From assembly GCA_010093815.1 (NCBI GenBank), contig ML996584.1: a DNA stretch of 64,000 bases; one strand, given 5' to 3'. Shown here one piece after another: positions 1 through 64,000 of the stretch (its first letter is position 1; each line of letters begins with the position of its first letter). The position numbers and the translations under genes are program-made. Source of the DNA: Pseudovirgaria hyperparasitica. Its lineage: Eukaryota. Below the pieces are notes generated by a model. The model was not told where the DNA came from. It did not search any database and worked only from the letters and a program-made list of their open reading frames with translations.

Positions 1-58
1 AGAATATACTCTATTATTCTATCTAACTATACTACTATCTAATAACTCTATTCTTATA
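1..58 (+). repeat. 3' end of the 5' LTR
   Basis: agaatatactctattattctatctaactatactactatctaataactctattcttata matches 7032-7089 with one mismatch. Confidence 0.9.
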
Positions 59-3000
59 TTTAAATTACTCTCTATATAGTACTATAGTTAAGATAGTCTA
101 ACTAGAACTAAGAAGGTCGATATAATCTACTATAGAGATAAGTAATACTATATTAAATAATAGAGATCCTCTATAATTAGTATTAATTCTAGCCATTTCT
201 AACTAAGAAGTAGAGATATTAGACTAAATCACGGAGCTTTTAGACGAAGAAATAGTAGATACGCTAAGTAACTTCTAATAATATAAAACTAGATAATAAG
301 TCGTGACGGAGCCATATAAGGTATTATAATAAACTATTACTAAACTTTAGAAATATATCGCGAATTAGACTTAAGAGATTTAAACCCTTAAAGAATAGAT
401 AGAACGCACGAAACTCCTTGTAAAGAGACGAGAACTTAAGGAGTCTCTTAAAGAACTACGCCGAACGATAGTAGATAGACGACTTTCTATACTAATTTAG
501 GCGGAATTAGTTTACCTACTATTAGAGTTATAATAATCTACTATATACCTAGCCGCTTCGTTACCGATTTACCCTACTTCTTCTCTAGATATACTAAAAT
601 CTAAAGACCTAACTATATTTATAGAGAAGAACTAAAAGGAGTAGAAAGACTAGAAGAGAGACTACGAAAAGTACTTCCTTAATAACCCTCTACTCTTTTC
701 TACTAAAGTATAACATATTTCATTCAGAGAACGATACCTAGACTTATAATCCCGCGATTAATAGAATAGATAGAAGGAATTATAGCTACTATCTACGATA
801 ACCTAGAAATATTTAGCTATATTTATACTAAACACCCTCAGAACAGATAGAGAACATAAAAGAAAGACACTATCTAAGTTAAGAAGCGTAGTATAACGAC
901 CGAACTAGATATCTACTTAACTACTATAATACCTCTAAAACCTATAGAATAATATCCCTACGCTATAGAAAAATATTTATATATTCTAGTTTTACGAAGT
1001 ACTACTTCTATTAATCCGTAAAAGACTAGAAATAGTATTATTAAGTTTTAACTATCTATATAAATTAGAGGAGAAAGCTAATAAATACTACCGTATCCTT
1101 AAGGAACGTGGCTCTCTAGGTAAAACCGACAAACTCTATACGGGTTAGAAACGAGGTTAATCGAATACGTTCGATTAAGAGTAACCTTACCGCGATTAGT
1201 ACTAGAAGAGCGTAAATCGGGGTAGAAACGCGTTAAGAGAATACTAAAATAATTAAGGCGGTACTTCTTAATATAGAAAAGGATAAGATATAGACTTAAA
1301 TATAACGCCTATTATAAAATAGTAGGATTATAGCGTACTTCGTTACTATAAGTATAGAGAAATAGAATATATTTTATCTAACTATAAGAATCTAAAAAAA
1401 GAGTAGGCTAGTATATAAGATCTAACCGTATTCTTAGCTAAATTATATATACTTAGAAGAAGCCGTAGCGCCTTCCGGCGAGTAAAGACCTAATATTATT
1501 AAAAGTATTATTACCTATAGTAAATAGTAATAAAACTATATAGGCCCTCGTAGATACTAGTATAGAAGATAATTATATTTTATTAATTCTTATAAAGGAG
1601 TATAGATTATCGTATAATCTTAGTAAAGTTAGCCGAACTATTATAGTTAATAGATATAAAGTTAGAACTTTAGATAAAGCTATAATAAATTACGAAGTTT
1701 ATAACTTAAAGATAATAAAATAGTAGATATCTAATAAATTTATTATAGCTAATATTAGCTAATAGAATATGATTCTAGGGATGCCTTAGCTTAGACGCCT
1801 AAACTCTATCCTTAATTTTTAGAAGAAGATATTAACGTTCTAATAATACTATAGTAAATTATACTAGTAAGTTATAACTATTAGTAAGGAGATATAGAAC
1901 CTCGCTATATGGACCCGATTATCGCTAATCTATCTTACGTCCTTATTAATTATTAATAAAGATAAGAATAATAGTAATAATTAGGGCGAAGACACGCTAC
2001 CCGACGTATATTCATAGTATATAGATATATTTTTAGTAGAAGATATATTACTTCTCCCTAATTATAGGCCGTATAAGCTAAAGATTAAGCTTAAAGAGAG
2101 AGTAGACATCCCTTATAGTCTACTTTACCTACTTTCGAGACTAGAACTTAAAGTTCTTTATAAATATATTAAAGAATACCTCGGAAGAGGCTAGATATAT
2201 TATAGTATATTATTAGCTAGTATATCTATTCTCTTTATAAAGAAGAAAGACAGAAGTTTATATCTATACGTCGACTATTAGGTACTAAATATAGTAACTA
2301 AGAAGAATTATTATCTATTACCGCTAGTTAGTAAATCTTTAGACTAATTAATAAAGGTAAAGTACTTTATAAAGCTAGATTTATAAGATATATATTACTA
2401 GCTTTGAATTCGTCGTAGAGATAAGTAGAAAACTATATTTCGGACTAGATATAGTTATTTTAAGTATACTATTATACCATTCGGGCTAATAAATATACTA
2501 GGAGCGTTTTAAGGATATATTAATACTATACTTATAGAATTACTTAACGTAATTTATGTAGTTTACCTTAATAATATACTAATTTACTCTAATAGTATAT
2601 AGAATTATAAAGAACACGTGAAATCGGTACTAAATTATCTAAGATAGTATAAACTCTACGTAAAATTATCTAAATACGAGTTTTACTAATAAGAAGTTAG
2701 GTTTCTTAGCTTTATTATAATATATAGCGGCCTAAAAATAGAGCTAGAGCGTATAAAGACCATTATAGAATAGCTAAAACCTACTACTATACGTTAAATT
2801 AGAATATTTATAGGTTTTATAAACTATTATTATAAATTTATTATAGACTTCTTATAAATTATAGCGCCGCTTAATAAACTTATAGAGAATAGCGGTAAAA
2901 TCCCTATAGGTAGGCGAGTATAGTATAAAGCTAAGTCGGTTAAGATATAGTTAACACCGGAAGCGCGAGATATATTCTAATTATTAAAGAATTACTTTAT

Positions 3001-6000
3001 AACTACGCCGATTCTTAGGTATTTTAATTCTAAGAAGTATATTCGGGTCGAAACTAACGCGTTAGAATTTATAATTACTAGAATTATTAGTTAACCGTAT
3101 AAAGATACGAAAGATAAGGTATAATAGTATCTAATTACTTTCTTTTTCTATAAAATAGCGGATATAGAGACGCGTTATAATATATATAACTAGGAACTAC
3201 TTATAATTATTAAGAGTTTTAAGTAATAGCGATATTATTTAGAAGGCTCTATATATTAGATTAAATTATTATCGGATNNNNNNNNNNNNNNNNNNNNNNN
3301 NNNNNNNNNNNNNNNNNNNNNNNNNNNNNNNNNNNNNNNNNNNNNNNNNNNNNNNNNNNNNNNNNNNNNNNNNNNNNNNNNNNNNNNNNNNNNNNNNNNN
3401 NNNNNNNNNNNNNNNNNNNNNNNNNNNNNNNNNNNNNNNNNNNNNNNNNNNNNNNNNNNNNNNNNNNNNNNNNNNNNNNNNNNNNNNNNNNNNNNNNNNN
3501 NNNNNNNNNNNNNNNNNATATATTAGTAAAGAAAGTTATAAGTATAAAAGAAAGCGCTATAGATCTACCGTAGTTATTAAGGTAGGAATAATAATTAGAC
3601 GCGATCTACTTCTAAGGCCGACTCTACGTACTAGAAGACGGCTTATAAATTAATATTTTAAGGGAATAGCACGATTACGCGTTAGTAGGGCACTTTAGTA
3701 TTATAAGAACGGTTAATTTAATCTAAAGGATATATAACTAGCCGGGTCTTTATAAATATATAAAAGACTATATAAAAACGTATAACGTTTACTAGTATAC
3801 GAAAGTATATAGACACTTACTATATAGTAAATTAAGGCTATTACCTATACTAAAGAAGGCATAGAAGGAATTATCGATAGATTTTATTATAGATCTACCC
3901 CTAAGTAAGTATTCTAGATATATTTATAATAGTTTACTTATAGTTTTAGATAGATTTATAAAGATATTATACTATATCTCTATAAGGAAGATAATCTAAG
4001 TACTAGATCTTATAGATATACTACTCCGTAATATAGTTCGGCTCTATAGTATACTAAATAGTATAGTTTCGGATAGAGGCCTATAGATAACGTCTAAATT
4101 TTAGAAGGATTTCTACTATACGCTAGGAATTAAGCGGAAACTTAGTACTATATTCTATCTATAAATAGATAGGTAGACGGAGCGGTAGAATTAGATAGTC
4201 GAGGCGTATTTATACGTATATTATAACTATAAGTAGAATAACTAGATAAGGTTAGTTTATATTGCGGAATTCGCGTATAATAATAGCTAATATATATTAA
4301 CCTACGTAAGTCTATTTAAAGTAAACTTCGGTTAGAACTATAATATATAGTTCTTAGGGACTTAGTTTAAAGTAGAATAACCTAATATTAAAGTAATAGA
4401 AATTACTATAGAACTATTCTAAACGTAAAGAAGTATTATAAAGTTACTATAAGATACTACGGATTATAGTAAATCGCACTATAATAAGGGTAGAAAACCT
4501 ATAATCTTTAATATTAGGGATAAAGTTTTACTAAATAGTAAGAATATTTATAGTATTAGGCTAAAGAAGAAGCTTAACTATATAATAGTAGGTCTATATA
4601 AGATTACTCGTGTAATTAATAACTAGGTATATAAATTATAACTTCCTTCTATATTAAAGATATATAATATATTCTATATTATACTTCTTAAGCTATTTTA
4701 TACCTTATCGTTACCGGATTATTCTAAATAGATACTATATAAAGTAGTTATATAAGAAGGTATAGATATCTATAAAGTTAAGTAGATACTTAGCTAGTAA
4801 CACGCCGAAGATAGTACGTGGCTATATAAGATTTATTAGAAAGAATATAATTCTAATAAAAATACTTAGGAATCTATAATAAATATTAGTAAAGTAGTAA
4901 TATTAGTATATAAGTAGCGATTAGTAAAGGAAGCCGCGGAATTATAGAGAATTATACTAAAGTATAGTAATTTAACATTTTTTAGTATAGTTTAGTACTA
5001 AGGACGGCCGCCTAAAAGGAAGAAGGTAAAAGAGATATAGATCTTTAAAACATTCTAAGGAATTAAGGAACTTCCTTAGAAAGTTTAAACTTAGAACTTT
5101 AAAAAATTTAACTAAAAAAGAGACTTAGAAAAATAATTTACTAAGAGAAATGGACATTAAAAATCGGTGCCGATCGGTATAGATTAGTATAGATTACTAA
5201 AGAGATTAAAGAAGTTATTATTAAAGAAAGATAAAATTAAGAAAGCTAAAAGAAAATATAAAGATCTATATAGATCTATATAAACTCGTACTAATCTATC
5301 TAGAAGAAGTAAGATTACTTTAAAATTAAAACTAAAAAACTAAAAACGCTAGATAAAAGAGATATATTAGTACTAATTAGTATAGATCTAAACCGATTAA
5401 GTCGGAGTAGAAGTAGAAGTACTAATTACTACGATAGTTATATCTAATTCCTTTCGCTAGTTCTTATTTAGTATAGTATAGAGCTTTATAATATAAGTCT
5501 CTAGCCTTTTATTCCGACGCTATAAATTCTATATAGCGCGCCTTATAGCTATAAACTCCTCTATAGAAACCTACGGAGTAGCGGGACCCGGGATAGAGAG
5601 GGATAGACTAGCGCGGGTACGCTAAGAATTATATAAATTAGTAAAAAGATTTAACGATTAGTATAGAACTATATACCTTTAGTATAGAAACTTCTAGATT
5701 AGAGCTATCTTCCCTAATTTTACGGCTCTTTAGCACGCGTGAGAAAGGAACCTTAGCCTTTTTACTAGAACCTTTTCTAGGAATTTTATATTACCGGTAT
5801 ATAGAAAGAAGTCCGAAGTAATAGAGATTTTAGTACTATTATAGAGATTAATATATATTAGTAAGAATCTATAATAATTTAAGAAAAATAATAATACCTA
5901 GTAATCGCGGTAATAATAGCTATAGTAGATTCTAATAAATCCTTACAGATCTTATTAGAATCGTACTCCTAGGCGTAACCCTTACCTTAGATATATAGCT

Positions 6001-6861
6001 TATAGAAAGCCTTCTCTAAGGCATTATAATTAGTAGTACTATACTCCTTATTAGTAGGGGTTACTAGAGGCCTAGTAGTAATCTATACTAATATAAGTAA
6101 ATCTATATAAAGTTCTTCGAACTTACTTAAATATCTATAAATAATAATACTTCTTAGTTATATAAGTACTATATATTATAGATTTAGTACTACTATAAGT
6201 AATATATAATAGAAAGCGATAACTATAATAATATATAGCTAGATTATTAGAGCCCGGCCTAGGTCGGGGTAGATTAATAGCTTTTAATATATTAGTAACG
6301 TATATAAGATAGGGATTATTTAAAGATATCTATTTCTATACTAATTACTTTAGAGTATTAAGATTTTAGGAAACTATATTATAATTATTACTAATTTATA
6401 TAGATTATTATAAATTATACTATTACTAGCTAAGGATAGTATAAAAATTAGTAAATTATATAAATCGTACTAAATTATAGTAAATCTATATAAATCTATA
6501 TCTATAAGGATCGGGTGATATACCTAATAATCTAAAAAACTCTATAAAGAGTTAAGAAGTTTTTTAAAGAAAGGAATATTTCTAAGAAAAGATTTTAATA
6601 TAGGTAGTACCCGGGCTTATCTAATTATATTACATAATATACTAGGCCTAATTAGGTAATCTCACCTATATAAGAAGTTAGAATAGATAAAATCTAGTTT
6701 ATTAGGAAAACGCTTATATAAATCTTAGATTAGTAAATATTAGTAAATATCTAAGATGAAGCGTAGAGAACGACTAAGGTCTTACGAGACTTAGGATAGG
6801 GATATAGAGATAGATAATAATCTAGGTCGCTAAGGGTAGCTTCCTAGAGAGAAGGGATAAT

Positions 6862-7089
6862 TATTAGAACTTAGCCTTAGGTAGAACCTAATCTATATAT
6901 ATCTTAGCTAATAGAGTTAGGAGGTGACGTAAAGGGCGGTAAATAGTTACGTGCTAGATAGATTAGTATCTCTTTATATATATACTCTCGGATTCCTACC
7001 GAAAGGGTTCGGTAGTAATTCGTTCTATAATAGAATATACCCTATTATTCTATCTAACTATACTACTATCTAATAACTCTATTCTTATA
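6862..7089 (+). repeat. 3' LTR (~228 bp)
   Basis: Follows a polypurine tract (agagagaaggga, ~6847-6858). Ends TATTAGAA...TTCTTATA fit RIP-mutated TG...CA termini. Last 58 nt match the window start. Confidence 0.8.
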
Positions 7090-8610
7090 CTAGGCTATTA
7101 TTTTAAGTCTTAAGCTTAGCTATACGCGTCTCTAATTATCTAATATTAGCTATTAGCTATTCTATAGACTATACTTATAAGAATAGTAGATCTTAAGCCT
7201 TATTTAATAGCTTACTATTAGATTAGAGTACCTCTACTCTATAGTATATATCTTAAGAGCTATAAGATATATTAGCTAGATCCCGTTACTATATAGATAG
7301 AGATAGAGTCCTTAGGTACTTACCTAAATTAGATAATATAAAAGAACTATTTATCCCTTTTAAGCGATTAAACGGGTATAGCTCTATAGCTCTCTATCCT
7401 TCTATAATCTAAGATAGTTATAGCTATTATTTCTAAGTCTTATAGTAGTACTTAATAAATTAAAGCTTCTTTAGTAGAGCCTTATTATTAAGATATATTA
7501 ATTTATTAAGAAGATTACGATATTTCCTCTTTAGGCTAGAAAAATAACCTAAGTTAAGTAGCTATAGTATATAGCTAGTATAAGTAGGTAAATAGACTAT
7601 ATAGATTCTATTTACCTAGTATATATACGCGAAGTTAATCTCTATATAGCTTCTATAGCTATTAACTAATAGAAGTCTTTACTTTTCTTCTAGAATCTTT
7701 ATCTCTAGTATAAATATACTCTATAGCTACTTTAGAGTAATCTAATTTAACGTCTAACTATATAGAGATACTATATATATCTAATTAGAAGGATTATCTA
7801 GGAACTAGGTAGTCTAAATTATCTTCCCTTTAAATATAATTATAGAATAAAGCTTCTATTCTATTATAGATATATACTCTATAATTAAGGTCTATTTACG
7901 ATTAGTAGGACCCTAAATATATATATTTTTATACTTAGAATTAACTTCTATCTCTTCTACACGGTACTAACTAGTTATAACCCCTTAGACTATATCTTAT
8001 TTATCTATATTCTAATAGTAATTAGGCGGGATATTAAATTTAGAGTAGATCTAATTATATAATATATAGAACGCGTTAATTATATTATAGATAGCGGCCT
8101 ATATCTATTCCTTATTAAGGGCCTTACTAAGGAGTATTTTAATACGTATATTCTATATTAGGAACTTTATAATCTATCTCTTACCTAATTTAACTATTTC
8201 TCCGGATATAGCCGCGATTTTAATTACTATATTATAGATAATTACGTAGCTTAGGGCTATCTATACCTAATCTAAGTAGATTATCTAATTATATAGGTCC
8301 TTCTCTTAATTAGGAGATAGTATTTAAAGATAATAATTAGCTACTTAGCGCGAGCCTTACTATCTATTAAGGCGTTTTTAAAGAGTAGAGTATAGGATAC
8401 TATAGGCGGTAGTAATGGCCCGGATCAATATATAGAGATAACGATAGTAATAGTAAATAGCTATTAAGAGATTATCTTCTAAATAAGGTATTATAAGAAG
8501 GTAGAGGAGGCGTGGTTATTAAGTATTTTAAGATTAAAGATTGAGTACGCGTGTAGACGCGTACTCAAATCACGTGGTTCATTAGTGGGTTGGCTCATTA
8601 GTGGGTACGT
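7090..8610 (-). mobile_element. RIP-inactivated Fot1/pogo-type (Tc1/mariner superfamily) DNA transposon, 5' part, interrupted by the gypsy element
   Basis: Minus strand near 8425-8300 reads 'IRAITTAYSILYSTL*KRLN', resembling the N-terminal HTH of pogo transposases; DDE_1-like stretches follow. Putative TIR ACGTACCCACTAATGAGCCAACCCACTAATGAACCA (8575-8610) starts with ACGT and has an internal direct repeat, as in Fot1/Tan1-like TIRs. Confidence 0.75.
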
Positions 8611-8799
8611 CAACTTATGTCGCGTCACGAACCAGCTATCTGAATGCTTCCATCAACACCCAACCCATAATATCCTAACCCTTCGCGCCTTGTTACTAAC
8701 CGCTATCGCTTCTTTACCCAATCAGTGAACTCTGTATTACCTGTTCTCTTCAGCGCGACTCGGGCCGCCTAGCATCCTACGCACTGATGAAATCCGATG

Positions 8800-8870
8800 C
8801 GATGAACGAGATCTGCCATCACGATGAACGAGATCTGCCATCACGATGAACGAGATCTGCCATCACGATG
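8800..8870 (+). repeat. 22-bp tandem repeat, 3 perfect copies (cgatgaacgagatctgccatca)
   Basis: Units at 8800, 8822, 8844 plus a partial copy. Confidence 0.95.
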
Positions 8871-9495
8871 GACAACATAGGCCTTGCCGATTGAGGCTCA
8901 AATTAGCTGCTCACACGGTGCCCTCAGAGAAGCGACGGACCGAGAGTCATGTCCGGTGATTAGTGGATCTCACTTGAACAACCTTGCGGGAGGATGGAGC
9001 CGCTGCTTTTCCCACGCCATACAGGAGTGATTTGCACCTTTCAGATGGTTAGCCAAAGATCTTGGCTCTTGTCGTTCGTAGGATTCATCAGCCTTAGATG
9101 TACTAATCCTAAGTTGATATCTCTAGAGGTATGTTGTACTACACGCCTTTTATTTTTCAGTGATGATATGCATCCCAGCGGCTACTCTACGACCCTTCCG
9201 TTGATCGGTTCACTTCAGCCCTGAGTTCATTGACGAGTAGCATGGATCTATAGCTAAACGGCTCAATGCCTGATTCACGAGGGCGACGTAGTATCTTCAA
9301 ACATAGACCCCTTGGCGCCGCCCTTTAAGCCTGTTGCATACTCTTCACTCTAATCTGCCCGCTGCTCGAAATGTGCATACACCAAAACCAACCTCAGGGA
9401 TATTAGATCCAACTGGATATATCTACTCAGCATGTCTCATTGAGTGTTCACACGGCGATCCTCGCTCTATATCTGAATCCTGAGAAGTTAGTGCT

Positions 9496-10523
9496 ATGGA
9501 GTACTACGACTTCAAAGATACCGAAACGCACTGGTCCCTGTCTTCAGCTTCAACCTCATCACCTGTTTTGGCAGATCAAGTCTCGACAGTCGACTTTTCC
9601 GACTATCTTAAAGTACCTGGAGAAGACCTATACATCCGTCCAGCCTCCCGCATCTCGACTCCTCGCGCGGCAGATACTCTCTCATCACCAGAATCCAACT
9701 CGGACAATCCAGCACCTCTCCAACCCAAGAGACAAAGCCAACACCCTCCCCACCAAACCCGCTCATCCTCCTCCCCATCACCATCCTGGTTCAACCATCT
9801 CCGCCCAAAAGCATACCTCCCCCTCCCAACACCCTCAAACATGACAGGCGCAACGCCCGTAAGTCGATTCCCCACGAGTAGACAAGCCATATATCCACCA
9901 AATCCTGACATTCCCACATTCCCAAAAACCCAGTCCGAAGTCGACCAACTCGTCCACTCCCTCCGCACCCACCGCGTAAACACCCTCGTCGAGCTCCGCC
10001 GCATCGAAAAGGTCTTCGCAAGCCTCTCCGGCCACGCCGCCGCCGACGTCGGCCAGTCCATGACAGCCGCCTGGTCGCACTACGTCAACTCGCACGCCCT
10101 CCTCTCCGAGCTGCGCGCCATTACCAAAAACTACCCCTTTAGGTAAATTATGCTTCCTCCCCCTCTCCGCTCTATCCCTTTCTCCATCCATCCATCCATC
10201 CATCCATCCAACGACTCTAACCACCACCAACCCACAAAAACAGCTCCGCCGCCATCGAAGACGCAAAACGCCGCGTCTACGCCGACCCCCAGAGCAATCG
10301 CAGCTGGAACTTCTGCTGGCTTGTCCTGCACAAGATTCAGGCTGACCAGCTTGTCCCGCTGTATGCCCATGCCCAGGCTGCTGATCCGGCCATGTGGGGC
10401 GGCGGAAGCAATGTGGTGCCGGAGCCGGAGCATGTGCAGAGGCTGGCGGCGGCGTTTATGGCGGAGTGGAATTGGGCGGTTAGTTCGTTGTTGAGGTGTT
10501 GGGATAGGGCACCTGTGAGGTGA
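9496..10523 (+). CDS. Fungal hypothetical protein, 2 exons
   Basis: ORF 9496-10142, intron 10143-10243 (gtaaat..ctaac..cag), exon 2 continues in frame 'SSAAIEDAKRRVYADPQSNRSWNFCWLVL...WDRAPVR*'. Confidence 0.75.
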
Positions 10524-10982
10524 GGGAATGGAGAAGGGGGGGTTGTGAGGCAGGGTTGATAGATCACGACTGCGCTGGGCGTGGGATCGTGGGGTTCAGC
10601 GAAGTGCTGTTTTCTTATATCTCGTATAGATAGCTTTATCTTCAGTATTTCATGATCTGTGCTTCATCACCTTCCTTTCGTCACTCTTTCATACTCTTAC
10701 CCCCTACATTATATATAAACCACGACAACCCAACCCCCTCCACAACTCATACGGCAAGACCAAATCCCCTACGACTCCAAGCCCAATGTACAAAAAGGTA
10801 TTAAGTAAGATAGAGTAAGATGAAATAACAAAACAGTATGTTCATGAATGGGCGTTGATCACATGCTGCGCAAAGACCTTAGGAATCGTATCATTGGGCG
10901 TGTCGTAGTGGAAGGCTGAGGGTTGAATGTGAATGGGAAAGGCTGGTTTGTGCTGCTGTGTGCTGCTGTTTTGGTGTTTAGA

Positions 10983-11201
10983 GGTGTGTTTTGGTGTGTT
11001 TTGGTGTGTTTTGGTGTGTTTTGGTGTGTTTTGGTGTGTTTTGGTGTGTTTTGGTGTGTTTTGGTGTGTTTTGGTGTNNNNNNNNNNNNNNNNNNNNNNN
11101 NNNNNNNTGGTGTGTTTTGGTGTGTTTTGGTGTGTTTTGGTGTGTTTTGGTGTGTTTTGGTGTGTTTTGGTGTGTTTTGGTGTGTTTTGGTGTGTTTTGG
11201 T
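10983..11201 (+). repeat. 10-bp minisatellite (GGTGTGTTTT)n with internal assembly gap
   Basis: About 20 perfect units around an N gap at 11078-11106. Confidence 0.97.
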
Positions 11202-11677
11202 GCGTGAAGTGGTAGTAGTACGGCAGTGTTAAGATCCTGAGCGTTCACAAGGCAGGACTGTAACGTAGTGAAGCACCTCTTATGTCGAGAACTAAATCTG
11301 AAAGGTCGTGTTCTGTTCCTTGTGTGATATTCAATCTACATACTAGGGATGTGAATGAGCTAACCCACACATATCTCAGTCATGATCATCACATGGCGGA
11401 GCACAACAAGAGATGAGATCAACCAGGTCAGAAAGTTATGAAGCGCAAAGTATTGTTAACTAAAACCTGCCTATACTATGTGCCTTTGCAAGGCATGTCC
11501 ATGTCTCGAATGCATCTAATCAAGGTCCCTTTTTCCATGCCGCCGCAATATCTAGCTTCACTATCAAGCCTTCCGACACACTAGCCAGTCGAAGATTCCG
11601 CGTTATGTGAGACTTGATAACCACGCAACGCCCCTCTGGGTAGCCCCCCAACTCACCCACTAAGTACTGTCTACCGC

Positions 11678-12906
11678 CTAATAGGCGATGTCTCCATCTA
11701 CAATCGTCTCCATGGCCTGGCTGAACCACTCGGAGCACTGACCCGCCTCCGGCGCAACCGGCGGAAGCTCTCCGATCTCTTTGACTGTGGACGTGTCCAC
11801 GCGGTACAGCATCGGAAGCTCCCGATTCGGAATCTTGTCCTTCAGGCCCCGGACCGCGCTGACCCGCTCAGCCCACTCCCTCTTCTCCCTCTTGTTCTCC
11901 AGAATGTAGAAGTCGGCGTCTACGGCCATCCACATGAGGATGTAGTAGTCTCGGTACATGAAATCCGTGCTGTTGCTGAACGCTTCGTTGATTGCGTTGT
12001 TGTAGGAGACGTGGAGTGCTGTGGGCCCGAGCTGGGCGCGTTTCTGGGCGCGGAGCATGGCGATGTTGAAGATGTTCTGGAGGGAGCCTGGGTCGAAGCT
12101 GTGGTTGAGGTCAAAGTTGCGGTACCATACCATGCGTACGGCCTCTATTGGGCTTTTCTTCTGGGCTTGGAACTTGTTGCTGCGGACCATGGCGCGCATT
12201 CTGGCGGACGACTGGTAGATGGCGTGAGTGCAGTCTTCTGGAACACTGTGCGATCATGTTAGCAAAATGAGATGACTGTTTTGAGTGGTAATCGCTTACA
12301 AGAGCGGGTGTGTTGCCGCGCGAGACTCAGCCCTATTTTGATGTCAGTGAGGTTCATACCAGTGCTGCCGAACACTCACGGGTAAGGCCCAGACTTGCTG
12401 GACGTGACAGTTGAAGACCTAGAAATGGAAGAAGATCTGGCGAGCATCTTCTCTTCGAATAAGTCTTTCCTGTTATCGCTAGACTTTGGGTCGACAACTG
12501 GCCTCTTGAAAGATCCATATCCTCCTGTACCTCTTTCATCCAGCGACATATCTTGATTTGTTGGATACTTCGCTCTGGCTCCCTTTCCATTGGCCTTCTG
12601 TCCGGCATCACCTTTTTTCTTGAGACAGCCTTCGTCGTCATAACTCAATATAGAATCGTGACTCATGCTCTTTGCCCTTCCCCTCTCACGGTCTGGATCC
12701 CTATAGTTGCGCTGCTTTTTACCTCTATGAGGCATGTGCTCCCGAGATGAACGATTGGGGCTCTCATGACGGCGCGACATCTCAGGGCGACGTCCTCTCT
12801 GAAATGCCCTCGGTCGTAGAGGCACCCAGCGGCGTGGAGGTGACCGGCGATTGTGGCGAGCATAGTCATGTCTCTCATGTCTGGCAGGCCGTACCCAGGT
12901 AGCCAT
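11678..12906 (-). CDS. Hypothetical protein, 3 exons, Arg/Ser-rich N-terminus
   Basis: ORFs 12376-12930 and 11678-12199 can be joined by two short introns (gtgagt..ctgac..tag ~12378-12332; gtaagc..gctaac..cag ~12299-12246). First ATG at 12906. Confidence 0.55.
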
Positions 12907-13513
12907 GTCTTGGACTATATACTTATCCACCTGAGAAAAAATCTGCGAATTTGCTGTGCTTTACCACCCTGGTGATGGAAAAATTTGTCGCGTGTAATCA
13001 CAGATCTACAAACTGCTGCCGCGTAGAATCGCAGATTTGCTGAAAAACCGAAGTGAAGTAAACAGTGCATGGTCACACGTGACGTACAAGTTAGGCAGGG
13101 GCAAAGCGCAAACAACACGGCGGCAGCGGTAATTACGGGAAAGCGCTGGGACCTGCCACCTACAATCGTTCACTCGTACACCGTGCGCTCTTGAAGACTC
13201 TGTATCTAGACAATATCATGGAAGATGGAAACGATACTTTTTGGTGTAAAGCCAGATGAGTTGCACTTCACAGAACTATAGATATCCTCCGTTCCGCAAA
13301 TCACATCTCTGGACCCATAAGCAAGATTATCAGTCAAGTCTAGGAATGAGCAAAAGACGAAAATGATGTGACCAAAACATATGGGACGCACCGTCCTAAC
13401 AGAATTGACGTATTGACTTCGTAAAAAAGTAACTTTTTTGATCAAAAGCTCTTTACTCCGTAACAATGCATACATACTAGCGCCATACCGCAAAAATAAA
13501 AGACAAGTCGACT

Positions 13514-14623
13514 CTACTGCTTGTTCAGAAGCACAGCGCGGTACCGTAGTTTACCAGCATCAAGTTTTTCCATGGCTTCTTCTATGCCCTTTTCGCTCAT
13601 CTCAAACTTCTCGACCATAGGCTTGATGCCGTGATGGGCGGCGAACTCAAGCATGCGCTGATGCACAAGACGTGGTGCAACGAGGGAATTCTGGATAACT
13701 AAGCCATTTGACATCATCTGCATGTGTGGAATGGCAAAGTCACCCTCTGCGACTGACAGGGGGAAAATCTTTGCGCCGCGGTTGAGTAGCGGGATGTATA
13801 GACTCCAGTCTAGGGAAACAGTCAGTAAGTATCACATTGAACAAGAGTTCGATGTCCTACCAGGCAGAGCGGAAGCAGTGACGATGAGAGCATCGAGCGG
13901 ACGACCGATATCTGTGTCGCCCGGCTTCTTGTCCTTCATGGCGTAGAAGGAGCTAGCGCCTAGTTCCATGGCTTCATCCTTTTTCGATTCTGTTCCGCTG
14001 AATACAACGACATCGCATCCTTTCTTAGAAGCGAACTGGATTGCAAGATGCCCTAGCCCACCAACACCGATTATGCCCACGCGGTCTGTCGATTTGACGT
14101 TGTGTATTTCGAGAGCGCCAAAGACGGTTGCACCACCGCATTGTAGAGGTGCGGCGTGCTCATCTGCGATTGAGTCTGGGACCTTGAAGAGAAAAGCTTC
14201 TCTCCACACAGCACCTGTGCCGAAACTTCCTTGGTCGAGATCTGCCTCTCCGTACATCGCGCGCGACCAGCAGAAAGTGTCCATGCCTATCGAAGGTGTT
14301 AGCAAGTAGGGACATTCATAGGCCAGAGGGGAGTAGGTACCTGTCAAACAGTGCTCACACTCTCCACAAGTGTCGTGAACGTAACCCCAGCCGACACGAT
14401 CACCTTTCTGCAAGTGCTTAACGGCTGGGCCGGTCTCTTCGACAATGCCAACACCTTCGTGGCCAAGAGCCATTGGCTGTGTGCGGTAGTGAAGATCAGT
14501 ACCACATACTCCTGATGCAGTGATACGAAGTCGGACAAAATCGCCCTCGAGCTTCTTCAATTGCGTATCGGCCTTCTGGATCCGACCAGACTTCGAGCCT
14601 TTGTAGAAGGTAGCATTTGACAT
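13514..14623 (-). CDS. Zn-dependent medium-chain alcohol dehydrogenase (cinnamyl-ADH-like)
   Basis: GVCGTD, GHEGVG, structural-Zn CGECEHC, APLQCGGATV, Rossmann GVGGLG, C-terminal LRYRAVL; two short introns. Confidence 0.93.
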
Positions 14624-16072
14624 GGTGGAGAGGAGATTGGAGTTAAGCCTTGAGGTAGATTTTTTAGAGATAGTACAGTAATGTACAGTGTAAGAAGATG
14701 CGTGAAAAGTCTAAAGAGTAGGATTTGATAATACGAGAAGCAGTCGAATGCGGCAACGCCAGGTTATATACTGGACCTACGACATGATCATCATCGGATG
14801 GTCCAAGTGTATCCATGTGAAAGGTTACGGTAAACGCGAAAAAAGTCCAACATGAAAGCACTAAACACTTCAGCATGACGTCGCCCCGAACGAGTGGGTC
14901 CGAGAAAGGGCCTTCATGGCTTTGGCGTAGGCAGGGATCATCCGTTGATTTGCCAGCAGCAATCATAGCAGCAGTCTAGAGCGCACGAAGAAGAATCTCC
15001 TCGAAGCTATTGATCTTTATCGGCACATTACTACAGTCGAAAGTAGAAAAGACTGTGTTGTCATTGGATGATGAGAAGAAGATGGCTGCTGGATGAGATT
15101 TCGAACGGACATTAGCAAGGCTGCAATATCCAGCGTGCTTTCAAATCAGCTGTCAAGGATCCATAATTCTTCTGGAAACACTTTATGCAGGAATGATGTA
15201 AGTGACCTGACCTTTTCTGGTTGTGGTTCGCGGCGAGAAATACCTTATTTGGTGGTTCATGCAAGAATTGCAACGTACGTGCATGGGTTCTGGATGCCAG
15301 TCGAATGGGAATACCGCCGACGATTACCCATGAAGATGCCGAGATAACTGCGGCCTGAGTGCTGACTCTGCAGCGAGTTTGTCCCGAGCTTACTCCGCTT
15401 GTGTCCGCCTTCTATCAACACATGTCCCAGAATGGACATCGATGTCTCCTACACCTAATATCTGAGCATATCACATTCGTCAGCATGATAAGCACGTCTC
15501 CGCAAACAGCTCCAACTCCGAGCAAAGATGTCGACTCCATCATTGCCGCTCTCCGGCTGGAATTTGAACATGAATGCTGTGAACGCACGCGTTCCAGCAG
15601 GGGCAGGTCGCGCTTCTGATGACAATAAGCACCAACCTTTCCGTCAGATAGACGCATCTAGACATCCAGCATATGTTGTTCAACTCCACGTATGCCTTAT
15701 CTGCCGCCTTGAGCACTGTTCATCGTACTCGCCAATGGCCAATCCAAGCCAGACCAAGTGAGTGAGAGGACCTCGTGGGGTTCGACGTACAGAGAAGAAA
15801 TGTTGGTGTGGTCTCGTATAGTTAGGATTCTTAATGCGATGATAAGTCTAATAAATCTGCTTTTTGATCTGTTTTGCAATGGAGCAACAGACTGGTATAT
15901 TAATTATTTAGCTATTAGTGGTTACTACTAATGCTGTAGGATCGAACCTAAACGCGCTCAGCCACAATTCAAATCAAGCGTCCTTCGGTTGCCTTGTCAT
16001 TCGAAGTTCGAACACCAACACACTCTACCCACACACAAAATCATCGACAGTGATACGCTTCACATAATCAAG

Positions 16073-17056
16073 ATGCAAGCGAAATCCAAGAAGGCGTCGA
16101 CTTCATCAAAGCAGCTTAGCGATTTTGGAGCCAAGACCCTGTTCTGCTGTCTTTGCTGGCCCATTGTCATCGGCGTCTATTGCTGCAATATGAGAGTAAT
16201 CTGTGGCACTAAGCCCTTCAACGATTTTCCTCCAGCACCATTGCCAGCCCGTCGGCCGCGTAGATTGACTAATGACAAACAAAGATTCCGCCTGCAGAAG
16301 CACTCGCGCAAGGATCAAAGTCAGGCTCAGTTCCTCACGATGCTGCCATTGGAAATCAGACGCCAGGTATATCGCGAGGTGATTGGGAACAGACGTTTCT
16401 ACGTGGTTGTCGAGGAGCTCAGAACGCAGCAGAGCAAGGGCCAAGGTCGCATCGCTGCGTATGAGACGGTCACAGTTGTTGACACCGACCCATACCTGAC
16501 GACCAGGTTCTCACACGAAGCGACCGGTCTGCTCAATCTGCTGACAACATGCTGGCGAATCTATGTCGAAGCGATGCCGATCTTATATGAGTCAAACTCC
16601 TTTGTTATACCCACGAAATTCGGACATCTGAGGACGTTCGAATCGACCATCCTGCCGTCTCGCTTCACATCGATACGTCGCCTCGAATTGACCATCTGCT
16701 ATAATGACCTTCCTCGTGATGCAGCAGCTCGGACGCAAAAAGGTGTGCTCGAGCAGTGGCGGCTCCTCCGAAGCATGGCTAGCCTGAGATTCTTGACTCT
16801 AGCCTTGAGTGGCTTCCGTGCTGACCGACAAGGACCGTACGACGACCTTGTATCTCATGTTCAACAACTTGTTGCGTCGGGCGAGCATCTTCGCAACCTG
16901 CGCCGATGTGTCATCACGTGGCTCTGTGTAGACTCAATAAATCTGACCCTCAAGAGAGCACTCGACAAGGTAACACCACGGCACAATATCTCACTGCTTG
17001 TATCGGAGAGGCCGATTGACTCTGCGCAAGTAGAATCCATGGATTTATCGAACTAG
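16073..17056 (+). CDS. F-box-like fungal protein (DUF7730-like)
   Basis: 'FLTMLPLEIRRQVYREVI' and 'LLTTCWRIYVEAMPILYESNSF'; Cys-rich hydrophobic segment near the N-terminus; first ATG at 16073. Confidence 0.7.
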   Translation: MQAKSKKASTSSKQLSDFGAKTLFCCLCWPIVIGVYCCNMRVICGTKPFNDFPPAPLPARRPRRLTNDKQRFRLQKHSRKDQSQAQFLTMLPLEIRRQVYREVIGNRRFYVVVEELRTQQSKGQGRIAAYETVTVVDTDPYLTTRFSHEATGLLNLLTTCWRIYVEAMPILYESNSFVIPTKFGHLRTFESTILPSRFTSIRRLELTICYNDLPRDAAARTQKGVLEQWRLLRSMASLRFLTLALSGFRADRQGPYDDLVSHVQQLVASGEHLRNLRRCVITWLCVDSINLTLKRALDKVTPRHNISLLVSERPIDSAQVESMDLSN

Positions 17057-17289
17057 GATGGCTGCGGAGAGTGAATAGTGCCTAATGGCGGTATACGTTG
17101 GCACGGATGCGGCGGATCCATCCGGATCCAGCCATTCTTTTTACACACATCCTGTATATATATGCTACTATTTCTAACGAACCTTATAAGTTAAGAGAGG
17201 CTGCAGAGGCACATCATCAAATCAAGGAGCTGAGCATAAGTCGACTATGCACACTACGTATCCCTTCCTCATAAAACGCCTCATACACA

Positions 17290-17403
17290 ATGAGCTTCAG
17301 CGGATTAAGCGATATGCATTACCAAGCAACAGACATCACGGGCCTTACAGACCTTAAAAAAATGGCATGCAGGCAGGCGAGTAGGTCACAGATACAAGAG
17401 GAA

Positions 17404-17438
<35 letters not shown>

Positions 17439-18523
17439 AGAAGAAGAAGACGAAGACGAAGACGAAGACGAAGACGAAGAGCGAGATAGCCATCAACGCA
17501 TCGACAAAACCTTGACAAAGTTCTTCCGCAAGATGCAACTCCCAAAAGTAGTCTTCAGACATAAGCTACGCAAGCCCAGCCATGTGCAAAGTCAGCCTGA
17601 GCAAACCCGGTCGGGTCTGCTCGATCTGCCCGTCGAACTGCGCCTCGAGATCTACGAGTACCTCTTCGCGGATGGCACCTTGTACGTGATTCCACAGTGC
17701 ACACGCCGCTCGGGTGTAATTTTCACTTCCAAGACCAGTATATCTGACCTTTATCAAGGGCCTATGACTGAGGAAGTGCTGGACTGGTCGTGGCGCGTAC
17801 AGCTGTATTTGAACGAAAATTGCGGCAGCCGTCGTCTTGAGAGGTTGCTGTGGGATCATGGCAATAGTCGCTATGTAGGAACGATGTGCAGGAGTCTTTA
17901 CTATCGCACACCGCCGCCTTTCAGAACAAACATCATTCGCACCTGCTGGAAACTGTTTGTCTCGCCGTCCTATATAGGTCTGCGCCTGTATCACCAGCTA
18001 ATATACACCGCACAGTTACCTCGAAGCTGCGCCCTTGCTGTACAGCTCCAACAAGATAGTGTTCCCCTTCACATTCACCGATTTCTCGTCCTTTGCACGC
18101 CATATCCCGCTTCGTCAGATGGGCTTCGGTCCGTCGAGCAAGTCCTGCCTCGACCTGATCCGCACGCTCGACCTCAACTACACGTCGTGCTACTACTTTG
18201 ACGACCCGACAAAGACATGGCTGCAATTGCGCCAACTGCGCAGCCTGAAACTGCTGCGCATCAGGATCCTCGTGCCGCAGCACAGGTATCTGGAGGAGCA
18301 GGCCAGGCTGTTTATCACGCAGGTGATGGAATTCATATCACATAACGATAGCGAGAGAGTGGTGGACGTGCATGTTGTTACGAATGGTAGATGGGGATTC
18401 ATGGGTGCTTTGCACGAGGTCGGACTTGTGGAGCTGCCGTTGGACGAGCCGGGTTCGCGGGTGTTTCAGCATCACACTTGGAGGAAGCAGAGGAATGGGG
18501 AAGAGGAGAAGCAGGATACGTAA
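17290..18523 (+). CDS. F-box-like fungal protein (DUF7730-like), same family as the upstream gene; start uncertain (17290/17360/17533)
   Basis: 'LLDLPVELRLEIYEYLF' and 'IIRTCWKL[intron ~17956-18015]YLEAAPLLYSSNKIVF'. Confidence 0.65.
17398..17481 (+). repeat. (GAA)n/(GACGAA)n microsatellite; poly-Glu/Asp if translated
   Basis: Direct reading. Confidence 0.9.
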
Positions 18524-19277
18524 GGCGGCTGTGGCGTATAGTCATGTGTGCCGTCTGGTCAGACTGTAAGACCCCCTTCTAAAGCATCTAGAACGGCACT
18601 CCCTCGCACTGACGCGCAGCAGATGAAGGGAGAATGGTGTGTAGGTAAGGCGTTTATCAATTTTAATTTATCAAAGCAAATACCAAACAGTGTACGTTAA
18701 GCAGATTGCAATATAATAGAGAGAGCCATAGCATGTAGATACAGAAATCGTTATATACAATATCAGGGTATTATTCCCCAACGCCCCCAACAGAGCCCAC
18801 CACCAGGAGAACCCCGTCAAGTCGTCCGCAATCCAAGCACTTTTTGTTGTAAATCCATCGCCATTAGCATCGTCGTCGTCATTGTCGTCGTCGTAGCAAG
18901 AGTAGTGGTAGTAGTAGTCGTGATGCTAAGCCCTCTTCCAAGGCAAGATAACGCCTTGCGGTTGTGGTACGTAATACAGGATACCCCGATGAGAGTGAAA
19001 TGATGAGAAACCGCTACCGATGAAGCCCCCCGAGATGACATGATGATGATGAAGAAGAAGATGAAGCAGTCGACGGGTATGAGGAAAATCAGTGCAATAA
19101 ACGCCGTGCCAGATGCTCGCGAGAATCAGAACCAGCTCGCTCGAATCCCAGCCTGGCGCCGAGTAGACAATGATCAGGAAGAAAAAAAGCCACGTAGAAA
19201 CCGAAAAAGAGGAGAGGAGAGTCGTGCGTCCGAAATGAAACCCCCCCATCGTTCACTTCATGAATGAATGCCTTATT

Positions 19278-19805
19278 TCAAGACCGATTCGACAGCGTCC
19301 TCGTCATCTTCCTCCACACGCCCTCCCCGCTGCCCCTCCGCCCTTCCTCCATCTCCTCCTCGCTCACCGACCCAGCCTTCCCCTCACGATCACCAACACC
19401 ACCACCACGCATGAAATTCCCCGCGCCCCCACGCCCAATATGATACACGGGCGCCGCACGCTCCTGCAACCGGCGCTGCACGGCCAACTCCTCGTCGAAG
19501 CTGAAGATGGCGCGCTCGCGCTGGGAGCCGAAGAAGCGGTGCAGGTTGCCTGCGCCGCCGCGGCCGGAGGCGTAGTAGGCGGATGGTTCGCATGCGGTTG
19601 CGGATGTGGAAGTGGTGTCGGATGATTGATTGCGGGTGTGGGAGGTCAGGGGGATGCGGGAGGCGGGACCGGAGGCGGTGCGGCCGGGGGTGAGGTTTGC
19701 GGGGGCTTTGGTGAAGTTGCCGGCGCCGCCGCGGCCGGTGTAGATGTAGTGGGAGGTTGGGACTGTGGGGTGGGGTTCGGTGATGGAGTAGGTGCGGGAG
19801 GACAT
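19278..19805 (-). CDS. DUF3602-family small protein
   Basis: Three GRGGAGN motifs and 'FSFDEEL'; ATG at 19805 in good context, with a TATA-like element ~265 bp upstream. Confidence 0.85.
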   Translation of the reverse strand: MSSRTYSITEPHPTVPTSHYIYTGRGGAGNFTKAPANLTPGRTASGPASRIPLTSHTRNQSSDTTSTSATACEPSAYYASGRGGAGNLHRFFGSQRERAIFSFDEELAVQRRLQERAAPVYHIGRGGAGNFMRGGGVGDREGKAGSVSEEEMEEGRRGSGEGVWRKMTRTLSNRS

Positions 19806-20822
19806 TTTGGAGGTGTGGTGTGTGGTGTGGTGTGGTGAGGTTTGGTTGGTGGTGATGGTTTGTTGTTGTGGTGTTTGAGAGGTGTGTGTGTATGTGAGAG
19901 TGTGTATGTATATATGTATGCTGTTGATATATACGGACGAGTATGCTTGTAGTAGTAGTAGTAGTAGTAGTAGTGATAGCAGTAGCAGCAACAGTAGAGT
20001 ATAAACTGTGAAGAGTGTGGTAGATGTTTCCAACAAAACCCACGATAGTATTCCGGGCGGGAGCTTTATATAGCAAAACCCTCCATGACCACCCGGTACC
20101 AACACGGCCAACTAGAAAGCACAGACAGAGCAAACAGTCACGATGACACGAGCCCGACGCAGATTGGATGTCCAGGCCTGCCCCAGCCAGCAAAACCTTC
20201 GCCTCGTGATCAGTCCCAGCGCAAAGAAAACTCTGTCCGGGGCGCAAGTCATTTAATGGCTAGGTAGGTAGATGGCAACATCGTGACAAAGCCAAGCCGC
20301 CGCCTTCTCACACTCGGTCCCCCCCCCCTTGGCCTTGGGTGCTGTGGTGCCGCTGTGTGGCAAGAAAGCGAGCTAGAACATGCGCCTTTCCCGAGAGTTA
20401 CAATACAGGGCTGGGCGATCGAGACCCGCCTTTTGTCGGTGTAGATATGTATGCGTGTGTGTGGAATTGGCATAGTCGGCGGCTTAGACAGCAGTGTTCG
20501 CATAAACTGACTACCCGATTCGGGAAATCTTACAGATAACATACATGACTCAGCAGCCGCCTCTCCACCGTAACGCCCCAGCTCAGAGTTTTCCAGCTTA
20601 AGCCGTTAACTGCAACGCGCCGCCCAAAACCAAGCCGCGCCCCAAGAACAACCCAGGCACTACTGAGCACAAGCCCAGCACTACTGAGCACACACACCCA
20701 CCAGCCAAACGTAATCGACTCCTTGGAAGTTGGACCGGATTTTCAGGAACCACGAGTCCCCCCCCTTGCAATATCTGGTGACCGCTCACTTACCCCCTAG
20801 TCAGCACCAATGGCCATTTCCC

Positions 20823-20882
20823 ATTACCCCCAGGAAACTCCTCGATTACCCCCAGGAAACTACTTCATTACCCCCAGGAAAC
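20823..20882 (+). repeat. 22-bp period repeat with a 16-bp core ATTACCCCCAGGAAAC x3
   Basis: Cores at 20823, 20845, 20867. Confidence 0.9.
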
Positions 20883-22649
20883 CTCAATCGGGTCTGGTGC
20901 CGCTGCGGGAGTGGACATCGTGAGATTTGCTTGCTTGCTTGCCAATGCCCAGTACGCACCTTGTCGGTTGCGCGTGCGTGCGTGGATGAATGGTGCAATT
21001 TGAATTCGTGACTCGGGCCTTGGTCGTTTCGTCTTGTTCTGGGTACTATCATCATTGTGCCCAGTTCGTCGTGCCAAGGGTGCTGGTTGCCTGTGAATGT
21101 GTGCATGTGTGTGTTTGTGTGGACGATGCGATACGATATAATGTGTTGTGTTGTCGACTGCATCAACATCACCATCAACATCACCAAGAAGAAGAACAAC
21201 ACCAGCACCCACCGATCGATGCAAGCGATACCATGATCTCACATCCACCCGACAACACAAGCTTTTCGCAAACCACCCTCCCCCTGCTGACACGGCCCTG
21301 ATTCATGCACTTGTACAACATGTCTGGTTTGTGCATCTCCGGACCTTCACATCATTTCTCCTATACCTGTCATCATCACAATCATCATCATCGTCTTCAG
21401 CATTGACATCCATCATCAAAGAAAATCCTGCCTCCTCCTCCTCCTAATAATAATAAATTATGATTGCTCCGTGAGAAAGTTAAATTCCATCTCTCCGCCG
21501 CACATGGCCGGAGTGTTTTACGATGAATAATAAAACATAGCCAAGCGCACTGACAGCAAAGCGCATCTGCGTCCGTCCGTCCTCAAGCAACATAGCCCTC
21601 CGGCGTAGTACATACAATAGTCCAGTCAGTCCAGATCTGCGACTAACACACTTGACACTTGATTAACAGATATATCTTACCTACCAGACCGCTTGGCAGT
21701 CAGTCCGTCGTTCACACCGCAACGCATTGGCACTGGAATGACCTAGTATCACGATGAGCGGTAGTGGGCGGGCGGAATTTGAAAATTCTCTACTTCCAAG
21801 TGATTGATTATTCACACTACAGAAACCTCATGATTGTTCTCGTTTACCGACAAGACAGTACGTGGCTTCCTCATGGCGTGTACTTCCCCGCATTCCGCTT
21901 TGCCTGTTAAAGGGATGAAGGTGGAGTATCATTGCTAAGAATATATGGATAGGCACCACCTGACCAGGGGGGGCCCAGGTGTCAGGGGATCGCCGAGCCG
22001 TGCCTTAGCGAGACTGCGCGGCTCTACGGTTGGTTTTGGTTTTGGGTCATTCTGGGATCAGAGCTGGGCTGGCGTGGCTGACTGAACTTGCTGGCTGGCT
22101 TGAGCCTTGAGGGCATCTCGTGCACACCCCGAGTTTTCCAGGGCGCACGTAGAATAGTTGACAAAGTCTATTCGTCTACTATACTTTGGGGGATTGATTA
22201 TGGTGGTGCTGGTGCTCTGGGGGTATTTCCGATTTCTAGATGCCTCACAACAACAAAACGCCCTTTACAATGCCATGCTCACTTACTTACACCTCCGCAT
22301 ATTCACGGCCTTTTTTTTTTGACAACACTTTCTTTGGCCTTTCGCTTCGCCACTTTGGGCACCCCTGCCAACATAACATGACATGTTCATCAGGTAACAA
22401 AAATGGTCTTGCGTCCATCAATAGCCTGGACGAGCCCGTTGCCATGCGGGGAAAACTGGGGCAGTGTAGCTTCGCCAAACGACACGTTACGCTATCGCTG
22501 CCGCACGCTGACAGCCATTCGCCCTATTGAGCTAGTTCGCGCCCGTCGTATTGTCTCCCTAGGGGGCAGGTGAGGTTCTGGTAACTGAAAGTAGTAGGGC
22601 CGGTACGTTGGATTTTGCGGGGAACGAACGTGTGCGTTGCGAGAGCTGT

Positions 22650-23949
22650 CTAGGCGAATTTGGTATGGATGATGTCTGGATTCTCTTGCCATTCGTCTTT
22701 CTCTACCCACATCTACAGGGCAAGAGTTAGCTGTGTTGGCTGTTGAGATCATTTCAATTACTTACCTTTTTGAATGTACTCAGACCCGCTAGAATACTGC
22801 CTCCGGCCCAGGTGGTGTATATTCGCTCTGGGGGTGCGAAGATTTTGATGCGTGTGTCCTTGGGTGCTAGCCGTTGTACCTCACTCAGAAGCCTGTCACC
22901 AAAGCCTTTGGTGAGCGTGGACCCTCCTGACAGCACTATGCTGCTGTAAAGAGACTTCCGAAGATCCATGTCGCAGCGTGTGATTGACTCGACCACAATT
23001 TGGTGTACGCCGTGGTACTCAGTTCCAATAAGCTCAGGATTGAAAAGTATCTCCGGGGCGCGGAACCGCTCAGCACCAATCTGCAGCCCTCATTAGCAGG
23101 GATCCTTCACGTCTCACAACAGCATGCGCATTGCTCACCTTGAGCTTATTCCCATCAGGTAATGAATACTCCATGCTCTTTGGATCAGACCTGGACGAGC
23201 TTGCTGTCCATTCCTTTTCCTCTCTTTCTGGGTTTATTGCGACGTATCCGCATTTCTCCTTGATCTGTTTCACCACCTCCTTCTCCGCACTGGTGTGAAA
23301 GACGTATCCACTCTTGCGCAGCAAGGTTTGAAGGTACTCCGTCACGTCTCGTCCTGCAACATCTATCCTACGTACACTGTTGGGGATGGCGAATCCCTCG
23401 TACACCGGCACGGCGTGCGACACGCCGTCCCCTGCATCGAGTACTATGCCTGTGGTCTTGCCAGAAGCGTAGAGGGACAGGACAGCCTGTATGGATGTGT
23501 AGAGGGCGGGTACGTTGAAGGTCTCAAAAAGGATCTGTGCGGCCGTCTCGCGGTTCGAGCGCGGATTGAGTGGAGGTTCGGTGAGGAGGACAGGGTGCTT
23601 AACGCGCCGTCAGTAGCCATTTGCGGTCAATCCCAGGCAGACTCACATCCTCCGTTGGAGGTTTCAGTTCCTCGTATACATATTGCCATATCCTTTCCAT
23701 GTCGTCCCAGTCTGTGACTATGCCGTGCTCCAATGGATAGTTGATCTTCAACAGTCCCCTGAACTCCTGAGCTTTGGGTCCAATGAACACATCACCTTCC
23801 AGCGCGCCGGCGAGAACTCGGGAATGCTTCGGTCGACCGACAAATGATGGGAAATAGCATTTGGGGAAATCTTGACCTGCAAACCCAGCTCTTATCGACC
23901 CACTACCATTGTCGATGACAATGGCAGCGTTGAGCAACCTTGAGCTCAT
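22650..23949 (-). CDS. ARP1: Actin-related protein 1 (centractin, dynactin filament), 4 exons
   Basis: [16 protein letters not shown], '[33 protein letters not shown]', [11 protein letters not shown]-terminus '[20 protein letters not shown]'. Confidence 0.93.
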
Positions 23950-24287
23950 ATTGAACGTTTCCGGGATGCTAGGCGTCTAACACATGAGCCACGGGAGGTT
24001 GTAGGCAGACTCAAGCTTCAGACAAGTGATGGGAAAGCTTTGTAGGCAAACGAAGCTGGCGGAGTTGATTGCAATCCTTATTGGAGCTCCCTTGCGCGTC
24101 ACGAACTTTCTAGGACGCGACCCTGCCAAGCCTCTGTAGCTTACTCAGCCTCGGTCTTGATGGACATCACCCTGTCCATCATAGAGAGATTGCAAGGCAT
24201 TCTAATCAAATACATGACTGTGCTCAGGCAAGTCGATTGATACATCGCGTTCGTCCACACAGGTCAGCACTCTATTCCCGTAACGAC

Positions 24288-25870
24288 TTACAACTTAACC
24301 TCAAAGCGTGTGCGTGTCATCTCCCCGTATCGTAGCAATATCACCGCTGTCGGTACATTGAGCAAAGCAATGAAAGCAAGCAAACTGTTCGCTCATCAAT
24401 ACCCAAGCGAGTCGTACATTGGGTTCGCAGCTAGAGGCAGGACAGCACTGACGATTGACCGAACGACACTCGCGGCTCCGGTGGCACTGACCGGATGAAC
24501 TGCAAAGCAGTCAACCAGATACATTTGTGACGGCATGTAGTTGTACATGACCCCCATGGCGATCAGTGCGCTTCCAATGATTGGCAGAATGAAATAAGTC
24601 CGATATTCGACTGTCCAGCCATAGATGAGAAATCCAGCTGGCAGCACTGCACCTCCGACGAGCAGCAATGGCAGACGATGCTCGGGTTTCGACTCTCTGC
24701 CGTTCTTGGACATCATGACTCGGACGAACCGGCCAGAGAAGTATCCTGCAGTCACTTCGCTAAACACAAGACCGACAGCTATGCCCAGATAGGCCAGTCC
24801 GCTTTGTGATGCAGTAAAGCCATATGCATCTTGGAAGACAGTGCCTAAGATGCTCAAAGCGAGTATGAAATATCCGTTACGCAACGGATGTTGTGAAGGT
24901 CAGAAGGATCGTGACGGGTGATCTGTAGAATAACTTCGCTGGTCGGATCTAAGCCGCACGAAGCTCTGCTTTCTTCTTAGCCGGAGATGGTCTGATGATA
25001 TTGATTTTTTCGTATGGCATATGTTTTTCAGCCAGCCATTTTGCTTTCACTATCGTTCCGCATGATTCGCGATACAGCACGATTATCAGCGCACCAAACG
25101 TGCCAGCCTGGGTTATATCGTCAGCTGTACTCTGCAGAGGTAATCTCTTCACCAACAGCCATCAGGCATATCCAGAACATCCACCTCCATTCGACATGCT
25201 CAGCGATATAGTCACTCGTGATTGGACCTGTGCCGACATTAGCAAAAGTTACAGCATTCATATGGAAACGCTCAATTACCCAAAGTCGGGTCCTGTAGCA
25301 GAATGTATCAGCAGCGATAACATGAATAGCCCCGCGATCAAGCAACTTACCATTCCAGGTCCCATGAGAATGACTGACATTCCTAATCCACGTTGCTCGA
25401 CGGAAATCAAGTCTGCCACAAACACATTGGCCATCAACAGCAAAGCAATCTGTCCAAAGCCACCGATGGCTCTAAAGACAACAAACATAGCGATACAAGT
25501 GCTTGCACTACTACTAGCTAACGAAACAAGGAGCAGCGGTAAGCCCACACGCAAGACTATCGCACGCCCATAGAGCTCTGAGACGGGGGCAACAAGAAGC
25601 GGACCAACGATATAGCCCATCATGTATATCGAGACCACAAGGGACTCCACAGCAGAGGACTGGGAATGGAACTCAGTCATCACGACTGGCATCGCCGGTT
25701 CAAAAGCCGTAAATGCCATGGATCTCCAGTGTTGTAGTAAAAGTATCAGACTTGTACTACGGCATTCACTGTAGTAGAACTTTACCGATAGTACTCACGC
25801 AATGCAATTCGACAGAGCTATAGAGACCACTAACGACCATCTTTTTATCAACGACCAATTGAGGGGATTC
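24288..25870 (-). pseudogene. MFS drug:H+ antiporter (DHA1-like) pseudogene
   Basis: Motifs NPLNW, 'APVSELYGR', 'WRWMFW', 'KPEHRL', 'YLVDCF' are present. In-frame TAG at 24949-24951 ('AA*IRPAKLF'), a frameshift near 24880, and tandem TGA TGA at 24393-24398 ('LGY**ANSLLAF', canonical GYGWxNSLL). Confidence 0.85.
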
Positions 25871-26399
25871 TATGCTTCCATTCGCCATAATTTGTCCAAG
25901 TAAGGTACGATTGTCGGTTCTAGTTTCTCATCAGAATGTCTTGATACTGTTTTTGGAGGCGAGGCTGCTTCCTTCGAGTAGGGCGCCTCTGTGCAGGAGG
26001 TGCTTGGCTGAGATATTTCTCCAGCACGCTTTTCGTGCTCCATAGCAATCGACTGATGGGCTTATAGCAGGAGGGTCGAAAGCGACGAACGTGCGTCGCC
26101 CAACGACCTTCACTCTCTGTTGATGAGTGGTATCTTGCCGTCGATCCAAGGCCTGGGTTGCATTTCGCCTTGATAAGCGCCTGTGTAGGTCCCATATGGC
26201 ACGTACGGCGACGATCAAAGAGAGGCAATTCGATCAGGCTGTAGCTGTGCCACACAGATCTCCCGAAGTTGATTAAGGCTAACATGAACATGAGGTGACT
26301 GTTAGCTGACTATTCTGATATTCGTGAAGCAAGGTAACATACCGGGGCACGATCCGTCAGTAACTTTTGCCGCGCTACTGTTGGTACGCATTTTTCGCG

Positions 26400-26680
26400 C
26401 ATCATCACCTACATGTCTTATTCTTAAAAACTTGAATTTATCCTTATTTCCTCTAGGATTTATAGTCTTACTTTCTATATGTAAGAAAGACAAAAGAAAA
26501 AGTATAGATAAAGCAGTTATCCTAAGAAAAGCTTCTAATGTTGGATTTCGTATAGAGAATTCAGGAAAAGGGGCGGACCGTAGTTTTTTCTACATATTTT
26601 TCTCTTTAAAGCTCTCTTAAGCCAAAATAGTAGTACTATCTTTTCATTAGAAAATCTAGGGAACTAGATTTTAAAGGGTG
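26400..26680. mobile_element. Short AT-rich RIP-like relic
   Basis: Abrupt TpA-rich, CpA/TpG-poor island inside GC-balanced DNA; no recognisable domain. Confidence 0.45.
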
Positions 26681-38311: not shown

Positions 38312-41300
38312 CCATCGCAGAAGCAGTAGATAGCAATTGGAAAAACAAGCGTCGGCTGTGGTGGTAGAGCTTGGGCCGAGTGACGGGCCTGGCTGCTGCT
38401 TTGCTCTCACTGTCTCTCTCTTACTCACACACTCTGTCCCTCTATCCCTACGATCTACTACTAATTACTACTAGTCTACTAAAATACCGAAACCTTCCAG
38501 TAGGCTACCATCTTAGTGCACCCGAGGCGTAGCGAGATGGAACGTGCGCACCTGTTCTGTAAAGTGCGCGGGTGCATTGTATGCTCTGTGCTCTGTGGTG
38601 CCCGGCGCCGGGTGTCCTGTGCAGCCCGCGGGTAGTAGTAGTTTGTTAGGGCAGTAGCGATAGACTAATAGGTTAGCAGGCAGGGCAGACAGTGGCAGGG
38701 CAGACAGTGGCAGGGCAGGCACTACCCAAATACCCAAATTACCCTTTTGTGACTGTCAACCGTGGCAAGCAGTAGTGAAGATCTTGGTGGGGAAAGTGCG
38801 ACCGTAGGCAACTACACCACCTTAAGCCTATTCCGGATAATCACCCGTGGCCGGTGATGCTATTTTTCGCTCGAGCCTGCCTGCTCCGCTCGCTCCTGCA
38901 CTGTTGCTCTGTTGCTCTGTTGCTCCTTCTCTCTCTCTTCGTTCGCTCTCGTTCAGCCGCGCTCCACTTTTAATCCGCTACTTCTGCTTACATATACCTC
39001 TCTCTGCTCGGCCGAGGATGGCCATCTCCTGAGAGGCTGAGTGACTTTGTCCTGACTCTTCTTTGCTCCAGATTGATTCATCATCAGACAGACTTCCTGA
39101 CTCTCGCTATTGTCGCCGATACGGCGGCGGCTATGGCTTGTCAAGACTTTCAAATTGCATCTAATGATGGACTCGTATCGTCGGCTCGTATTAGATTGTC
39201 AACGTTCTCAAACGCTTTCCGTACAATCCTCCCGTGCGCCCATCACCCTGCGTCTAAAATACCTCCCCTCCCATCTCCAAACCCATTTCAACACCACCAG
39301 GCCGAGCCGCTACGGGAGCTATTCCCCGTAGTCAATATCTCCACCCTTGCTCCTCTCTAGCGCCATCTGCACTGCCAGATTGGTGGTAGAGAGAGTGTGT
39401 AGACCCTCATTCTCAATAATTAGCATTCTGATACACCACTCACTATTAGGGACCTGTCAGGTGTCCAGTCGATAGATATGCTGGCTGACGGCTGCTGGCT
39501 GCTGGCTGATGGCTGATACAGCACTATGAGCTATCCAGGTAGCTAGACATTAGGGACTTGTCGCATGTCCACTCGTACTGCGACTCAAAGCGCTGCCAAC
39601 GCTGCTCCACTTCAGCCTCAAGGCGAATCATCATGACTGCAATGACTACTATATTTTACTGCTACTACGACCACAAGTACGGGCATCCAGGATAGGTCAT
39701 GTTGCCGCTGACCGGTCAAGAACGTCAGACGGTCGCATTGTTGTACCGTAAGCCTTCAGGTGCGGGAGGATTGAAGCCACGGCGGGAGGAGTGCTTCACC
39801 TTCCCACTCTTCCAGTACAGTACAGTTCGCGAGGTACTCGTAGGATTCGGCTCTGCTCGTGCCAACACATGCATGCGTGCGCAATCTCATTTCCACAGGC
39901 AGGCAGGCAGACAGGCAGGCAAGTAGGCAACAACATGTCAAGGTCAACATAAAACAGATGCCATGTGTCTAGCGGTGCCTGCAGCTGACATTAATTTACA
40001 GCTATCAGCATCCATCCCAGAACCACAGGCTCGGGTAATCGAGCGAACGCTCGGATCATCCAACAGACGAATGTTGGCTGCCTGTTGACGACTGGATCTG
40101 ATTGATCGAGGCGAGGCCTGCACTCTCTTGGGTGCTCATCATGATACATCATCTTGCTCACAATGCTCAGTGCTCGGTCCTAGGTGCTCGTTGCACGCAG
40201 CACACACCACACAGCACGCACAGGAGAAACAACAAAGTAGTGCGTGCACATTCACTACCCACTACCCACCCAAGAATAAGATAGCCGAACGGCCAAATCA
40301 GATACATGTACACTCAGCCCAGCTACAGGAACCGACGATAGCTCTCCAAGACTATACTCCGATGCGAGGCTTGTTATCTAGTGTCTGCGTTAATTTGCAA
40401 CAATTCCCTGTCCTGGTCAAGCGGCTGCTGCATGGCCACCACGCTGTGAGAATTAGGGGGTTAAGAGGAAGAGATGGTGGTATAGGGGGGGGGGAGGGGA
40501 GTAGGGGGAAAGGATCGACCGTCTCAAAACGTGGCTATCCTGTGTCGGTCTAGACTGCTTTTGGACAGTGCACACGGACCACGTCTCCCCAGCCACTCCA
40601 CTGTTGACCGCCGTTGTTGTCTTTTTGAAGTTCGTGCACTCCTTCCTCACTTCGGACGAGACAAGGGAACGACAACAACAATTCCCTCGATACTAATCTC
40701 GCCTTGTCGGAGGGAGGAGAAGAAAAAGCCTATCATCGTCCACTTATAAGCGCGCCTAGATGCTGCGATGAGACCAAATCGCTCAATGCTCTGCTAGAGA
40801 CTCGAGTACATGCAGCGATATACCTAGCAACGGTGGTGATGAGAAGCAACCATCGACGCGCGACAACACAGCACACAGCTAATAATTAGATGGGATCCCG
40901 CGACTCGGTCCCGTCCGTCGGCCGGGCTTGAGGGGCTTACAAGACCACGGTAGAGCCCGAGAGACAAGGTTATTCCGACAAATCTTAGTTGATTCCCGAA
41001 AAGTATGAAGCCGTTCAATTCTACGGTACCGCACACCGTCAATCACAACTCTCTCTCTCTCTGCCGACCGTTGGACGAATACTTGTCCCGACGGGATTGC
41101 AAGCCGGACATGACAACAACGCCCATCGGGATGAGATATACGCTACCCACTCACTGGATCCGATGCGCTTGAGGCTTCACGCTTGGGCTTTTTAGGGTTT
41201 GTCCCGCCAGGCTGATAGGCGGGGCTCGGGGCATTTGTTGTCCCGGGGTGCGCTGCTTGTGGCACGCATGTGCTTGTGCCTCTGGTCGGTCTGAGAGTGA

Positions 41301-42743
41301 ATAGTTCACAGTTTACAGTTCACAGGTTTACAGGTCACACAGTCCACAGTCCACAGTCCACAGTCCACAGCTTGTTAGACTCCGATAGAGTTCACGTCTG
41401 TGTGTCCGTCCTTGCTTACATTATCACTCGTAGATCACATCCTTTGATTAATACTCCGACGGCGGTGCAGTTTGCAGTTTACAGAGTGAGTGCTACTGCT
41501 GCTGTCTGAACTAATGGTCCGTTCAAAAGCCACCAACACAGCCGACGAGACGATGCCCTGCTATCATTGTGCTTCATCGCGCTCCATATTACCAACATGC
41601 TCATGCTGTCCTCCGACTCGTCTGTGACAAGCTCGTGGTGGCATTGGCCTGTCCTGTCTGTCCATGACGTAGAAGGCCATCCACCCATGCCCATGTGCCG
41701 AAACGCCTGCTGATCCTCCCAAGGTTGATTTCTATTTATGAAGTCGTCGCACAGCATTCTCGTCGTCGTCGTCTGCTGATCCGGAACCAGCACGCCAGCC
41801 AGCCGTGGGACAAAACGTCCATTCAGACGCTCCAGAAGGCTGGTCGATCGCCGGTACGTTATGATTGCGTTTATGTATTCCAGTTCCCGCATCCGGTTAG
41901 GCGTACCGTGGAGAGCGGACGACGTCCTATGCTTCTCACTCTCTCTCTCTCTCTCCCCACGATAGAACTCCACTTGACAACTCTTGCAGACCAGACTGAG
42001 CTGCTGCAGGGTAGTTAGGTGCACAGCTTTTGATGACTTGCGTGCGTGCGTGCGTGCGTGCGTGTGCGGCTCCGACTCCAGCTTGGGCTGTCACGCCTAC
42101 GTATGTATCGTCTTCTCACAAGCAGAAGAAGAAGCCTTGCCGTACCGCACCCAAGCAAGCCTCCCGCACGCCCCAGGGGGGGTTCTGTCTGTCTCTTCAA
42201 ACCGAGCATCCCGCATTCCCGTCCATCAGTCGATGCAGTATGGATGCAGTACCCTATGCACACACTCCAACGGTTCCCGCAGCCTCGTTCTTGACTCTGC
42301 TGAGTGCTGGCTGCTGGCTGCTGTCCATCTGTGAATGTGTCTATTTTGTACCGGCGGGCGGGGGCGCACGCACGCACCATCAGCTAGTAGCGTTCGTCGT
42401 CGTCGTCGTCGCTCGCTCGCTTTTCTGTCCAATCACCGCTCTTTTCCAATTCCCGCGTTGGGCTACGATCCTCTTTCTGGTTTTTTTTTTTGTTCTTGGT
42501 TAATTATGCAGATTGATTTCGACCATTTTGAAACAACATCTTTCCTGCGTGTGCTGCTGAGTCCTACTACTCCTCCCCTGGTCCTGGTCCCTGTCATTCA
42601 TTCCCCTATCCCCCCCGCCGAAAGACTAAAATAAAGGCCAATCATACATTCCCGTCATTTGTTGGAACTTTACCATCATCCATAGATGCTTTGAAATCAG
42701 GTATTCTGCTTTGTTGTTCGTTGTCGTTTGTCGTACACCACCA

Positions 42744-42949
<206 letters not shown>

Positions 42950-45399
42950 AATTACACCCTTAGCATCACTTCCTCTTCCGGTAATCCCGTCTCTGCGCCC
43001 GGTCTTTGGCATCTGGTGCTCGTATCCTCTTTCAGGTCCAGCTTGTTGCTGTCTGTCTATCTGTCTGTCTGCTGTCTGTCTATCCAACATCATCAATCTC
43101 CATCTCGCGCTCTCTCTTTCTCTCTCTTACTCTCGCGTCACTCCATGTACCCCTTACACCAACCATACCACGGCCGCTTTCTTCCATCGCACCCCCCCTA
43201 TCGGCCCGACTGCTTGCTGCTGCTGCTGCTTGCAGCTTTTGCTCGTCCGGCACCTCGGCCGTCGATCGATAATTAGTCAGTCTTCCTCCTCCCCCTAATA
43301 CCTCCTACTACCCCTTGGTTGCCAGTCTTTTCTAGAAATTTGTGGGAATCTGCTTTCCTTTCCGGGAAGTTTCACGGAACTAAATTTATCATTCATACAT
43401 ACCTACATACATACACACAGCCAGCTCTCTCGTCGAGATGTTCTAGTGTGGTGTGTTGTGGCGGGCTACTTTTACGCGCTGGTGGTGTGGTTGTGTGTCG
43501 TGTCGTGAGTTGTTGTTTGTGTATCGGTGTTGTTGTTATTTCTGAATGAAAGTAGGATTTGGATTTGAGAGATTTGGCTTGGCGGTGCTTGTGCTTGTCC
43601 GGCGAGTGATTTACTGGTTAGGGTATTTTGTCTGTTGATGGGGTTCGTAGACTGCTGTTGCTGTTGATGGAAGATTATGATGTGAGACTGCCTGCCTGGA
43701 TGGACGTACGTCTTTGTCTACCTACCTAGCTATCTAGCTATCTAGCTATGGATAGTAGATGCCTGCTATCAGGTTACGACTGCGTATGCACTCACCACAC
43801 AGCCAGCCTCTGCACCTCGCCTTTTCTAATTACAACAACAACAACACACATACATACATACAAACATACACCCTCTGCCCCCCAGCACACTCCCCTCTCT
43901 CACCCAAAACCCCCAAACCATCAAAATAGACCACTACCCCTCTGCACCCACACGCGCGGCTCCATCACCACCACCAACCACAGCGGTTCCTTCCCGCCGC
44001 CCACTCCCTTTCCCTCCCTCCACGCTTCCACGCGCCATGATGCAAGGGGCACAAAACAAAACCCCCCCTTTCCTTGGTTGGGGGCGGGGGCCAGGCACGA
44101 GTATGAATAAGTCTGTCGTTGTCGTTTTCAGACCCCATCGACCCCGCGAGGTATATATATTTGTTGTTGTTTTTTGGACCCTAGGCCCCCAGGATGTCTG
44201 TGTGTAGTGTTTGGGTAGCTAGTTGTCTGTCTGTCTATCTAGCTAGCCAGTTATCTGTCTATCTAGCTATCTATAGCGCGTAGTGCCGTATTGCGTATTG
44301 TCGTAGTACGCGTTGCATACAGCAGTGCTCTTGCCGCGCCCGCTAGGCAAGCGCTGGGGAGGGAATGGGCTTGCAGCGTCGTGCCCTTGCAGTCTGTTTC
44401 TGGGTCATTGGCATGGGAGGAGAGCGGTGTGGTTTGTTTGGGTATGAGTGTGTATGTGGTGGGAATTATATTGGGGATTATAATGGGGAGGGAGGTTGGG
44501 ATGAGGATTGGGATGAGAGGAATAGAATGAATTTTCGTTCTCTAATGCGGCTACTTGGCTTATGGGATGTGTTACTGGTTTGACATGAAAGGTTGAGTGG
44601 GAGTGGGAGTTGTGTATTTGCCGTGTGGGCGTGTGCTGGACTTTTATAGATAGATGGATGGATAGATACGTAGACGGATGGAAACCCGTACCACGCACTT
44701 TGGAGTTGTAACCTATAGGTAAATACGTACATACATACATTCAGATACTATGTTAACAACGCCACCACTACTCCCGTGCGCTATTCCTGTGCCGGTTCGC
44801 GCGTGTGCTTGCTTTTTTTGTCTCTATGTATGTACTATGCATATGCATATGATATACATAGGATATAGCTAGACATGCATATATAGTACCAAGACATTAG
44901 CCTCGGGACACGTCGCTGCCTGAACTGCGCCTGATTATATGCCTGATATGTTCCTAGATTGATGTGGCCTCATTGTACGTACTATGTATATGTATGTGTT
45001 TATGCATTCATATATACGATGTATGTATTTATATGCCATACGTATATACATGCTACATACCGCACGCGGAAGGATGTAGGGCAGGATGGATCAATCACAG
45101 TCAAGACAGGATCAGAGACACACTGGCTAATAACACATGATGCACAAGTAGAAAGTTGGGACAAGAGACCGTGAATGAAATTGTGTTTTTTGTCTTTTGT
45201 TGTGGTATGTTGGTTGCGTGATACTTGCATCCTATTCTGCGATTCATAGAGAAGATATTGTCTGAACAAGTCCTCTGTGCGATTTCTCGTGCTATTCTCT
45301 CTTACACCAGGCTTACAGGCCAAGGCCATACGTATACGCTGCCATGCCATGGCATATATCCAAAGAATCTCCCAATCCCTCCATCCACCACTCACTCAC

Positions 45400-48300
45400 T
45401 CACCCACTAACACTCACAAATCCCGCTGCAACGCCCTCAATCTCCCCCATCCTGCCCTTCTCCCGACCACCAACCCGCTCCCCAACCCACCCCCTCGCCT
45501 TCTCCACGACCAACTCCCAACTCTCCTCCAGATCCGCCAGCCGCCTCTCGCAGAACAGCACCACAACCATAGTCACAAATACCGCTATATCCTCCCCATC
45601 CAGTCCAGCCTTCTGTGCCCCGTGCTTGATGGCGGCATCGGTTGTGCCGAGGAGCTCGAAGAGCGCGGGAGAGGGGGTGAAGGAGCCGGTGTAGGTCTGG
45701 TGTGCGATAAGGGCTGCGAGGATGGTTTCGGGGGTCTGATGTGGTGGTGGTGGTGGTGCTTGGTTGTGGGCGGCGGGCGTTTCGTAGGAGCTCAATTGCG
45801 CGAGGTAGTTCGCTGTACGTTCCCTTGTAGGGGGTGGAGGAGGCACACTGCTAGAGACCTGGGATCCATAGTCGAGAGACGCAAACGAGCTTAGCGGCGC
45901 TTGTTCTGCATCTGATGCGACGTAGCTGGATGGGGTGAACGAGCGTGCGCAGAACGGGGATATGCTCGAGTAGCTGCGTGAGAACGAACTAGGTGACCTG
46001 CTGTATTGTGCCTGTTCCACTACTGGGGAATTGTTGGGCTCCTCTACCTCACACATCGCCTCCAAATCGCACGAGTCTGGATCTTCGACTTCTGCCAAAA
46101 AGGCTCCACGCACCCTCTCTGAGCCGCGGGAGAATTGGTTAGTAGGGGTCTCTATGTGAGGATAAGGGGGCCCGGGGCGCTTACTGCTTTGACGATTGAC
46201 AATGCTGAAGGCGGGTTCTCGTGAAGATGCCGCTTTGCGGGCCGCACGGCTTGCTAGCGCCATTCGAGGCGCCATGCAGCCTGATGGAGGGTAAGAAGGT
46301 GTTGTTTGTGGTGTGTGTTGTGTGGTACTGGGCCCTGCAAGGACGTCGAGGTCAGCATCGTCTTCGTCTGGGAGAGACATACACGCCGAGGATGACATAT
46401 CGCGCTGGTATTGTTCCAGGATGGCTTGGGGTATCATGAAGTGCATGGACTGGAGGGCTGGGGCAAGTTGGGTTTGCTCATGATCACGGTCCCGGGGTGT
46501 CGCGTGGGATCTTGTGTCCTTGGGCTCACACTCATCATCCTCGTCGTTCTCCTCCAAGGCCACGAAACTGCACCATTTGCCGCCGATCTGGAACTGTACC
46601 CCGAGACGGACAGCCTCGCGCTCTATCATCTCATCGTAGCGGCTCTCATAGTGCTCCTTGAGCGCCTTGCCAGAGTCCTGATGCTTGGCGACAGAGAGCC
46701 AGCCTCGGCCTTCTTCGAGCTCTTTGACTGCTTTCTTACACGCGAGTTGGTGGATGCTTTCTCCGGGCTCATTCAGGACTGAAATGGGGATCTCGAGTTC
46801 AAGCGGGCCGTGCTTTGAGGTGCCGCGTAAAACTACGGCTTTGGGTACTTTCTGGCAGGCTGATGGGGACATGAGTAGGTATACCGTGGTACGGTTGAAC
46901 GGGAAGAGAGGTGGGATGATTGACGGCGCCTGCAGGAGTTTTGGCGTCTCGAGAATCGGCAGATGAGAGAAGCGTGATTGGCCTGAAGGGTCGTCTTCGG
47001 GCTTAGGATCGTCTTTGTCCAAGTCCATTGTGTCATCGAACAGTGAGATGGCTTTCTATGTGCAATTTGTCAGTTCTCGAAACCGCGGAGAATACTACTT
47101 CGGAAGTACTTACACTCTCGGCTGCAGGTTTTTCTGCCTTGTCTAGCATCAGTTCGTCAAGCCTGACATGGAGTGAGTCTGCTACACGCTCGACGATCTC
47201 AAACTCTTCATCTCCAACATCCTTCTCCACGTCCTCATACTTGACCTCCAGGGTATAGTCTGTCACGTGCGGTGACAATGCACCCTTCAACATGCGGACA
47301 ACCTTACCATCTAGCTTCTCTTCGAGTCCAACAGCCTGGCAGAAGCCGTTGCCTGCTCGAGCAACACCTTCAATGAGAGAATGTGAAACGTCGTCCCCTA
47401 TGCCCAAGGTGAAAACTCGAATCGGCTGCTTCTGCTCACTGATCTGCTCGTTCAGGAATCTGAACAATGAGTCTTGATCCCAGATTTCACCATCTGTCAG
47501 CAACAAGATTTCCAGAGAAAGGTCTTTGTAACGACGCTGGACAGTCTCCTTGATAGGTGCCAGCATTTCGGTGCCGCCATAGTTGGCGCTGAAAACTTCG
47601 AGATGCTTGATGGCTTGATCAAGGGAGTCTTGGCTGTAGGCCTTGCTCTTGTCAAATAGGAAGCTGCACCGGTCTCCGAAAGAGCATATGTTAAATTTGA
47701 CACCAACCGGAAGTGATTTGACAAACACGCGCAACGCATCTGCTGTTTTCTTGATCTTGCCGCCTGCCATACTTCCACTCCGATCAACCACGAAGACTAC
47801 TTCTGGACGCTCAGACGGGAGCGAAAACTTTGGGACCAAGGTTGTCATCAAAGCTCTGTAGCCAGGCAGGGTCGGATGTCTCTCCAAGATGGCTCTAGGT
47901 GTACCGGTCTCTTTTGCGACTACTTGGAGGACAAAGTCTTTGTCAAGCTCCGCTGAACCAAGGCTGAGTGATGCTGAGGCAATGTGGTGCTGTGGGGCAG
48001 CATCGAGATCATGACTGGTTGTACCCATGTTGACTACGATGGGATGCGAAGGTGATCTAATCGACTTGATGTATGTTCCTTCTGCAACAGTAGCATCCAC
48101 GGTGATTTCGATACCACTCTTGGCTGTGATGTTTTCGGCACCAGGTGCGAGTGGGAACTCAGTTGACCCGTAACGTGGGGCAATGCTGGTAGGTATCGTA
48201 AAGCGGATACCATCGACTTCAGCATCATGTTTGAGTTCACCAAGATACGTGATTTCGACATTGATATGTGCACCAGCCGGAACATTCCCAACAGTTGTAG

Positions 48301-48715
48301 TAAAGACATCAGCGGCATCTGGCAGCTGCTCGAACAAGCCAGCCGTCTCACCTCTCTCAACGGCGTCTTTGTAATCTTTCCGTGCCCTCGCCTTCTCCTT
48401 GACGACCCCCCTGATGACCCGGTCGTTCACGTGACAAGTAAACCCAACAACGCTGACGCCATCGAACAGGGGGAAAGTGTAACGTATCTCGTCGATAGCG
48501 TTATCCTTGGGGTTGGCGAACTCCTGGGTCAGCACAGTCCGCGAGGTAGACGATATGATGTGTGTATACGCCTTTACATTGAGCTGAGGAAGATAGGAGC
48601 GTGTTGCCCAGCCACCATCGCTCGGGGTGAGGTAGTAAAATCCACAGCAGTGGTCGGAAGTGCCGTAATACCTATTGCTATAGGTTGGCCTGGCTGTCTG
48701 CTTGGTACGCGCCAT
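45400..48715 (-). CDS. VIT + von Willebrand factor A domain protein (VWA5A-like), ~1085 aa, with histone H3-tail-like segments
   Basis: VIT ('LTQEFANP..YTFPLFDGVSVVGF..GVVKEK'), vWA MIDAS DRSGS...GGT...LTDGE, C-terminal 'WELVVEKARGW'. Intron 47113-47056 (gtaagt..ctgac..tag) joins the two ORFs in frame. First ATG at 48715 (aacATGG). Confidence 0.92.
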
Positions 48716-50618
48716 GTTCAGTACTTGCAACCAATGGTCAGCACGACTGAGCACGATAGTTGATGTATCGAATCCCTCACAATGTTGACTTTGCGGTGTT
48801 TTGAAGCGAGTGGGGCTGTGCAAGCGGGTGATTTGGCCAGGTTCGGAAAATAAGGCTGAGTTTGATGAGATGACTCTGAGGAGATACCAAAATGGTGTTT
48901 GGGGTCTGAGTTGTTGTAGACTGGTGCATCAATGGAATAAAATGCGGGGAAGATGCGTATTTATCTTCGAGACCTCGTTGTTGCCTGCTGAGGAAGAGGT
49001 GCCTGGTAACAGTCTACAACACCAAGTGACCAATCAGAGCCACACTTGGCCATCCCAGAACGATGTAAGCCAGGCTTGATTAGGCATAAGAGTCATCATA
49101 GTCTTGCACTAGGCAGGATTTGGGTCCCGTCTCGCAATGGCCTAGTCGTGTAGACGTACGACGAAGGGAAGCCATGCCAGCCGTTTGGTCTTTACTGTTC
49201 ATAGCATAATCATGTCAAGATCCGGTTTCGATTTCACAGTTTGTCAAACATGAGCTGGCTGGTGAGGTTTTGGATCGTTTGCTTGCAAGCGAACTTGGCA
49301 CTGCAAGGCAATAAGGCAGCGATGTACCACGAGTGAAATCGCCTCCTTCTACTGGTGTCAACCTAGTTTGCACTGTATGGATTATGCTTGATGTTTTTTA
49401 TTGGTAAATGTAATGCGAAAAAGTTCTCTCGTCACCTGTCCAAAGTCGTCTGCAAAGCAAAGCGCTTTCGTATTCCTGTAGCCTGAACGAGCCGACATGT
49501 CACAATTTCTTGCGCTTCACCCTAGCTCTCTATCGTTTCTTCTCTCGCCCTAAGCTTACGAATCATAACAAGAAAACTTCCCTTTCACCAGCCTTCCGTG
49601 CATTTACGGACGCCCCTCCTCTCCATCGATCAAACTTCTGCTTTACCTGCATACACTAAACAGCCACCCCTGAGCCTCATACAGAATTCCCCAATTCACT
49701 ACTTAGTGTCTAGAGTTCCGTCTAGCATGGGACTCCCTATAATATGATGTTGTCTAGAGATGGTGCGTCTCCTTGGCGTGTGCTGGACACGGAGATAATA
49801 CGCTCGAGCGATGAAGCACGGTGAACAGGTGGAAGTAGGTACTGTACGAAGTGGATGCGGATGTGTCCTAATAGTGTAGATGCAGAATGTAGAACCTACA
49901 TAAGCCAGATCACTGTTTGCTTATAGTTCGAGGGTAGTGTAGGAGGGCATGCTGTTGCCCGTGTCCTGCTTAATGCCTGTACCACGATGTGGCTCCGGCC
50001 AATGAGTTACACATACAAATGCTAGGGGTACAAGCCTAGGTATGGTCTTATCGCCAACAACGTTTGTTGCGCAAACAAAGACTATGACAAGGTCTGGCAG
50101 CTGGGGTGAAATAAGGGTGTTAGACTGTTGCATCTGGGGTGAACCTAGCGATCGCCGTAGCGTAAGCTTGCGTACAACTGTTACAGTTCTGATCGATCAC
50201 TCTAGATATAAATGAGACATTGTGAGCTATGGATAGGTAATTTCTGAGCGTGGGGCTAAGAACTGCTCTTAGCTTCCTAGGGAATCTCTAGCCATTTCAG
50301 TGAGGCCTAGCGACTTATTAGAAAAACTTGCTAGCACAGTATCAAGTACGGTTATGATGAATCTTGGCTGAGCAGTCCGATTGTGTACGAATCATATGTA
50401 AAATGTAGCATAGCTTGATGTAACTTGTAGATGCGGACGCCATGCTATTTGAGCTCTCCATTTATATATCATCGTATACATCAATTTACTCTTCAATATC
50501 TGCAACTACAAGTTCTAACACTCATGGGAAGTCATCTTTGTGTCGTGCCCGTAATTGATCAAGCCACAAGTCCCAAAAGACTGTTCCCAGAATAATCTAT
50601 CTAATCATCAGAAATCTC

Positions 50619-52405
50619 CTACACCGCCCCATCAGCAAGCGGAACGTTGGTGATCGTGCGTTTGAACATCTCCAACGACGCCTTAGGTTGATCGAACCCC
50701 GACCACAGACCTGCCTCCTTAAGAACTAGAAAAGAAAAGTTTCCTGATTGGCGTACTTTGCCGTGTTCGACACCATTGACGCGGAAAGGCTTGTACTTCG
50801 CAGCGCGGAAAGCTTCGGCACCGGTATAGTTGACCGCGAGAGAGACAGCTTCGCCTCCGAACCAGTTGCTCAACCACGTGGCATCACCATAGTAGAGTGC
50901 AACGCGAACGCCAGCGTCAAGCAGTATCTGAAGATCTTTGATAGCGTCTGGGTAGGCCCTGTCGCCCTAGGAAACGATGTCAGTGCAAGTCTAGTGTGTT
51001 GTATAGAGCTGGAACTGACTGTAGTCTCGAAGGCTTCATTAATCACCTTGTTCGATAGGGTGTAGTTTTGGTTCACACCAATTGCCCTCTGGACTTCAGC
51101 CTTGTTCAAATAATCCTTGAAGTAATCCGCGGGTGGTATTTCACCAGATGGCTGGCGAATGTCGAATGGATTTTTTTCCTAGCCATTCATTAGTATCTAC
51201 ATCAAATAATTCAAAGACTGATGGGTTTTACTTCGTAGAACCCACGTTGAACCTTCCCATGACAAAATGAACTGGCTTGGTGGCAAGTCAATTGCCCAGC
51301 GGAAGTTCGTCTGTCTGCTGCGTTGCAGGCTTTAAGTTTGGTCTGACATTCACCAATCGCAGCTTTGGAGTTGGCATATTGTGTATCGTTGATCGCCTTC
51401 ACCTTATACGTGTTGTTGACTGCAAACTCTGGCTCAGAGGGTGTTTGGATGTACAAGTCTATTTCACCGTTACCGATCTAAAGGGACCATATTAGGAATG
51501 ACTCTCGGCGCACATGTGCTGGTATACATACCCCAAGTGTGTTCATCTTGAGCTCAATACCCTCGGCTTTTCCATCTTTGATACGTTTGTTCTGATCGGA
51601 AAAGTATTTAAAGAAGGTAGGACTGTTTGGTCGGTCAGCCTTCGCCTAGTGCCGTAAGAAGAAACTCTCGACTTGCCCATAGTGACCACCATAACTTGAC
51701 GTCCACAAGTTGAAAACTTTACTCTTGACCTTAGAGTCTAATTGCGGTAGAGCGCTATAGAACCCTTGCAAGACATTATATGCCGTGACAGCAGATGCAT
51801 TTGTCGTGTACGTGATAGTCGGATCATCAATATGGAACCGCCCAGCCACCGGAGCCTCTGAGTCGCTCATGAATTTGCCAGTTTTAGGGTCGATGGAGCC
51901 CTCGCCCTGCTTAGAATAGGAGAAGCCTGCTCCGATGGGTGCGGAGATGAACAGTAGGTTGGAGACTTCATTCCAGCTGTATGGATTAAGCCGCGTTTCC
52001 AGATTTTCTGTAACATTGCAGGGTCCTAATTCTTGGAATAGACCGGTCAGGGAGTAGGTACCCTTCGTTCCATCGAGCCAGAGGGTTATAGGGTCATTCG
52101 CCTGGTCAAGACTGATCAGTACGAGGAACTCTTCATTATGCAAAGCTGATGCTTACGGGATCCTTCCTGCTTTCGAAGAACCAAAAAAAGCTGTGTACAT
52201 CAGGAGCGATATCAATATACCCACTGTACGAATTTACGCCCTTTGTCGTCTCGCAAACACCTTCCTTCCCAGTCTCCTTATAGCGGAGTGTCACGCCAGA
52301 TGGCGAAGTAATATTCTTGTAGTCTGAGATATTGGCCGGCACTTGAGCAACAATAGAATCAAGGAGAGCAATCGCTGCTAGTATGTACCGTAAGTAGCTT
52401 GCCAT
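50619..52405 (-). CDS. Secreted serine carboxypeptidase (S10) homologue, predicted catalytically inactive
   Basis: Signal peptide, '[13 protein letters not shown]', '[11 protein letters not shown]', '[13 protein letters not shown]', 'SYGGHYGP', '[10 protein letters not shown]'; frame intact across 5 introns (one GC-AG at 51676-51623). Confidence 0.88.
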
Positions 52406-53227
52406 AATGGATTAACAAAGCCACCAGTGCGCGAACAGGCTGAGAAGAAGGCAAATAAGGGATTTTTGGTCGTCCGCTAGCTTGCCGAGACGTGCAGCTA
52501 TAATTTGTTTCCAGACTGAGATCTTTATACAATCTATCAGGCCTGCAGTCAAACGGTGACAGTCGTAGTGTTTCGAACAGTGTCGAGCATGAACCGATGT
52601 TGGTCAAAGCGTGAACGTGTCAACATAGGGATTGAAAAAGAGAGCTTCGACTATCACGATTTTGTCTTTTATAAATAGACATCCTAGATAAGTCGCAAGC
52701 CTAGAGAGGGCTACTCTTTCTGCCCAACTTAATACATTGTTATGATAATAACAAGAATTATGATTAACATCATTGTTGATTATTTCTCTACACTACTTCT
52801 TCTTATGTTTGGTCTTCTTAGCTGTGTATTTATTCTATTTATAAGTTGTCAAAGAATGGAGTACTCAGGAATACTCAGGAGTAAGTGGGCACGAGCTGGA
52901 ACGTGCACGTGATGGGATGTCTTCATTCAGTTCTAGTTGGTCCCTGTATCTATAGCACCTGCAGATCCCCCTCATTGGCTAATCCTCGTGGACTATCATG
53001 ATTCTGTTCGTGTTTCGTGTTGGCGCTATTAGATCCCTGGTGTTTGGTGGCGCCATAATGTATTACGTGATCAGCTTCACGTTTCAACTTTGATCGCTCA
53101 CTCCCATCCTAGTCAGCCTGGCTGTCAAGCTCGAACTTGGGGATCCTCTCTGCATATGCTTGTTCACTTTGATTCTGTGTTCCAAGCACACAGGTCATGT
53201 CTCATTCGTGACAAATCTCTTGTGACT

Positions 53228-53812
53228 TCACTGGTCGATGATCTCACGCTCACTGACTTGGATCCTTCTCCTTCTATTAGGACTCGGCGACCTCTCTCTT
53301 CCCACTCCTCTCTCCAAACTTCTCCCTCGTCGCCTCCTTTCCGCTGAGTCTCTCAGGGGACTTCGTTCTCGCACCTGAGGAGCTGGCGCGCAATCCAATT
53401 CGAATGGCTCGAAAATTTCATCATCATGGTAGACTTCTTCGTGACCATGCTCGTCGGTAATCATGATGGCAGGCATATCAATGGGGCTCTGCATCTCGGG
53501 TATACTAGATGCTGATATTGGCGATACGTAGTCAGAAGGTGATGGTGGACGTAGTGCTGACGACGAAGTGTATGTACTCTGGCGGGGCGGCGTTCGTGGT
53601 GTAAATAATTCGCTGCGCATTATGAGGAGCGCTGGTGATATGAGAGCCTCGCCGATGGAATGATTCCTACGTCTACGTAAAGCAGAAGGCTGGGGAGCGG
53701 TGGTTGGAGTATCGATCGAATCTGCAGTTGACGACGTCGACGCACTCGATGCAGATGAATATGATTGCGCGCGACGGCGGCTCACTCGCGTCATAGGATG
53801 TCTGAAGACCAT
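53228..53812 (-). CDS. Hypothetical Ser/Pro/Arg-rich protein, 194 aa
   Basis: Single ATG-started ORF with a plausible Kozak context (acaATGG) and upstream TATA-like elements; no recognised domain. Confidence 0.6.
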   Translation of the reverse strand: MVFRHPMTRVSRRRAQSYSSASSASTSSTADSIDTPTTAPQPSALRRRRNHSIGEALISPALLIMRSELFTPRTPPRQSTYTSSSALRPPSPSDYVSPISASSIPEMQSPIDMPAIMITDEHGHEEVYHDDEIFEPFELDCAPAPQVRERSPLRDSAERRRRGRSLERGVGRERSPSPNRRRRIQVSEREIIDQ

Positions 53813-56622
53813 TGTTTTACCACACTCTTGCGCACGAACGAGAATTTATATTGTGATAAGCAAAGCCTAGCACGGAAAAGCAGACAGCAGCGACAAAGAT
53901 GGATCAAAGGCTGGCAGCAAAGTAGGGACGACAACGGACGTATGATATAACCCACAGTTTAAGCATGGATAACCTGGGCGTAGAACGCTGTCGATCTTAT
54001 ACAACGTAATTGCGCCTCCCTCGCAACGAACGTTCCTACACAACGCTGAGCGCCGCGTCGGCCGTGGGAGGCTGAGCAAGGTGAGATGGGCTTGCGCCTG
54101 CGCCTTCCCTGCAGCTAATCCCCGTTCGAAATACCGAATACGGTCTTTGCGATCGTGAGAGCTGGTCGGTACAGCTTATGGTAATTCGAGCGATCACACT
54201 ATCATCATGCGCGCGATGTTAATAGTTGGTCAATCCTGTTAGTTGAGTAGCAAACGTTTAGCGAGGCCGTGGAGTGGCATTCCAAATGTGCCTCCGCTCG
54301 TAGCCTTAAGTTCTATCAGACAAAGGGATAAGAGGGCCAACACAGACCGAGGGGAGAGAAGCGTTGAGGTGGCCACGCGCGCATAGCGAAGCAATAGGGC
54401 AGAGTTGGTGATGGCATTTTGTTGTTCGGGTTTCCTTATAGTGCTGGTCTTGTGGTCTCGTGATGGTTCGGAGAGGCGCAGCCCATAAGCCAAGTCGGAT
54501 CTGACGAATAGTATTATCATTCGCGAGCTTTATCATATGATTCATGGTAGATGTTTGTATTTTATGTCATATAGAGTCAAGCTCTAATAGCTCTCCATCA
54601 CTGAACTCGATACTGCCACAAGATTTATGATCACGTGCTACAGATTCACAGAGCAAGCAATTTCTTTACCCAGCAACCAACTTCCACCATCACTCTACGA
54701 CCACAAACAGTAGTATCCTTCATTCCACTTTATACGTTCGTAATAACAAGTATCACTGTGGTAAGCATCCGCCAATCACCATTTTCTTGCCCCATGATGT
54801 CAAGCATTCCACGAATAATGAGGCTAGGTTACATTCCTCTTTCCGAGGCCTTACAGAAGGTAGACCATTGTCCTCTAAACAAAAAGCGCGCATTTTTTTG
54901 TTCTGTTAGAATACTACTGATCTCCAAAACTTCAATCGTGTCTCATTCCTCTCTTACGACTGTTTACCGGCACGCACTTCTTCACTTGTGAAACCCGCTG
55001 GAAGCACAGCGTGACAAACATTTTTCTCACGGGATCCGATTAACGTCCTCATAAACTACTGAGTTCGTATAGTATATACAGTCGTCATCAGTCCCAAGAC
55101 CAGATGTCTACGAGGAATATTTACTACCATCATGATGATCGACAAGTCCGCCAGAAACAGAAAACCTAGCTCTGGTGTTAGAGCATACGGCCGGTACGAT
55201 TTTCGGATCTTCGCGCTCCCGTGCGTGCTGCCCCAGGCCCCAGTCTGTCAGTGCTTTGGGGTTAGCGGCTGCGGTTTAGCGGCTCGATATCTGTGTTTAA
55301 GCGTAAGACCCTTGCCCACACCACTCTGTCTGGGCAACTCTGGACTGAACAATTTTAATAGGTTCGACAGGATACGGCCACTCTGGCCAGTGAGGCAGTC
55401 AGAATTCCTAACCTACCAAAATGATGGACCATCGAAGTCACATAGTCCTGTTCCTACGCAAGCCGCGATCAAAAACCACACGTATCGTTCACCAGCTTTT
55501 TCTGGTTCACATTTTACCATGTGTCAAATCAACAGAGAGGCATATAATCAAATCGTTGCATCAGGGGTCCTCATAGGGTAATCAGGAGTTCTTGTGGACC
55601 AACCATCTGCGAGTGTCGCTGCTACTAGTCGTCGATCACACGTATGAAAAGTAAGCTTAAATTAGTCAAGCCATCTTGATAGACCGCCATTGACGAGTAT
55701 TGCCGGCTAGCCAGGTTCGACTCGATCGCATTTCCCCGCAACTCGGATTACTCATGACTAGTTGGCCACTAGATCTAGTATATCATCATGCGTACTGGTC
55801 CACTCGGATGTGTTTACCAGGCGAAGCTGGCGAATCATTGACTAATTACCTCGGGAGCTGTTGTTAGCAAAGAACTCTGTCTAGAACCACAACACCGCTC
55901 CAGCGGAAGCATTACGGTGCGTTGTGTGCTTAAATATTGGTATCTCCGAGCTCTTGCCTTTCTGTGGATCTACTAGACTAGATCTCGAGTCTCATGTTCT
56001 CCTAATCAAGCATAGTAGTTAATCTTCAATGGCAATTGGACTTGGCACATTAAGCGTATCCCTCACAATTCTTGTCTTATCAGCATGTCTACCTCGATTG
56101 CAGCGGTGATTCCTACCGTTGTTCACCACATACTCTACTTCTGTAGGTGGGCTTAGTGACGGCAAGGTCAAAACAACAAAAGCTGTCTCTTCATTACTAC
56201 ACGAGTCGCGGATGTAAGCTGCCACTCCACATATAATAGGAACCTGTGCCGCCGGCGCTCACGCCACGTCCTTGACTAGTAAACTGTGCTTCAAACATTC
56301 ATTGGATGGTACACGAACCTAGTTTCTGCTTTTATAATACTACGCCATCATTCGTGTGTATTGAGCAACGCCACAAGACCCCTTGAAGCAATATTAGAGC
56401 CGACATATCATCCACGTCGCCACGATATACGCCCACCAATCTGTCTTCTCGTAATGACGAACTCCAGTGGAGCTTATAATGCGGGGTTTCAACGCCAGTA
56501 TATTCGCCACTCGTTAGTGCTACTTAAATCTTAACCAGACTACCATATATAATGGGCTGGGCCTTGTATATAAGTCTGAACAGTCCGTCCAACGCAGCTA
56601 TTATTTCGTTACACTCGCCATC

Positions 56623-58055
56623 ATGATGAAATCAATCATTGCAACATCCCTCATCGCAGAGGTCGCTCTTGTTGCTGGCTTCCCTGACATTGCCAGAAAA
56701 GTCGCAGAGCAAAGAGCGCTGGAACAAAGACAAGGGGGTTTCCTGCCTTCACTTGTACCATTTCCGGAGTTCCCTGGTACTCCAAATCACGCAGTCTTTA
56801 ACACATTCGACCCCAAGAGTCAACTTGTATCCACCAGCGGCGATCACGCATGGCAAGCCCCTGGCCCCGGCGATATCAGGGGGCCATGTGCCGGTCTCAA
56901 CGCGGCTGCCAACCACGGCTATCTCCCTAGAGACGGTATCGCAACCGCCCAGTCAGTTAACACGGGTCTATGGGAAGCTTACGGCTTGGACAAGACTGCC
57001 ACTCTATTTTTACAAACCGCTACCATGTTCTTTGATGGTGATCCGATCTCTGGGAGATGGTCCATTGGTCCACACTCAGACAAGACTGCTTCTCTTGGTC
57101 CTCTCAGTGACGTTCTTGGGAACCAGACTGGAATCTGCGCCTACGGTCACCTGAAGACTGAAGCCGATGCTTCCATTACTCGTGGTGATTGGCTGGACCC
57201 CAACCCCGAGTTCAACGGCAACTGCGCGTCGCACCCGAAGTTCATGCAAGAACTATTTGATTTGGCGGATAAACGTGCTAATGGATTCATCACACCTCAA
57301 GTCATGGCGGAACATTCGTACAACCGCAAGCAATACTCAATCCAAAACAACCCCAATTACTTTGCGCCGGTATGTATATACACTACCAAGTTACCTTATC
57401 ACCACTAATATCTTCTGAACAGGTTTATGCTGGTGTTGCCTTCACATTCGGCGCCCATATGTTTGCATTCGAGCTTCTCGGCAACCACTCTGCAGAAGAG
57501 CCGAGAGGATTTCTCACCAAGGAGGTTTTCATGGACTTCTTCTCCTACAAGAAGGACGCTGCCGGTAACCTGAAATACACATACGGTCACGAGCGGATCC
57601 CCGACAACTGGTACAAGCGTCACGCCCTTGACGCCTGGACACTCACCGATATTGTTGTCTCTACTGCCCAACAGTGTGCCTCGTATCCCTCCAATTGTCA
57701 AGTTGGAGGCAACACTGGTACCGTCAACAGCTTCAGTGGTGTCGACCCTGGTGACCTTACTGGTGGCCTCATCAACAGTTTCGAGAACTTGTCTAACCCT
57801 GACAAGCTCGGCTGCTTTATCCTGCAGAATTTGCAAGCTGAGATTCCGTCGTTCTTGTCCAATGTCTTGGATCCTGCGTCACTAAGCCTCGTCAACGGGC
57901 TCATTCCTACCGTCCTGATGCCTGCGCTTAAGGGTCTTGACATCAGCGGTACTTGCGGCAACTTGCCTCCTGGTCGTACAACTCCTGGTTATGGTGGTGT
58001 GTATCCTGGCGCGAAGGACATGAATGTGTTTGAAGGTCCTCGTGCTGCTTACTAG
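56623..58055 (+). CDS. Secreted heme-thiolate peroxidase (unspecific peroxygenase/chloroperoxidase family)
   Basis: Signal peptide, 'DIRGPCAGLNAAANHGYLPRDG', 'EADASITRGD', 'HERIPDNWYKR'; intron 57370-57422; TATA boxes at ~56546 and ~56567. Confidence 0.9.
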
Positions 58056-58467
58056 AAGTAATTATGATCATGAAAACTTAATGTTTGTATATTCTACTGG
58101 CAGCCTTTATGTACAACAAAATGGGTGGTTAATGTTGCTTTTCTACTCGGTTGAAGATATAAAGATACGTCAAGAATTAAAAATTATAATATATAAAATT
58201 ATCTCGATTGTCTATGCCCATGAGTAAGGTTGTATGTTTATGAATCTATCCGACAATTTCTGTTACATATCTTGTCTGCTCCTGATATGTCCTGCTTCAA
58301 TCTCACAATCCTTGCACGTACTCACTTTCGGCCGAGTATGGATCTGCAATGTGCTCCCCACTTTCAACGCAACCTCATGATAACAACGACCCGCAACAAC
58401 CCGTGATGGTACGATAACATATCTCCAAGCCTTATCGTATATATGAGGGTTGTACAAGCTGCCCCTT

Positions 58468-60072
58468 ATGAAACGCAGCACGCGCAAGCCCACTAAAGTG
58501 CTCTCTGAGGACGGCGAGCACCTCATCCCAGGCTCTTCTCAACCGCCATCAAACTCATCGATACAAAGTCACGAAGCCAGTATGCCCGGTAGAAACATAG
58601 AGGAGGCGCACATTCCTCTAGGTAAAGCCTCCGAAGTCATAACCTCACATCTCACAACCCATCATGAACAGCAATTCGCCCTCGAAAAACGCACCCTTCG
58701 CAAGATCGACTTGCGCCTCCTCCCGCTTATGTTCATCACCTACAATCTCAATTTTATGGACAAGACAATCCTGTCTAGCGCATCTGTCTTTGGTCTGCGT
58801 ACAGATACCCACCTGGTCGGAACACAATATGCCTGGCTCGGCTCCGCATTCTATTTTGGCTACATGCTGTGGGCATATCCAACGTCCATGCTGATCCCAC
58901 GCGTCCCACTGAGCAAGTATGTTGGTATCAACACGCTTTTCTGGGGTGCTGTGGTAGCGCTTATGGGCGCATGTAACTCGTTCGCGCCACTAGTAGTTTT
59001 GAGAGTGTTCCTTGGTGTCGCCGAAGCAACCATCAGCCCTGCGTTCCTCTTTGTGACGAGTGCGTGGTACACGCGGTCCGAAGTTCCGACGCGAGTTGGC
59101 GTGTGGTTTGCAGGAAACTCGCTGGGCGGGATTTTTGCGAGTTTTATTGCCTTTGGACTGGGGCATGTTGAGAAAGGAATGGCGAGTTGGCGGTGGCTGT
59201 TCGTGGTATTGGGCATAGCGACGTTTTTATGGGGCGTACCGATGCTATTATTCCTGCCAGACTCGATCGCTTCAGCAAAGTTTTTGACAGCGGAGGAGAA
59301 GGAGTGTGCGTTGCAGCGCGTCGAAAAAGAGGGCACGGGTAGCGCTGGCAAGGAATGGAAAGCGGAGCAAGCATGGGAGTGCCTGCGAGATCCAAAGTCG
59401 ATGTTCTTCTTCTGTATATCGCTACTGACACAGTTGCCGAACGGCGGGACACAGAACTTCCAGAACCTAGTGTTGAAGGGGTTCGGGTTCACGAGTCTGC
59501 AGACAACGCTGGTGACGCTTCCAGCGAGTGTGATTGCGTTCACAACAATCTTCGTCACCGGACGGCTTGCAGGAAAGTTCGCAAACATATCATTATACTT
59601 GATCGGAGCAATTGTCCTTTTTCCGCTCACGGGGTCTGCGATCATATATTCAGTAACGCCGTCTCGGGGAGTGAAGCTGTTTGGGTACTATCTCATGTCA
59701 ACAGGGCCTGGTGCATTACCCCTATCACTGTCATTGGTCGGGGTCAACTACAAGGGATCTTCAAAGAAAATGACCATGACAGCACTGCTATTCGTAGCGT
59801 ATTGTACTGGTAATCTAGCCGGTCCTCAATTTTTCAAGGAGAACGAGGCTCCACACTACCCGACCGCCTTCAGAGGCATCATGATCTGTTATGCGCTAGT
59901 AATTCTCGTTGCAATGACTCTGAGAATGTATCTTGCCAGGGAGAATAGGAAGAAAGATAAAACGGATGGTGTTACTGGGTCGAACAGCTCACCAGAGCAA
60001 ACCGTAGAACATACGATAGACGACGACGAGCTGACAGATTGGAATGCGAGGGGCTTTAGGTACCGTATGTAG
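58468..60072 (+). CDS. MFS allantoate/dipeptide permease (Dal5-like, ACS family); start may be 58582
   Basis: 'LRKIDLRLLP', 'FMDKTILS', 'WYTRSEVPTRVGVWF', 'PNGGTQNF', 'GNLAGPQFF', C-terminal 'FRYRM'. Confidence 0.92.
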   Translation: MKRSTRKPTKVLSEDGEHLIPGSSQPPSNSSIQSHEASMPGRNIEEAHIPLGKASEVITSHLTTHHEQQFALEKRTLRKIDLRLLPLMFITYNLNFMDKTILSSASVFGLRTDTHLVGTQYAWLGSAFYFGYMLWAYPTSMLIPRVPLSKYVGINTLFWGAVVALMGACNSFAPLVVLRVFLGVAEATISPAFLFVTSAWYTRSEVPTRVGVWFAGNSLGGIFASFIAFGLGHVEKGMASWRWLFVVLGIATFLWGVPMLLFLPDSIASAKFLTAEEKECALQRVEKEGTGSAGKEWKAEQAWECLRDPKSMFFFCISLLTQLPNGGTQNFQNLVLKGFGFTSLQTTLVTLPASVIAFTTIFVTGRLAGKFANISLYLIGAIVLFPLTGSAIIYSVTPSRGVKLFGYYLMSTGPGALPLSLSLVGVNYKGSSKKMTMTALLFVAYCTGNLAGPQFFKENEAPHYPTAFRGIMICYALVILVAMTLRMYLARENRKKDKTDGVTGSNSSPEQTVEHTIDDDELTDWNARGFRYRM

Positions 60073-62624
60073 ATCGCGTTCCGATTGACAATCCAGGCAG
60101 TACAGTCCAATCCACTCACTGAGCTCGCGAGCGAGAAATTGCGTTGTGTTCAATTATGGGATACCGCCCGTCAATAGATGCATCACTGGAGACCTGATGT
60201 ACCTTATCGCAGGATTTCAGAGATCGTTCTTCTGAACCAGACACTTTGCCTGATACTGTACCAGACAAAGGCACGACCTACCCCTTAGTTCGGTCCCAAA
60301 ACATGTTATCAAGGATATGATAGCCATTTCGTACCTTGTGAGTATTCAGAAACCCTGATACGGTTTACCAGTAGTGTTACTAGAAAAGCGGAAATGGACA
60401 TCAATACTAGAACAGCTCACTGCCTGTTGTTTAGTCATAATACGTCTCAATTGTTCATCATGAATTTCTTCAAGTGCCTCAAAAGAGCATCATTCGCGGG
60501 TCGATACTAATCCCTTGTCAAGAGGTTGTGGTACTAAGTGATAGAAAGCCAACAGAGTCTCAAGAAATCGCACTTGGTGATTTATTTGTAGAGTAACTTG
60601 GTCTTTGACACATTCGTTTAGATGACTGATAGCTGACCAAAAATCCTTCTTTAGATCATGCTAGTGAACGTTCACTCGACCAATGAAATGAAGGCACCAA
60701 AAGTTAGCGCGGACAAGCTCTCTTGCCCCAATCTGGAAACTAGGCTTACCAAGCTTCTACACGTGACTAGTAAATTTTCAAGCTGTCGGATCTACAAAGC
60801 TAGTTCTAATTACTGAAACGACAACTTCACTGTCATGTTGTGGATGATTGTAGGAGTCCTTGCGTGTCACGAATCTTATTGATCAAGATGTCGCTCAGTG
60901 GTACGGCAGTACCTAGCTAGGTCAGGCGTCATTGGATGTTCGATATTGACATATTGTTGAAGCAACGGAACGTCAATTTGAGGCGTGCTGCGCCAGGATC
61001 AGGAGGAGTGGCAGCCTTGCTGAGTGCTTTTGGCCTAGGAGCCGTTGAAAGCTCTTCTCGTTAGCATCAAGCCAAGACCGTGGACCTGATGATATCATTG
61101 GGTCACCGTGCTAGATTACACTAACTCGAAGTCGGTATTGCAGGTCGATTGCCCAAATAAGGCTGTTTGCGACCCTAGCCTTCCTTTTGTTCGATAATGG
61201 AGACCTCCGTCAATCAGATATGTGGAACAAGACATGGACCATGGCTGTGCTATCAAGTAGATCGAGGACTTTCTTATGCTTATTTCATGTTTTAAACACT
61301 AAGAAGTACACGCCATGCTCGAAGCTCAAGATATCTCTAGATATGAGTTTCATTTTTAGACTTCCCTAGGAATAGATGAAAGAGAACTAATGTGTATACA
61401 GCTTTACGGAGACTTTGTTAATACTAAATTAGGATCAAGCATCCGGCCCAGTGGAAAGGTTGAAGATCTTCGAAGTGGGGCCAGGATCTATGCAATCAGG
61501 AGCTTCGGCATCCACCATCTCGACTTGTGTACCGGCCAATGGGATAGGTTGTGCAGGTCGCCGATTTTTTCAGTGCGGAATCCGATGTTTGGCATGTAAT
61601 TATAAGCGCAACGCATGAAGAAAATATTGCATGGTAGATATTCTAAGACCAAAGATATAAATCAACACTGAAGGAATACCCCTTAAATTCCAATAGCGGT
61701 TTTGACCCAACTGTACTCACGCAATTATATTTCTCGATGCTATGCAAGGAACTTCTGCGGGGGGAGATATTCCATCAGACGGACTCGATATATACAAGAC
61801 TCACGACATGTCTCGTATGATCTGTCGTGGGTAATGCAAAGAATAGAAGGCAGTGCGAGCTGATCTCGGAGCAACTTGGCACCTCGGTGGCTGTGAGCTA
61901 GCGTCGGTATCGCCGCGGTGGGCGGCACTGCTACCACGTGTGAGCCTTCGCTGTATCACTTCCTTCTAACCTGGGGGTGTCGTACATATCTACTCATCCA
62001 TTCTTGTAATTCGCCCAATTAGTATGGCCATGACCCTTGCTAATGAGGCTGATCTACATTGCCATACAAGAATCACGATGAAAGGGGTGGGTATTTAAGC
62101 CCAGTAGGTAACCAATGACGCCCGGTTCATGCTGAACGAGTGAAGATGTAATTACAGATGCTACTCTAATTTTTGGGTCGTCTATGTCGAAAAAAACCTC
62201 TAGAACAGCGTTCTACGCCGTCAATGGACAATAATGTTTAAATTTTCATAACCGCTTTGCTGAGTACTTATTCCCAGGCCAAACCCAATCGAGCCAGTGC
62301 AAACTGCCCTGTTCCTGTCTGGCATCCATGCATGCTTCTTCTCATTATTGTGGGGCCCAAACCTGGATTAGTCGAGTCTTCTGTTTACACACCATGCAAG
62401 CACTCAGTCCCTCAGTCCGTCCGTCATTAATGATAATCATGAACTCCATGCAATGCCGATATGAACTATGAATGAGATGCCTGCATAGAGGTATGCATGT
62501 CGCCGCCAGTGTCTGTCTCCAGGACAAATTTCTAATTTTCTGAGGTGTTTGGACATTGTCCATACTGCTACCAGCACAGATGGATGAATACGCAGCTAGC
62601 CGTCGGTTCGTCTACTCGCCGCAC

Positions 62625-63374
62625 TTATCGTTGGGAATTCGCGATATGCTGAATTGTAGCTAATGAAGGGTCCTCGCCGAGCCATTTGCCCTGGGAAGAG
62701 TCCTGCATTTGGAGGGTATTGATAACGTGTTCATCGGTAATCGCTGCTACTTCCTAGGCTGCATGTAAGCAGGTTGACTCGTTATTGCCCATTGATGCCT
62801 GAAGGCTTTACTAACAGCTCTCAATTGATTGTCCACGGCTTGCAGCTGTGGAACATGTGTCACAGTGGGACGTCTGCCCTGAAGAATTGCATAGCGAGAG
62901 TTCATCCAGCGCAAAGCGGCATGTACTCGAAGATATGCACGCTGGCATTGGAACCGGCGGACCGCAGCGTCGACAATGACCCTACGTATGTAAGCATAGG
63001 TTCCGACATCACCCAACTCGAAGAGCCCACTACTGAACATAAGAGTGACTCACGATCTGAGCTGCGATTTCTCTCGTTCAGAGTTTCCGGATGGATTAGA
63101 TACGGTCGCGTTGAATGGTCTATTGAGGACGGCCTCAGCCTCTGCAGCACAATGCCGTAAAAGTGTGTAGCCTTCGAGGTAGTATTCTTCGGCGATAGGA
63201 GAGACTTGGTTATGGGAAATATAGTATTGCAAGTTGCGAAAGTCAGACATAATCTCAGCAACCCGTATCGCGCGTGCATCGTTCACTAATTTTCAGATTT
63301 CCATTTAGCAGCTGTATTAAGGTATGGTGACAATGGTATTTGATGGGGAAGGTGCTCTTACGTCCGTCTGCCAT
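62625..63374 (-). CDS. Fungal hypothetical protein, 4 exons
   Basis: Canonical introns join MADG-L-NDARAIRVAEIMSDFRNLQ...VIVDAAVRRFQCQRAYLR...EVAAITDE...WLGEDPSL..*. Confidence 0.75.

Positions 63375-64000: not shown

Follow-up and report, generated by a model that had tools for sequence, protein, structure and literature searches.

An expressed copy of the histone H3 tail lies in the disordered linker of a fungal VIT-vWA protein and recurs among its relatives

Introduction

The histone mimics known so far are short motifs, few in number, which belong mostly to viral proteins and to a handful of human ones. In the H3 K27M oncohistone and in EZHIP, Met at a lysine of an H3-like peptide inhibits a SET enzyme. 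Copies of pathogen targets are carried by plant NLR integrated decoys and by the protease 'tripwire' linkers of NLRP1, which are sensors holding these copies in variable regions, where they turn over fast. Among the short H3 mimics are SARS-CoV-2 ORF8 and influenza NS1, and an H3-mimic helix of Codanin-1 sequesters ASF1, a cellular precedent for sequestration by mimicry. Another group is formed by the H3TMs (e.g. VRK1), non-histone N-termini that imitate H3 (R2, K4) after removal of the Met and are bound by PHD and Tudor readers (PMC8166343).

Human VWA5A/BCSC-1 and Dictyostelium Vwa1 are built from a VIT domain, a vWA domain with hybrid-type flanks, a helical/VITpt2 part, a 'less conserved stretch' and a CTD of ~100 aa. 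Proteins of this Vwa1/VWA5A type have no signal peptide, fungi are placed in the same clade, and the known partner of Vwa1 is a WD40 F-box protein (PMC10539598). In the text of that article, histones do not occur and no borrowed tails are mentioned for the variable stretch. In a literature search covering few subscription journals, no account of VIT-vWA proteins with copied tails of H3, Ran or P-proteins came up.

Here we describe a gene found in a window of 64,000 nucleotides, the whole stretch of Pseudovirgaria hyperparasitica DNA analysed (contig ML996584.1, assembly GCA_010093815.1). Its product has the same architecture as VWA5A and Vwa1, CTD included (PMC10539598), and carries two stretches that resemble the H3 tail.

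Results

The features of the gene and its product are collected in Table 1. All three introns have GT..AG borders on the minus strand. Spliced contigs from two runs of one study lack all three and were taken as transcript-derived; they show that the gene is expressed, not how strongly. The product is 1063 aa long and has the same sequence as the public annotation (P0001). The ORF begins with MARTKQTAR, as the 5′ leader of the spliced mRNA has a stop but no ATG in the same frame; a single out-of-frame upstream ATG opens a 64-codon uORF that overlaps the start. The H3-like motif of the linker is exonic, the nearest intron beginning 43 nt downstream, and it is kept in the mRNA, so that the doubt attached to an earlier, sequence-only reading of this locus, that splicing might remove the motif, does not apply. 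The neighbouring genes (alcohol dehydrogenase, DUF7730, fungal transcription factor, family-2 peroxidase and MFS transporter) give no context for the motif.

Table 1. Features of the VIT-vWA gene and its product, with positions in the window
Feature	Position	Strand	Basis
VIT-vWA (VWA5A-like) gene, coding region	45400..48715	-	ORFs, splice signals, spliced contigs
CDS exons	48715-47114, 47055-46185, 46118-45400 (incl. stop)	-	contig joints, runs X1 and X2
Coding introns	47113-47056 (58 nt), 46184-46119 (66 nt)	-	
5′ leader intron, 57 nt, 8 nt upstream of ATG	48724..48780	-	contig joint 48723>48781
N-terminal copy of H3 1-8 (ARTKQTAR), right after the initiator Met	48689..48712	-	8/8 identical
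VIT domain, aa 46-157	48245..48580	-	Pfam PF08487, E 3.6e-36; AF2 confident
vWA domain, aa 305-460	47336..47803	-	Pfam PF13768 (VWA_3), E 3e-30
MIDAS motif DRSGS, aa 311-315, intact	47771-47785	-	DxSxS pattern
Disordered linker, aa 709-941, between conserved mid domain and C-terminal domain	45769..46533	-	AF2
Ran GTPase C-terminal tail copy, aa 732-770 (APALQ...LPDEDDADL)	46348..46464	-	PDB phmmer E 2.5e-4
Linker copy of H3 11-31, aa 792-812, SGCMAPRMALASRAARKAASS	46222..46284	-	local alignment
H3-like 18-mer GCMAPRMALASRAARKAA, aa 793-810	46228-46281	-	translation
Candidate Med7 N-terminus-like segment, aa 903-942	45766..45885	-	sole PDB match of distal linker, E 0.5; weak
Helical C-terminal domain (CTD), aa 954-1063, conserved	45403..45732	-	alignment, AF2

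A VIT domain followed by a vWA domain, a MIDAS and a CTD placed after a variable stretch assign the protein to the VIT-vWA, VWA5A-like intracellular family. No variation at the MIDAS residues D311, S313 and S315 is seen across 100 aligned relatives. In the linker, AF2 gives pLDDT <50 at 709-747 and 753-941, with 744-757 as the sole helix, and aa 700-953 contain 3 Lys, 16 Arg and 7 Met. The CTD has near-invariant residues in the aligned relatives (Q965, F967, G969, W971) and its model is confident and helical (AF2 pLDDT 89). Its best structural matches with VIA-align were a T. brucei axonemal protein, at the C-terminal domain (Z 12.1), and residues 1570-1708 of PARP4, from the vault cage (Z 7.0), both scores being in the range usual for helical models; a Foldseek search gave nothing at E≤0.001. 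No recognised signalling or killing fold was returned by these fold searches, the matches being of docking type.

The linker motif was compared with the true fungal H3 tail contained within P0283. Twelve of its 18 residues are identical to H3 12-29, the count given for 46228..46281 in the sequence-only reading, and local alignment extends the copy to H3 11-31 with a score of 57. It departs from H3 by K14M, K18M, Q19A, K23R, S28A and P30S, and K27 is retained. The stretch matching H3 2-10 is barely recognisable (TPQTTPSYPPS), and the first part of the copy looks decayed. At the other end the likeness stops at about residue 31: Pfam detected in the 551-aa second ORF no family at E≤0.01 and no histone fold (PF00125). 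The full-length AF2 model, with a pLDDT of ~30 at the motif, shows no docking of the motif within the protein.

That chance is an unlikely source of this match had already been argued, with the reservation that similar scores might be frequent in shuffled low-complexity sequence. They are not: neither 12 identities nor the BLOSUM score was reached in 20,000 whole-protein shuffles, in 50,000 local shuffles or in three more local sets of 100,000 each, and the score of 57 was absent from 2,800 block-shuffles of 280 family members and from 5,000 of the protein itself. A null made of reversed sequences was discarded as misleading, because H3 21-29 is nearly palindromic, so that carriers of the copy came out highest when reversed. 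When the 50 aa around the motif were searched by phmmer against 177,635 PDB sequences, 13 of the 14 matches at E≤10 were to H3, as chains or as peptides, with one of the 13 bearing the label Cse4; taken alone, the lowest E of 0.48 is not significant, and the per-sequence conditional E is ~3e-6. We conclude that the linker copy is genuine, expressed and beyond chance.

The family comprises 14,826 members at E≤0.001, from which 265 relatives not picked by H3-likeness formed an unselected sample. Local scores against H3 1-40 were at least 52 in 21 of them (0.3 expected), at least 45 in 29 (2.6 expected) and at least 40 in 47 (13 expected). The search among VIT-vWA relatives proposed with the sequence-only reading thus finds the H3-like stretch in 21/265, up to full identity: P0243 matches H3 12-29 at 18/18 positions, and P0258 carries H3 2-36. 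Other well-preserved copies are those of P0293 (Trichoderma) and P0281. Across carriers the copies share one location, with the mid domain before it and the CTD after it, and in unguided linker-to-linker comparisons of the window protein with 35 carriers the best alignment fell on both H3-like sites in 26. Six of the 8 positions conserved at 80% or more in the unselected carriers are retained in the window copy (R17, L20, A21, S22, A24 and A25). When long proteins (630-2008 aa) were surveyed with an H3-like probe, 56 matched, namely 16 VIT-vWA proteins, 3 vWA+U-box proteins, 9 gene models with a true histone fold and 28 others; in this survey, four Willaertia proteins (P0300, P0302, P0306, P0314) have H3 1-23 to 1-29 at their N-terminus. 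Because no VIT-vWA copy, in the survey or among the relatives, reaches past about H3 residue 40, only the H3 tail is copied. The copy is a recurrent feature of the family, ranging from perfect H3 tails to faint remnants.

If the motif matters, it should be better conserved than the linker around it, and this part of the earlier proposal was borne out in three of five identity comparisons: copy versus remaining linker, 54% vs 13% with P0150 (p 3e-6), 50% vs 31% in clade 1 (p 4e-11) and 86% vs 55% in clade 3 (p 4e-4). It was not in the other two, clade 2 (66% vs 71%) and P0117/P0130 (44% vs 41%). Our reading is that the copy is probably under selection in the linker. The derived residues A19 and R23 are common to the window protein and P0150, members of one 15-member clade, and the four nearest relatives of the window protein lack the copy, with scores of 24-30. 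Carriers are scattered on the tree, with 26 changes for 33 carriers vs 31.7±1.2 when labels are shuffled, a scatter that would fit either descent with many losses or repeated gain.

What the copies keep and lose follows a pattern. Among the 20 unselected carriers, window protein excluded, lysine positions are H3-identical in 33% of cases vs 68% for the others, R being kept in 51 of 57 cells and K in 35 of 93; Met accounts for 9 of 72 lysine replacements vs 4 of 135 replacements elsewhere. In all 36 tabulated carriers, 15 of which were chosen with an H3-like probe, the corresponding counts are 15/115 vs 4/200, and lysine is also commonly replaced by R (31), A (16) and Q (11); because the cells entered into the Fisher tests come from related proteins, the p-values overstate independence. 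Lysine erosion and Met enrichment are present in every carrier subset, and linker composition (3.6% K, 2.3% M) does not account for them. K9M, K14M, K18M, K23M and K27M were all found among carriers, the replaced lysines differing between proteins. Conservation is lowest at the lysines, while arginines, small residues and the core R17-P30 (PR.QLAS.AAR.SAP) are retained. The remark that lysines had changed to Met in the window protein therefore describes a pattern of the whole family, in which Met is enriched at lysine positions. A specific role towards PRC2, one of the targets suggested with it, is not supported, as K27 is retained, Met is at K14 and K18, and the lysine replaced varies by carrier. 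Because all lysines erode and none is consistently Met, the pattern suggests, instead of a single enzyme, recognition that does not depend on lysine.

At the other end of the protein, MARTKQTAR as read from the spliced mRNA follows by sequence the rules for H3TMs (Met plus a small residue, Arg at 2, Lys at 4; PMC8166343), and we infer that the initiator Met would be removed. ARTKQTAR (aa 2-9) and the linker copy (aa 793-810) are in H3 order and ~790 residues apart, as had been noticed. H3-like N-termini recur in the relatives P0208, P0143 and P0117; at least 7/12 H3 identities are seen in 4 of 238 N-termini, against 1 in 47,600 under the null. They tend to co-occur with linker copies (3/7 vs 16/231, p 0.012, becoming 0.068 without the window protein). 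Other members (P0258, P0281, P0273) carry H3 2-36 contiguously in the linker, which means that the copy at the N-terminus and the one in the linker are modules of their own. Of the split tail that had been proposed, the two ordered pieces do exist, but a single tail divided in two is not supported, since separate modules recur in distant members.

The H3 copy is not the only borrowed segment. Twenty-two aa upstream of it in the window protein, the Ran-like segment matches yeast Gsp1 181-219, to the last residue of that chain, and 18 of its 20 PDB phmmer matches are Ran. Similar Ran-tail copies were found in 23 of 264 relatives, that of P0112 reaching E 6.4e-7 with 24/24 matches to Ran; an H3-like copy is also present in 1 of the 23, so co-occurrence is rare. 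A Ran-tail survey of long proteins, an insensitive one, produced 10 candidates and 6 matches, all Fusarium VIT-vWA orthologs. Linkers of relatives also hold ribosomal P-protein tail copies and, by Pfam, pieces of synaptobrevin, NF-YA, FG repeats and RNA polymerase II (Rpb1) repeats; FG repeats, located in linkers, are the commonest extra Pfam family (17/120 relatives in a precomputed list). On sequence similarity we regard H3, Ran C-tail and P-protein tail copies in the family linkers as established. Copies of Brr2 and Med7 ends are possible, the SNLVLQAD island having one marginal PDB match, to the N-terminal region of SNRNP200/Brr2 (E 0.75). Searches with the islands DFDFDSFL and WEWLEDE found no identity, and the island IHRITAKTDTVDD...RLDRIG, suspected to be a SNAP-25/Sec9-type SNARE tail, was dropped after 0 PDB matches. 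Single-linkage clustering of the linker islands yielded one giant cluster and was of little use.

Discussion

On balance we favour, by a modest measure of probability, the view that the linker of this VIT-vWA scaffold contains a selected, inherited and worn copy of H3 ~11-31 serving as a stand-in, or decoy ligand, for the H3 tail. The copy would show the lysine-independent recognition surface of the H3 tail to a factor that binds or cuts H3 tails, and, being lysine-poor, would escape becoming a substrate of the cell's own lysine-modifying enzymes. The VIT-vWA body, with its intact MIDAS, and the docking-type C-terminal domain would convert this contact into sequestration, recruitment or a signal. 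At the N-terminus, the perfect ARTKQTAR may be a second, separate H3 module, of the type that PHD-type readers need, and the H3 copy may be one of several borrowed tails shown as bait or docking sites. The partner could be the cell's own or foreign.

Several other explanations were weighed. An unlikely one is that an ancestral full H3-tail copy is eroding here as a functionless relic, any function being left to the better-preserved fungal copies. An identity of only 12/18, the barely recognisable H3 2-10 region, the lack of a copy in the nearest relatives and the continuum of intermediate scores in the family all agree with decay; yet the residues that remain are the best-conserved core of the family, those replaced are mostly lysines, as in intact copies, the island shared with P0150 stands far above the remaining linker in identity (54% vs 13%), and the N-terminal ARTKQTAR is perfect. 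As for chance resemblance in an Ala/Arg/Ser-rich low-complexity stretch, to which the PDB-wide E of 0.48 and the Ala and Arg content of the region might point, we give it next to no credence: no shuffle of any type reached the score, the motif recurs in relatives up to 18/18, an exact H3 1-8 begins the same protein, and unguided linker alignments land on both H3-like sites in 26/35 carriers.

Two further readings assign the copy a more definite task, and we find both distinctly improbable, the second slightly the more so. The H3 tail acts as an import signal and the Ran C-tail is a ligand of Ran-binding domains, so the H3 copy could be a karyopherin-binding signal which, together with the Ran copy and the FG repeats of relatives, ties the scaffold to Ran and karyopherins. 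The short distance between the Ran and H3 copies and the frequency of FG repeats suit such a transport hub. For karyopherin binding, however, the H3 tail relies on K14 and K23, and these two lysines belong to the least conserved positions in the copies; the ribosomal P-protein, synaptobrevin and Rpb1-repeat copies are off theme, and the Ran-like and H3-like copies meet in just 1/23 Ran-copy carriers. Alternatively, Met at lysine sites might plug the active site of a SET methyltransferase (e.g. PRC2) or of an acetyltransferase, making the copy a pseudo-substrate inhibitor in the manner of H3 K27M and EZHIP. The Met enrichment at lysine positions (15/115 vs 4/200; 9/72 vs 4/135) and the occurrence of Met at each of the five lysines among carriers are what an inhibitor would lead one to expect, but the window protein retains K27 and has Met at K14 and K18, which are not known as targets of SET enzymes, no one lysine is consistently Met, R, A and Q are common replacements as well, and all lysines erode.

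A bait for histone-targeting enzymes had been offered as an alternative in the sequence-only reading, and the Ran, P-protein and other conserved segments in the same linkers lend it indirect support. In an extended form, which we put forward tentatively and think rather doubtful, the linkers of fungal VWA5A-like proteins would be bait displays of changing handles copied from the most conserved machines, reporting foreign H3-tail binders or clippers. The cell's own lysine-directed enzymes would ignore the lysine-poor copy, while a foreign H3-tail binder or clipper, whether viral, bacterial or from a rival fungus, would be caught, and a report of the encounter would go out through the VIT-vWA body or by cutting that body loose from its C-terminal anchor. 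If this were true, fungi would have a new type of surveillance protein built on decoys, with parallels in the H3 tails borne by vWA+U-box, AAA+ and reverse-transcriptase-like proteins.

Compared with known systems, the window protein is like EZHIP in being a non-histone protein with Met at a lysine position of an H3-like peptide. It differs from both K27M and EZHIP in that AARKAA keeps K27 and Met stands at K14/K18 instead of the target lysine, and in that the family has Met at any of K9, K14, K18, K23 and K27, with Arg, Ala and Gln as common. With ORF8 and NS1 it would share the imitation of a piece of H3 to capture an H3-binding factor. These viral mimics and that of Codanin-1 are motifs of 4-6 residues or a fold element, whereas the fungal linkers, which belong to a cellular family that is conserved, carry tail copies as long as ~35 residues in a row, beside copies of other proteins' tails. 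In the fungal linkers, as in integrated decoys, a variable region harbours pieces copied from conserved host proteins, and in both the copied pieces turn over fast; unlike NLR decoys, the window protein has no NLR-type NTPase, and its CTD looks like a docking rather than an execution domain. In Willaertia the H3 tails stand at the N-terminus of proteins with other architectures; those of the fungi are mostly internal and lysine-eroded. H3TMs (PMC8166343) mimic only the first few residues of H3, to which the fungal protein adds an internal, lysine-eroded H3 11-31 (up to 2-40 in relatives).

Long and at times perfect H3 tails are thus carried by the disordered linker of a widespread eukaryotic scaffold family. 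Which features of the tail a partner may read is indicated by the retention of arginines and small residues and the loss of lysines, and the Ran and P-protein copies in the same linkers suggest a general principle, borrowed tails used as baits or docking sites. The copies may offer an entry point to the function of VWA5A-type proteins, which include a human tumour-suppressor candidate and to which PARP4, a vault component, is related.

Gene model and transcript

The H3-like segment belongs to a protein encoded on the minus strand of the window. Its first coding exon holds a VIT domain (Pfam, aa 46-157, E 3.6e-36) and a vWA domain (Pfam, aa 305-460, E 3e-30); a Pfam search of the second ORF gave no match. 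The 18-mer GCMAPRMALASRAARKAA is encoded at 46228-46281, exactly where the sequence-only reading had placed it. The gene is publicly annotated as P0001, a hypothetical protein of Pseudovirgaria hyperparasitica with 1063 aa. P0001 retains the MARTKQTAR start and the H3-like motif, and differs from the initial two-exon model only by an extra 66-nt intron downstream of the motif. Splicing had been named as a way in which the motif might be lost from the protein. In contigs from two public runs, both of one study, three introns are missing while the sequence continues across the motif, which is therefore not removed by splicing. The spliced leader contains an in-frame stop and no upstream in-frame ATG, so ARTKQTAR is the N-terminus of the ORF; around the start ATG, position -3 is A and position +4 is G. 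Further up the leader, an out-of-frame ATG begins a uORF of 64 codons. This uORF overlaps the main start and could damp translation.

Features located in the window
Feature	Window position	Strand	Protein position	Details
5′ leader	48716-48940	minus		57-nt intron ends 8 nt before the start codon
Leader intron	48780-48724	minus		57 nt, GT..AG; absent from contigs (two public runs, one study)
Intron	47113-47056	minus		GT..AG; absent from contigs (two public runs, one study)
Intron	46184-46119	minus		66 nt, GT..AG; absent from contigs (two public runs, one study)
Ran C-terminal tail copy	46348-46464	minus	aa 732-770	PDB search, E 2.5e-4
Distal linker, Med7-like	45766-45885	minus	aa 903-942	sole PDB match, Med7 residues 2-42, E 0.5
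Trinucleotide-repeat tracts	~42630-42951			long, on both sides of a run of N

The window contains 280 N; the trinucleotide tracts translate as poly-Y/T/L/S depending on frame, and, flanking the N run, they probably mark an assembly gap in a microsatellite.

The H3 match exceeds chance and recurs in relatives

The true fungal H3 tail inside the gene-model fusion P0283 served as reference. The segment shares 12 of 18 residues with H3 12-29, and local alignment pairs H3 11-31 with aa 792-812 at a score of 57. The sequence-only reading would have been refuted by frequent similar scores in shuffled low-complexity sequence, and no shuffle null reached the observed one: 0/20,000 for the whole protein, 0/50,000 for the 226-aa disordered region, 0/100,000 for each of the local windows of 80, 50 and 28 aa, 0/5,000 for block-shuffles of the window protein alone (maximum 50), and 0/2,800 for 30-residue block-shuffles of 280 family members (maximum 56). 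A reversed-sequence null (maximum 60) was discarded: H3 21-29 is almost a palindrome, so that proteins carrying H3-like stretches came out on top. When the motif with its surroundings (50 aa) was searched blind with phmmer against the whole PDB sequence set, 14 matches came back at E≤10, 13 of them H3 (one labelled Cse4). Taken by itself the best E (0.48) falls short of significance; the per-sequence conditional E is ~3e-6.

It is recurrence in relatives that settles the likeness to H3. Two motif-free searches, with the second ORF and the VIT-vWA exon as queries, yielded 265 relatives; these were meant as an empirical null, but some themselves carried H3-like stretches, and so they are not one. 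Against H3 1-40, 21 of the 265 scored at least 52 (0.3 expected from the block-shuffle null), 29 at least 45 (2.6 expected) and 47 at least 40 (13 expected). The linker copy of one relative, P0243, is identical to H3 12-29 at 18/18 positions, that of P0258 corresponds to H3 2-36, and P0208 has several 14-residue H3-like units in tandem. Every VIT-vWA copy lies in the variable stretch separating the conserved mid domain from the C-terminal domain (CTD), and none extends beyond about H3 residue 40. When the linker of the window protein was aligned with those of 35 other carriers without using H3, the best local alignment fell on both H3-like sites in 26 of the 35 pairs.

Lysines are the residues lost

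The best-kept H3 positions across carriers are R8, R17, L20, A21, S22, A24, A25 and P30 (~80-95%). The least conserved are the lysines: K14 27%, K9 29%, K23 38%, K18 48% and K27 50% in 21 unselected carriers. Statistics were computed on 20 of these, leaving out the window protein, and since the counts come from related proteins the p-values are too optimistic. Identity to H3 was 35/107 at lysines vs 293/428 at other positions (p 2e-11); K4/9/14/18/23/27 were kept in 35/93 cases vs 51/57 for R2/8/17/26 (p 1e-10); and methionine made up 9/72 of lysine replacements vs 4/135 elsewhere (p 0.013). The same trends were seen in 15 VIT-vWA carriers retrieved by an H3-like probe, and in 31 carriers outside both the VIT-vWA and the histone-fold proteins. 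Linkers are only mildly lysine-poor (3.6% vs 6.0% in folded parts) with 2.3% methionine, so that the pattern is not accounted for by composition. The K-to-M changes first noticed in the window copy (K14M and K18M, along with K23R) thus have a counterpart in the family-wide lysine loss and methionine enrichment. As this copy retains R17, L20, A21, S22, A24, A25, R26, K27 and A29, its sequence fits the family pattern; only three lysines are left in the 254-aa linker, one being the K27 equivalent.

Conservation and history of the copies

Whether the copy is better conserved than the surrounding linker, a point on which the sequence-only reading was to stand or fall, was answered positively in three comparisons and negatively in two. 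Copy and rest-of-linker identities were 54% and 13% between the window protein and its relative P0150 (p 3e-6), 50% and 31% in a five-member all-carrier clade (p 4e-11), and 86% and 55% in a Trichoderma pair (p 4e-4), but 66% and 71% in a Clonostachys trio and 44% and 41% for the relatives P0117/P0130, neither being significant. P0150 and the window protein fall in one 15-member clade (support only 53). Their copies, APRKALASRAARMSP and APRMALASRAARKAA respectively, have two derived residues in common, A19 and R23, an argument that both copies go back to one ancestor.

A FastTree tree was built from 277 VIT-vWA domains, the N-terminal 25 residues excluded, with orthologs and paralogs mixed. 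It requires 26 changes for 33 carriers, compared to 31.7±1.2 with shuffled labels (2/2,000 shuffles at ≤26), and the feature is thus only weakly clustered. From this clustering and the continuum of intermediate scores, we read the H3 copy as an old, often-decaying element; repeated gain is also possible.

At least 7/12 identities to H3 1-12 right after the Met were found in 4 of 238 complete N-termini (P0208, the window protein, P0117 and P0143), against 1/47,600 in the null. Seven relatives, on distant branches, have at least 4 identities. Linker copies accompany N-terminal copies in 3/7 cases vs 16/231 (p 0.012), a tendency that becomes 2/6 (p 0.068) without the window protein. The proposal of one H3 tail split in two pieces gains some support from this co-occurrence, but the splitting itself is not supported: relatives hold the whole tail (2-36) contiguously in their linkers, and we therefore see N-terminal and linker copies as two modules. 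In the window protein, TPQTTPSYPPS, where H3 2-10 would fall, looks decayed.

Other borrowed tails in the linkers

The Ran-like island of the window protein ends in ...LPDEDDADL and lies upstream of the H3 copy at a distance of 22 aa. It aligns with the C-terminal 39 residues of Gsp1, the yeast Ran (181-219), right up to the last one; 18 of its 20 PDB matches are Ran. With this segment as probe, Ran-like copies scoring no lower than the 99.9th null percentile were found in 23/264 relatives, and the P0112 copy matched Gsp1 at E 6.4e-7 (24/24 matches Ran).

An acidic-MGFGLFD-type motif is present in the linkers of 11/265 relatives, and in none of their reversed sequences or folded parts. For the P0117 version, 22/22 PDB matches are C-terminal ends of ribosomal P0/P1/P2 (best E 0.07), and P0255 (aa 1478-1517) aligns with the final 41 positions of the Pfam family Ribosomal_60s. 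Such P-protein-type tails (DDEDMGFGLFD type) lie inside linkers of, for example, P0117 (aa ~1212), P0120, P0124, P0167, P0233 and P0255; in P0154 a Ran-tail copy runs directly into the motif.

Pfam also detected in linkers synaptobrevin (P0008 and P0036, above the curated cut-off), NF-YA (P0062, above cut-off), an RA domain (P0117) and, weakly, Rpb1 C-terminal repeats; relatives with one of these four matches are P0008, P0036, P0025, P0102, P0062, P0011, P0087 and P0117. FG-repeat matches occur in many members (17/120 in a precomputed list). The likeness of the distal linker to the N-terminus of the Mediator subunit Med7 is suggestive only. A recurrent island, RY.AMSNLVLQAD.R (P0244, P0059, P0225, P0171, P0021), has as its sole PDB match the SNRNP200/Brr2 N-terminal region (10-42, E 0.75); DFDFDSFL, WEWLEDE, ERGERLDSL and IHRITAKTD...RLDRIG are further islands that recur.

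H3 tails on other long proteins

The P0258 copy was used to probe proteins of 630-2008 aa, a range excluding true histones. Among 87 candidates, 56 matched at E≤10: 16 VIT-vWA proteins, 3 protist vWA+U-box proteins, 9 gene models with a real histone fold (probably fused annotations) and 28 others, including four Willaertia proteins and the AAA+, SET-domain and Pfam-less fungal proteins described below. The vWA+U-box proteins P0307, P0309 and P0316 begin with H3 1-26/28, and P0319, a fungal AAA+ protein (DUF7025+AAA), with H3 1-22; two of these four carry K14M. In the SET-domain protein P0288, the H3 tail (1-32) is internal. About 18 fungal proteins without a Pfam domain (P0266-P0270, P0274, P0275, P0277-P0279, P0285, P0286, P0289, P0296, P0299, P0301, P0305 and P0308; fourteen of 930-1025 aa, four shorter) have an H3-like stretch ending in SAPS at about aa 403-476. 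In two related proteins this stretch is directly followed by reverse-transcriptase (RVT_1) matches below threshold.

Structure prediction

The full-length AF2 model (100-sequence alignment; mean pLDDT 77, pTM 0.75) is confident through the VIT-vWA body, as far as aa ~705. Disorder is predicted for the linker (pLDDT ~30 at the motif), whose sole helix, 744-757, falls within the Ran-like island. The CTD is modelled as a confident helical domain (pLDDT 89 when folded alone). Its best match is in a T. brucei axonemal protein, to the C-terminal domain (Z 12.1, rmsd 2.7, 111 aligned). Other matches are PARP4 1570-1708 in its vault-cage-bound form (Z 7.0) and thioester-domain pieces of complement proteins; Foldseek returned nothing for the CTD at E≤0.001. 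Z values of this size are not decisive for helical models, and at most they suggest a docking domain.

Interpretation

Full-text literature searches returned no account of H3, Ran or P-protein tail copies in VIT-vWA proteins. The closest functional work concerns Dictyostelium Vwa1, where the linker-equivalent region is called 'more heterogeneous' and the available portion of the article does not mention histones (PMC10539598). A VWA5A interactome reports nuclear and cytoplasmic localisation, 'histone' being absent from the accessible part of its text (PMC12540739). The H3TM concept covers mimicry of the N-terminal ARTK type (PMC8166343).

We conclude that the H3 11-31 copy is real and expressed, and is part of a recurrent, partly selected family feature which erodes lysines specifically; in the window protein the linker also copies the Ran tail. 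The protein might possibly be a transport-linked hub, or an inhibitor of lysine enzymes, or the copy a relic in Pseudovirgaria hyperparasitica. Our preferred reading is that the copy would stand in for the H3 tail in a way that does not depend on lysines, and may engage a factor that binds or cuts that tail. Given the diversity of the borrowed pieces, a display of baits fits better than a single pathway.

Follow-up and report, generated by a model that had tools for sequence, protein, structure and literature searches.

The gene and its product

We analysed a window of 64,000 nucleotides, the whole stretch of DNA studied here, from contig ML996584.1 (assembly GCA_010093815.1) of Pseudovirgaria hyperparasitica. 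The gene of interest, EJ05DRAFT_470357, lies on the minus strand, and its product, P0002, is a protein of 1063 amino acids. The minus-strand letters around the start are ctgaacATGGCGCGTACCAAGCAGACAGCCAGGCCAACCTATAGC, and the sequence reads aacATGGCGCGTACCAAGCAGACAGCCAGGCCAACC from position 48715. The features of the gene, in the order of transcription, are these.

48781..48938, minus strand: exon 1, non-coding, at least 158 nt, which holds an in-frame TGA (48932..48930) and an out-of-frame ATG (48929)
48724..48780, minus strand: intron in the 5' leader, 57 nt, GT..AG; its joint (48723/48781) is present in one contig each of X1 and X2
48713..48715, minus strand: start codon ATG in the context aacATGG, 8 nt past the acceptor of the leader intron; first in-frame ATG of the spliced transcript
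48650..48715, minus strand: N-terminal extension, residues 1-22, before the conserved Cys-Gly at the start of the VIT fold; predicted to be disordered, hypervariable in homologues
48689..48712, minus strand: ARTKQTAR, equal to histone H3 residues 1-8 and followed by PTYS (H3 references: the peptide in an excerpt of PMC3022755, and P0395)
48245..48580, minus strand: VIT domain, residues 46-157 (PF08487, E 3.9e-36)
47336..47803, minus strand: vWA domain, residues 305-460 (PF13768, E 3.2e-30)
47771..47785, minus strand: DRSGS, residues 311-315, which with T382 and D408 forms the invariant columns of the vWA metal site
47056..47113, minus strand: intron 2, 58 nt, GT..AG, from the X1 and X2 contigs
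45766..46530, minus strand: disordered linker, residues 710-942, which holds the internal H3-like piece (AlphaFold pLDDT below 50 for 710-796 and 798-942)
46225..46272, minus strand: worn internal H3-tail copy APRMALASRAARKAAS, residues 796-811, aligned to H3 15-30 (11/16 identical, local score 57)
46119..46184, minus strand: intron 3, 66 nt, GT..AG, from the X1 and X2 contigs
45403..45759, minus strand: helical C-terminal domain, residues 945-1063, with conserved W1025, E1026, K1031, A1032 and W1035
45400..45402, minus strand: stop codon, directly after the C-terminal domain

The transcript structure comes from spliced contigs of two public runs, X1 and X2, both from one sample of one study whose library type is not on record. 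These contigs span 45172..48938, with the 5' end reaching 48938, and three GT..AG introns have been spliced out of them (48780..48724, 47113..47056 and 46184..46119). P0002 is the exact translation of the spliced sequence. A mechanical call of the open reading frame starts further upstream, at a TTG at 48823. The first-pass annotation had preferred ATG 48715 as the true start and had named an upstream exon as something that would undermine it. Such an exon is present, yet it is non-coding: the spliced leader has no in-frame ATG upstream of 48715 as far as 48938, and it contains the in-frame TGA at 48932..48930. ATG 48715 is thus the first usable start, and the start of P0002 at this codon, rather than at the TTG, is supported by the X1 and X2 contigs. 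The next methionine comes only well inside P0002, beyond the VIT domain.

The leader also contains an upstream open reading frame of 64 codons, which begins at the out-of-frame ATG 48929 in a weak context, spans the 57-nt intron and shares about 38 nt with the beginning of the main reading frame. Its position suggests that it may act as a brake on translation of P0002; it cannot alter the N-terminus of the protein.

The matches to PF08487 and PF13768 bear out the earlier description of the product as a VWA5A-like VIT-vWA protein. Its predicted metal site is intact, as none of DRSGS 311-315, T382 and D408 varies among 75 aligned members. An AlphaFold2 run on 75 aligned sequences (mean pLDDT 75.8, pTM 0.74) gave a confident core at about residues 22-709, including a VIT beta-sandwich that begins at residue 25 with high pLDDT, and a helical C-terminal domain at about 945-1063, with high pLDDT in the helices (954-1062). 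Residues 1-21 and 710-942 have a pLDDT below 50, which puts both H3-like pieces in regions predicted to be disordered, the usual setting of short linear motifs. No signal peptide was apparent by eye, the first 22 residues being polar and basic without a hydrophobic run. The same arrangement (a VIT beta-sandwich near the N-terminus, then vWA, linker and helical C-terminal domain, with no signal peptide) is found in human VWA5A/BCSC-1 and Dictyostelium Vwa1, members of the intracellular clade B2 of PMC10539598, as far as the available portions of that paper describe them. Unlike histone H3, P0002 has no histone fold: neither half of the protein matches PF00125 at E up to 0.01, and only tail-like segments are present.

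Among the neighbouring genes with domain assignments in the window, none has a link to chromatin. They encode a zinc alcohol dehydrogenase (13832-14710), a DUF7730 protein (15932-17056), a protein with a fungal transcription-factor domain (35130-35711), a family-2 (peroxygenase-type) peroxidase (56518-57408) and an MFS transporter (58447-60072). The window includes 280 N. A scan of the 64 kb for further H3-like coding words found none but KQTAR, in another frame, at 44399.

The H3-like N-terminus and its recurrence among relatives

Directly after the start methionine, P0002 is identical to H3 1-8 at 8/8 positions. This exact M-ARTKQTAR had been reported in the first-pass annotation, together with a proline in the place of H3 K9, and both can be read from the minus-strand letters and their translation. 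The N-terminal peptide of H3 is printed in an excerpt of PMC3022755, and two fungal H3 records, P0395 and P0397, begin with this tail. These two (946 and 809 aa) are gene models in which a true H3 is joined to the gene next to it, giving PF00125 together with other domains, and the fusions are probably annotation errors.

An initiator methionine is cleaved before alanine and, with this removal assumed, the mature protein should expose Ala1-Arg2-Thr3-Lys4. The new N-terminal alanine could be acetylated, which would block readers needing a free amine; the N-terminus of H3 itself stays free. The Met-removal rule is also applied in the available portions of PMC8166343, which describe proteins with an N-terminal M-Z-R-x-K, the H3TM sequence pattern, that bind H3K4 readers and NuRD in vitro. 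P0002 has this pattern as M-A-R-T-K, at a start set by the spliced contigs and with Met removal taken from the rule. Its first 40 residues had no match among PDB sequences at E up to 10. From residue frequencies we estimate the chance of an exact N-terminal 8-mer at about 3e-10 per protein; the recurrence of the tip in relatives is the stronger argument against chance.

The best relatives of P0002 are 66 per cent identical over the first 560 residues and 73 per cent over the first 200. Only one of the first 120 homologues sampled, P0002 itself, carried the motif, and the extension before the conserved Cys-Gly varies greatly in homologues, with lengths of 3-50 residues. A wider sample contained exact MARTKQTAR in P0126 and P0242 and near-exact tips in P0268 (MARTKQRAR), P0300 from Cylindrodendrum (MARTKQTLRK) and P0236 (MTRTKQSAR). 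Variants with asparagine head P0169, P0211 and P0288 (MVRTN[QE]PAR), P0009 and P0245 (Coniosporium; MTRTNEPAR) and P0253 (MVRTNEKAR), and P0374 (Thozetella) begins MARTKMTGS. Two metagenome loci, L005 and L039, encode MARTRQTAR and MRTNLPAR. The motif that recurs in VIT-vWA proteins of Pezizomycotina is M-[ATV]-R-T-[KN]-[QE]-x-A-R, and in six tip carriers that are only 49-50 per cent identical overall, M1, R3, T4, A8 and R9 (counted with the Met) are invariant.

For counting, we kept 291 of 390 proteins, namely those with at least 750 aa, an M start and a YLPQ-like anchor within residues 1-100; this filter removed, among others, the tip carrier P0300. Fourteen of the 291 match H3 1-8 at 4/8 or more, and the other 277 stand at 3/8 or less. 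In the dereplicated set, 11 of 282 reach 4/8, against a mean of 0.5 for shuffled 8-mers, with 4 of 2000 shuffles reaching 11. Absence from close orthologues had been proposed as evidence against the mimic, and here the outcome is divided: the tip is without a match in about 95 per cent of homologues, and it recurs in several distant lineages.

We placed the tips on a FastTree phylogeny built from the folded core, an alignment of 291 rows and 712 columns without those of the motif. Carriers fall at about nine places on the tree, and the trait needs nine changes. P0002 is on a long, poorly placed branch and is not sister to P0126, which is nested among Sordariales proteins starting MAPH or MARY. 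In many members the conserved Cys comes immediately after a start MTRH, MARY or MVRTY. Comparing the P0002 gene with L005, the codons differ synonymously at 6/8 motif positions and the residues agree at 7/8; these codon differences speak against a recent DNA copy and fit selection or convergence. Among the metagenome loci whose N-terminus was examined, an ART-type tip is present in 1/67 and an MRT[NS]-type tip in two or three more. A search of 67 metagenome loci for a separate micro-exon, covering every frame of the 700 nt upstream, turned up the motif only in L005, where it is in frame.

The N-termini of the relatives are gene-model predictions, and in several carriers the conserved Cys is closely preceded by a second Met. 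This Met lies 3-5 residues before that Cys in most tip carriers (P0236, P0169, P0009, P0268 and P0253). The sister proteins P0004, P0200 and P0254 are annotated from this second Met, and L039 has an in-frame MRTNLPARSS upstream of the annotated start of P0254. It is therefore likely that starts have been mis-called or that a long and a short isoform exist, and the tip is perhaps commoner than the gene models suggest.

Internal copies of the H3 tail and their lysines

A second H3-like string, in the C-terminal half, first became visible in the consensus of six tip carriers. In P0002 it sits within exon 3 of the spliced contigs and has Met at K18, Arg at K23 and K27 kept. Relatives carry better copies. 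Residues 783-802 of P0200 equal yeast H3 (PDB 1id3_A, positions 15-34) at 20/20 (E 1.8e-6), and the best PDB matches of this copy are H3 chains. P0404 from Trichoderma lentiforme matches H3 5-34 exactly, and P0398 (Periconia) matches H3 6-38 save at position 9. The best case is P0392 from Ophiobolus disseminans, with 34/40 identity to H3 1-40; of the six mismatches, four are at lysines (K4L, K9M, K14Q and K37T).

Scored against the H3 tail of P0395, 40 of 396 family proteins have an internal copy with a local score of at least 54, making 37 distinct copies. With shuffled H3 tails, none of the 396 proteins reaches 54 in any of 10 shuffles. This count left out P0001, two artificial two-hybrid fusions, the two H3 mis-fusions and three members of a second family. 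A protein search with P0200 776-820, from which 42 candidates were scored, missed the known carriers P0236, P0211 and P0136 and is to be read as a sample, not a census. The named carriers of internal copies belong to Sordariomycetes, Dothideomycetes and Lecanoromycetes, and one further carrier clade is probably Eurotiomycetes, because its neighbours are Chaetothyriales. Internal copies are present in 2/77 metagenome loci, L005 (14/22) and L039 (11/22). By these alignments, the internal H3 copies cannot be chance, and the H3 mimicry in the VIT-vWA family is real, backed as it is by 20-40 residue copies in relatives.

One VIT-vWA protein with an internal H3-like copy, P0388, is filed under cork oak (Quercus suber) and clusters with fungal proteins; it is probably a fungal contamination of the Quercus suber assembly. 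We also encountered a second fungal family with an internal H3-tail copy and no Pfam domain (P0396, P0400 and P0401). Its members come from Hypocreales (Cosmosporella, Clonostachys byssicola), are about 980 aa long, start MATSGSVFSETLQ and carry the copy around residue 430. Fungal non-histone proteins outside the VIT-vWA family may thus also bear copies of the H3 tail.

Before relatedness is taken into account, tip and internal copy tend to occur together. The dereplicated counts are 8 proteins with both, 3 with the tip only, 15 with the internal copy only and 256 with neither (Fisher p 8e-8, ignoring relatedness). With relatedness controlled, the eight independent pairs comprise about four that change the same way, none that change in opposite ways and four that are unchanged, which is not significant (sign test p 0.125). 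The two metagenome loci with an internal copy, the only ones among the 77, both carry the tip as well.

The first-pass annotation had laid its emphasis on K4, and this emphasis is not upheld by the pattern of conservation. In the tips, R2 and T3 never vary and position 4 is K, N, R or S: the MVRTN and MTRTN lineages have N there, L005 has R and L075 has S, while Ala-starting tips keep K4 in 5/6 lineages. The internal copies (relatedness ignored) keep K4 in only 3/17 cases, K9 in 7/27 and K14 in 13/30; K23 is kept in 22/37. Across all K positions of the internal copies, identity is 96/208. Their best-conserved stretch is H3 15-31, and conservation runs on to 28-33; within 15-31, K18, K23 and K27 are kept at 62 per cent versus 84 per cent at the other positions (relatedness ignored). 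On these counts the lysines, K4 included, appear to be the least conserved positions of the internal copies, which we treat as a lead and not a test.

The lysines are replaced by Met, Ile or Leu at K9, by Met at K18 and K23 and by Arg at K27. Other family members keep the lysines. Individual cases in which the surrounding H3 context is kept include K9 to Met in P0392 and P0334, K9 to Ile in P0403 and P0374, K23 to Met in P0136, P0383 and L005 (L005:5497-5562) and K18 to Met in the Pseudovirgaria protein. Methionine or isoleucine at an acceptor lysine in H3 context is the kind of change that traps SET-domain methyltransferases.

Possible roles of the H3-like pieces

We read P0002, with a confidence slightly above even, as an intracellular scaffold of the VWA5A/Vwa1 type whose two-part H3-tail mimic docks to proteins that hold the H3 tail. 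After Met removal, the true N-terminus would be ARTKQTAR on a disordered 21-residue tail. The Pseudovirgaria mimic would then consist of the exact H3 1-8 at a free N-terminus and the worn H3 15-30 at residues 796-811, both serving as short linear motifs that fill pockets normally holding the H3 tail. Candidate partners of the free Ala1-Arg2-Thr3 end would be WD40 and PHD-type binders, and those of the H3 12-30 part would be importins, chaperones and modifying enzymes. The scaffold would in this way be docked to, or titrate, the histone-tail machinery. The data show the start, the matches in sequence, how they recur and the predicted disorder; Met removal, the free N-terminus, any binding and any chromatin effect we infer. 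Docking of disordered pieces to H3-tail-holding proteins is the most economical mechanism. A docking or decoy role seems more likely than that of an H3K4 methylation substrate, because the acceptor lysines are the least conserved positions, and a decoy or pseudo-substrate role would fit the lysine pattern best. In Dictyostelium, Vwa1 is described as a cytoplasmic protein that binds a WD40 F-box protein (available portions of PMC10539598), and a cytoplasmic relative would, by analogy, count against docking to H3-tail partners.

It is unlikely, in our judgement, that the tip is a neutral accident, in which a freely drifting extension without function spells H3 1-8 by coincidence. The family start M-[ATV]-R-(T) would ease such an accident, part of the motif coming free in the many members that begin MTRH, MARY or MVRTY before the conserved Cys. 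The extension is hypervariable, with 277/291 at 3/8 or less, and there is no close relative (best 66-73 per cent identity) to show conservation. However, an accident would have had to yield the exact 8-mer again in a non-sister lineage and to leave R2, T3, A7 and R8 invariant in six carriers that are 49-50 per cent identical overall. It would also have to account for agreement in residues between Pseudovirgaria and L005 where the codons differ, and for the association of the tip with internal H3 copies that cannot be chance.

Less likely again is that the H3-like pieces serve targeting only, as a borrowed import signal (for Kap123, Kap104 and Kap121-type importins) of a 115-kDa scaffold, and leave chromatin enzymes unaffected. 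The segment of H3 bound by importins is 11-27, where K14 and K23 occupy the pockets of Kap123 (excerpts of PMC7752055), and the best-conserved stretch of the internal copies, 15-31, overlaps this segment; human VWA5A, moreover, is reported to be mainly nuclear (excerpts of PMC12540739). Yet the two lysines that fill the Kap123 pockets are among the less conserved positions (K14 13/30, K23 22/37) and are absent or changed in the Pseudovirgaria protein, whose stretch matching the import-signal region, APRMALASRAARK, is without K14 and has R at position 23. In relatives, a 16-residue basic stretch of this region is kept. Conservation also continues to 28-33, past the importin core. A pure import signal is disfavoured because K14 and K23 are poorly conserved and because conservation extends beyond residue 27. 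The N-terminal tip is in any case unexplained by import, since the importins tested bind within H3 11-27, some also 35-40, and residues 1-8 are not among the binding segments in those excerpts of PMC7752055.

The version first proposed, a true H3K4 mimic methylated by Set1/COMPASS and read by PHD fingers, haspin or demethylases, we regard as improbable: the tip follows the three H3TM rules (Met removal, R2, K4) and goes beyond them with 8/8 identity, three human H3TM peptides are methylated at K4 in vitro by H3K4 methyltransferases (excerpts of PMC8166343) and K4 is kept in 5/6 lineages of Ala-starting tips, but the idea of a K4 substrate is disfavoured because K4 is poorly conserved, with N (MVRTN, MTRTN), R (L005) or S (L075) at position 4 and only 3/17 internal copies keeping it.

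Returning to the docking reading, a more far-reaching form of it can be stated, which we offer as tentative and rather doubtful. EZHIP is a pseudo-substrate that traps or titrates PRC2. In a similar way, VWA5A-like proteins of Pezizomycotina might be endogenous H3-tail decoys whose tail copy would have persisted over hundreds of millions of years, with replacement falling preferentially on the lysines that can be modified (K9 to Met or Ile, K18 or K23 to Met, K27 to Arg). They would act as pseudo-substrates trapping or titrating H3 methyltransferases, acetyltransferases and readers. A few lineages, Pseudovirgaria among them, would have placed H3 1-8 at their own N-terminus as well, the sole site at which readers of the free H3 end could be engaged, and chromatin enzymes would be linked through the metal-binding vWA scaffold to a complex for signalling in the cytoplasm or nucleus.

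Several known systems share parts of this arrangement. The H3TMs (VRK1, PCLAF/PAF15, BCL11A/B, SALL, FOG, MEF2 and TSHZ; Chen et al. 2021, excerpts of PMC8166343) likewise have Met, a small residue and R-x-K at the true N-terminus of a non-histone protein. They differ in that only M-Z-R-x-K is shared with H3, versus 8/8 here, and in their hosts, which are transcription factors or a kinase; here the host is a fungal VIT-vWA scaffold from a family that also has a long internal copy. EZHIP and K-to-M oncohistone peptides (excerpts of PMC12713659 and PMC8167812) resemble the internal copies as H3-like peptides with a replaced acceptor lysine, EZHIP within a cellular protein. The VIT-vWA copies are far longer (up to 40 residues), belong to another family and kingdom and keep their lysines in many members. 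The ARKS/ARKT mimics of G9a and SETDB1 and the viral mimics NS1 (influenza) and ORF8 (SARS-CoV-2) are also H3-like linear motifs in disordered regions of non-histone proteins. In the sources as excerpted, these motifs have 4-6 residues, whereas the family described here has an exact 8-residue tip and, in relatives, copies of 20-40 residues; unlike them, the tip is at the sole site able to imitate the free amino end of H3. The H3 tail itself is both import signal and modification platform (excerpts of PMC7752055); P0002 is identical to it at residues 1-8, and relatives reach 34/40.

The available portions of PMC10539598 and PMC12540739, which deal with Vwa1 and VWA5A, make no mention of H3-like sequences, and the word 'histone' occurs 0 times in those of PMC12540739. 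In the limited library searched, we found no description of H3-tail mimicry in VIT-vWA or VWA5A proteins, in agreement with the first-pass annotation, which was aware of none for this family. The tip and the longer internal copies together point to what would be an undescribed family of cellular histone-tail mimics.

Histone mimicry has so far concerned mostly viruses and a few animal proteins, with motifs of 4-6 residues. Here a widespread fungal family of unknown function has copies of the H3 tail of 8 to 40 residues, some at the true N-terminus, and many of the copies are substituted at exactly the lysines that chromatin enzymes modify. If the copies do not work, they would still represent a striking long-term retention of histone-derived sequence. 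If they do, they would give a first molecular handle on the VWA5A/BCSC-1 family and would bring to light a regulator, made by the cell itself, of the enzymes that act on histone tails in fungi, among them genera of industrial use or associated with plants, such as Trichoderma.
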